A DNA stretch of 32,000 nt from Pseudomonas sp. PDM15 (GCF_014851565.1 NZ_JACVAA010000009.1:50333-82332), one strand, 5' to 3'; positions 1 through 32,000 are shown, counted from the first letter of the stretch. Made by a program: numbers and translations. The notes: generated by a model not told the origin, from the letters alone.

Positions 1-240
1 GACCGAGCCGGCATGAAATTCGTTGGTAGCTCGGACTTCATAGCTCTCGCCATCCTTGAGTGTCACAACGTAGTCCTGCCACATGTTCGGGTTGTAAACC
101 AAACCACAGCCCCAACTGCATACGTTCGCAGCCGAGCCGTCCGGGCCGACCTTCGGCCCGTGGAAACCCAAGCGACAGCAGAGACCGCGGCGGAAAGCTC
201 CGTAGGCTTTGCGCCCTACAATGCGCTGGAGTAGATACAC
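1..240 (-). CDS. hypothetical Cys-rich protein, first 80 codons only (gene continues past left edge)
   Basis: The minus-strand frame is open from GTG at 240 to position 1; it is absent from the ORF track because no stop is reached. AGGAAA Shine-Dalgarno at 251-246, 5 nt before the GTG. It starts 10 nt after the stop of the co-directional 250..549 gene. Translation MYLLQRIVGRKAYGAFRRGLCCRLGFHGPKVGPDGSAANVCSWGCGLVYNPNMWQDYVVTLKDGESYEVRATNEFHAGSV. No family recognised. Confidence 0.5.
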   Translation of the reverse strand, partial: MYLLQRIVGRKAYGAFRRGLCCRLGFHGPKVGPDGSAANVCSWGCGLVYNPNMWQDYVVTLKDGESYEVRATNEFHAGSV

Positions 241-249
241 CGAGATTTC

Positions 250-549
250 CTAATTGAACAAGAGATGAAGTCCCACGGTGGATACCACCAGGGAGACCAT
301 AATCACGATGACCACCAGCAAGCCACGGAGGCCGTGCGCCCGGAAATCGACACCGCAAGCGCTTGCAATGGCTGCCGCTGTAAAGCCGTATATGATCGCG
401 CTTGCTCGCCCGATATCCCATCCCAGGACGAGCATGGAAAAACCGACCAAGGCAGCTGCGAAAGCGAGAATAAATCCCACCAATGGGAGGTCTGAAAGCC
501 CAGGCTGGCGAAGCTGTACTCCGAAAAGTTTCATCTTGGTTCCTTTCAT
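250..549 (-). CDS. small integral membrane protein (about 3 hydrophobic helices)
   Basis: Taken from track ORF 250..564. Hydrophobic stretches LPLVGFILAFAAALVGFSMLVLGW, AIIYGFTAAAIASA and LLVVIVIMVSLVVSTVGL. Possible starts are ATG 549 (TGATG overlap with the upstream stop) or ATG 534 (AAGGA SD 6 nt upstream). ATG 564 would overlap the upstream gene by 16 nt. Confidence 0.55.
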   Translation of the reverse strand: MKGTKMKLFGVQLRQPGLSDLPLVGFILAFAAALVGFSMLVLGWDIGRASAIIYGFTAAAIASACGVDFRAHGLRGLLVVIVIMVSLVVSTVGLHLLFN

Positions 550-929
550 CAATGGCCGAGCCAAACACGCTTGCCATCAGCCCAGTCGTAGAGCTGGTCC
601 AGCATGCCGTTCAGGTCTTTCAACGGGGTAATCTCCACTTCGCCCACATAGCTGTCGGGCTTCAGTGTCTCCATGCCCTCCACGATGTTGGTCAGATCTT
701 CATCCAAATCGGACGAGTCCCAATCCAACCAGCTCGCCGGCACCTTGCTACGGATCAACGCACCAATGCGGTTGGCAACCAGCGCAGCGTGCTCATTCGA
801 GGTGTTTGCTTGGTCTTCGCGCAAAATCGCCTTGATGTCGATTTTCCGATCCCACACAGGCTGGCCCGCGGCACGACGCGCAGCTGCAACACGGTGGTTC
901 TCGACGATGCTTTCGATTGTGCGAGGCAT
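549..929 (-). CDS. hypothetical protein, 126 aa, acidic C-terminal half
   Basis: ATG 929 is preceded by an AAGGAAG SD. Amino-acid composition looks natural. It is the first gene downstream of promoter/operator 971..999. The antisense ORF 483..974 is judged a shadow. Confidence 0.7.
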   Translation of the reverse strand: MPRTIESIVENHRVAAARRAAGQPVWDRKIDIKAILREDQANTSNEHAALVANRIGALIRSKVPASWLDWDSSDLDEDLTNIVEGMETLKPDSYVGEVEITPLKDLNGMLDQLYDWADGKRVWLGH

Positions 930-970
930 GACTGTCTTCCTTGGGTGAAGCCGCAGGTAGTCTTGAGCCC

Positions 971-999
971 ATAATTAGGCACTTGTGCCTATATGTCAA
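971..999 (-). promoter_or_regulatory. sigma70-like promoter with perfect 16-bp palindromic operator TAGGCACTTGTGCCTA (976..991) in the spacer
   Basis: Read on the minus strand: TTGACA (999-994), a 17-nt spacer almost entirely made of the palindrome, then AATTAT (976-971). It lies 47 bp upstream of ATG 929. The same palindrome recurs at 4651..4666 and, with one central change, at 13622..13637. It is also 174 bp upstream of hipA. Confidence 0.65.
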
Positions 1000-1164
1000 G
1001 CAGCCATCCCCCTGCACAGGGGCATTGGTGGACAGAACCGAGGATTCGTCCACCAATTGGTGAGCACTCTGCCGGCCGCGACGATCACATCAGCGGCCAA
1101 CTCTTCATCTCCGGGATTGTCTCACCTACTCTTCATGGATCAAATTGAAAGGAGCGGGATCATC

Positions 1165-2496
1165 ATGGCCGAACATCTGCAGGTCTGGCGCGGCGCGCAT
1201 CGAGTAGGCGAACTGCTGCTGACCAGTGACAAGCGAACCATGGCCTTCACCTACGCCGATCCCGTTCCTGGGCTGGCCATCTCGAACAGCCTGCCGCTGG
1301 CCGCGAAATCCTTCGACCACTGGGATCTGCGGGCCCATAACTGGTTTGCCAACCTGCTGCCTGAGGAGGGTGCCCGCCAGGCCCTGGCCACACGTCTGGG
1401 TCTCCCCGACACCGACTTTGACCTTCTAGCCACCCTGGCCGGGGATTGCCCGGGCGCCGTGCGCCTCATACCGGACGGGATAGCCCCGGAAGAACCTGCA
1501 GGCCGCCGGCAGATCGACCTCGAAGCCCTCAGGCTATGGGCGAGTGGAAAAGAGCGCTACGCGCTCTACGGCGCCGACAACCTCAGCGACACTCGCCTGA
1601 CGCTCCCCGGCAACCAGGACAAGATCCCCGCGCTCGCGCAGAACGGCAGACTCTACCTGCCCACCGGCAGCCAGGCCTCATCGCACCTGCTGAAGTTCGC
1701 CCCCTGGGGTTCGCTGATCATCAACGAGCTCTACCTGACGCACCTGGCGCGTGCCGCCAGCGTCCCCGCGGCATGGACGCAGGTCGGCCGCACCGATCAG
1801 GGTCTTTACCTCCTGGTGCGCCGCTACGACCGTCAGTACGACGAGGCCGGCAACCTGCAGCGCCTGCATCAGGAGGACCTCTGCCAAGCGCTGGGTCTGT
1901 CCTCCGCCCAGAAGCGCGAGGCCAACTCAGGCCCTTCCCTCGCCGCTTGCGCGGCGCTCCTGCGCGGGATCACCCACCATCCGGATCAGCAGGTCGAGCA
2001 GCTGCTCCAGTGGCAAATGTTCAACGTCCTCACCGGCAACTGCGATGGCCACGCCAAGAACCTCTCGGTGATCCAGGACGCCGGCGGCACCTGGGCGCTC
2101 GCCCCGGCCTATGACCTGATGTGCACCCTACCCTTCACCCATGATCGTCACCTGGCATTCGCCGTAGGCGGCAACCACGACCCGGAAAAGATCACCCCGG
2201 CAGACTGGGAAGCACTAGCCACCGACATGGGGGTAAGTCCACCCCGGGCACTGCGCATGCTCGCCGGCCTCGCCCTGCAGCTGCGCGAGTTGGCCGAAAG
2301 CGACGATTTGCGCGAATCCATGGAAAAGGCCTGGATGGCCGAAGGCGAATGGGACAAGGTGAAACTCGTCCGCCAGCTGGTCTGTCAGCAATGCGATCGG
2401 ACATTGGAAAACCTGGCAGAGGTGGGGGTAAACCCGGGCTTTGATCCAGCGGAACTTGATCAGCAGGTTGGGAGCAACGCAGTCACCTTGGGGTGA
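1165..2496 (+). CDS. hipA: HipA-family serine/threonine kinase (type II toxin), 443 aa
   Basis: Track ORF 985..2496. The start is placed at ATG 1165 (MAEHLQVWRG) behind the GAAAGGAG SD at 1147-1154. HipA hallmarks read by eye: N-terminal coupling region (LPEEGARQAL, AGDCPGAVRL), RLTLPGNQDKIPAL (GAQEK-type loop), HLLKFAP, LLVRRYDR, LHQEDLCQALGL, NCDGHAKNLSV (catalytic DxHxKN) and LAPAYDLMCT. Confidence 0.9.
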   Translation: MAEHLQVWRGAHRVGELLLTSDKRTMAFTYADPVPGLAISNSLPLAAKSFDHWDLRAHNWFANLLPEEGARQALATRLGLPDTDFDLLATLAGDCPGAVRLIPDGIAPEEPAGRRQIDLEALRLWASGKERYALYGADNLSDTRLTLPGNQDKIPALAQNGRLYLPTGSQASSHLLKFAPWGSLIINELYLTHLARAASVPAAWTQVGRTDQGLYLLVRRYDRQYDEAGNLQRLHQEDLCQALGLSSAQKREANSGPSLAACAALLRGITHHPDQQVEQLLQWQMFNVLTGNCDGHAKNLSVIQDAGGTWALAPAYDLMCTLPFTHDRHLAFAVGGNHDPEKITPADWEALATDMGVSPPRALRMLAGLALQLRELAESDDLRESMEKAWMAEGEWDKVKLVRQLVCQQCDRTLENLAEVGVNPGFDPAELDQQVGSNAVTLG

Positions 2497-2617
2497 GGCA
2501 ACCTTGGCCATGGGATGGGGCAAACCCTGCTTGCCGCGTAGCGGCGCGCTCCATGGCCTGGCGCAGCCAGGCAACTAGACATAACACAAAAAATATACGT
2601 GAGCAGGGCCACCCCGG

Positions 2618-3193
2618 TCAGATCTGGCGGGACAACCTCATGCGCCGATTGAAGTCCGCCCATGCCTCGATGTCGACGGGGGCCACCTGAACCTGATCGT
2701 CGTCGGCGAACCAAAATGCATGGCGTTCAGGGCTACCATACATGAAGTGCACCCTGTATCGGCCACCCAACTCCTCGACCTTGACCACCCTCGCCTCCGG
2801 CCAAAGGGCCAGGGCCACCTCACGCGCCTCCAGCAGGGCCACCTCACGCTGCTGGATCTGTTCATCGTGCTTGATCAGGCATTCTTGGGAGCAGTACGCC
2901 TGGTACTCATCGAAGCACGCGTCGGGACCATCATTCGCCGCGGCGCCGCAGCAGGCGCAGGCCACCGGGAGACCGTGCGCAACACGAACTCTCGCCGGGA
3001 CTCTCCGATCCGCTGCGTACTGGTCAGCCCATGGGGCGCGCACACAGCTGGTGACAGCCTCCAATCCAACGCCGGCCGCCTCCGAGAACAGCTCCCGTGC
3101 CTGGCCAGAGGAAATGGCAAAGACCACCTCCTGCAGGCCGGCGGCGGCCACCACGTAGGCGAGGGTCAGCTGCAGAGAGCTAGTGTGCAACAT
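2618..3193 (-). CDS. hypothetical protein with Cys cluster (CACC...YCSQEC), 191 aa
   Basis: Track ORF 2618..3238. The start is placed at ATG 3193 (MLHTSSLQ), a 14-nt overlap with the upstream gene; starts at 3226 and 3238 are possible. It is the last gene of the leftward operon from 4620. C-terminal part YRVHFMYGSPERHAFWFADDDQVQVAPVD looks like real protein. The antisense ORFs 2720..3217 and 2742..3158 are shadows. Confidence 0.6.
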   Translation of the reverse strand: MLHTSSLQLTLAYVVAAAGLQEVVFAISSGQARELFSEAAGVGLEAVTSCVRAPWADQYAADRRVPARVRVAHGLPVACACCGAAANDGPDACFDEYQAYCSQECLIKHDEQIQQREVALLEAREVALALWPEARVVKVEELGGRYRVHFMYGSPERHAFWFADDDQVQVAPVDIEAWADFNRRMRLSRQI

Positions 3194-3614
3194 CGAGCGT
3201 TCCGGGCTGGATATTGAAGGCGACATGCATGTGACCATCTAGCTCACCCTGCATATCACCCAGGAAGCAGATCTTCGAGTTCGCCGGCGCCCGCTTGAGC
3301 GTGGCCTTGATCTTGTTCCGCAGCGGCGTGGGTCCCAGCTTCAGCTCCTGGATGATCAGTGCGTCGTTGCTGCCGAGCGGCAGGTTGGCGAGCGCCTCCA
3401 TCGCGGCCTGACCGACCACCGTCATGTGCGGCTCACCGCCCTTCATCTCACCGCCAGACCAGCAGCAGTAGTATTTCTTCCGGTCGAACTCGACCTGGTA
3501 GACCATGAACTGCATGGACTGCCCGGGACGCAGGCCCATCTGCTCCTGGACGCGCAGCAAAGTGCCGGCCTCAGGCTTGGAACCGGTGATCAGGGTTGAT
3601 TTGAGGGTTGGCAT
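3180..3614 (-). CDS. hypothetical protein, 144 aa
   Basis: ATG 3614 is preceded by an AAGGAA SD. It is co-directional with its neighbours and has natural composition. No family recognised. Confidence 0.7.
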   Translation of the reverse strand: MPTLKSTLITGSKPEAGTLLRVQEQMGLRPGQSMQFMVYQVEFDRKKYYCCWSGGEMKGGEPHMTVVGQAAMEALANLPLGSNDALIIQELKLGPTPLRNKIKATLKRAPANSKICFLGDMQGELDGHMHVAFNIQPGTLDVAH

Positions 3615-3650
3615 ATTCAGTTCCTTGGGGATTTCAGGCCCGGATTGTAC

Positions 3651-4409
3651 TCAAGCCACAGCCTCGATACAGGCATCGTCCTGCACCGAGTAGCGATCTA
3701 CGGCGCTGGGCCGGGCAGTATTGAAGCCGGCTTCAATAGAGTTCTGCTTCGCGATCCAGTAGCTCTCGCGGTCCGTGAGGTAATCGGCTGTCGAGCAACC
3801 CTTCGGAAACTCAATCACCTCAAGCACCGAATACTCCCAGTCGGTCACCGGAGACGACCGCATCGCCTCATGGAATTTGCAGCCTGTCTGGTTCGTCATG
3901 TGCTGCCACCACCGCAGCGTAAACGGCTGGGTTGTTTGCCCCACGTACACTCGCCCAGTCGACCGCTGCCGAATCTGGTAGATCACCGCAGGCAACTTCC
4001 CTTCGTGGGTCAGCCGGAACTCCTGAACCTCACGGGCCTTTCCATCCACAGCACACCGCTGCGAGCAGTAATCAGGACCCTTGTGATCGGCGTGGTGGTC
4101 GTTGTACTTGTCGATCAGCCTGAAGGTGCTACCGCACTCCTTGCATACCGAATCGCGAAACCGCCGAAGGATGTAGTCGTTGCTGGGGTCCACTTCCTGG
4201 ATGTGGAGAAGGTACTCATGCTGCTCAACGTCAGCCCGAAGAACTCGAAGCGGGAACGTCCGGCCGTACTCCTCGTCAATCATCGCTTTGGCAGCCTTGC
4301 GATCAGCTGCCGAAACGAGCCCACTGAACACCGGGGGCCAGGCCCAGGGAGAATCCCCCTCGAACTCAGGCGGCCTGCGGCCTTTGATCTGATAGTAGAA
4401 GTCAGGCAT
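3651..4409 (-). CDS. GIY-YIG nuclease-domain protein with N-terminal domain and zinc ribbon, 252 aa
   Basis: The C-terminal half carries GIY-YIG hallmarks: AVIYQIRQRSTGRVYVGQTTQPFTLRWWQH, then ESYWIAKQNSIEAGFN. The central segment CKECGSTFRLIDKYNDHHADHKGPDYCSQRC is C-X2-C-X22-C-X3-C. The start is 4 nt after the stop of the upstream gene. Confidence 0.8.
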   Translation of the reverse strand: MPDFYYQIKGRRPPEFEGDSPWAWPPVFSGLVSAADRKAAKAMIDEEYGRTFPLRVLRADVEQHEYLLHIQEVDPSNDYILRRFRDSVCKECGSTFRLIDKYNDHHADHKGPDYCSQRCAVDGKAREVQEFRLTHEGKLPAVIYQIRQRSTGRVYVGQTTQPFTLRWWQHMTNQTGCKFHEAMRSSPVTDWEYSVLEVIEFPKGCSTADYLTDRESYWIAKQNSIEAGFNTARPSAVDRYSVQDDACIEAVA

Positions 4410-4413
4410 GGGA

Positions 4414-4620
4414 TCAATTCACGCCCGGCTGCGCATCGGTAAACTCGACGGACGTGACCGCCTGCATGTCGTCGTTGCCAGCCACGCCGACATTGAAGGA
4501 ATTGTCCTTGTAGTAGCGGACGATCTCTTCCTCGGTGCCGTTGATCGCGGTCTCCAGCGTCTTACCGCTCTCGAAAGTCACGCGAACCTCACGCCGGCGC
4601 GACTGCTCAGGTGATCTCAT
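4414..4620 (-). CDS. hypothetical small protein, 68 aa
   Basis: First ORF downstream of promoter/operator 4647..4675 (ATG 4620). It is tightly coupled to the GIY-YIG gene. Confidence 0.55.
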   Translation of the reverse strand: MRSPEQSRRREVRVTFESGKTLETAINGTEEEIVRYYKDNSFNVGVAGNDDMQAVTSVEFTDAQPGVN

Positions 4621-4646
4621 GCTCGTATCCTCATCGCTTTCGAAAC

Positions 4647-4675
4647 AAGATAGGCACTTGTGCCTACCCGGTCAA
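4647..4675 (-). promoter_or_regulatory. sigma70-like promoter with 16-bp palindromic operator TAGGCACTTGTGCCTA (4651..4666) in the spacer
   Basis: Read on the minus strand: TTGACC (4675-4670), a 17-nt spacer (GGG plus 14 nt of the palindrome), then TATCTT (4652-4647). It lies 31 bp upstream of ATG 4620. The palindrome is identical to the one at 976..991. Confidence 0.65.
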
Positions 4676-4681
4676 TCCTTA

Positions 4682-5365
4682 TCAGTGCAACGTCGGCGCG
4701 AGATCTTCCTCGACAGACGGATCCCAAGCCGGTAGCCCTGCCTTGGCACAAGCCGCGATCGACGCGGCCGTACCATTGAAGGTATCTGCCTCGACTTCAT
4801 GCACGCGCAGCGCACCCAGGAAGGAGGCTTTTTGCTGCTCGGTCATGCCGCCCAGCGTCCAGGTCGACACAAACTCTGCAGCCTCTTGTTCGGACGGGAA
4901 CAACACGGCCGCCTCCTGCCCGACAGGATCGAGGCTGCTCCAGAAGGCCAACCCCATTGCCGTGCCCAGGAACACACCATCGGTAGCATGCACAAGCGCA
5001 AAGCCGCTGCGCGGGCCCGGCTCACCGATGACAAGGCCTTCCACCGGCTCGAACCCGAGACTGGCGACACGGTGAGCCACGCCACCGGTAACAACCAGGT
5101 CGCCAACAGACGTGGAACGAGCTCCACCTGCGACGTGCATCACGATGTCAGCCGCTTCGTACCAGGGCATCTCGACCGTGTTGCTCAGGCGGAAAACGTC
5201 AGACAGGCCGGCCGCGCGGATTGAGGCGACATGCGTCAGCTTCCCAGCATCTTTCGCCGCCTGATAGAAGGCCAGAAACTCCTGAGCCGTAGCGCTGGAG
5301 AGAGGCACGTCGCGCCACAGGGATACATCCAGGTGGTACAGCTCGAAAACCTTGATAGCTCTCAT
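4682..5365 (-). CDS. hypothetical protein, 227 aa
   Basis: Long ORF with natural composition. It is co-directional with 5382..6140 and 16 nt downstream of it. No motif recognised. Confidence 0.7.
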   Translation of the reverse strand: MRAIKVFELYHLDVSLWRDVPLSSATAQEFLAFYQAAKDAGKLTHVASIRAAGLSDVFRLSNTVEMPWYEAADIVMHVAGGARSTSVGDLVVTGGVAHRVASLGFEPVEGLVIGEPGPRSGFALVHATDGVFLGTAMGLAFWSSLDPVGQEAAVLFPSEQEAAEFVSTWTLGGMTEQQKASFLGALRVHEVEADTFNGTAASIAACAKAGLPAWDPSVEEDLAPTLH

Positions 5366-5381
5366 TGGGCCGCCCTCGACA

Positions 5382-6140
5382 TTACGGATTCAGTTCGGCC
5401 CACTGGGGCGCGGGTTCGAGAAATTTCGACTGGTTGAAGAAGCCTTCCAAGCTGTGCAACGAGTATTCGGCATCGAACTTGTGATCAACGCCGATCTGCA
5501 GCCGATGGCGGACGGCACGCGCGGTGCGCAGCGTCACCACTTCAAATCGGCCAGCGGGCTCCTTGCCATCCGCGGAGGCAATCAACTCGTCGACGCGAGC
5601 GATCAGCTTTCCATACCCAGCGGCTCGTCCGGCCATCGCTTGCGCTTCCTCGGCGCCGGGGAAAGAGGCGAAGAAACTCACGACGCTCGCCGGCGGCAGG
5701 TTCGGGAACACTTCCACCAGCGCCGCCTGGGCAAGGGCCATCCCGTAACCGCCTTCCTGCTCCGTGCATTCAACCTGCAGCTTGAAGCCATTCAGGGTAC
5801 TCGCGGCTAACAGAAGTGCTCCGTACACCAGGTGGCCATGAGCATGCTCGGTTGAAAATGCTCCTTCATGGCTATCCCGCTGCAGCGCGAACGGGGTGTC
5901 CGACTCGGAATCGACACCGTTGATCCGAACTGCGACGGGCAGGGCGTCAAACGCATCGGCGCCGGCCCCAAGAGGGGGCAGACGCAGAAAGGCGGCGTCA
6001 GCCTCGACCAAGTGGCCATGCTCATCACCAAGGGGAATGGAAGCACTTCGGGAGAGCATCACCGATACAGCCAGGCAGAAAGCTCTCCACTGATCTGGCG
6101 ATACTTCGCTGCCGCGGGACCACCGAAACGATTGCGTCAT
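5382..6140 (-). CDS. hypothetical protein, 252 aa
   Basis: Track ORF 5382..6149 begins at GTG. ATG 6140 is preferred because AGGTGG lies 5 nt upstream. No motif recognised. Confidence 0.7.
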   Translation of the reverse strand: MTQSFRWSRGSEVSPDQWRAFCLAVSVMLSRSASIPLGDEHGHLVEADAAFLRLPPLGAGADAFDALPVAVRINGVDSESDTPFALQRDSHEGAFSTEHAHGHLVYGALLLAASTLNGFKLQVECTEQEGGYGMALAQAALVEVFPNLPPASVVSFFASFPGAEEAQAMAGRAAGYGKLIARVDELIASADGKEPAGRFEVVTLRTARAVRHRLQIGVDHKFDAEYSLHSLEGFFNQSKFLEPAPQWAELNP

Positions 6141-6165
6141 GCCGACCACCTATATTCTTTCAAAA

Positions 6166-6205
6166 TTGTAATACCACAACATGAGGTATATTCTTGAACA
6201 GAATA
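6166..6205 (+). promoter_or_regulatory. candidate rightward promoter with inverted repeat TATTCT-TGAAC-AGAATA over the -10/start region
   Basis: TTGTAA (6166-6171), a 17-nt spacer, then TATTCT (6189-6194). The -10 hexamer is the left arm of the 17-bp inverted repeat 6189..6205. This AT-rich divergent intergenic region lies between 6140 (-) and 6255 (+). TATATTCTT also occurs twice (6151 and 6187). Confidence 0.35.
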
Positions 6206-6254
6206 GCGCCGACCGCCTAAAAGCGAAAGGACGCGTCTTTGCCTGGAGAGAACG

Positions 6255-6728
6255 ATGACCTCGACGCACCTCAGAATGCCCACCCCGACCGCCCTGATGC
6301 TCACCGAAGAGAACGATGGAAAAGTGAGCCTCCACCTTCTTGGGCCCGACACTACCGAAGCCGATATCGCGCAACTGAAAAGCAGCTGCAGCGAATGCTG
6401 CGAGCTCGTAAAGGCTGAAGATATTCTGGAGATGAATCCGGGCGATCTCGCGCAGCGCGCTCGCGCCGAAGCCTTCGCCACCGCGGCCGAGTATCACGAA
6501 GAACTGCGCCGCGGCTACCTGGCGCACGCCGAGAACATCCGGCAAGGAAAGATGGGCGAGCAGGCCTACTCGACCGCCATGGCGGCCGCCGCAAAGCACG
6601 CCGAGTTCGCGGAGGATCTGCGCAAGATTTCCCGCGGCCTGCCGCCGGTTTATGGCTCAACTCAATACAAGCAGGACCTCCTCGCAGGCGCCGCCGGCAA
6701 ACACCCCAACCGAGCCGGCATGGTGTAA
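6255..6728 (+). CDS. hypothetical protein, 157 aa
   Basis: ATG 6255 with a GGAGAG SD. Helical, Ala/Glu-rich composition. It is the first gene of the rightward block. Confidence 0.65.
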   Translation: MTSTHLRMPTPTALMLTEENDGKVSLHLLGPDTTEADIAQLKSSCSECCELVKAEDILEMNPGDLAQRARAEAFATAAEYHEELRRGYLAHAENIRQGKMGEQAYSTAMAAAAKHAEFAEDLRKISRGLPPVYGSTQYKQDLLAGAAGKHPNRAGMV

Positions 6729-6754
6729 CGAGCACACACAAGAGGGCTTCTGCG

Positions 6755-7030
6755 ATGACGGTCGTACGGATCCGCGCAGGCATCACCAAGGTTCGGATCG
6801 ATCCGGAGTCATTGTTCCAGCAGAATCTGATCCGCCGCGAGCTCGGTCAGCCACTTCTACACCGGTGCAGCGTCTGCCACTACTGCGCAGAATGGGGGCC
6901 ATCGTGGATCTGGTACGGCAGCTACCGCGACCATGACGACGGAACCATCGCGAAATTCTGCAGTGCCGAATGCTTCGCAGTCGAACCTGCAGATGCGGTA
7001 CTGCAGCGCTGCCGGCGGCGCCCCACATGA
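6755..7030 (+). CDS. hypothetical zinc-ribbon-like protein, 91 aa
   Basis: ATG 6755 with a GAGGG SD about 9 nt upstream. It contains CSVCHYC...KFCSAEC, the CxxC...FCSxxC signature. Confidence 0.55.
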   Translation: MTVVRIRAGITKVRIDPESLFQQNLIRRELGQPLLHRCSVCHYCAEWGPSWIWYGSYRDHDDGTIAKFCSAECFAVEPADAVLQRCRRRPT

Positions 7031-7082
7031 CAACTTGTCGGCTGGACAGCAGCCGATCTACCAACCTGAAGGAGAGCATGCA

Positions 7083-7445
7083 ATGGCTCGAAGCCTAATG
7101 ATCACCGTCCTGTTGATCGCCATATCTGCACCGGCGATCGCTAGCTCCTACCAGCCGTCTCCCGAGCGCGATGCGCTCACGACGAAGTTCATTGAGTACC
7201 GCTGCAGCGAGGTTCAGAACCCGACCCAGCCCGCCCGGGCCGACAACAACCAGAAGCTGTACTGTCAGTACCTGCTGGAGATGATCGCATCCAAGTGCAG
7301 TGAAACGTCGTGCCCGAGCTATCAAGCCTGGGGCAAAGGGCTCAACCCGCCGATTGATGCCAACTCGAAGGATTTCGATGCGCTTCTGAAGCAGCGCGGG
7401 AAAGAGTTTAGACGCTCGCTTTCTCCGTCCGCGCAGCAGCGCTGA
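7083..7445 (+). CDS. secreted/periplasmic hypothetical protein, 120 aa
   Basis: Track ORF 6933..7445. The start is placed at ATG 7083 behind the GAAGGAGAG SD. The N-terminus MARSLMITVLLIAISAPAIASS reads as a Sec signal peptide (AIA-SS). The mature part has 4 Cys. Confidence 0.7.
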   Translation: MARSLMITVLLIAISAPAIASSYQPSPERDALTTKFIEYRCSEVQNPTQPARADNNQKLYCQYLLEMIASKCSETSCPSYQAWGKGLNPPIDANSKDFDALLKQRGKEFRRSLSPSAQQR

Positions 7446-7497
7446 TTAGCGCCCGACGGGAACCGGCCGGAACCGCTGTGGATATCCGCAACAGTCC

Positions 7498-7527
7498 TTG
7501 CCGAGTTCTGTTAACCAGAACTAAAGT
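7498..7527 (+). promoter_or_regulatory. sigma70-like promoter with 19-bp inverted-repeat operator AGTTCTGTTAACCAGAACT (7504..7522)
   Basis: TTGCCG (7498-7503), an 18-nt spacer filled by the inverted repeat (7-bp arms AGTTCTG/CAGAACT), then TAAAGT (7522-7527). It lies 31 bp upstream of ATG 7558. Related sites are at 20848..20866 and 21155..21173. Confidence 0.55.
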
Positions 7528-7557
7528 AGTTCAAAGAAACCGAATTGGAATTGAACC

Positions 7558-7794
7558 ATGAGCAAATTCGTTACCTACGTTATCCGGCTGCCGGAAGACC
7601 AAGAAGCCACGCGCGAGATCGTCAATGGCGTGCGAACGCTGGTAGAGAAAAACGGTGGCGAAGTCACCGGAGCATCCAATGAGGATGAAATGACCATTCT
7701 CGAAATGATCGAACAGCACGAGGACTTCCGCGAGTACATCGCAGATGAAGCTCGCGCGAAGGCCAAAGAACTTGGCGCGAAAGCGGCTCACTGA
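7558..7794 (+). CDS. hypothetical small acidic protein, 78 aa
   Basis: ATG 7558 is the first ORF after promoter 7498..7527. The protein is rich in Glu/Asp (EDQEATRE, NEDEMTILEMIEQHEDFREYIADE). Confidence 0.6.
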   Translation: MSKFVTYVIRLPEDQEATREIVNGVRTLVEKNGGEVTGASNEDEMTILEMIEQHEDFREYIADEARAKAKELGAKAAH

Positions 7795-7811
7795 ACAGGC
7801 AAGGGAAACCC

Positions 7812-8465
7812 ATGAGCGCTCAAGATAATGCGTTGGAAACCCTCTCGCAGTCCGAGGTGGAGAGTCAAGATACCCAAGGCGCCGCACAACCCGAGCCGCT
7901 CCTTGGCGATTGGCCTCAAGAAGCCATGCTGATGCGCTATACGCAGCTAGGCTCCGGGGAATACTTCAACATCTGCCACCTCGATCAGCTGCGTAGCGGC
8001 CTGAATGAATGCAGGCAGGCCCTGAATCTGCCGATGTCCCAGGGCAGTGAGCAGGTCAACTACGGCGTGCTCCGCGCGCTCCATTGCGTGAACTTTACAG
8101 AGATGAGCTCGCCAGTTCGGATGGGCATTCAAAGTGCTGTACAGGGCGCGCTCGGACTTGATCAAGAGACTGGCGTTGCGCTTTTTGGTCAAGACCGCTG
8201 GCTGGTGGCAAACCAGCTCCTGGAACAAAGTCTCGCTGCGCATAAGCCTTCACGAGAATTTCAACCAGGTGCCCTTGGCGAGAAAAACAACTTCCAAAGC
8301 TTGCTCCTTGCATTCCTTTTGGGGATCGCGCTGGCCACGGTCGGGTCTATTGTCATTGCGCACAAGAGCAAGCCTTCTTTCGAGGTGATCTATCCACCGG
8401 GCGTTGAGCCCGCTCCTCCCTCTGCTCCGCCCGTGATGATGGAAATTCCTAGGCCAAAGAGCTAG
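7812..8465 (+). CDS. hypothetical protein with C-terminal membrane anchor, 217 aa
   Basis: ATG 7812 with an AGGGAAA SD. There is a single hydrophobic helix, FQSLLLAFLLGIALATVGSIVIA, near the C-terminus, followed by a Pro-rich tail. Confidence 0.65.
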   Translation: MSAQDNALETLSQSEVESQDTQGAAQPEPLLGDWPQEAMLMRYTQLGSGEYFNICHLDQLRSGLNECRQALNLPMSQGSEQVNYGVLRALHCVNFTEMSSPVRMGIQSAVQGALGLDQETGVALFGQDRWLVANQLLEQSLAAHKPSREFQPGALGEKNNFQSLLLAFLLGIALATVGSIVIAHKSKPSFEVIYPPGVEPAPPSAPPVMMEIPRPKS

Positions 8466-8470
8466 ATGCG

Positions 8471-8740
8471 ATGAGCAAGAACCGCCGTGACCAGTTCGCC
8501 TACCTACTTCCCAGCGATGCCCCACCGAAGACGGCCAAGCTGCTGGCGAAGGTGTACATGGATATTCAACTGATCGGGATGCAGCCAACGATTAGCATGG
8601 CCGGCACCCAGCACTCAATGACACTGGGCTATGTCACCGCGCTGCACGACGCTGGGCTGATCGACATGGAGACATGGCGGGGGCTGCTGGACGATATCGT
8701 CGCGGCAAGCGAAGCGCGCAAGCGTGCCGACTGCGCATAA
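8471..8740 (+). CDS. hypothetical protein, 89 aa
   Basis: ORF 5 nt after the previous stop, on the same strand. The SD is weak. Confidence 0.5.
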   Translation: MSKNRRDQFAYLLPSDAPPKTAKLLAKVYMDIQLIGMQPTISMAGTQHSMTLGYVTALHDAGLIDMETWRGLLDDIVAASEARKRADCA

Positions 8741-8755
8741 TGAGGAAACCAGTAG

Positions 8756-9106
8756 ATGAAATCCATTTCGCAGGGCCAAGCCGACCGCCGCCTCATTGAG
8801 CAGCGCATCATCATCGCAGCTGCTGAAGGCTTGATTGCAGCGGGCTGCACAATTTCCGTTGTTGAAGGTGAGCGGGTTTTTCTCGCCGACAGCACAGATC
8901 CAGTTGCGATTGATACTGCCTTGCACGCATCGGAGGAACCCGGTTTTCTAGCGAAGCGCACTATCGACGGGGCGACGCAAGAGGGGTGGGTTGATTTTGT
9001 TGGCACGGCGGGTATCGAGGTTACTGCAGATGAGCATCTGAACGTTCAAGACGCATTGCTAACTGCCAACACTTTGGCCGTTCAGCTTGGCGTACAACGG
9101 GAATAA
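8756..9106 (+). CDS. hypothetical protein, 116 aa
   Basis: ATG 8756 with a GAGGAAA SD. Composition looks natural. Confidence 0.6.
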   Translation: MKSISQGQADRRLIEQRIIIAAAEGLIAAGCTISVVEGERVFLADSTDPVAIDTALHASEEPGFLAKRTIDGATQEGWVDFVGTAGIEVTADEHLNVQDALLTANTLAVQLGVQRE

Positions 9107-9113
9107 CCAGGAA

Positions 9114-9497
9114 ATGCCTATGGATCAGCAGATAAAAATTCAGCAGTTGAGCAACGCTCTGGAAGAGATTTGTGATGCTCTAAACATCAGCCCGTCCTAC
9201 CTTGAGCGAGTAGAGCCTCTTGAACCGCAAGGCGACCATATCCACCTCACGTTCATGTTTGAAGAGGAAGAATTGGCCGACCAGCTGATTCGCGCAGCAC
9301 GGCGCAAACTGGCGAGCTTCGGTCCGGAGTATTGGCTGCCCGACTACCACCCAGGTGCTGCTCAGTTCTCCCAGACTGAGCACATGCAGTTCAAGGTTCG
9401 AAAGAGCCTGATAGTGAGCCATCTGTACTGGGGGGTGTCCTTCATCCTCTGCGCGCCGAACGAAGGCTATTCGCTGCTTGAAGACACCCAGTCGTAA
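9114..9497 (+). CDS. hypothetical protein, about 125 aa
   Basis: Track ORF 9087..9497 begins at TTG. ATG 9114 or ATG 9120 (AGGAAA 7 nt upstream of 9120) is more plausible. Confidence 0.55.
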   Translation: MPMDQQIKIQQLSNALEEICDALNISPSYLERVEPLEPQGDHIHLTFMFEEEELADQLIRAARRKLASFGPEYWLPDYHPGAAQFSQTEHMQFKVRKSLIVSHLYWGVSFILCAPNEGYSLLEDTQS

Positions 9498-9511
9498 TGG
9501 AGGAAACCGCC

Positions 9512-9670
9512 ATGCACGATCAGTTGAAGAAGTTGCTGGATCAGATACCGCAGCAGCCACAGCGCCAAGATTCGACAAAGGCCCAGTTGGCCGACCTGCA
9601 CACATTCGCTAACCGCCTCGGCCTTTACGATGCCGCTGACGCGATCAAAGCCATCTCTGGCCGCCAGTGA
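9512..9670 (+). CDS. hypothetical small protein, 52 aa (below the ORF-track cutoff)
   Basis: ATG 9512 with a GGAGGA SD at 9499-9504. Translation MHDQLKKLLDQIPQQPQRQDSTKAQLADLHTFANRLGLYDAADAIKAISGRQ. Its TGA overlaps the GTG of the next gene (GTGA). Confidence 0.45.
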   Translation: MHDQLKKLLDQIPQQPQRQDSTKAQLADLHTFANRLGLYDAADAIKAISGRQ

Positions 9671-10410
9671 GCAGGCAACCCTCAATGGTTGCCGATACCG
9701 AACCGATGCCCTGCCCTCATGCACTTATCAGCCCAGCACTCGACCGATGGTCGGAGTGCCATTGGCATCTGCATCAGATGGAGGCGCACTACCACCAACC
9801 GGACGCCTTCCGTTACGCGCTCAACAGCTTCATTCGGGCTCTGAAAGAAGTTCCCCAGATACTCAAGATGACCATTCAGAACGAGAAGGGGCTGAAGGAG
9901 TTGATCCGACCGGAACTGACCGACCTGGAGAGCAGCGCTCTTTTCAAGCAGCTCAGCAAGACGCGGAACTACCTGGTGCACCAGGGCATGCTCGAACTGG
10001 AGAGCACAGGCAGCGCTGGCACGGTGGAGGGGAGGAAGCTCAAGATCTCCTTCCCGTTCAAGGTCGCCCCCTGGGAGAGCAGCGATGAGGCCTACGTCCG
10101 CTACAAGCAGGTCTGCCGCACCGACAAACTCATGCGAAGCCTCATCGGCCCTGACTGCGATTCATGCCCTGCCATTTGGCGTACCTGGGTAATCAGCGAC
10201 TTCCCTGGACGAGATCTACTTGAGGTGGCGTTCGAGGCCTGGCGCAAGCTCGGCGTGGTGCTTTCTGCAGCCGTCACCGCCCGCGGCGGCGAGGCGCTTG
10301 ACCTGAGCATGCCATGCCGACACGATCCTCAGCTGGTAATGGTCAAGGTCTTCAGTCAACGAGACTTCTTCTTGGAAGTCGACGGCCTTGATATCTCCCT
10401 CCAAGACTAG
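9667..10410 (+). CDS. hypothetical protein, 247 aa
   Basis: GTG 9667 is coupled to the upstream stop; ATG 9685 is an alternative start. It is a long ORF with natural composition. No motif recognised. Confidence 0.65.
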   Translation: MSRQPSMVADTEPMPCPHALISPALDRWSECHWHLHQMEAHYHQPDAFRYALNSFIRALKEVPQILKMTIQNEKGLKELIRPELTDLESSALFKQLSKTRNYLVHQGMLELESTGSAGTVEGRKLKISFPFKVAPWESSDEAYVRYKQVCRTDKLMRSLIGPDCDSCPAIWRTWVISDFPGRDLLEVAFEAWRKLGVVLSAAVTARGGEALDLSMPCRHDPQLVMVKVFSQRDFFLEVDGLDISLQD

Positions 10411-10420
10411 ACTCACCGCC

Positions 10421-10729
10421 ATGGCAGAAATCTTCCCTTTTCCAGAAACATCCCGAACACACAACGCCAAGGTCATGGCCAACCAGGCCGAGCGCAAGCG
10501 GCTCGCCGAGTGGTTCAGGGCGATCGCACAACACATCGAGGGGAACGAAATAGAGCGGCTTCCCCTCGCCGCCATGATCGTCCTCTCTGGTGTCGAGGGC
10601 GATGAGGTTCTGCACGTCGGCTATCAGCAGCAGGAAGTCAGCCTGGCCCAGGCCGGCACGGCCGCACAACGCCTGGCGGCAGCGCCATATCCTCGCCGGG
10701 GCGGTAACTTCTTCGACAGACGACGCTGA
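10421..10729 (+). CDS. hypothetical protein, 102 aa
   Basis: Track ORF 10388..10729. The start is placed at ATG 10421 (MAEIFPFPE), just after the upstream stop at 10410. It is the last gene of the rightward block. Confidence 0.5.
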   Translation: MAEIFPFPETSRTHNAKVMANQAERKRLAEWFRAIAQHIEGNEIERLPLAAMIVLSGVEGDEVLHVGYQQQEVSLAQAGTAAQRLAAAPYPRRGGNFFDRRR

Positions 10730-10755
10730 TCGGGCACCGCCCTAACGTCAGCAGG

Positions 10756-11148
10756 TCAACGCCCAGGAGCCGCCTCATCAACGGAGGCCGGTCCGAAGCC
10801 GATATGCTGACCGGCCACTCCCGAACTCACGAGCTCCTGAAACTGGTCAACTGCATAGCAGGTCTCGCCGCCAACCATAGCGTCGCAGGTAGTGATTCGA
10901 AGATCGCCAGATGGCACCCACACGAGCTGGATGAAGGGGCCATAGAGGAATGAACAAGGCTGACGCGCAGCCTCGAAGTGATCGTCGAGCACGGCCATGA
11001 ACAGTTCTTTGTCGCGAAAGAACTTGGCGCCAAGGTCCTGGGCCATGGAATCGACCAACGCATTGATCTGCTCGCGGGGCAAATCTCGTACATTGACGAC
11101 GCAGGGGAGCCTGAAAGGGATCGGCGAGGGCTGCTTGATTGACTTCAT
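10756..11148 (-). CDS. hypothetical protein, 130 aa
   Basis: ATG 11148 with AGGA about 9 nt upstream. It is convergent with the rightward block across a 26-bp gap and is the last gene of the leftward operon from 13600. Confidence 0.6.
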   Translation of the reverse strand: MKSIKQPSPIPFRLPCVVNVRDLPREQINALVDSMAQDLGAKFFRDKELFMAVLDDHFEAARQPCSFLYGPFIQLVWVPSGDLRITTCDAMVGGETCYAVDQFQELVSSGVAGQHIGFGPASVDEAAPGR

Positions 11149-11225
11149 GTAGCGGGGTCCTATTCGGGCTCGTCGGCTGGCTCAGACTTGAACCACTGCG
11201 ACCTACAGTAACGGATCGTGACCTG

Positions 11226-11462
11226 TTATTCAGCCAGGTACAGAACGCGGCCCAAGCAGGTGCCTGAAATCATCGAGCAGGAAACCTCACCGTAAGGCTC
11301 AGCCGATGTACCTCGAATGTCGCAGTCTTTCCGAGTGCACTCGACCAAGAACGGCCGGGCCTCATCGCCAGTCAGTCCTACCTGCGACATGGCAAGCCCG
11401 TGCAGCGGGCAGCATCCGCTCCTCAATCTGTTCGCCCGGTCGCGGGCTGACTGCTTCGCCAT
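11226..11462 (-). CDS. hypothetical small Cys-rich protein, 78 aa
   Basis: Track ORF 11226..11579. The start is placed at ATG 11462 (MAKQSARD), 17 nt after the methyltransferase stop. It has 7 Cys. Confidence 0.45.
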   Translation of the reverse strand: MAKQSARDRANRLRSGCCPLHGLAMSQVGLTGDEARPFLVECTRKDCDIRGTSAEPYGEVSCSMISGTCLGRVLYLAE

Positions 11463-11478
11463 CAGAAACTCCAATCGA

Positions 11479-12747
11479 TCACCCCTGAGGGTGAAGCTCA
11501 CCAGGGCCGCCCAGAGAGGGGTTGATCCAGAACCCCTTGAACGGCCGGAAGAGTTCGGCCCCCCCGCGGATGTACTCAAGCATCAACTCCAGGCACAGCC
11601 AGCGGCGCTCATTGAGCTCCGCCGCCAGGCCTGTCATACAACGGCCACCGAATAAATCAACCACCAGATCTCCCGGCTCGGTCAGGAATCGAATGAAGAA
11701 GTCGGGAACCGATAGTGGCCACCCGGCTCCGTGTGTCGGCAGGTCCAGCGCCTGCAGGACACGTCGGTGCGCCCTGCCGATCGAACAAGCGTGGCCAATT
11801 TCAAGGACATTTCGCGGGATTCTCCCAGAGGTGAGGTTCCCATAGCTGCCCGAACGAATCCTGTAGGCACCATCGCCATACTCCGCATCGCGCCGCTCCC
11901 CGCCGGCGGCCATCAGCTTTTTGTGTCGTTCCGTATGCGGCAACAGCACGCGGCGATTATCGGCTTTACACCTCAGCGGATCCGGCGCCATCCACAAACA
12001 GGGTTCCCAACACACGTTCAGCTGATTTCGCGCCTTGCTCGCCCAGGCAACCGGGCCAGGCGCCTTCGAGCGATTTGCCCAAATTACCCTGTCCATCAGG
12101 TACAGCCCAAGCCGATCTTCCAGAGCGATGGTAACCCGTTCGAGATAGGTCGATCGCGCCGGAGATTTCTCAAGGAAGACATCGTTCGATAGATTCAGGA
12201 CTAGCGAACCCGTTGCGGCGATCTTCGGCACGATCGGTTCCAGAACTGCGCAGATGAAATCGACGTACTCCTCGCAGCGCGGGTTGCCGTAGGCCCGAGG
12301 GTTGCGCAAGGGATAGGGCGCCGAGGTGAGCAGCAACTCGATGGGCTCATCCAGCTTTGCCAGCGAATGCGGGCTTGTTCCCCAGAGAGCCATCCCAAGA
12401 TCGGTGCTGAATGCCAGTAGCGTCATCCCTGGCCGTGCCTTGTGAAGACCACTGCGCATTTTCTCTGTGAGCCGCCAGACCCCTCGCTCACCCGGGACAC
12501 GTTCGATAACCTGAAGATGCTTGAGTTGCTGCTGCTGCCAGCGAATAGCCCTCTTCGCCTTGCTGCGCAGTTTCCCCGCGGTGCCAATCGGCATGCGGTA
12601 GTTCAGCGTTGCGTCGTTGATACCTGCACGCTTTGCGACGAGCTTGTACAAACTCTCGTTATCGAGAGCGACATCTGGCGCGGCCTTGTAGACCTCTGCC
12701 ACATGGTGAAAGAGATTGAGCTGGCCGGCTGCCACCTGGTTGTCCAT
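11479..12747 (-). CDS. beta-class N4/N6 DNA methyltransferase, 422 aa
   Basis: Catalytic motif IV LLLTSAPYPL (a DPPY/SPPY-type motif) precedes the AdoMet motif I DLVVDLFGGRCMTGLAAELNERRWLCLEL near the C-terminus, which is the beta-class order. The start lies 5 nt after the stop of the upstream TGT-like gene. Confidence 0.85.
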   Translation of the reverse strand: MDNQVAAGQLNLFHHVAEVYKAAPDVALDNESLYKLVAKRAGINDATLNYRMPIGTAGKLRSKAKRAIRWQQQQLKHLQVIERVPGERGVWRLTEKMRSGLHKARPGMTLLAFSTDLGMALWGTSPHSLAKLDEPIELLLTSAPYPLRNPRAYGNPRCEEYVDFICAVLEPIVPKIAATGSLVLNLSNDVFLEKSPARSTYLERVTIALEDRLGLYLMDRVIWANRSKAPGPVAWASKARNQLNVCWEPCLWMAPDPLRCKADNRRVLLPHTERHKKLMAAGGERRDAEYGDGAYRIRSGSYGNLTSGRIPRNVLEIGHACSIGRAHRRVLQALDLPTHGAGWPLSVPDFFIRFLTEPGDLVVDLFGGRCMTGLAAELNERRWLCLELMLEYIRGGAELFRPFKGFWINPSLGGPGELHPQG

Positions 12748-12751
12748 TCGT

Positions 12752-13600
12752 TCACTCCGGCCTCAAGGGCCACCGACAGTCGTATGGCGTGTCTTCAATT
12801 GACGCCCTTGATAGCGCATACAGGTCCGCCTGATCGATGCGATGCTTCAGCGCCCCATCAAGCCTAGGTAGTGTGTTGGCAAACCGGGTAACACTCGTGC
12901 CATCGAACGAGCTCGCGTTCGCCGCGGCGCACATCGCGATGCGCTTGGCACTGTTGACGCGCCCGACGTGGAAGTAGCAGTTCCGACGGCGCGCCAGGAT
13001 CCCCCAGGCTTCCATCGTCTGCAGCTTCCACTCGGTACTGCCGCCCAGGAAGACCCCCACGGACGGGTTGAGGTAGTCGCGAACATCATCAGGGTGCATC
13101 CCGTCCTGAACGGCGATCAGCAGCGTGCGCGGGAATCCCTCCAATCGCTCCAACCACCTCAAGCTGAAATCCAGGGATGCCTGACCGCCGGCGACGATAT
13201 CCGGCAGGACTACCCAGTCCGCGCCCTCGCCCAGCTTGTCTACGGCCCGGCAGAACGCAATCTCACAAAATGGCCGCCCTTGCTGGAAGGCAGACCAGGC
13301 ACCGTTATCAAGCGCATAGCGGCTGAAACCTTCGGTGCGCAGAACTCCCGCGGCCGACACAAGCAGCCGCCATCCAGCGGCACGCATGGCATCGAGATTT
13401 CTCCTCGTGCCGGTGCGACTGGCGTAGGCCGTCATTGCCGGGGCCTGATAGCCGAGCCGCTCCTCAATTGAGGGATCGCCATCTGCCGAACCGTCCAGGC
13501 AGTAGTAATCGGCATACGCCAGCACCGCTTGCGCGTAGCCCTGCCTGGCCCCGGAACGATAAGCCTCAAGCCAGTTCGGCAGTTTGAACTCACTCATCAC
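12752..13600 (-). CDS. TGT-fold (tRNA-guanine transglycosylase / DpdA-like) protein, 282 aa
   Basis: The ordered motifs resemble TGT-family barrel signatures. YALDNGAWSAF resembles TDSGGFQ, and LIAVQDGM resembles IVQGG. GVFLGGSTEWK resembles AVGGLAVGE, YFHVGRVNSAKRI resembles YLMGVGTPDDI, and ASSFDGTSVTR resembles DMFDCVLPTR. There is no CxCxxC...H zinc site. This assignment rests on my memory of the motifs and was not checked by search. Confidence 0.5.
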   Translation of the reverse strand: MMSEFKLPNWLEAYRSGARQGYAQAVLAYADYYCLDGSADGDPSIEERLGYQAPAMTAYASRTGTRRNLDAMRAAGWRLLVSAAGVLRTEGFSRYALDNGAWSAFQQGRPFCEIAFCRAVDKLGEGADWVVLPDIVAGGQASLDFSLRWLERLEGFPRTLLIAVQDGMHPDDVRDYLNPSVGVFLGGSTEWKLQTMEAWGILARRRNCYFHVGRVNSAKRIAMCAAANASSFDGTSVTRFANTLPRLDGALKHRIDQADLYALSRASIEDTPYDCRWPLRPE

Positions 13601-13615
13601 GCTCTCGCTGACTTA

Positions 13616-13644
13616 GATAAATAGGCACTCGTGCCTAGTCTTAA
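13616..13644 (-). promoter_or_regulatory. candidate promoter with 16-bp palindromic operator TAGGCACTCGTGCCTA (13622..13637)
   Basis: Read on the minus strand: TTAAGA (13644-13639), a 17-nt spacer (1 nt plus the palindrome), then TTTATC (13621-16). The hexamers match consensus less well than at the other two sites. It lies 22 bp upstream of ATG 13600 and 19 bp upstream of the divergent start at 13656. Confidence 0.5.
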
Positions 13645-13655
13645 CGAAAAGCGAG

Positions 13656-14297
13656 ATGGCGCGCAACTATAAGCAATGGTATTCTTTTGAGACTACCAAC
13701 CGAAACAGGAACCGGCTCATGACCCTGCGCATGACACCCACGCGTTTCAACCTGCTCTACATGGCCGCCGCCATCCTGACGGCTGTTCTGCTTGCCCGTC
13801 AGTTCGGAACGATTTTCGCGCTGGGCGGCATCCTGGCCTACGGCATCTTCGTGCTGCTGGAAATCTTGTACGTCAAGCTGCCTCGCGGTTTGCAGCCGTT
13901 TGCTCCATGGCTGGTTCTCGCCGGATCCTTCGCAGCGGTTGCACTGGGGATGATCATTGCCGGCTCCGCTTTTGCAGAGAATGCGCCCCTGGAGACCCCG
14001 CCGCCGCCGAAGGAGGCGACTGCTCAGATCGAGACTACTGATGAGGCCGCCGCCGGCGCAGAAGCGATCGCCCGCATCTACCTACTGTTTCAACAGGAAT
14101 TGGCAGAGCGCGCCAAGAACAAGGACTTCGATCAGCTGAAGTGGATGCAGTCCATGCAAGGCTGCCTCAGTGACGTGAGCGCACCGAGCATTACGCCGGA
14201 CACGATGTCTTCCATCGCGGAGTGCGCGGATAAGCGCCTGGCCATGGCACAGATCCAAGTCAATCAAGCACCGACCGAGGAAGTACCAAAGCAATGA
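13656..14297 (+). CDS. membrane protein (3 N-terminal hydrophobic helices, soluble C-terminal domain), 213 aa
   Basis: Hydrophobic helices LLYMAAAILTAVLLA, IFALGGILAYGIFVLLEIL and WLVLAGSFAAVALGMIIAGSAF. An alternative start is ATG 13719 (CAGGAA SD). The stop overlaps the next start (ATGA at 14294-14297). Confidence 0.65.
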   Translation: MARNYKQWYSFETTNRNRNRLMTLRMTPTRFNLLYMAAAILTAVLLARQFGTIFALGGILAYGIFVLLEILYVKLPRGLQPFAPWLVLAGSFAAVALGMIIAGSAFAENAPLETPPPPKEATAQIETTDEAAAGAEAIARIYLLFQQELAERAKNKDFDQLKWMQSMQGCLSDVSAPSITPDTMSSIAECADKRLAMAQIQVNQAPTEEVPKQ

Positions 14298-14986
14298 AGG
14301 TCAGAGCCGGCCTAGCCCTTGCCATTGCGTGGCCATTCATCGCACTCGCCGCTCCTGTGGATGAAGGGGCCGGCCTGCCAGGCCTGCACGTCATGCTCAT
14401 CAGCACGGAGAGCAATGCAGCGGAAACTGAGGCGGCCCTGGCGCTGCATAGCACGGCCGGCGAAGACAACGCATTTCTATTCCCCGTTGAGCAATCCAGC
14501 CCAGAAAGCCTCATCGCCGCCCTTGGCTCAACCCACCCGTCCATTTTTGCCGAGAGAACTCTGCCTCCATCGCGAGAAGCGAATACAGCTTTGGAGGCCT
14601 ACATTGCTGGAGAAGGGGTGCTGATCCGCACCAAGACCACCAGCATCCACGGCGATCGAGTCAAAGTGTGGGTGGGCGTTCAGGTTTCAAGCGCAGGCGC
14701 TGGACCGGAAAAGCCCATAAGCAGAACCAGCTTCCCCGCTGAAATCGCCAACGGCGAAGCCTTCCTTGCCCGCGTGAACGCCAAAATGCTCGTTGCGGTT
14801 ACGCCTGAGCCGTTCACTCCTGCCGAGACTCTGCCCGGAGAATTGCAAACGGCTCAACAACCCGCCGCACTGATCGGGCCAAGCTCCTCAGCGGCCAGCA
14901 GCGAGCCACGGATCATCTGGGATACCGCTCCTGGAGGAGCAGTGCCGGACGAAGAAGCACTTCAACGGATTCTTCAGCAGCCCTGA
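14294..14986 (+). CDS. secreted hypothetical protein, 230 aa
   Basis: The N-terminus MKVRAGLALAIAWPFIALAAPV reads as a Sec signal peptide. It is translationally coupled to the upstream gene. Confidence 0.65.
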   Translation: MKVRAGLALAIAWPFIALAAPVDEGAGLPGLHVMLISTESNAAETEAALALHSTAGEDNAFLFPVEQSSPESLIAALGSTHPSIFAERTLPPSREANTALEAYIAGEGVLIRTKTTSIHGDRVKVWVGVQVSSAGAGPEKPISRTSFPAEIANGEAFLARVNAKMLVAVTPEPFTPAETLPGELQTAQQPAALIGPSSSAASSEPRIIWDTAPGGAVPDEEALQRILQQP

Positions 14987-15916
14987 TCATGGGCCGTCAT
15001 ATCCAGCCCCCGCGGGGGACAGCAGCTCATCCCGCCCCCGCGCGAAATCCGGGTAGGCTTCCTTGAGCTTCACCAGATCGGCAACTGCATGGCGAAGCCA
15101 CGCGCCTGCGAATGCCGGCTTGTTGGTAAACATCGTCGCCATCCGGCTGTCTACGAACCGAACCATCTCCGAGCAGAATTTTTCAGCAGCGTCAGGCGCC
15201 TGCATGCGCTCAACAGCTGCATCTAGACCGGCGAGGAACTCATCATCGGTACGTCCGTAGGACGCTACCTTCTGCGCCACCCAGTCGTAGTTCGGCTGAA
15301 TACCCTTCTGTGCCAGGAAGTGCACATCCCATACGTCCCTTGCCTTCAGGTGGGAGCGAAGCCCAAGCGCGACGAGCTTGTCCGAGTAGATCTCTTCCTG
15401 GCTCTCGGCCAGGACAACGATCCCCTGCAGACCCTGCTGATGCTCGTAGGGGCTGCGCAACACCACCGGGACAGCATCGAGCGAGGGCACGTTGCATACC
15501 TCGAAGTTGATGCGCTGCATCTGCGACTCCCAAGGCACCTTGATCTTGAACGTCCAACGCTTGACCCCAACGCCATCACCGAGATCGGTATTGGGGCCTG
15601 CGACGGCATCGAACTCAATGCCGTACCGGGTCTGCATAGCCTTTTGCAGGACAGAAGCCAGGTGCCCAACATCAAGCGGCTCCGGGGAGCCAGAGCCGCA
15701 CACGAAATCGAGGTCCTCCGACAGCCGCGTGCCGTCATAACAGGCCCGCAACGCAGTACCTCCCTGGAAGACCAGTCGATCGCCAAGATCGCTGTTCGAT
15801 AAGGCATTCAGGATTTCGTAATGCAAGATCTCCTTGAGAACAACCGGCTGAGCCAGCTGGTTGTCAGTCAAGCTCATCGCTTTCGTAACATGGTCCTTCA
15901 GTGTGTATGGGCTCAA
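14987..15916 (-). CDS. abiEii: AbiEii/AbiGii-family nucleotidyltransferase toxin (DUF1814), 309 aa
   Basis: N-terminal signature LVFQGGTALRACYDGTRLSEDLDF, which is the FKGGTAL...R.SEDIDF type. There is a 4-nt overlap with the upstream AbiEi-like gene. Confidence 0.85.
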   Translation of the reverse strand: MSPYTLKDHVTKAMSLTDNQLAQPVVLKEILHYEILNALSNSDLGDRLVFQGGTALRACYDGTRLSEDLDFVCGSGSPEPLDVGHLASVLQKAMQTRYGIEFDAVAGPNTDLGDGVGVKRWTFKIKVPWESQMQRINFEVCNVPSLDAVPVVLRSPYEHQQGLQGIVVLAESQEEIYSDKLVALGLRSHLKARDVWDVHFLAQKGIQPNYDWVAQKVASYGRTDDEFLAGLDAAVERMQAPDAAEKFCSEMVRFVDSRMATMFTNKPAFAGAWLRHAVADLVKLKEAYPDFARGRDELLSPAGAGYDGP

Positions 15917-16485
15917 GGGTGCCGCTCCTCCAGTAGATAGTCGTAGTTGCGTTCGGCTTCCGGACGCACCAGATCAAGATTCCTTCCGATCGCGGTCAGA
16001 TCAGCAAGTGCCAGCTCGGGTGTTGCAACCCGAATCTGTCGGATAGGGTCAAATCGTGTTTGCGAGAGCCGTGACTCCGAAAATTTATCGCCGGATACAC
16101 GATTGAACTCAATGATGCCAAGCGGGGTCTGATAGAGAGCAGAGCGTCCCGTGGTAACGAAGGTCATGCGGTTCGGGATCTGGCTGATCCAGTCGACCTC
16201 ATGAAGAACAGACTCCAGGGACAAATACGACGGCGATCCTGGACGAAGGATTGCGACTAGCTGGGCGAGACCATGGATAGGCGGATCTACACGAGGGTTA
16301 AGATAATGTCCTCGGAAAACCTTGCGGACGCCGACGATATCGGCGTTGCGGCCGAGGTAAACAACAAGTCCATGCTCATCTACGCCGCTCAGGCGAGACA
16401 GAGCCCGGACGTTAAATACCCAAACCCCCTTTGTCGCGAAGGCGTCCAAAGCCTTCAGCACCGAGGTGCGCGTGGATTGTCTCAT
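15913..16485 (-). CDS. abiEi: AbiEi-like antitoxin / transcriptional regulator, 190 aa
   Basis: The size, its position immediately upstream of and overlapping abiEii, and the pattern of an N-terminal winged-helix-like segment followed by a C-terminal domain (SYLSLESVLH...VATPELALADL) are typical of AbiEi. Confidence 0.75.
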   Translation of the reverse strand: MRQSTRTSVLKALDAFATKGVWVFNVRALSRLSGVDEHGLVVYLGRNADIVGVRKVFRGHYLNPRVDPPIHGLAQLVAILRPGSPSYLSLESVLHEVDWISQIPNRMTFVTTGRSALYQTPLGIIEFNRVSGDKFSESRLSQTRFDPIRQIRVATPELALADLTAIGRNLDLVRPEAERNYDYLLEERHP

Positions 16486-16673
16486 TCGATGTATTCGCCA
16501 GAATTTATGCGGTTACAGTATCGCAATGTTTAAAGAAAATCGAACGGCAATCAGTAACCACAATGAGGACTGACTTTGCAAGCAGGAAGGTCAACCAATG
16601 GACACTGTAGGCCCTTGATCAGCTATACTTGCCCAATGTCAAAACGAATATTGCCCCTTTACGAGGCTCACCC

Positions 16674-16955
16674 ATGAATATCAGCAGCTACACAGCCCAA
16701 CTAGGTCTGAATGACAGCCAGGTGCCGGTTTGCGTCATGCTGATTACTGACGGAATCGCCGCCACGGCTCCCGAAAAGGATCAAGCCGTTAGCGCTCGCC
16801 TGACCGGCGACCAGCTGACCATCACTTACGGCAGCGAAACCCTGAATTTCTCAAAGCTCGCGCCTGAACTCTGCAAAGAGCTGAAGGCGGGGAAACCCTT
16901 GGTCCTGAAACACGAAGCTTCCAGCTATGAAGCCCTCGTGCCAGTAACTCTGTAA
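16674..16955 (+). CDS. hypothetical protein, 93 aa
   Basis: Track ORF 16629..16955 begins at TTG. ATG 16674 (MNISSYTAQ) is preferred. The following gene starts 13 nt downstream. Confidence 0.55.
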   Translation: MNISSYTAQLGLNDSQVPVCVMLITDGIAATAPEKDQAVSARLTGDQLTITYGSETLNFSKLAPELCKELKAGKPLVLKHEASSYEALVPVTL

Positions 16956-16968
16956 GCAGGTAAACGAA

Positions 16969-18126
16969 ATGCGTAAACCTCAAAAGAGCATACTGCAAAC
17001 CCTGGGGGTGACCTCGGTCGTAAGCTACTGGCATGGCGATATCTCGCTATCTCGCGCCATCCAGGCCGCGGTAGTCGCGGGGCTGACCAGCCTCACCATC
17101 AGCCACTTCAACCCCGATCACTCTTCCGACTTGCTGCAGGCTCAGCAGGCGCCCGGCCACCTGACATTTCACGATGCAGAGATCAGCCGGATCGCCAATA
17201 TCAACCTGACCGTGGACACCGAGCACGGCAAGACCGGTTATTTCCAGCGGGACACCTTCGCGCTTGAGAGCACCTTCAAGAAAGATCTCGAAAACGAGAT
17301 CGACACGCTCACTGCGCAGGCCGAAGTTGCCGGTTCGTGGGATCTCTATATCGCCGCCCGCCTGACCCCTCTCTACCTCTCCGAGGATCCACATGAGCGG
17401 CAGGTAGCCAACGCAACCCTGAACTACATCCAGAAGCATCAGGGCTGTGCGGCTGGCGAGCTGCCCAGGGCCAACTACTACACCCGGGCAAAAGCGACCG
17501 AGATCGAGGCGGACCGTCAGATCTTTGCCATGGCGGATCAAATGGCTGAAGCCCTCCGCAACGCCGGAAAGACCCCGATCACCAGGCGCTCGGCCGAGCT
17601 CGCACTGCATTCCTTTGCACCCGAGCCGGATCGCCTGCTGGCTGCTTTCAACGTAGCCAAAGGCGCCGAGGAAGGCGCTCCCGGCATCCGCAACATCCTC
17701 CCCCTGGTGCAGACTGCTATTCAGGTTGAGACAACCCGCCTATCGCTCACCAGCATGGCCGGCCAGATGCTGCGCGTCACCGAGGTGGCCACCAACCCCG
17801 CGATCCAGGCGCTGACACTCAGCCGGCGTCTGAACATCCCGGTGGCTGTTCGCTCGTACTCGGGTGAGTTCTCCGACCACTACAACCAGGGCAACTTCGA
17901 GCCCACGGACGAAACCCTGAACTCCAAGATCAGAACCGGTTTCGATCTGAGCGACGGACTGGCGATTACAGGCCGTGGAGTGATCCTGAGCCAAGTACCC
18001 CTGGAGCACGAGCAAACCATCAACGTGCCCGAGTTGCGCTACTCGGTTTATCAGGTGGTCGAGCGGAACAACATCCTCGACCAGGATGAGCCAGTGTTCG
18101 CCGCGGACTTCCGCGTCTCGATGTAG
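16969..18126 (+). CDS. hypothetical protein, 385 aa
   Basis: Long ORF with natural composition. One N-terminal hydrophobic segment (AIQAAVVAGLTSLTI). It is followed by a strong intrinsic terminator. No family recognised. Confidence 0.7.
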   Translation: MRKPQKSILQTLGVTSVVSYWHGDISLSRAIQAAVVAGLTSLTISHFNPDHSSDLLQAQQAPGHLTFHDAEISRIANINLTVDTEHGKTGYFQRDTFALESTFKKDLENEIDTLTAQAEVAGSWDLYIAARLTPLYLSEDPHERQVANATLNYIQKHQGCAAGELPRANYYTRAKATEIEADRQIFAMADQMAEALRNAGKTPITRRSAELALHSFAPEPDRLLAAFNVAKGAEEGAPGIRNILPLVQTAIQVETTRLSLTSMAGQMLRVTEVATNPAIQALTLSRRLNIPVAVRSYSGEFSDHYNQGNFEPTDETLNSKIRTGFDLSDGLAITGRGVILSQVPLEHEQTINVPELRYSVYQVVERNNILDQDEPVFAADFRVSM

Positions 18127-18145
18127 GCACTCACACCAGGCAATG

Positions 18146-18171
18146 AAAAGCCGCCCTCGGGCGGCTTTTTT
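18146..18171 (+). terminator. rho-independent terminator
   Basis: GC stem GCCGCC(C)/(G)GGCGGC at 18150-18165 with a small loop, followed by TTTTTT (18166-18171). It is preceded by AAAA, so it could act in both directions. It lies 20 nt after the stop at 18126. Confidence 0.8.
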
Positions 18172-18349
18172 ATGCCATCAGAAAACCTGTCCAGTCGTTT
18201 CTTATTCCACTGCCGCCGCTTTAGCGCTTGTGACATTCTGTACAGCGATTAGAATCGCAAGCTGGCCACCCAGACAGAATTGAATAAGAACGGCTTTGAA
18301 ACGGCACGAAATACCCAACGCCCAAGCGCCTGGCCGCATCGCCCCACCA

Positions 18350-18661
18350 TCACTTCGGGGCAATAGCCAGCGCGCCCTGACCCTCGAAAAGATCATCGAG
18401 CAGCTCAACCTCCTGGAAGAGGATGTTGCGCTGGAAGTCGCGCCGACAGTCAAGCTGCACCGGAACCCGCATGGGTTCTTCCGAGGAAGGCTTGCCACAG
18501 ACAATCCCTTCGGTAGTTCCCTTCCCCATCGGGACGCGAACGCGCGTTCCCTTGGGAAATGCAGCAGCAACAGCCCTGGCCAACGCCACCGCCGTTTTCT
18601 GGTGCTCTTTGCGGGCCCTCTCGATGTCCGAGAGTCGCGCGCTATCAAGGGGTTTGATCAC
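18350..18661 (-). CDS. hypothetical protein, 103 aa
   Basis: GTG 18661 with GGAG 9 nt upstream. GC-rich third codon positions favour this frame over the overlapping ORFs 18296..18745 (+) and 18202..18648 (-). Confidence 0.5.
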   Translation of the reverse strand: MIKPLDSARLSDIERARKEHQKTAVALARAVAAAFPKGTRVRVPMGKGTTEGIVCGKPSSEEPMRVPVQLDCRRDFQRNILFQEVELLDDLFEGQGALAIAPK

Positions 18662-18805
18662 CGGACAAGCTCCGATTATTTACTAACGCATATCCGCGAG
18701 CATACACCCACAATCATTCAGCAGCAAGACGTGGCAACACCGTAACGATGTGCTATTTTTGTTCATGTTTTCCTATTGCAGTCTCAATTGAAAAGGCCGC
18801 GCAGC

Positions 18806-19453
18806 ATGAAGAACCCGGCAAGCACCTGGTCATTCCCCTTTGAGAAGGGAAACGCTCTACCAAAAGACCGAGATATGCACCCGGTTGATTTCGAGATCCC
18901 GCACGGGCATCAGTCACTGTTCCCCGTAGTCGAGGAGTCACGTCACTGGTATCTGTCCGTCCGCCTGCAGGATGCCGCGACCTACTTCCTTAGCCCCAGG
19001 GCCGGGAGCCCCGTCGAACTCGACACTGCAGCAGCTGAAAAGCAGCTCCTGGCCGGACTACTCAACAACCTGCCGCCACGCGTCAACTCGATCACGCTCT
19101 TCGGCCGGATCATGGCGCTGCCGGAGTACCTTCATGCGCCGGCGATCGATTACCTGGAGCATCGTCGCGTCGACAGCATCCATGAAAGCCAGGGCGAACT
19201 CATTTCCGCTCTTCGCAGCTTAAACCAAAGCATGGGTGCGCCGGTGCAACGCGGCATGAGCGTTTCCAAGATGGCGCGAGAAGTTGCTCAGGCAGCACCT
19301 GGCGAGCGTCACAGGCTGCTCAAATCCTACCGGAAAGAGCATCCTGAACACTGGATCGAGGACGCGAGAAAAGCCGCGGAGGGTATGATCGAGCGGGCCC
19401 AGAAGAAGCTCCGTGAAAATCCGCCAGACAGCGACTTCGATTTTCGCTTCTGA
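18806..19453 (+). CDS. hypothetical protein, 215 aa
   Basis: Track ORF 18776..19453 begins at TTG. ATG 18806 (MKNPAST) is preferred. It is closely followed by the ASCH gene. Confidence 0.6.
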   Translation: MKNPASTWSFPFEKGNALPKDRDMHPVDFEIPHGHQSLFPVVEESRHWYLSVRLQDAATYFLSPRAGSPVELDTAAAEKQLLAGLLNNLPPRVNSITLFGRIMALPEYLHAPAIDYLEHRRVDSIHESQGELISALRSLNQSMGAPVQRGMSVSKMAREVAQAAPGERHRLLKSYRKEHPEHWIEDARKAAEGMIERAQKKLRENPPDSDFDFRF

Positions 19454-19464
19454 GGTTGCGCGCC

Positions 19465-19836
19465 ATGCGCAACATGAGCTTCATGCTGACCAAAGATCAA
19501 GTTCGTCGCGGAACCAAATCGGTTACCCGCCGAGCAGGGTGGCTCCACCTGAAAGCCGGTGATCTCATTTGCGCTGTTGAGAAATGTCAGGGGCTACGCG
19601 CCGGCGAGAAGCTCAACCGACTGAGAACCATCCAGGTGGTAGATGTGCGCCGAGAGCCGCTGCGCGCACTGCTTGATGATCCAGCATACGGGCTTGCGGA
19701 ATGCATCAAAGAGGGTTTCGGTGATCACCCTACCCTGCGAGAGCCAGCCGCGTTCATACAGTTCTTCTGTCACACCCACCGCGGCTGTACTGCTGAGTCA
19801 GAAGTGACCCGGATTGAATTCGTCTACGTGGCGTAA
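19465..19836 (+). CDS. ASCH (PUA-like) domain protein, 123 aa
   Basis: The N-terminal MSFMLTKDQVRRGTKSVTRRAGWLHLKAGD matches the ASCH pattern (beta strand, G.K..T.R, then K.GD). The track start is TTG 19456; ATG 19465 is preferred. Confidence 0.7.
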   Translation: MRNMSFMLTKDQVRRGTKSVTRRAGWLHLKAGDLICAVEKCQGLRAGEKLNRLRTIQVVDVRREPLRALLDDPAYGLAECIKEGFGDHPTLREPAAFIQFFCHTHRGCTAESEVTRIEFVYVA

Positions 19837-19846
19837 GCCTCGCCTT

Positions 19847-20059
19847 TCAGCAAGGCTCTGCAGCACCTTGCAGCTGGTCGTTAAGTTCCTTCATCAGCAT
19901 GCGCACATCCGAAGCGCAATTGGCTTCCAACTGTCCGTCATATGGGAACTCACCATTGCACCGCTCCGTTGACGTGTTGAAGCCTTCCCACCAAGTCTTG
20001 GTCAGCAATGCTTCCAAAGCTGCATCGTCAAAGCTGTGAGTAACGGTACTGGCGGACAT
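19847..20059 (-). CDS. hypothetical small protein, 70 aa
   Basis: ATG 20059 with an AGGAGAG SD 4 nt upstream. It lies directly after the stop of 20069..20452. Confidence 0.6.
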   Translation of the reverse strand: MSASTVTHSFDDAALEALLTKTWWEGFNTSTERCNGEFPYDGQLEANCASDVRMLMKELNDQLQGAAEPC

Positions 20060-20068
20060 ATGCCTCTC

Positions 20069-20452
20069 CTAATCAAGCGGATTGCTTGCGTTCTCATCCC
20101 GAATCGCACGACAGAGGTCGAGCAGCGCCTGGCGCACCTTCGGCGATCGACCGCCACCTGAAAAGGGAACGCAGAACTCGACATCTGCCATCTCCCCCTC
20201 ATCGCTGATAACCGCTACGCACACGTCAGAATCCCCGTCCAGGATCAGACGCAGCCGGCCGCCCCCCATGTCCTCGCGGCGCTCGAAGAACTCGCCAAGA
20301 GGCAATGAATCATCCGTTTGCTCAGACTGCTGTAGGAGCTCACGGGCGGCCTCAATAACCTGGCCGCCAAACAACGTGTCGCCGAAGCGGCCACCGTCCG
20401 CGAGCTCCATCTCAGCAGCCTCGTCAATTGCGAAACCCGTGATCAAAGCCAT
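20069..20452 (-). CDS. hypothetical acidic protein, 127 aa
   Basis: ATG 20452. Natural, acidic composition. The overlapping 255-aa plus-strand ORF 20082..20849 is Ser/Arg-rich and crosses gene borders, so it is judged a shadow. Confidence 0.6.
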   Translation of the reverse strand: MALITGFAIDEAAEMELADGGRFGDTLFGGQVIEAARELLQQSEQTDDSLPLGEFFERREDMGGGRLRLILDGDSDVCVAVISDEGEMADVEFCVPFSGGGRSPKVRQALLDLCRAIRDENASNPLD

Positions 20453-20510
20453 CAGTGGTTACCTGGTTAAGTTCGCATCGAGCAAAGAACAAACATTTGC
20501 ATCAGTGGAG

Positions 20511-20816
20511 TCAGCGCGACTCGCTGAGGCTCTTTTGTTGGCTCAAAAGCTCATGCTGCGCATCCCGGATGGAGTCACGAGCATCGAATGCCGAGTAAAG
20601 CAAGGTCGCAATCCCGACAACGGCCAAGCTGGCGGCATAATCGGGCTTCAAGCCCGACTGGATGCCAGCCACTGCAATACAGGCACCCACGAGTCCAATG
20701 ACAATGTTGACGTAATCCACATCGCCGGAAAGCTTGACCAACGAAAACACAGAGCGGAACAGATAGGTAACCGCCACCAGGGCGATCAGCATAACCAACA
20801 GCGTTGCAGTTTCCAT
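20511..20816 (-). CDS. small membrane protein (3 hydrophobic helices), 101 aa
   Basis: ATG 20816 with GAGG 5 nt upstream; the track start is GTG 20822. Helices TLLVMLIALVAVTYLF, IVIGLVGACIAVAGI and SLAVVGIATLLYSAF. Confidence 0.65.
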   Translation of the reverse strand: METATLLVMLIALVAVTYLFRSVFSLVKLSGDVDYVNIVIGLVGACIAVAGIQSGLKPDYAASLAVVGIATLLYSAFDARDSIRDAQHELLSQQKSLSESR

Positions 20817-20832
20817 AGACACCTCGCGACAG

Positions 20833-21138
20833 TCACGAAACCATGTTAGTTCTGTTAAATAGAACCGTCAAAGCCTTCTTTACGCCGGCTTTCTTGAGCA
20901 GCTCGCCCCAAGAATCAATGACGTACTCCGGACCACTCTTAGTGATCGACACACCCAACTCTGCATTGAGGGACGCCACATAACTGTCGATATTACCCTT
21001 GCTGAGGCCCGTCAACTCTGCAACGGTTGTCGCTGTTGCGGGACGCAGCTTGTCGATCGCGGCGAGCACGACAAGAAGCCGGCCGACGTGCCCCTTGGGG
21101 TACTGCGGCACGCCATGTTTGTTTACCGGGAATTCCAA
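20833..21138 (-). CDS. small winged-helix/HTH-like DNA-binding protein, 101 aa
   Basis: TTG 21138 with a strong AGGAGAAGG SD. The segment ATTVAELTGLSKGNIDSYVASL reads as a helix-turn-helix within a wHTH-sized protein. Operator-like sites lie upstream of the gene and at its 3' end. Confidence 0.55.
   Translation of the reverse strand: MEFPVNKHGVPQYPKGHVGRLLVVLAAIDKLRPATATTVAELTGLSKGNIDSYVASLNAELGVSITKSGPEYVIDSWGELLKKAGVKKALTVLFNRTNMVS
20843..20871 (-). promoter_or_regulatory. internal sigma70-like promoter with operator GGTTCTATTTAACAGAACT in the spacer
   Basis: Read on the minus strand: TTGACG (20871-20866), a 17-nt spacer GTTCTATTTAACAGAAC (20865-20849), then TAACAT (20848-20843). It lies inside the last codons of the wHTH gene, 27 nt upstream of ATG 20816. 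On the plus strand the 19-mer is AGTTCTGTTAAATAGAACC (20848..20866). Confidence 0.5.
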
Positions 21139-21154
21139 GGCAGCCTTCTCCTCT

Positions 21155-21200
21155 GGTACTGATAAACAGAACTATAAGGGTAGGAGGCAGCCTCGTCTAA
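21155..21200 (-). promoter_or_regulatory. candidate autoregulated promoter of the wHTH gene with operator AGTTCTGTTTATCAGTACC
   Basis: Read on the minus strand: TTAGAC (21200-21195), an 18-nt spacer, then TATAGT (21176-21171). The 19-mer at 21173-21155 starts inside the -10 hexamer and covers the expected transcription start. It ends 17 nt upstream of TTG 21138. Confidence 0.45.
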
Positions 21201-21229
21201 TGGTTTCGCGACCATCTGCACTGCGACGG

Positions 21230-21427
21230 CTAAGGGATACCAGGCCCCATCACCGCCGTCCCCAACAGGTACAGCAAGAGGCCGACTCCTGACAGCAGTA
21301 TCAAAAGGCCCAGATAGAATGCCGAGCGAGCAGCATCGGTGTATGAGCCCTCGGTGGGGCACCTGGCAGCATCAGCCATCTGAGCTCCACTACCGATCAG
21401 GAATAGGCCGAGCACGAAAAGGAGCAC
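21230..21427 (-). CDS. small membrane protein (2 hydrophobic helices), 65 aa
   Basis: GTG 21427 directly abuts the TAA of the upstream gene. Helices LLFVLGLFLIGSGA and FYLGLLILLSGVGLLLYLLG. It is the last gene of the filament operon. Confidence 0.4.
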   Translation of the reverse strand: MLLFVLGLFLIGSGAQMADAARCPTEGSYTDAARSAFYLGLLILLSGVGLLLYLLGTAVMGPGIP

Positions 21428-22018
21428 TTAGTGCCCCTTCTGCACGAGCCGCCAGTAGTAATTGGCGAAGATTCGGTCGACAACGTTGGTCGGCGGGTTG
21501 ATGTCAGGGCCACCACCCTCCTCAATGACGCTTAGGTTCAGCGGGACCTCAATGTCCCATATCAGCGCCCGCGGGTATCTCTCAGTCGGGAGAATGAACA
21601 GATCGAACCGGAGCTGGCGGCCCCGGTGGCGATCAGCAAACGCCGTCAACTCGACGGTTTCGTTGTTCACATTCGCCAGGGTGACAACCTGCCGCCGGCG
21701 CCCCTGCCCGTCGTAGAGATACACGAGCAGGTACGACTTCTGCCCCTTGTCGATGTAACCGCGGAACGTCTGGCCTACCTCCCCGGCAACAGTCTTGCCC
21801 ATGTTAGCCCGGTATTCCCAGAACAACGCCTTCCCCATCATCTCGATGCGGTACTTCGTCTCGGCAAGGCCAGAGGCCTTGCCAAATCCGGTATCGGCGA
21901 GCCACCAGCAGCCACCCCCGAGAACCCCAACAAGCGCGACGATCAGCACAATTCGCTGTTTCTTGCTCCCCTCCTCAAACGGATTGAGCAGCCCGAGGAG
22001 AGCCCAGTTGAAGTTCAT
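21428..22018 (-). CDS. bitopic membrane protein of the filament operon, unknown role, 196 aa
   Basis: ATGA overlap with the upstream gene (22015-22018). One N-terminal TM helix (IVLIVALVGVLGGGCWWL) followed by a beta-rich periplasmic domain. No family recognised. Confidence 0.65.
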   Translation of the reverse strand: MNFNWALLGLLNPFEEGSKKQRIVLIVALVGVLGGGCWWLADTGFGKASGLAETKYRIEMMGKALFWEYRANMGKTVAGEVGQTFRGYIDKGQKSYLLVYLYDGQGRRRQVVTLANVNNETVELTAFADRHRGRQLRFDLFILPTERYPRALIWDIEVPLNLSVIEEGGGPDINPPTNVVDRIFANYYWRLVQKGH

Positions 22019-22563
22019 TGCTTCAACTCAAGAAGGTGCGAATATGCCCCTGCTACAAGCAGGGCGCCGTTGTTGCGCAGCTGAACAAACACCTCCAGGG
22101 GCTGGCCTTCCGGACTGGAGACGATCATGCCAATGGACTGGCCGGATTGGACAAATCGCCCATTGATGAAGGCACCGCCGGTCGCGAGGCCGGTCAGTTG
22201 AACTGATGCGAGCTGGTTGCGCAGCTGCTGCTCGGCCTCAACCGCCTTGATTGCCCCGTCATCGACCACCGGCGCTGCCGGCACGAAGATTTCGTCCAGC
22301 AGCGCCAAGTCGGGCTCTGCAGGATCCATCGACTGGGCTGGGGACGCCATCGCGCCCGGGAGCGCCTGCGGGTTATCCGGGACTGACACACTGGGCGCGA
22401 TTTCGTTGACGTAGCCCTTGATCGGCAGCTGGGAGAACTTGCTTGCCAGGGAAGGAGATCCATACACGGCGAGCAACAATGCTGCCGCCATGATGGCCCC
22501 ATTCAGGAGTACCACCTGGTTGGACGAGATTCTGTTGCCGGCCGTTGCCATTTTAGTGCCCAT
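22015..22563 (-). CDS. PilP/GspC-HR-like bitopic protein, 182 aa
   Basis: The start is placed at ATG 22563, 2 nt after the upstream stop and behind the GGAAGGAGG SD; the track start is 22593. It has a TM helix VVLLNGAIMAAALLLAVYG, a Pro/Ala-rich linker and a C-terminal beta domain VQLTGLATGGAFINGRFVQSGQSIG. That domain resembles the secretin-contacting domains of PilP, GspC and MshK. Confidence 0.55.
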   Translation of the reverse strand: MGTKMATAGNRISSNQVVLLNGAIMAAALLLAVYGSPSLASKFSQLPIKGYVNEIAPSVSVPDNPQALPGAMASPAQSMDPAEPDLALLDEIFVPAAPVVDDGAIKAVEAEQQLRNQLASVQLTGLATGGAFINGRFVQSGQSIGMIVSSPEGQPLEVFVQLRNNGALLVAGAYSHLLELKQ

Positions 22564-22565
22564 GG

Positions 22566-23102
22566 TCAAGCCTCCTTCCGTGCCAGCACGCAAAGACCGC
22601 CGAGGGTTGCCACCGGCTTCCCATCTTTGGAGGAGATATCCAGCCGGTTGAGCTCGATGTCATGCCGCACCATGCTGGTGATGCCTTTGATCATTCCCCG
22701 CATGGTCTCAGCACTGACCTGCAGCCCAGACTGATCGCCGCCGGCGACGCATGTCCGTAGCAGGCCCACCGGGGCACCTTCGAAGACAACCGCCTCTACG
22801 CGATCACTGCGAAGCGTATTGATGTCGAACTTCAACCCGCTGTTGCTCATACGAAGCGACTGGCCGATTCCGACCAGATCCTGGCGGCCATGTTCAGCAG
22901 CGACTTGGAACGACTCTTTCCAACGCGCCTGAACAGGTAGCAGCGCCTGATAAGCGGCCTTCCAGGTGCGCAGGTTGTCCAGTGCCTTGGCCTGGGCGCC
23001 GACTGCCTCACCAATGCCCGTTGAAACCTTCCAGCCACCGGCGGCAATGGCCACCGCAACCACGATGCCTGAGACAACGGCTACGACGCGCTCATTGGAC
23101 AT
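22566..23102 (-). CDS. GspM/PilO-like bitopic assembly protein, 178 aa
   Basis: N-terminal TM helix (VVAVVSGIVVAVAIAAGGW), then a helical segment, then an alpha/beta domain. Its size and its position after the GspL-like gene fit this role. There is an 11-nt overlap with the upstream gene. Confidence 0.55.
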   Translation of the reverse strand: MSNERVVAVVSGIVVAVAIAAGGWKVSTGIGEAVGAQAKALDNLRTWKAAYQALLPVQARWKESFQVAAEHGRQDLVGIGQSLRMSNSGLKFDINTLRSDRVEAVVFEGAPVGLLRTCVAGGDQSGLQVSAETMRGMIKGITSMVRHDIELNRLDISSKDGKPVATLGGLCVLARKEA

Positions 23103-24228
23103 TCCACACCCCCTCGATCTCTACGATTCGCACCCCATCCGAAGTCCGAATTTCGCCAGGCCTCAACCACATCTCGAATCCGGAGGCCTCAACGAGCCTG
23201 GTCAGCAACTGCTTGGCAAACACACGATCGGGCACGGATTTGTCCACTGGCACAGCCAGGTCCATTTCGAAATCAGTGGTGCGGCCGCCCAGGCCATTTC
23301 CCTTGGCACCTTCGCCAAAAACAGCGATGCGACGGACTTCGGCATCGCTCTTCACCGAGCTGGACGCCAAAGTCGTCCAGCGCTTGATCAGGTCGCCCTG
23401 GGCCGGTGCCATGTCAAGCATGCGCTGCTGGCTGGAGAGCGTATTGAGCATTGAGGAGCCCTGCTCATAAACGCTGCTTACTCCCTGCACTTCCTGATCA
23501 AAGTCTTTCTGCAGATCCGTGTAACGGATCCATTGGAAGCCGACCAGCGCCGCCGCAACCAGACCACCCACCAACAGCCCTGCCAGCGGGCCCGCCAAGG
23601 AGCGCAAAGGGCTCTCACTTGCCCCGCCGGCGCGCAAGGCGCGCAGCCGAAGACGCTTGAGATTCAGCTTCTCTACAGGCACCGGGATGATCTTGTAGGC
23701 GTCCATCAGGCGGTCTGGGAGCTCTAACGGATATGCCCAATAAACTGGTAGATCATCCGTGATACCGCTGCGGTTCAACACGTCATTGAGGGCCAGCAGG
23801 AACTGCGACGGGAAATCGCTCGAACTCATGGAGGGAAGCCGCTTGTCCACCACCTGGGTGACCCGACCGTCGTTGACCATGAAGAACTCAAGGTTGGTGT
23901 CCGTGTCGTTGGATGCTCCACCTACGAAAAGGAAGTCCCCGCGAAGCTTACGCATGTAATGGAGGTAAGCGTCTGCCAACAGGTAGAACTTCACCCGGGG
24001 CTGAGCTGTGACCTCTGCCATGATGGAGTTGGGGACACCAACGTGCAGGCTGCCGCCATCGCCCAACATCTTGAAGCTGGCCGGCCGGGGCTGCTGGATC
24101 TGCATGTCGGCGAACACCGGCGAAGCGGCGTCCAGGGTGACATAGGCCGCCTCCCCTGCAAGATAGATGGCCTCACCAGGACGGTAGTCCTCCGTGAGAA
24201 GTGCTCGTGCTTCAGAAACGACGCGCAT
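23092..24228 (-). CDS. GspL / PilM-PilN-fusion-like assembly protein, 378 aa
   Basis: A cytoplasmic domain of about 210 aa, a single TM helix (LAGPLAGLLVGGLVAAALVGF) and a periplasmic domain of about 140 aa. It sits directly after the platform gene. AAGGAGGG SD. Confidence 0.6.
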   Translation of the reverse strand: MRVVSEARALLTEDYRPGEAIYLAGEAAYVTLDAASPVFADMQIQQPRPASFKMLGDGGSLHVGVPNSIMAEVTAQPRVKFYLLADAYLHYMRKLRGDFLFVGGASNDTDTNLEFFMVNDGRVTQVVDKRLPSMSSSDFPSQFLLALNDVLNRSGITDDLPVYWAYPLELPDRLMDAYKIIPVPVEKLNLKRLRLRALRAGGASESPLRSLAGPLAGLLVGGLVAAALVGFQWIRYTDLQKDFDQEVQGVSSVYEQGSSMLNTLSSQQRMLDMAPAQGDLIKRWTTLASSSVKSDAEVRRIAVFGEGAKGNGLGGRTTDFEMDLAVPVDKSVPDRVFAKQLLTRLVEASGFEMWLRPGEIRTSDGVRIVEIEGVWNVQ

Positions 24229-24237
24229 GCGCCCTCC

Positions 24238-25329
24238 TTATCTCATACTGCTCGATAGCGTGTTCCCGACCATGGTGACCACCTCAAACAGGTAGGCCAC
24301 GATAGGGAGGGCTGCGGAAGATGCCACCAGGACCAACACCGCCATCTTGGAAAACTCGACCATTGCGTTGACGGTAGCCTCCGCATCCTCCAGCAAGTAA
24401 TTGCTGGCCGTCGTCAGCTGATCATCCGTCTCCATCGTCTGCTCGGAAATCTGCAGCGCTACCTGCAGGAAGATCGGCCATTGGCAACGCGGGTCGCTGG
24501 GGTCGAGCCTCGATGGGTCACAGGCAGCGCCCAGGCCTTTGCCGAGGTTGAGGTCAGCCTGGTAACGCTCAATGCCCTCTCGGAATACTTCCGGTACGGA
24601 CTTCACTGTGATGCCGATCGCTTTCGGCATATCCGAGTAGCCCGCGCGCCACATGAGGGCAAGGTAGCGAGCCCACAGCGCGAAGGAGATGTTCTTGATG
24701 GCATCCCCGAGAAATGGAATACGGAGCACCACGGAGTAGACGCCCATCCGCCCCTGGGGAGTCCGCGCGTAGAAGATCACCGCCCCCACCAGCACGATCA
24801 ACAGGGCCAACATGTAAGGCCCGCTGGTCCGGAAAAGATCCGACAGGGCGACCATGAACTCCATCAGAGCTCCACGCTCGATCGGCCGGCCTCGCGGCTG
24901 AAGCTTCGAAGAAGTCTCTGCCAGAGTTGGAATCACCGCCACGACGAAGCCGATGAAGATGATGATACCGGCCAGGAACATCATCGCCGGCTTGAGCAGA
25001 GACTTTGCAGTCTTGCGCATGCGCTCCTTCATGATCAGCGTGTCGCGGATCTCGAACATTACCGGCGCCATCTTGCCCGACTGCTCGCCAACAACGATGG
25101 CCGCAATGATTTCCTCAGGCAGCAGGCCGGCACACGTTTGCGACAGGTATCGCCCGGAGGCGATCTGAGTCGCCATCTCGGTGAGTTTCTCACTCTGCTT
25201 TGGCAGGAGACTGGACAATCGGCGCAACGCCACATCCAGATCGATTCCTGCACTCAGCAGTGCCCCGAGGTTACGCGTGAACATGATCTGCTCTCTCAGG
25301 GAGAGCATCTTTACCTTCCCGCTCATCAA
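24238..25329 (-). CDS. GspF/PilC-family inner-membrane platform protein, 363 aa
   Basis: Two T2SS-F-type repeats (REQIMFTRNLGALLSAGIDLDVAL and ISFALWARYLALMWRAGYSDMPKAI) separated by and ending in TM helices. ATGA overlap with the ATPase gene. Confidence 0.85.
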   Translation of the reverse strand: MMSGKVKMLSLREQIMFTRNLGALLSAGIDLDVALRRLSSLLPKQSEKLTEMATQIASGRYLSQTCAGLLPEEIIAAIVVGEQSGKMAPVMFEIRDTLIMKERMRKTAKSLLKPAMMFLAGIIIFIGFVVAVIPTLAETSSKLQPRGRPIERGALMEFMVALSDLFRTSGPYMLALLIVLVGAVIFYARTPQGRMGVYSVVLRIPFLGDAIKNISFALWARYLALMWRAGYSDMPKAIGITVKSVPEVFREGIERYQADLNLGKGLGAACDPSRLDPSDPRCQWPIFLQVALQISEQTMETDDQLTTASNYLLEDAEATVNAMVEFSKMAVLVLVASSAALPIVAYLFEVVTMVGNTLSSSMR

Positions 25330-27206
25330 GTGCTCACTCCCGTCAGATCAATCAAACCTTCGTGCAGCGCATCGATCGCCTGGCCCTCCAGGGTGAACGC
25401 CTGCTTTTCAGCAGCCTTGTCGAATTCACCGGCACGCAGCAGCGCTTTCACATCCTTGGTGAAGTCGAGAATGCCGTGTACCGGATAGACCCCGATGTAG
25501 CCAGTGCCCGTGCAGCGATCACATTTGTGGTCAGGTTTTTCGCGGGTGGTTACCGGGAATCTGATCTTGGATTTGTCGATCGACATCTCATCCACATCCA
25601 TTCCGCGCAGAGCCATGCTGTAACGGAACTTTGCCCACTCCGATGGCTCCGGGGCGCGCTGAACGGAGCAAACCGGACAGAGCTTGGGGACAAGCCGCTG
25701 AGTGATGATCATCACCAGGGCCTGCAGCAGGTCATGCTGACGTTCCTCGCTCAGAAGGTGAGCCAGTGAGGTGTACCCTTCCACTGGCTCAGAGGCGTGG
25801 AATGTCGAAAGAACGAGGTGGCCCGTCAGCGCTGCCCGGGTCGCGACTTCGGCGCTTGCCCGCGAACGGATTTCAGAAAGCAGGATCACATCGGGGTCGT
25901 GCCGCAAGAACCCTTCCAAGTAGGGCTCATACACATCTGCACTGGGGAGGCTGAACTGCTCCACACCAATCAGGCTGCGCTCCTTGGGGTCTTCGAGCGA
26001 CAGCCGTTTGACCGTATCCCCGAAGATGAGGTAGTGCTGGCCCAGAAACGCTGCAAGCGTGGTGGACTTACCCGAGTTGGTAGGCCCGACCAGGAGGATA
26101 ATGCCGCGCTTCACGTTGAGGGCTGAGATCAGGTGCTCCTTGACCTTCGGAACGAAGCTGAGCTTGTCGATATCGACAAACCCATCACCGTCCTCCTGCT
26201 CCAGGTAACGAGCCGAGATCGACACCATCTGATCGTCATCGTTGAACGCACTGCGCATGTCACCTGGAATGAATGAGCAGCGCATCTCATAGGTGTTGGT
26301 CTGACCGCGGTAGAAAAGGCGGCCGGTAGAAGGCTTCATCAACCGCGTGCCCGAGGCATTCGCACCGGTGGTTTGCAGCAGGAAATTCGTGACCTCGATA
26401 CGCTCCTGCAGGCTGATACGATAGCTGTGCAGGCGCACCCCATTTTCGCGGTAAAAGATCTCGCCCTCACCCGTTTCGAGAACGCGCAGCGAGAGGTCGG
26501 TGGCTTTTCGAGCCACTCCGGTCTCCAACATGTCGACTGCGATGTTGCGTTCAGTCCCGCGGGTCCGGTCTGCATAGAAGAGTCGGCCGACGTTGTGGCC
26601 GCCCTCACTCCCCCCGTTATCCTTCCGTGCGGCGCGCAGTGGCGTTGCGACCTCCACACGAGGGGCAAAGCCAAAGCGAAGCGCACGCGCTTCGGTGCGT
26701 AGACCTTTGGCCAGAGCGCTGGCGGCCGCTTCTGAGGCGCCGCGCTGGCGGTAGCGAAGCATTTCTTCGTAGCTTGAGAAGACTAGGCAGTTGTCGCCGG
26801 TTGGCATGCTGACAAGCAAGCCAGCGATCGCCTCGCACTCATTGCGAATCGGCTCGGATGCCACCAGCGGGTGCACTGCAAGGGTTTCAGGCAGTTTGGC
26901 GTAATACGGCAGGCGATCCTTGATCGCCATGACCTCGGCTTCGTGCTTGCGTACCTGAGGGTAAACGCGTGCCAGGAACTGGAAGAATGGCTCACGAGGC
27001 TGGGGGGTATCCTTCGGATTCTCCACCTGCTCTTTCGTGAGATAGCCGAGAGCGACGACGATATCCCCAACACGAACGTCGCCCTTGGGGTTGACCTTCG
27101 CGACCTTCAACGCGAACTGGCGGACCGGCTCCGGCGCATCGCCGCCCCAACCCCAGTTAGTGAGGAACTCGCGAGCGAGATCTTCGTTTTGCCCTTCCGT
27201 CATCAA
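25326..27206 (-). CDS. GspE/PilB-family type IV filament assembly ATPase, 626 aa
   Basis: Walker A LLVGPTNSGKSTT, Asp/Walker B box RHDPDVILLSEIRS and His box TGHLVLSTFHA. A tetracysteine motif CPVCS...CDRCTGTGY is present. There is a long N-terminal extension of about 330 aa. ATGA overlap with the upstream gene. Confidence 0.9.
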   Translation of the reverse strand: MMTEGQNEDLAREFLTNWGWGGDAPEPVRQFALKVAKVNPKGDVRVGDIVVALGYLTKEQVENPKDTPQPREPFFQFLARVYPQVRKHEAEVMAIKDRLPYYAKLPETLAVHPLVASEPIRNECEAIAGLLVSMPTGDNCLVFSSYEEMLRYRQRGASEAAASALAKGLRTEARALRFGFAPRVEVATPLRAARKDNGGSEGGHNVGRLFYADRTRGTERNIAVDMLETGVARKATDLSLRVLETGEGEIFYRENGVRLHSYRISLQERIEVTNFLLQTTGANASGTRLMKPSTGRLFYRGQTNTYEMRCSFIPGDMRSAFNDDDQMVSISARYLEQEDGDGFVDIDKLSFVPKVKEHLISALNVKRGIILLVGPTNSGKSTTLAAFLGQHYLIFGDTVKRLSLEDPKERSLIGVEQFSLPSADVYEPYLEGFLRHDPDVILLSEIRSRASAEVATRAALTGHLVLSTFHASEPVEGYTSLAHLLSEERQHDLLQALVMIITQRLVPKLCPVCSVQRAPEPSEWAKFRYSMALRGMDVDEMSIDKSKIRFPVTTREKPDHKCDRCTGTGYIGVYPVHGILDFTKDVKALLRAGEFDKAAEKQAFTLEGQAIDALHEGLIDLTGVST

Positions 27207-28012
27207 GGAACCCTCAATTCGCGTGCAATTTGCCGCGACGTTCCGGCTGCGCGCCGTACGGTAGTCGCGTTAGAAACGAGTGCAACATGCTTGGCCGAGA
27301 CCAGGTTGAAAACCACGGCCCCACCCCAGCGAGAAAATTGATCCGAGCAGTCAAGCGGGGTCTGTTGAAAGACCACCGGTGACGAGCAAGCGGTGTTTAG
27401 ACAAGTGCCGCCGCCGGCGGCACAAACGGTGTTTGCGTTGCCAATGGCAATTGGTCCTCTCGGGAATGTGTCCTTCTCCACAACGGAGTAGCCCCGAGCA
27501 AGCTTTTGCAGCGTGATCTGCATACGCATCGCCTCGTCTGTCAGTAATGACAGGTAGGTCTCTCGCGTTTCGATCAGATCGAAAACCACACCGCTGACCG
27601 GACCGCACCAAGAGGGCGCAGTTGCGAAACCGGCCGTCGCAGAGCATGAATTGCTGCTGACCGCCAAGGGATCCCAGGTGCGATCCCCAAGATCATCCAG
27701 CGCATAAACAAGGGCACGATCGAAGCGCCAAACCCCATCCGAAACGTTCGGCGCAGAAGCCAGATAGACCCGATCAGCGTTCGCCCCTTTGAGCTTGAAA
27801 CCTTCATCAGTAGATGCCAGATCGGCCACGGTTACCGTACCGAGCCCGCCGGTGCGCGCCATGCGCATCCGGAGGGACTCAGAGGCAACTCCCACGTAAT
27901 AGGCGTCAACACGGGCTCGGTGCTCGTACAAGCTTTCCTGAAGCATGAAAGCCACGCCAGCCATGCCGGCGCCCAGGGCAGCAAAGAGAAAAACGATCAC
28001 CAGAACCAGCAT
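27203..28012 (-). CDS. pilin-like bitopic Cys-rich protein without a class III signal peptide, 269 aa
   Basis: It begins directly with a long hydrophobic helix, MLVLVIVFLFAALGAGMAGVAFML. The extracytoplasmic domain has 6 Cys. It sits between the pilin genes and the ATPase gene. No G/F-T-L-x-E cleavage motif is present. Confidence 0.6.
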   Translation of the reverse strand: MLVLVIVFLFAALGAGMAGVAFMLQESLYEHRARVDAYYVGVASESLRMRMARTGGLGTVTVADLASTDEGFKLKGANADRVYLASAPNVSDGVWRFDRALVYALDDLGDRTWDPLAVSSNSCSATAGFATAPSWCGPVSGVVFDLIETRETYLSLLTDEAMRMQITLQKLARGYSVVEKDTFPRGPIAIGNANTVCAAGGGTCLNTACSSPVVFQQTPLDCSDQFSRWGGAVVFNLVSAKHVALVSNATTVRRAAGTSRQIARELRVP

Positions 28013-28022
28013 CGAGAAGCCC

Positions 28023-28637
28023 TTACAGGTCGTAAACCAGGGTTACAGTCGCGTGCGTACCGCCAGAAACTGCGGCGTAACGAACCACACCAGTGGTGCG
28101 GGCCGTAGCGCCGTTGAAGGTCCCTCCTTCACGACTCAGGAAGATCTCCTGAACCAGCTCGGTAGGTACGTTGGTGAACTGAACCCCCATCTGGCGGCTG
28201 CTGATATTGGTCAGACTGATCGCGCTATCGCCCACCTGGTACACGCCAGGCGTACCAGCGGAAGGCTGGGTGATGGTGGTCACCGCATCGGACATGGGGC
28301 GAATACCGGATGTGGCGTAGCGCGGCGCGTAGGTCGCCGAGATGATGCCGGTCACCTTGTCACCCATGATCACCGCATCCAGCAGGTTGTTGCCGGCCGC
28401 GGTCAACGGGTTGGAGGTTACGGCAGTCGGCGCGCGCATCGTCTGGTTCATCATCGACGCCGAGCGCACGATGTTCTGCGCCACGGACATCATTTCCTGA
28501 GCGTTTGCCTTCGAGGAAACGAAGTTGTTGATCAGCGGATAGACGATGGCTGCGATCACACCGATCAGGATGATGGTGATGAGCACTTCCACCAGGGTGA
28601 AACCCTTCTGGTTACGACGGCGATGCTTCTGAATCAT
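28023..28637 (-). CDS. type IV prepilin/pseudopilin (candidate major subunit), 204 aa precursor
   Basis: Class III signal MIQKHRRRNQKG|FTLVEVLITIILIGVIAAIVY, with Gly at -1, Phe at +1 and Glu at +5. ATG 28637 has GAGG 8 nt upstream. The track ORF extends to GTG 28673 or ATG 28670, which would give a 24-25 aa leader. The mature protein is about 192 aa and has no Cys. Confidence 0.85.
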   Translation of the reverse strand: MIQKHRRRNQKGFTLVEVLITIILIGVIAAIVYPLINNFVSSKANAQEMMSVAQNIVRSASMMNQTMRAPTAVTSNPLTAAGNNLLDAVIMGDKVTGIISATYAPRYATSGIRPMSDAVTTITQPSAGTPGVYQVGDSAISLTNISSRQMGVQFTNVPTELVQEIFLSREGGTFNGATARTTGVVRYAAVSGGTHATVTLVYDL

Positions 28638-28672
28638 GGGAATTACCTCGTTGTAGTTGAAACGTGCCATCA

Positions 28673-29716
28673 CTAGAACGTGATGATCAGATCATTGGCA
28701 GCCACCCCTGTCGGCGCAGCGCCAAGACTCACCGACCCATTGATTCGGAGTGCGCCGTAGTGCGGCTCCACGTTGGCACCGTTCGTGCCCAGCGGGTCAT
28801 AATCTCTGCAGTATTGGATCCGGCCACCCCATGGGGTGACACCGTACTGGGCCTGCGGAAGCGCAAGCTTGCTCAGCACATCAACGTTGGCCGCGTCGAG
28901 GTTGTACCAACCATCACGGCAGCCCATGTTCGTCGCGGGGTTGCCGCCAGCGAGGTTCACTGCGGTAGCGCTGGGATAGAAGTTGGTCGTTGCCGTAGGG
29001 GCCGCGCTGATCCTCATCAGGTTGAAGTAGCGCACCAACTCATTCGAAATCTTGCGCATGCGTTCTGCGGTCATATCCAGACGACTGCGCTGCAGCCCGA
29101 GGTTCGAAACAAAGACCGCCCCGAGATCTGGATCCACCACATCCCATGTCTGCCGGTTAGCCGCGGTGAGCGCCGGGCTCTGACCAGGGATGCCCAGGGA
29201 AGCGTTGGGGTTACAGGTACTACCGGTGCGGGCGCATGCAGTCGTGTAGATGACCCCCAACTGATAAGTCAGTGTGGCGGCAGGCCCTGTTGAGCGAAAA
29301 AGCGGGACTGTCTCAGTCAGGCCCGTGACCCGCTGATAAACCCGCACATTGCGCAGCACCGAGGCGTCATCAACGAAACTGGCCGGATCGACCCGACCAC
29401 GACGAATTAAGTCCATCAAGGCCACGTCTGCCGCTGCGGCGCTCGCAGGATTCAGCGGCGCGCTGGTGAGCCCACCGCCGGTATACGGCGCGGGCAAATC
29501 CCCCAATGCACTCTCAGAAGCAGCCCACCCTTCCATCGCAGCGGCGATGGAAGCGTTGGTGCTCTTTTGCCGCTCTCGATACTCCATCTGACCCAGCGCA
29601 CCCATCATCGGGAAGAGCGCAGCCAGAGCCGTTGCGATGACCCCGAGGATCACCACAGCGATCAGCAGTTCGACGATTGTGAAACCACCCTGCTTCGCCA
29701 TTTTACGACCCATCAT
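28673..29716 (-). CDS. large type IV prepilin (candidate tip/minor or adhesin pilin), 347 aa precursor
   Basis: Class III signal [11 protein letters not shown]|[21 protein letters not shown]. The mature protein is about 336 aa with two Cys pairs (CARTGSTC and GCRDGW...YCRD). It is the first gene of the operon. Confidence 0.85.
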
Positions 29717-29866
29717 AATGCCTACTAATGTTTTTCTTTAGCGTACACGTTACCAAATTGCCGCGCAACGCCGAGCACGCATTTAAAGGCTGCAACGCCC
29801 TTCCTATAAGGCATTTAGTTGGCTACCATGACTACATTGAAATAAGCAAAGTTTCTGGAGCTTGTT

Positions 29867-31552
29867 ATGCAATTCGAATTCAGTCTGAATGACGCCGATG
29901 TACGTCGCCTCGTCGCCGACGCCAAAAGCAGCGCTGATATCAACCTCCTGCGAAGCCATCTGTACCGACTGGTGAACCTGCGGAAGGAAATGGGCATCGC
30001 CATCAGGGAGCAGGCACAGAACCGTAACGACCTGGCCCGGATTGTTCAGACCGCACAGCAGGTGCTGGCGGAAGATCGCAGCACCGGCCTGCTGAGTCTT
30101 TTGGATCGCAAAGGTCTCATCAGCGGCTATCGCACCAAGCTCAAAGCCCAACTCGAAGCCAACCAGGCTCTCGCCAATGCCAACGCGGATTTGCGCAGCA
30201 AGATCTCCAGCGCATCGCAGGCGGTCGGCAGCACCCAAGCCCTACGCGATCAGGTCGGCACGCTGACCCGTCAACTCGCTGACCTGCAGGCTGCCAACCA
30301 GCATGCCCTGCAGCAGCTCGATTTCGCGCGACAAGACGCCGCAATCCGTCCCGCAGCGCTGGCAGCGGAAACCCCGCAAAACGGGCCTGACGAGGCCCTG
30401 CTCCTGACCATTCAGCAGCAGGAAGCCACGATTGCGGAACTCCAACGGCAGCTGGATCAGGCACAGTCGACACTGCAAGATCGTCACCAGGCGCAGGCTG
30501 CAGCTGCTACCCAAGAGGCAGCCGCCAGCACCCCCGAGATCGACCAGATCCGCGATATGTTCGCGCAGCAAGTGAGCGGCTACATGGCCGACAACCTGCG
30601 TCTTACGCGCGAGCTTCGCACCACCCAGGAGACTGTCGACCAGCTCAAAGGAAGCCTGGGCCAGGTCGAAGAACTGCTGGCGACTGCCAATCAAGAGAAC
30701 GCCGATGGCAAGGAACTCACTGCGGCGCTGCAGCAGCAACTGGACGCAGCAGTAGAACAGCGCGCAGGGATCGAGCAGATGCTCTCTCAGCGCGAAGAGG
30801 CCATCACCCTCCTCCAACAGCAGCTGGAGGATGCCCGCTCGGCGCTTCAATCAAGCGAGCAGAATGCCGCTGCCATCCAGACCAAGCTCGAAGGCGCAAT
30901 GGCTGACATCACGCGCCAAGCTGAAACCATCAGCAGCCTGACCCAGGATAAAGATCAACTTCTGGAGCAGGTCGCCGAGCTGGGAAAGCAGAACGGCCTG
31001 AGCCAGGCGCAGATCGCTGAGCTGCAAGAGAACATTCGGAACCACATCGGCCAGATCGAAGCCATTCAGCACGAGCTGGATACGACCATCCAGAACTGGC
31101 AGGAAAGCCAAACCCTGGACCGCCAGAAGATCCAGGATCAGTCGCAAGAAATCAGCCGTCAAAGCACTCAGCTGGAGCAGCTGTCCGCGACCAACCTCCA
31201 CCTTGAGCGCCACCTTGGTATGCTGGAAAATCGCACCGAGCGACTGCTCAGCATTAAGCAAGGCCTGGAGGCTTCCTTGAAAGCCGGTGCCGAAGAGCGT
31301 CAGCGCCTTACCGCGCTGGCCAAGGACACGTCCTACGAATTGCTGGCCGCGCAGCGGCAGAACAAGGCCTTGGAGGCCACTGTTCAGCAGCAGCAATCGC
31401 TGATCAACGATCTAAGCTCGCGCCTGCAGACCGAAAAGAAGGTGATCCACCTGGCAGGGCCTGCAGCTCGCCGTGCTGCGGAAGTCGAAGAAGAGGTTGC
31501 CGAGTTTGAACTGCCTCACCAGCAGGACGAAACTCCCGGCCATCAGATGTGA
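29867..31552 (+). CDS. long coiled-coil protein (SMC/KfrA-like architecture), 561 aa
   Basis: ATG 29867 with TGGAG 8 nt upstream. After an N-terminal domain of about 60 aa, almost the whole protein is Gln/Leu/Ala/Glu-rich heptad-like sequence (e.g. ELQRQLDQAQSTLQD, LLQQQLEDARSALQS). It is divergent from the pilin operon. Confidence 0.8.
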   Translation: MQFEFSLNDADVRRLVADAKSSADINLLRSHLYRLVNLRKEMGIAIREQAQNRNDLARIVQTAQQVLAEDRSTGLLSLLDRKGLISGYRTKLKAQLEANQALANANADLRSKISSASQAVGSTQALRDQVGTLTRQLADLQAANQHALQQLDFARQDAAIRPAALAAETPQNGPDEALLLTIQQQEATIAELQRQLDQAQSTLQDRHQAQAAAATQEAAASTPEIDQIRDMFAQQVSGYMADNLRLTRELRTTQETVDQLKGSLGQVEELLATANQENADGKELTAALQQQLDAAVEQRAGIEQMLSQREEAITLLQQQLEDARSALQSSEQNAAAIQTKLEGAMADITRQAETISSLTQDKDQLLEQVAELGKQNGLSQAQIAELQENIRNHIGQIEAIQHELDTTIQNWQESQTLDRQKIQDQSQEISRQSTQLEQLSATNLHLERHLGMLENRTERLLSIKQGLEASLKAGAEERQRLTALAKDTSYELLAAQRQNKALEATVQQQQSLINDLSSRLQTEKKVIHLAGPAARRAAEVEEEVAEFELPHQQDETPGHQM

Positions 31553-31648
31553 TTGCTGTACACTTTTTAACCATACGCAACCAGGCCATACGACCATTGT
31601 CCCTGGAGGCACAACCCACAGAGTTTTCCACAGGAGTTGTGGATAAGC

Positions 31649-32000
31649 ATGCAGATCAACCCCGTCGACCTGATAGCCGACGAGCTCCTTGCGGGCGCTG
31701 AAGCCCTACCCATCGAGGCGCTCCCCGAGGTCGACGCACGCACCGCAAACGAGATCGCCGCAATAAAAGCGTTCCTCTCCAAGTGGTCGCGGTCTCCGCA
31801 TACGCTACGCCGCTACAGGGTCGAGATAGCTAGGCTGTGGCTTTGGGCTACTGAAAAAGGGCGCATGATCTCAGAGCTGACCTACGAAGACCTGAACGCT
31901 TATCGCGACTTCCTGCAGGATCCTCAACCGCACGAGCGCTGGTGTTCCGGCAAGAAGTACCGCCGCGATTCACCAAACTGGCGACCGTTCGTTTCTGCCC
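31649..32000 (+). CDS. tyrosine recombinase/integrase, N-terminal 117 codons only (continues past right edge)
   Basis: The frame is open from ATG 31649 to the window end; it is absent from the track because no stop is reached. The segment AIKAFLSKWSRSPHTLRRYRVEIARLWLWATEKGRMISELTYEDLNAYRDFL has the pattern of the SAM-like core-binding N-domain of phage-type integrases. The catalytic domain is not visible. Confidence 0.5.
   Translation, partial: MQINPVDLIADELLAGAEALPIEALPEVDARTANEIAAIKAFLSKWSRSPHTLRRYRVEIARLWLWATEKGRMISELTYEDLNAYRDFLQDPQPHERWCSGKKYRRDSPNWRPFVSA

Follow-up and report, generated by a model that had tools for sequence, protein, structure and literature searches.

Can a single small gene allow a plasmid to replace guanine in DNA with a 7-deazaguanine base? 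The question is raised by a gene run in Pseudomonas sp. PDM15, located at positions 10,756 to 13,644 of a 32,000-nt stretch of DNA that was analysed as a whole (the window). The replicon is a Pseudomonas plasmid of the conjugative type. The first gene of the run had been read, in an initial annotation, as encoding a relative of the tRNA-guanine transglycosylases (TGT) and of DpdA, and the second as encoding a DNA methyltransferase.

Gene run and candidate operator

All genes of the run, as given by the ORF list, lie on the minus strand and are tightly packed. The first encodes the 282-aa DpdA-like protein (12752..13600, GTG start); an alternative ATG start, used in pF023, a 95%-identical relative of the window plasmid, gives 281 aa. 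It is followed by the gene for a 422-aa beta-class DNA methyltransferase (11479..12747), whose ATG stands 4 nt from the preceding stop codon, so that the translational adjacency described initially holds. Two small genes had also been placed downstream. The final gene of the run, a 130-aa ORF (10756..11148), is annotated in relatives, whereas the doubtful small Cys-rich ORF (11226..11462; 78 aa from its own ATG, but listed with 117 aa when an upstream TTG is taken as the start) is not. The Cys-rich ORF has no family match in Pfam, NCBIfam, PHROG or PADLOC, and the ~190-bp segment that holds it is missing in pF023 and gives way to an unrelated 69-aa gene in the sister plasmid pNY5530 (three-way alignment). 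The 130-aa ORF has no match in these four collections or in the PDB, and tblastn finds it in only two PLSDB plasmids. The small downstream genes are lineage-specific and form no conserved module with the others.

A perfect 16-bp palindrome, TAGGCACNNGTGCCTA, is located at 13622..13637, 21 nt upstream of the 282-aa gene. This TAGGCACTCGTGCCTA copy falls between divergently oriented genes, ahead of the operon; the second (976..991) precedes a HipA-family kinase gene and the third (4651..4666) precedes a small gene and a GIY-YIG nuclease gene (3651-4409, minus strand). The window holds three exact copies against 0.08 expected. Its locations are conserved in pF023, and it is also found upstream of the homolog in pNY5530. 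The palindrome noted initially is thus confirmed and can be considered a candidate operator: a plasmid repressor binding it would probably set the expression of the operon, the palindrome being common to two other accessory operons. A sigma-70 promoter scan of the operon region found none. Genes for defence and toxins (AbiEii, HipA, Abi) abound in the region.

Fold and conserved residues of the 282-aa protein

The 282-aa protein is a member of phrog_15826 (E=2.9e-45; its residues 57-253 align with positions 2-199 of the 212-position profile), a family whose listed function is unknown and which falls into about 2,800 clusters when grouped at 50% identity. Residues 1-55 form an N-terminal extension confined to the plasmid/proteobacterial clade. 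Searches of Pfam, NCBIfam and PADLOC returned no relevant match; a recurrent but weak match to DUF3151, spanning ~25 residues at an ASRTGT motif, was judged spurious.

The five TGT-barrel-like motifs quoted initially are all present and in the order given: LDNGAW (97-102), VQDG (164-167), FLGGS (184-188), HVGRVNS (211-217) and FDGTS (232-236). Across 100 diverse family members, D98, N99, G100, P133, D134, Q165, G186, G187, H211, R214, N216, D233 and G234 show little or no variation; D134 and D233 are strictly invariant in this set and D98 is conserved in at least 90%. Moreover, all candidate pocket residues are identical in 31 phage homologs located inside que clusters. This conservation, within the family and in its que-linked members, indicates that the motifs are not chance strings.

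Structure prediction, proposed at the outset as a way of locating the catalytic Asp residues, yielded a confident AF2 model (pLDDT 86.7, pTM 0.88) of a minimal 8-stranded TIM barrel. In this model the conserved residues lie at the C-terminal strand ends, including the three conserved Asp, D98 (beta3), D134 (beta4) and D233 (beta8). Foldseek matches of the model are all TIM barrels, TGT 3ge7 and phage queuine tRNA-ribosyltransferases included, and several of the latter are recovered among viral models with E about 1e-6 to 1e-4. Generic TIM barrels rank above TGT in the PDB; within the top 50 PDB matches, 3ge7 has the lowest rmsd, the highest identity and the joint-highest query TM-score.

Direct likeness to TGT and to validated DpdA, in sequence and fold, is weak, but in register. 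The 282-aa protein has no match to PF01702 at E<=10; this profile is matched by 5 of the 100 family members (best E=1.9e-4) and by none of ten further relatives in a Pfam scan, nine of which are que-linked. There is no NCBIfam DpdA match either, and HMMER, run with the single sequence and with two family profiles, retrieved no TGT or DpdA from the PDB. Homologs of CAjan DpdA, a validated enzyme, are also devoid of a precomputed Pfam domain. Hhalign gave weak alignments with E. coli TGT (E=0.0098) and with the CAjan DpdA profile (E=0.0027); whether the target was E. coli TGT or CAjan DpdA as a single sequence, or a profile of 26 CAjan sequences, the register is right but the probability only 4-11%. 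In both low-probability alignments D98 coincides with the first catalytic Asp, D134 with the second, Q165 with the Q/H position and GG with GG (CAjan pocket residues from PMC7544227), and the weak E. coli TGT alignment additionally sets D233 on the nucleophile. The profile searches recommended initially are divided in outcome: PF01702 and NCBIfam DpdA did not match, whereas hhalign aligned the family profile at 99.5% (E=4e-23) with GreaseLightnin gp55, a Mycobacterium phage 'DpdA-like tRNA-guanine transglycosylase' of the same phrog_15826. This protein and Arthrobacter phage Sonali gp81, both 'DpdA-like' in SEA-PHAGES (tblastn 37% identity, E=5e-8), are likewise encoded by lone genes with a DNA methylase nearby. 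Unlike the 282-aa protein, they are about 200 aa long, without the 55-residue N-terminal extension; their annotation was made by prediction, and no experimental test of them was found in the searchable literature.

The CxCxxC...H zinc motif is absent from the 282-aa protein, as had been noted for the tRNA-TGT site; its cysteines are C33, C112, C118, C208, C224 and C275. The motif is likewise absent from the CAjan-type phage DpdA consensus. The missing zinc site thus rules out bDpdA and TGT proper, while a phage-type DpdA stays compatible with it. In the S. Montevideo bDpdA, which acts on DNA, the active site likewise contains three invariant Asp, and two of these have matching strand-end positions: D98 and D233 are placed like its general acid/base Asp95, directly before the beta3/alpha3 insertion, and its nucleophile Asp256, directly before the beta8/alpha8 insertion (PMC10164549). 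An aromatic residue follows the first Asp by four positions in both proteins (F99 in bDpdA, W102 in the 282-aa protein). The CXCX2CX22H zinc site, four large insertions, the ParB-like ATPase DpdB and an 11-gene dpd cluster, all features of bDpdA, have no counterpart in the 282-aa protein or its locus.

Likeness is broader with the phage DpdA1 enzymes (CAjan gp35, phage 9g), which insert preQ0 into DNA. They too are TIM barrels of similar length (306 versus 282 aa) with neither a zinc site nor a precomputed Pfam domain, and share with relatives of the 282-aa protein a location in que clusters. The spacing of the pocket residues, D63/D105/H132/G153-154/D206 in CAjan and D98/D134/Q165/G186-187/D233 here, follows the same order, D...D...(H/Q)...GG...D. 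However, the phage enzymes belong to PHROGs 887 and 7068 rather than 15826, there is no BLAST-level similarity and hhalign relates the two only at E=0.003; their pocket His is Gln in the 282-aa protein, and the window gene is carried by a plasmid without que genes.

Membership of the TGT superfamily, together with one source that calls a homolog a queuine tRNA-ribosyltransferase, could also be taken to mean that the protein is not a DNA enzyme but a tRNA-guanine transglycosylase reprogramming host translation. This is very improbable, as the zinc site, the beta-sheet lid and the tRNA-binding insertions of TGT are all missing, the core spans ~200 residues compared with 375 aa in TGT, the neighbouring gene encodes a DNA methyltransferase, and the phage relatives occur in clusters resembling those of DNA-modifying phages.

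Genome context of the family

A DpdA-type role is supported most strongly by the gene context of the homologs. In 32 of 80 viral loci, QueC, QueD, QueE, FolE or YhhQ directly adjoins the homolog on the same strand, for example in the order QueC-homolog-QueD-QueE (locus L105), and on one phage contig the homolog is fused to QueC (P0290). Linkage to que genes is therefore a property of the family. It also bears on the ranking of aldolase-type and TrpA-type barrels level with or above TGT by Foldseek and HMMER, which would suit an unrelated small-molecule TIM-barrel enzyme with a merely convergent resemblance to TGT. Such convergence is very unlikely in view of the genes that adjoin homologs in these 32 loci (four from the 7-deazaguanine pathway, and that for the preQ0 transporter YhhQ), the QueC fusion, and a motif register that fits both TGT and DpdA in independent, albeit low-probability, alignments. 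Given the que adjacency and the fusion, even a metabolic role would lie in deazapurine chemistry.

On these observations, the best-supported identity of the protein is that of a DpdA-like enzyme within the TGT superfamily, with its chemistry predicted. The DpdA-like assignment of the initial annotation stands with respect to the modelled barrel, its Asp residues, the 'DpdA-like' phage kin and the que context; direct profile similarity to TGT and validated DpdA is weak.

Homologs are present on at least 173 sequenced plasmids, mostly as lone genes, and Pseudomonas multidrug-resistance megaplasmids are among the carriers. No que gene is found near the plasmid-clade homologs, and only one of 73 genome and plasmid loci has que neighbours. 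The absence of preQ0 biosynthesis genes from the window, noted initially, was borne out by tblastn for QueC, QueD, QueE, FolE and YhhQ (E. coli and CAjan queries, E <= 1e-3), and the same genes are absent from 82 kb of pF023 (tblastn, E <= 1e-2).

It is conceivable, though unlikely, that the plasmid clade consists of TGT-superfamily proteins with a diverged substrate, exchanging or removing another base or acting as plain DNA glycosylases, for example against modified incoming phage DNA. In its favour, que neighbours are lacking at 72 of the 73 loci from genomes and plasmids, and the partners of the homologs vary: a 600-aa PAPS-reductase-like PP-loop protein encoded immediately downstream in 28 loci and, in one case, a fused PD-(D/E)XK nuclease. 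Singleton relatives of the 282-aa protein also occur in mycobacteriophages. Mycobacterium is reported to be without the preQ0 pathway and phage Orion, with a singleton DpdA, to carry no 7-deazaguanine, and functional divergence of singleton DpdAs has been raised (Hutinet et al.). Every candidate pocket residue of the plasmid protein is nevertheless the same as in the que-linked phage enzymes, and this points to a shared base chemistry. Hosts among Pseudomonas and the Burkholderiaceae also synthesise preQ0 and preQ1.

The methyltransferase and the predicted function of the operon

The second enzyme is clearly, from its sequence, a homolog of M.PvuII (PDB 1boo, E=1.2e-43 over residues 112-398). 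It matches N6_N4_Mtase (PF01555, 1.1e-14) and Mrr_N (7e-5) in Pfam and MTase_II (2.8e-50) in PADLOC. The whole catalytic domain is aligned with that of M.PvuII, TSAPY falling on TSPPF and DLFGGRCMTG on DIFGGSNTTG, and TSAPY precedes the SAM motif DLFGGRCMTG, the order of the beta-class. SAPY is a minor variant among homologs, in which SPPY predominates. The initial view that SAPY is closer to the N4-cytosine type is in keeping with this alignment, and the Ser of motif IV together with M.PvuII homology suggests that the product is probably m4C rather than m6A. The window enzyme differs from M.PvuII in its additional N-terminal Mrr_N-like winged-helix domain, in SAPY instead of SPPF and in having no counterpart of R.PvuII or C.PvuII; the ORFs downstream of its gene have no family or PDB match and are not conserved, leaving no cognate restriction endonuclease adjoining it.

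The transglycosylase-like gene and the methyltransferase gene are adjacent only in the lineage of the window plasmid, and in pNY5530 the methyltransferase is split. In the regions inspected of 170-odd other plasmids, the former occurs without an adjoining methyltransferase of this kind. The idea of a functional pair, put forward initially, is not reflected in a conserved pairing, and a conserved two-gene module was rejected.

With an unrecognised nuclease, both genes could serve in defence, as a restriction-modification or Dpd-like system under which self DNA is marked and unmarked DNA attacked. By its PADLOC score the methyltransferase is a type II MTase, the GIY-YIG nuclease gene lies under the same palindrome, and the abundance of AbiEii, HipA and Abi would fit. 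Yet this is distinctly unlikely: no nuclease adjoins the pair, the small downstream ORFs being without nuclease signature and not conserved; DpdB-K-like genes are absent, with no ParB-like (DpdB) or Dpd family match among 18 window ORFs in Pfam or 4 in PADLOC; and pNY5530 persists with a disrupted methyltransferase, which argues against an active cognate endonuclease, since this would make such a loss lethal.

The most likely reading is that of a host-preQ0-dependent DNA modification gene beside an orphan m4C methylase. The fuller proposal, a DpdA-type DNA guanine transglycosylase using a host base and an independent m4C mark, jointly anti-restriction and under repressor control, can be given a probability of roughly 0.55. 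By analogy with TGT and DpdA, the 282-aa protein would flip guanine out of duplex DNA and install a 7-deazaguanine in its place, with Asp98 at the end of beta3 as putative general acid/base, the Asp after beta4 in base recognition and the Asp after beta8 as nucleophile. As the plasmid encodes no preQ0 pathway, the inserted base would be preQ0 or preQ1 from the Pseudomonas queuosine pathway. Host supply has been seen before: when phage 9g DpdA is the only protein expressed for the purpose in E. coli, host preQ0 enters plasmid DNA (PMC6884629). Bacterial DpdA requires the ATPase DpdB (PMC10164549), and the 18 window ORFs scanned showed no such partner, which counts against the proposal. The methyltransferase gene, 4 nt downstream, would be co-transcribed, and its M.PvuII-type product would independently mark sites of its own, probably with m4C. 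The two marks together may render plasmid DNA refractory to restriction.

A broader and more tentative proposal, somewhat less probable than not, is that this minimal and previously uncharacterised DpdA subfamily, with its ~200-residue core, is the que-cluster transglycosylase of many uncultured phages and was captured by plasmids as a lone gene. Drawing on the tRNA-queuosine precursors of the host, it would be the first plasmid-borne 7-deazaguanine device, with a broad anti-restriction effect as plasmids spread by conjugation. The subfamily would be distinct from bDpdA, from DpdA1 and, as judged by tblastn, from phages in which DpdA3 is known. Identity with DpdA3 appears unlikely, no Cellulophaga or Campylobacter phage being among the matches of two tblastn searches. 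Literature searches found no plasmid-borne 7-deazaguanine system.

Modification of DNA with 7-deazaguanines is known from phages and from bacterial Dpd defence, not from plasmids. Activity of the family would mean that conjugative plasmids, including clinically important Pseudomonas resistance megaplasmids, could mark their DNA with host queuosine precursors by means of one small gene. Such a mark would have consequences for restriction barriers, for the host range of the plasmids and for the nanopore or SMRT base-calling of these replicons. An active family would also supply the missing transglycosylase of many phage que clusters and represent the smallest known DpdA scaffold.

Operon, candidate operator and plasmid setting

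The minus-strand operon at 10756-13644 is read here as a DpdA-like transglycosylase gene of a minimal subfamily, so far uncharacterised, followed by an orphan M.PvuII-type methyltransferase gene, on a conjugative-type Pseudomonas plasmid. The observation behind the initial annotation, which had proposed a DNA hypermodification operon, is confirmed and its reading appears largely right; joint action of the two enzymes and the anti-restriction benefit it proposed would be possibilities, and the pairing with a methyltransferase is not general. The ORF list gives the 282-aa ORF at 12752-13600 and the 422-aa methyltransferase at 11479-12747, the latter starting 4 nt past the stop of the former, so that the proposed translational adjacency stands. 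Two small downstream genes had also been proposed. The 130-aa ORF (10756-11148, minus strand) is present, and was found in the two related plasmids only; the other (11226-11462, minus strand) is doubtful, lying in a segment of ~190 bp that is absent from the plasmid pF023. The spacer between the methyltransferase and 130-aa genes (11149-11478) is a variable slot: here the ~190-bp segment has a ~45-bp direct repeat on its flanks and codes for a Cys-rich 78-aa ORF, in pF023 (L001 15450-15589) it is missing, and in pNY5530 (L164 3351-3599) an unrelated 69-aa gene takes its place.

The candidate palindromic operator noted earlier, TAGGCACNNGTGCCTA (perfect, 16 bp), lies 21 nt upstream of the 282-aa gene, and the window contains three copies of it where 0.08 would be expected: upstream of a HipA-family kinase gene (976-991), upstream of a small gene and a GIY-YIG nuclease gene (4651-4666), and before the transglycosylase-methyltransferase operon and its divergent neighbours (13622-13637). 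The palindrome is conserved in both pF023 and pNY5530, and was not found in 49 kb of the pF023 transfer and replication region. It is the sole conserved element when the three sites are compared, and no sigma-70 consensus promoter was found in the operon region. Since the same palindrome precedes all three, the sequence suggests that these unrelated accessory operons may form a small regulon under one shared candidate repressor.

Positions 10700-13700 are 95% identical to pF023 (NZ_CP115264.1) and 91% identical to pNY5530-NR1, both Pseudomonas aeruginosa plasmids of ~190 kb. Genes of pF023 for the replication initiator TrfA, a type IV secretion system of the Dot/Icm type, a coupling protein and a type IV pilus mark it as a conjugative-type plasmid. 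These functions, including DotD, DotH, DotI and IcmB homologs, are located in its 119000-168000 region (L167), together with a 600-aa C5 cytosine methyltransferase and a topoisomerase. MOB-suite types pF023 as non-mobilizable; judged by its genes, it is apparently a conjugative plasmid, IncI-like (MPF_I), with an unrecognised relaxase. The operon's surroundings are an accessory region with HipA, AbiEii, Abi and GIY-YIG genes. Beside the operon's divergent neighbours (14987-16485, minus strand) lie a gene for an AbiEii-family nucleotidyltransferase toxin (Pfam 7.5e-29) and, overlapping it upstream, a 190-aa gene which is presumably its antitoxin.

Family and fold of the 282-aa protein

The 282-aa protein has no match in Pfam, NCBIfam or PADLOC and belongs to phrog_15826 (E = 2.9e-45), a family listed as of unknown function. 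A word-indexed search returned 3,693 members, all "hypothetical" but for one UniRef name, and an exhaustive search 2,810 clusters at 50% identity. Typical members of ~210 aa span residues 56-252 of the plasmid protein, whose N-terminal 55 residues form an extension seen in the Pseudomonas/Burkholderiaceae clade. One 912-aa member (P0245) is fused to a PD-(D/E)XK nuclease domain.

All motifs quoted as reminiscent of the TGT barrel in the initial annotation are present where it placed them, and the tRNA-TGT zinc site is indeed absent (no CxCxxC). The AlphaFold2 model (pLDDT 86.7, pTM 0.88) has eight strands, with the candidate catalytic residues D98 and D233 at the ends of β3 and β8. Across 100 diverse members P133, D134, Q165, G187, H211 and D233 are invariant, and conservation is 90% or higher at D98-N99-G100-A101-W102, G186, R214, V215 and N216; the model places all of these at C-terminal strand ends (strands 3, 4, 5, 6, 7 and 8). 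A brief, low-scoring DUF3151 match (Pfam; residues 53-78, window ~13367-13444) recurs in 14 of the 100 members and 8 of 10 further relatives, always on the invariant YASRTGT of strand 1; it is probably a local similarity that arose by chance.

Direct evidence for a likeness to TGT and DpdA is weak but coherent. The proposed profile comparison gave no Pfam match for the protein itself; alignments to TGT and to the validated DpdA of Escherichia phage CAjan are weak and share the same register. With hhalign, the family profile scores E = 0.0098 (probability 4%) against E. coli TGT and E = 0.0027 (11%) against the CAjan DpdA profile. Both low-probability alignments set D98 on the first catalytic aspartate (CAjan D63), D134 on the second (D105), Q165 on the Q/H position (CAjan H132) and G186-G187 on the GG pair (CAjan pocket residues from PMC7544227); that with E. 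coli TGT additionally sets D233 on the nucleophile of "MFDC". In the Salmonella DpdA crystal structure, the general acid/base Asp95 and the nucleophile Asp256 directly precede the β3/α3 and β8/α8 insertions, respectively, and Phe99 lies four residues past the first aspartate (PMC10164549); similarly, D98 ends β3, D233 ends β8 and W102 lies four residues past D98. Foldseek against the PDB lists generic TIM barrels first, with TGT 3ge7 at rank 30 (E = 4e-4) having the lowest rmsd, the highest identity and the joint-highest query TM-score; against viral models, one same-family match is followed by several phage "queuine tRNA-ribosyltransferase" proteins (E ~1e-6 to 1e-4). HMMER profiles found no TGT in the PDB. 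The Pfam TGT profile touches 5 of the 100 members (best E = 1.9e-4), and PF01702 matches none of 10 further relatives, nine of them linked to que (7-deazaguanine pathway) genes. A missing Pfam match says little, because homologs of CAjan DpdA likewise carry no precomputed Pfam domain.

By tblastn, the protein is 37% identical (E = 5e-8) to ~200-aa proteins of cluster P mycobacteriophages and Arthrobacter phages, named "DpdA-like tRNA-guanine transglycosylase" by their depositors. One of these, GreaseLightnin gp55, aligns to the family profile at 99.5% probability (E = 4e-23) and itself falls in phrog_15826 (E = 1.8e-117), whereas CAjan DpdA falls in PHROGs 887 and 7068. The 2019 census of DpdA-encoding viruses lists no phage carrying phrog_15826, the Cellulophaga and Campylobacter phages known to carry DpdA3 are not among the tblastn matches, and a literature search found no experimental study of the family. 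A 52%-identical homolog, gene 101 of Erythrobacter phage ZS04 (L162 6007-6648), was named "DarB-like antirestriction protein" by its depositors; its counterpart in phage vB_EliS_R6L is labelled hypothetical.

The methyltransferase partner

Residues 112-398 of the second gene product align to M.PvuII (E = 1.2e-43), an N4-cytosine methyltransferase (PDB 1boo). The SAPY motif noted previously is present, TSAPY falling on TSPPF and DLFGGRCMTG on DIFGGSNTTG, and the product would be m4C. In a set of 120 homologs the motif usually reads SPPY, and SAPY is a minority form. Pfam matches are N6_N4_Mtase and a weak N-terminal Mrr_N, and PADLOC scores the protein as a type II methyltransferase.

The transglycosylase-methyltransferase pairing is local, not general. 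Within 73 genome and 80 IMG/VR loci encoding relatives, an M.PvuII-like gene is nearby only in the pF023/pNY5530 lineage and two viral loci; the partner is another N6_N4 methyltransferase in 12 fetched loci and a C5 methyltransferase in 9. In pNY5530-NR1 (L164 3600-5659) an inserted gene splits the M.PvuII-like methyltransferase, for which two fragments are annotated; an opposite-strand gene separates it from the transglycosylase-like gene, and the latter and its palindrome are intact despite this disruption.

Gene neighbourhoods and the source of the base

Gene context is the strongest evidence for a DpdA-type role. In 32 of the 80 viral loci the immediate same-strand neighbour is a 7-deazaguanine pathway gene or that of the preQ0 transporter YhhQ, mostly overlapping the homolog by a few bases or within ~100 nt: QueC (19 loci), QueD-like (9), QueE (4), FolE (1) and YhhQ (2), a total of 35 because L088 and L105 hold more than one such gene. 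L105 has the order QueC-homolog-QueD-QueE, and in L139 the adjacent QueC gives a Pfam QueC match of 3.8e-44. In one 433-aa phage protein (P0290) the family domain is joined to QueC (Pfam 9e-36); it is encoded on a TARA contig of a marine phage, which also carries terminase and portal genes. Neither a CAjan-type DpdA nor a TGT could be detected in these loci. An alignment of the 282-aa protein with 31 que-linked homologs has 35 positions that do not vary among the 32 sequences, including all candidate pocket residues. The family is therefore regarded as a DpdA-type enzyme, and its plasmid member would retain the same base chemistry.

PLSDB contains 173 plasmids with a homolog (146 from Pseudomonas), among them pTTS12 and P. 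aeruginosa megaplasmids of 365-530 kb; the homologs are all annotated hypothetical, and those inspected are lone genes amid small unknown genes. As the initial annotation had stated, the window holds no preQ0 genes: tblastn with E. coli and CAjan QueC, QueD, QueE, FolE and YhhQ found none there, nor in 82 kb of pF023. A que neighbour occurs in just 1 of the 73 genome loci, and therefore the base would need to originate from the host. Pseudomonas makes preQ0 and preQ1, and the plasmid enzyme could draw its 7-deazaguanine base from this supply. When expressed alone in E. coli, phage 9g DpdA puts host preQ0 into plasmid DNA (PMC6884629).

By contrast, no 7-deazaguanine was found in Orion, a mycobacteriophage with a singleton DpdA and a host without the pathway, and the authors considered that singleton DpdAs may have diverged in function (PMC6884629). 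The cluster P members are in the same situation, with a lone gene and a host reported to lack the preQ0 pathway, and their enzyme is either idle or acting on another substrate. In GreaseLightnin (L161 36922-39948) a DNA methylase gene lies 1.2 kb downstream of the lone gene, which is the cluster P pattern.

In 28 loci, mostly of Burkholderiaceae, a ~600-aa PAPS-reductase-like PP-loop protein is encoded directly downstream of the homolog, and may substitute for QueC or modify the inserted base. Examples from Paraburkholderia, Caballeronia and Burkholderia (such as L004 8922-10733 and L042 8899-10707) have gaps of ~80 nt or less, and the block also contains SbcC/SbcD-like, PLD-nuclease and NADAR genes.

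Follow-up and report, generated by a model that had tools for sequence, protein, structure and literature searches.

A type IV pilus gene cluster of a Pseudomonas conjugative plasmid, with a probable role in mating or recipient recognition and with its secretin encoded elsewhere

The 32,000-nucleotide stretch of Pseudomonas sp. PDM15 DNA analyzed here (the window) contains ten minus-strand open reading frames at 21230–29716, all of which are confirmed and which we number P1 to P10 in the order of transcription. Nine of them constitute a unit (P1–P9, 21428–29716, minus strand) whose order is kept in more than 20 plasmids and contigs of Gamma- and Betaproteobacteria, the colinearity extending over seven plasmid lineages and 13 genome contigs. 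The genes are tightly packed. The junctions given in a preliminary description of this DNA are found for P8/P9 (ATGA, a 4-nt overlap at 22015–22018), P6/P7 (an 11-nt overlap), and P9/P10 (abutting, TAA GTG), while P3/P4 and P4/P5 are 1-nt overlaps of the form TGATG, with the ATG starts used by PGAP, rather than ATGA. An intergenic region of 150 bp (29717–29866) separates P1 from a divergent plus-strand gene for a 561-aa coiled-coil protein (29867–31552). From its position this region is presumed to hold the operon promoter; a consensus scan of it gave no convincing sigma-70 site. The coiled-coil gene is conserved beside P1 only in the clade with a relocated secretin (see below). It occupies the same position in pPALO553 and GXZC, and its product is conserved at 96% in locus L001 and at 31% in the P. 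luteola locus L012.

The tenth frame, P10 (21230–21427, minus strand), would encode 65 aa from a GTG start, with two hydrophobic stretches, and is doubtful. No homologs are found outside the near-identical plasmid lineage: GXZC, pPALO553, and the other relatives all lack P10. Within that lineage its amino acid identity is 87–89%, compared to 98–100% for P1–P9. The DNA identity falls from 98% to 88–92% exactly at the P9 stop codon. PGAP leaves P10 unannotated on the twin plasmid discussed below, while other gene callers return 65 aa, 49 aa, or no call. For these reasons, the conserved unit comprises nine genes; the ten-gene operon described earlier is present as reading frames, its last member being lineage-specific and, judged from the sequence, outside the conserved module.

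P1 and P2 are class III prepilins, as previously proposed. P1 (28673–29716, minus strand), with 347 aa from the first ATG or 342 aa with the PGAP start, matches N_methyl with 30.3 bits (cutoff 21.2) and also TIGR02532, above its cutoff. Its signal is KQGG/FTIVE (the slash marks the cleavage site), and the mature protein has 336 aa. The residues G-1, F1, T2, and E5 and four cysteines (C161, C168, C266, and C303) are invariant, and with 40–64% identity over the seven plasmid lineages (mean column identity 63%) P1 is conserved more strongly than any other specific component of the pilus family. P2 (28023–28637, minus strand) has 204 aa from an ATG at 28637 preceded by a GAGG ribosome-binding site; an alternative GTG at 28673 would give 216 aa. 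It matches N_methyl with 39.5 bits (same cutoff) and TIGR02532, and its signal, MIQKHRRRNQKG/FTLVE, leaves a mature protein of ~192 aa; the alignment of seven orthologs shows an invariant G/FTL.E in P2 and G/FT..E in both prepilins. By size, P2 is the candidate major pilin, with P1 as a candidate tip or minor pilin.

The motor components described earlier are borne out as well. P4 (25326–27206, minus strand; 625–626 aa) is a GspE/PilB-type extension ATPase that matches PF00437 (T2SSE) above the gathering cutoff (6e-45, 153.9 bits) and carries Walker A (374), Walker B (440), and His-box (462) motifs together with a CxxC...CxxC tetracysteine (510–565). It lies far under the NCBIfam equivalog cutoffs for both GspE (126 vs 630) and PilB (122 vs 676), and against PDB profiles scores 114 bits for PilF, ~85 for PilB/GspE, and 61 for BfpD. 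P5 (24238–25329, minus strand; 362–363 aa, three TM segments) is a GspF/PilC-type platform protein with a two-stretch PF00482 (T2SSF) match above the gathering cutoff (3.7e-21, 75.8 bits) and 91 bits for the GspF model, vs a cutoff of 424.

The remaining products, P3 and P6–P9, are bitopic membrane proteins that match no Pfam or NCBIfam family. P3 (27203–28012, minus strand; 269 aa) lacks a class III signal; its N-terminal TM segment (residues 2–20) is followed by a periplasmic domain in which four cysteines (C123, C136, C209, and C222) are invariant. The gene is colinear in all relatives. P6 (23092–24228, minus strand; 378 aa) is composed of a cytoplasmic domain, a TM segment (211–229), and a periplasmic alpha/beta domain, an architecture consistent with the GspL/PilO2/BfpC class of bitopic assembly proteins, which is defined by an actin-like cytoplasmic domain, a single TM segment, and a ferredoxin-like periplasmic domain. 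Profile searches (Pfam, NCBIfam, PDB profiles, and hhalign against E. coli GspL) gave no signal for it, and a low-confidence model (pLDDT 54.8) has weak Foldseek matches to 3HRG, PilM, and a PulL-type periplasmic domain, which weakly suggests membership of that class. P7 (22566–23102, minus strand; 178 aa, TM 6–24, two invariant cysteines) and P8 (22015–22563, minus strand; 182 aa) could, from their topology, be analogues of GspM/PilO and PilP/GspC-HR, respectively; Pfam, NCBIfam, PDB profiles, and hhalign against E. coli GspM (P7) or GspC (P8) returned no match. P8, the least conserved member, starts at an ATG (22563) behind AGGAGG, and consists of an N-terminal TM segment, a Pro-rich linker, and a beta-rich C-terminal part with a conserved GGAFINGxF...G motif. 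P9 (21428–22018, minus strand; 196 aa) is confidently modeled as a membrane-anchored OB-fold domain: in the AF2 prediction (pLDDT 92.6, pTM 0.83, from 47 sequences), a TM segment (19–40) and a long helix precede a five-stranded OB-fold-like domain and C-terminal helices, and the tail NPPTN..D..F..YYW is invariant. The Foldseek neighbors of this model are weak OB-folds only (S1, CSD, RPA, and LysRS-OB; best E 1.4e-2), with no pilus or T2SS part among them. P9 belongs to a rare family, represented by 54 clusters at E<=1e-3 among 1.84 billion representatives.

The window shares ~95% identity with two 192-kb plasmids of P. aeruginosa (the twins, its nearest relatives among sequenced plasmids), which have a Dot/Icm-type conjugation system. 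The mobile element on which the filament operon was placed is specifically a conjugative plasmid. This lineage is widespread both among clinical P. aeruginosa and across metagenomes. The plasmid backbone also carries the nearby integrase, a tyrosine recombinase of the Xer-like type, whose presence does not indicate an integrated element. In all loci the pilus module lies beside conjugative T4SS genes, namely Dot genes in Pseudomonas and VirB3/4/5/6 genes in Xanthomonadaceae, Thiobacillus, and Chromobacterium. The evidence on the secretin, the shufflon, and the lytic transglycosylase that follows comes from the twins, the replicon of the window itself being seen over 32 kb.

The preliminary description reported neither a secretin nor an A24 prepilin peptidase nor a PilT-type ATPase, and this is correct for the window; the absence of the secretin, however, is limited to it. 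On the twins, a lipoprotein secretin is encoded ~20 kb from the operon, directly after dotI-dotH, in a run dotI-dotH-secretin-icmW-like of overlapping or closely spaced genes. On the twin, associated genes such as that for the lytic transglycosylase are dispersed as well. The twin secretin is an ortholog of the family secretin (36–39% identity over the full length) and matches PF00263 with 51.8 bits; all secretins of the family have a lipobox. The best model is TIGR02519 (MshL), at 46–70 bits vs a cutoff of 250; the scores for GspD and PilQ are 28.6 (cutoff 351) and 15.6 (cutoff 284). The gene abuts P1 in pPME5, pPALA50, the Stutzerimonas, Stenotrophomonas, and Xanthomonas plasmids, and most genome loci; in the clade that has operon and secretin apart, it is conserved at 81–83%. 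Among 72,556 plasmid records, secretin and ATPase occur in the same 25 (25/25 co-occurrence). The apparent lack of a secretin is thus due to a rearrangement combined with the window edge: in this plasmid lineage the gene has been separated from the operon, as seen on the twin.

The scan beyond the window gave the opposite result for the peptidase. With E. coli GspO, IncI2 PilU, and a two-sequence HMM as queries, no A24 peptidase is found in the window, anywhere on the twin plasmid, or in the regions flanking more than 30 related loci. Since both pilins nevertheless carry G/FT(L/I)xE signals, their processing probably depends on the PilD of the host, as had been suggested. The PAPI-1 pil2 pilus is likewise without its own peptidase and uses the chromosomal PilD (PMC8565334; PMC3984277). 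No PilT is encoded on the twin, where the only other T2SSE-family ATPase is DotB-like, and the IncI2 cluster examined here also has none. Conjugative and type IVb-like pili normally have no PilT.

An Rci-type shufflon is associated with the family. In pPALO553 and pPME5 it follows directly downstream of the pilus genes, while on the twin it is located elsewhere; the 32-kb window contains none. The Rci homolog is 51% identical to IncI2 Rci, 5–24 sfx-like sites are present in the relatives and the twin, and the sfx core, GCCAATCCGG, is common to IncI2 and the pilus-family plasmids. The shufflon product is found in 18 of the 25 family plasmids, while four pPALA50-type and two Xanthomonadaceae plasmids gave no such protein, the shufflon thus not being universal. 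The diversified gene encodes a small Sec-signal protein that is not a pilin. Rci shufflons are known from conjugative thin pili.

We consider it likely, with a probability of roughly 0.6, that the nine genes encode the pilin and inner-membrane half of a conjugative-plasmid type IV pilus with a role in mating or recipient recognition, the secretin being encoded elsewhere on the plasmid. In the proposed mechanism, P1 and P2 would be cleaved and methylated by host PilD, and P4, P5, P6, and probably P7 and P8 would assemble into a GspE-F-L-M-C-like platform. This platform would polymerize P2, with the large, conserved P1 priming or capping the fiber, which would exit via the plasmid secretin. The pilus would then serve conjugation through donor–recipient contact and recipient recognition, as do the R64/TP114 and PAPI-1 pili; mating or recipient recognition is the likeliest role. 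The variable adhesin would probably be the small Sec-secreted protein diversified by the Rci shufflon, although the fact that this protein is not a pilin counts against its supplying a pilus adhesin. The conjugation role itself has points against it in the shufflon-less members and in the MOB-suite typing, which assigns all 25 family plasmids as 'non-mobilizable'.

We have also considered alternative functions. A T2SS-like secretion machine, in which a short P1/P2 pseudopilus pushes plasmid-encoded periplasmic proteins through the secretin and no long pilus is made, appears unlikely. Such a machine would account for the E-F-L-like gene order, the short-leader prepilins with F+1 and E5, and the two Sec-signal proteins encoded beside the cluster in relatives. 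The shufflon-diversified protein and a secreted protein of 165–170 aa would be candidate substrates. In Xanthomonadaceae members, the secretin gene also has genes for TcpQ-domain proteins upstream of it, and Tcp and Cof pili double as exporters of TcpF and CofJ. However, the mature pilins are far above pseudopilin size, a set of five pseudopilins resembling GspG-K is lacking, and no NCBIfam T2SS equivalog level is reached; moreover, secretion and pilus formation can coexist. There is likewise little probability in an adhesion or biofilm pilus that aids the host or plasmid carriage by attachment or aggregation and has no part in DNA transfer. Type IV pili commonly mediate adhesion, and the wide occurrence of the lineage would fit such a function, but the repeated location of the module beside two unrelated classes of conjugative T4SS, the embedding of the secretin in a dot operon, and the linkage to an Rci shufflon argue against it.

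A competence-type pilus for DNA uptake by the element is very unlikely. The OB-fold of P9, a fold that often binds nucleic acids, and a DprA gene on the twin plasmid speak for it; the fold matches are weak and generic, however, the invariant residues of P9 are not basic but aromatic, Pro, and Asn, and the plasmid annotation shows no gene of the ComEA/ComEC kind. Finally, the proposal of a filament that has no secretin of its own and borrows that of the host, although in line with the content of the window, is hardly tenable in view of the orthologous secretin on the twins, its invariable co-occurrence with the ATPase, its conservation in the unlinked clade, and its P1-adjacent position elsewhere.

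Among the nearest described systems is the IncI1/IncI2 thin pilus (R64 pilI-V; TP114), a type IVb conjugation pilus whose PilV is subject to a shufflon and whose part in liquid mating and in recipient specificity is well established (PMC9045228). It is likewise plasmid-borne beside a conjugative T4SS and shares a lipoprotein secretin, an extension ATPase, a platform protein, a lytic transglycosylase, the lack of PilT, and an Rci recombinase with the same sfx core. The order here is secretin-pilin-pilin-X-ATPase-platform-L-M-P-Y (the secretin-linked form), compared to pilN-O-P-Q-R-S-T-U-V. With IncI2 queries, tblastn gave matches only for the PilQ core (34% over 228 aa) and the transglycosylase, and none at E<1 for PilN, O, P, R, S, U, or V. 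The present pilus differs further in having no peptidase of its own and short-leader pilins with F+1, and its shufflon acts on a Sec-secreted non-pilin instead of the pilin PilV; the R64-type PilN-family secretin, PF06864 PilO, PilP, PilS, and PilV have no Pfam or NCBIfam counterpart here. The type IVb PAPI-1/pKLC102 pil2 pilus (pilL2-M2) of P. aeruginosa is also borne by a mobile element in the same host, without its own peptidase, and is required for transfer, recognizing recipient LPS (PMC5297154). It is, however, of the R64 type, with PF06864 PilO2 and a TIGR-type PilP, neither of which is matched here, and its partner T4SS is of the ICE type rather than Dot/Icm-like or VirB-like.

The likeness to the T2SS (gspC-O) lies in the ATPase-platform-(L-like)-(M-like?) order, the prepilin signals, the P4 tetracysteine, and the best scores of P4, with GspE and PilB models. 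The ATPase and platform scores are, however, 4–5-fold under the equivalog cutoffs, two large pilins stand in place of GspG-K, the secretin is a lipoprotein and scores far below the GspD cutoff, and hhalign against E. coli GspL, GspM, and GspC gives no signal. The PilB and PilQ scores and the lack of PilT likewise set the system apart from type IVa pili. With Tcp and Cof (CFA/III) it shares TcpQ-domain proteins upstream of a lipoprotein secretin (in Xanthomonadaceae members), a large extra pilin, and small Sec-secreted proteins encoded with the cluster, while it differs in gene order, the lack of its own peptidase, the conjugative-plasmid context, and a P4 nearer to PilB/GspE (85–114 bits) than to BfpD. 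The likeness to MSHA is limited to the secretin, named 'MshL' by PGAP, with no other msh-like gene or order. The gene order, as the preliminary description had it, and the accessory proteins match no curated family, and the system may be a distinct Tff subclass; the comparison of the ATPase and platform with known classes covered relative scores. The system is no machine devoid of a secretin but an unusual version of a known kind, and it represents an uncharacterized family of pili on conjugative plasmids of Gamma- and Betaproteobacteria.

The ten co-directional open reading frames P1-P10 lie on the minus strand at 21230-29716. The two prepilins (P1, ...KQGG/FTIVE; P2, ...NQKG/FTLVE), the T2SSE ATPase P4 and the T2SSF platform P5 are backed by both Pfam and NCBIfam, with all NCBIfam equivalog scores 4-5 fold under their cutoffs, and P4 carries Walker A, Walker B, the His box and CxxC...CxxC. 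By hydropathy, the accessory proteins P3, P7, P8 and P9 are each bitopic, their transmembrane (TM) segment being N-terminal; that of P6 is central (211-229), and P5 has three. The tight packing put forward in the preliminary description is borne out by the junction sequences at P8/P9 (ATGA overlap), P6/P7 (11 nt) and P9/P10 (abutting), while P3/P4 and P4/P5 are not ATGA but TGATG, that is, 1-nt overlaps given ATG starts. P2 is likely a 204-aa protein starting at ATG 28637, with GAGG upstream, and P8 likely a 182-aa protein starting at ATG 22563, with AGGAGG upstream. A scan for promoters and terminators was uninformative.

The ten-gene operon of the preliminary description was largely right as an observation, except that the real genes number nine. 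The 65-aa P10 is present in the near-identical plasmid lineage only, diverges faster than P1-P9, has no PGAP annotation and divides the gene callers. It sits just past a sharp change in DNA identity to the sister plasmids, which drops at precisely the P9 stop codon (21427/21428), from ~98% in P9 to 88-92%, and is near 90% further downstream; the pattern suggests a recombination boundary where the operon ends. Directly after P9, the loci from Xanthomonadaceae and Thiobacillus have an extra gene of 400-425 aa (L006 17917-19194, L008 15971-17179 and L021 18315-19271 among the extracted loci), which overlaps P9 by 4-8 nt in L006 and L008 and matches no family; the Pseudomonas loci lack it.

Over its full length, the window is syntenic with, and about 95% identical to, two P. 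aeruginosa plasmids of 192-193 kb, pNY5530-NR1 and NZ_CP115264 (hereafter the twins), on which our statements about the rest of the window's replicon rest. The exact P9 protein occurs in 186 blocks of public assemblies, and the plasmid lineage is therefore widespread. The P9-bearing contigs L028-L033 (88-214 kb) come from isolates, sequencing runs and two JGI metagenomes. Positions 1-20500 of the window, syntenic with L001 1-19500, are plasmid accessory cargo with many hypothetical genes, a HipA-domain toxin, a GIY-YIG nuclease, a 3'-5' exonuclease, a DNA methyltransferase and an AbiEii/AbiGii toxin pair. The twin has a DprA gene (L004 15621-17093; pNY5530-NR1 115621-117093), accompanied by several methyltransferases and PAPS-reductase-family genes.

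It had been proposed that the filament lacks a secretin of its own and either borrows one from the host or represents a distinct Tff subclass. The comparison with the twins indicates that the missing secretin is an apparent gap, created by the window edge and by gene scattering. A 622-aa secretin (8296-10164 on the twin; PF00263, 51.8 bits against a cutoff of 27.5) is encoded 15 nt downstream of dotH and about 20 kb from the pilin operon. Overlaps of 4 nt are found at dotI/dotH, between the secretin and an icmW-like gene, and at the following 121-aa gene. The order in L002 7473-12433 (pNY5530-NR1) is dotI-dotH-secretin-icmW-like-121 aa, the secretin thus lying inside the type IVB secretion operon. 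Because it is embedded in the dotI-dotH run, mostly with 4-nt overlaps, its position suggests that the outer-membrane channel of the pilus is co-expressed with the conjugation machinery.

The same nine genes are found in the same order, at 26-64% identity, in six more distant plasmids (pPALO553, P. mendocina pPME5, P. aeruginosa pPALA50, and Stutzerimonas, Stenotrophomonas and Xanthomonas plasmids). Five of them, all except pPALO553, have a secretin of 573-619 aa that abuts the first pilin gene and is preceded by TcpQ-domain or DotD-like lipoproteins; a lytic transglycosylase often follows the operon. The twin secretin is a full-length ortholog of these secretins (36-39% identity), and the transglycosylase ortholog of the twin (51% identity) is also located away from the operon. 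A P1 profile run against 185,579 species genomes gave 15 loci (L012-L026), from Pseudomonas, Xanthomonas, Hydrogenophaga, Chromobacterium, Massilia, Thiobacillus, Rugamonas, Giesbergeria, Marinobacterium and others, most of them with the secretin directly before P1 to P9. Among 72,556 plasmids, full-length homologs of the ATPase occur in 25 and the secretin family in 25, and the two record sets are identical. Within the clade of the window (pNY5530-type, pPALO553-type, P. koreensis, P. syringae and GXZC), 16-75 kb separate the secretin from the operon, and yet it retains 61-83% identity. On the strength of this conservation and of the co-occurrence with the ATPase, the twin secretin is the cognate secretin of the pilus, displaced by rearrangement. 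More generally, "missing secretin" calls made from one window can be artefacts of gene scattering.

The operon in the moved-secretin clade only (L001, L005, the P. luteola locus L012, and L035) is flanked by a pair of genes that the window contains on the plus strand, namely a 561-aa coiled-coil protein (29867-31552), divergent from P1, and downstream of it an Xer-like tyrosine recombinase (31649-32000). In pPALA50 (L010 3781-5569) and pPME5 (L007 5628-7443), two genes come before that of the secretin, one for a DotD-family lipoprotein and one for a protein of 330-345 aa whose C-terminus is similar to that of DotH (29% over 144 aa) and to TcpQ (weak Pfam match). The two proteins look like an outer-membrane sub-module that the T4BSS and the pilus share or have exchanged.

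Searches of the complete twin plasmid and of all related loci with GspO from E. coli, PilU from IncI2 and a small HMM combining the two detected no A24 peptidase. The only T2SSE-family ATPase on the twin besides P4 is the DotB-like one, and no PilT-type ATPase is present in the IncI2 cluster examined. Short leaders with G-1/F+1/E5 are a canonical PilD substrate. The PAPI-1 pil2 operon has no peptidase and depends on the chromosomal PilD (PMC8565334; PMC3984277).

The accessory proteins are harder to place. P3 and P6-P10 matched no Pfam or NCBIfam family, and neither did seven orthologs each of P6, P7 and P8 scanned member by member; the P6, P7 and P9 profiles had no match among PDB sequences. 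Alignment of the P6, P7 and P8 profiles with E. coli GspL, GspM and GspC by hhalign gave probabilities of 0.2%, single-sequence templates making this a weak test. Only 5-6 homologs of P6 were gathered with single-sequence and profile queries, and its AlphaFold2 model, from 7 sequences, is consequently shallow and poor (pLDDT 54.8), the periplasmic alpha-beta-beta-alpha-beta-beta C-terminus reaching a pLDDT of about 80. Foldseek relates P6 weakly to the actin-like folds 3HRG (2.4e-4) and PilM, and to the PulL-type periplasmic domain of the T2SS (TMt 0.66). Since the structural neighbours of PilO2Bp are BfpC and then 3HRG (PMC3984277), these matches lend modest support to P6 probably belonging to the GspL/PilO2/BfpC class. 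P7 is possibly M/PilO-like, and P8, with its conserved GGAFINGxF motif, possibly PilP/GspC-like. P3 lacks a class III signal; four of its Cys are invariant. Homologs of P9 are rare, with 54 clusters among 1.84 billion representatives in an exhaustive HMMER search. The P9 model from 47 sequences is confident (pLDDT 92.6, pTM 0.83) and consists of a TM helix, a long helix and then beta1-3 / alpha / beta4-5 / alpha / alpha, an order of elements that in our own reading only resembles an SNase-type OB fold. Its Foldseek neighbours are weak, generic OB-folds with no pilus component among them, and its invariant residues are not catalytic-looking.

The twin transfer system is of the Dot/Icm type (type IVB), with a DotD/TraH lipoprotein, a DotB-like ATPase, DotH, DotI and a coupling protein; conjugation has been shown experimentally for related Pseudomonas Dot/Icm plasmids (PMC11826091). 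The pilus module adjoins Dot genes in Pseudomonas and VirB3/4/5/6 genes in Stenotrophomonas, Xanthomonas, Thiobacillus and Chromobacterium, which are two unrelated mating-pair-formation types. MOB-suite types all 25 family plasmids as non-mobilizable, although T4SS and coupling-protein genes are present; their relaxase is presumably of an unrecognised type.

The twin also encodes a recombinase 51% identical to IncI2 Rci, beside which a 7-kb stretch holds 24 repeat copies with the core CCGGATTGGCAA, identical to that of the IncI2 sfx sites. The shufflon is at L003 36600-45139 (about 86,600-95,139 in the pNY5530-NR1 record), and its 7-kb stretch has no annotation in the PLSDB table. The window itself contains no sfx core, and its integrase near the operon was rejected as the shufflon recombinase, the Rci homolog being a different gene elsewhere on the twin. 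In pPALO553, P9 and a secreted protein of 168 aa are immediately followed by a five-site shufflon and Rci (L005 20414-23333), and in pPME5 a shufflon-type gene (L007 19116-19421) comes after the transglycosylase, in both cases directly behind the pilus cluster. The shuffled gene product is a protein of 100-125 aa with a Sec signal peptide and is not a prepilin. Its constant part measures about 45 aa, ends in ...LSCQSGxW and resembles the constant/variable junction of PilV; a variable C-terminus follows. Of the 25 family plasmids, 18 carry the constant part.

Taken together, the operon most likely would build a PilD-dependent mating or recipient-recognition pilus. We put the probability that this pilus has a plasmid-encoded secretin at about 0.9, and consider its role in conjugation somewhat better than an even bet. 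A further-reaching proposal, which we regard as rather unlikely, is that conjugative type IV pili of this kind, common to Dot/Icm- and VirB-type plasmids of Gamma- and Betaproteobacteria, form a class of their own that is as yet undescribed, in which P3, P7, P8 and the OB-fold P9 would have no counterpart in known pili, and recipient specificity would come from a detachable, Sec-exported, shufflon-diversified small protein that docks periplasmically on the conserved P1 and is carried to the pilus tip. The family plasmids, of 160-280 kb, are common in clinical P. aeruginosa, and yet standard typing calls them non-mobilizable. A dedicated mating pilus that has a secretin of its own and a shufflon and needs host PilD would help to explain how, and to whom, these plasmids transfer, and PilD, the secretin and the adhesin would be targets for blocking transfer. 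In terms of pilus biology, the family has a compact assembly set of nine genes, five of whose products are unclassified, among them the OB-fold membrane protein with its confident model; its shufflon may be one that acts on an adhesin other than a pilin. These unclassified products and the shuffled non-pilin protein merit follow-up.

No description of the pilus family or of the plasmid names was found in the open-access literature. We have also considered the "ten-gene type IV pilus" of the pQBR57/IncP-2 megaplasmids as the same system, and rejected it because the ATPases match in the core only (28% coverage). Similarity to the IncI2 pil cluster is detectable only for the PilQ core and the transglycosylase. 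The P4 ATPase scores 85-114 bits against PilF, PilB and GspE and 61 bits against BfpD, and aligns over a longer stretch with plasmid GspE than with IncI PilQ; for the family secretin, MshL is the highest-scoring model (70 bits; cutoff 250). A lipobox is present in every secretin of the family and also in IncI2 PilN. The R64 shufflon edits a pilin, whereas here a non-pilin, Sec-exported protein is varied; a detachable adhesin would combine R64-style variation with CofJ/TcpF-style loading. The system is a mosaic: its prepilin signals and ATPase are T2SS/T4a-like, its lipoprotein secretin, accompanied by TcpQ or DotD-like proteins, is T4b-like, its plasmid setting with an Rci shufflon is R64-like, and its accessory proteins are the family's own.
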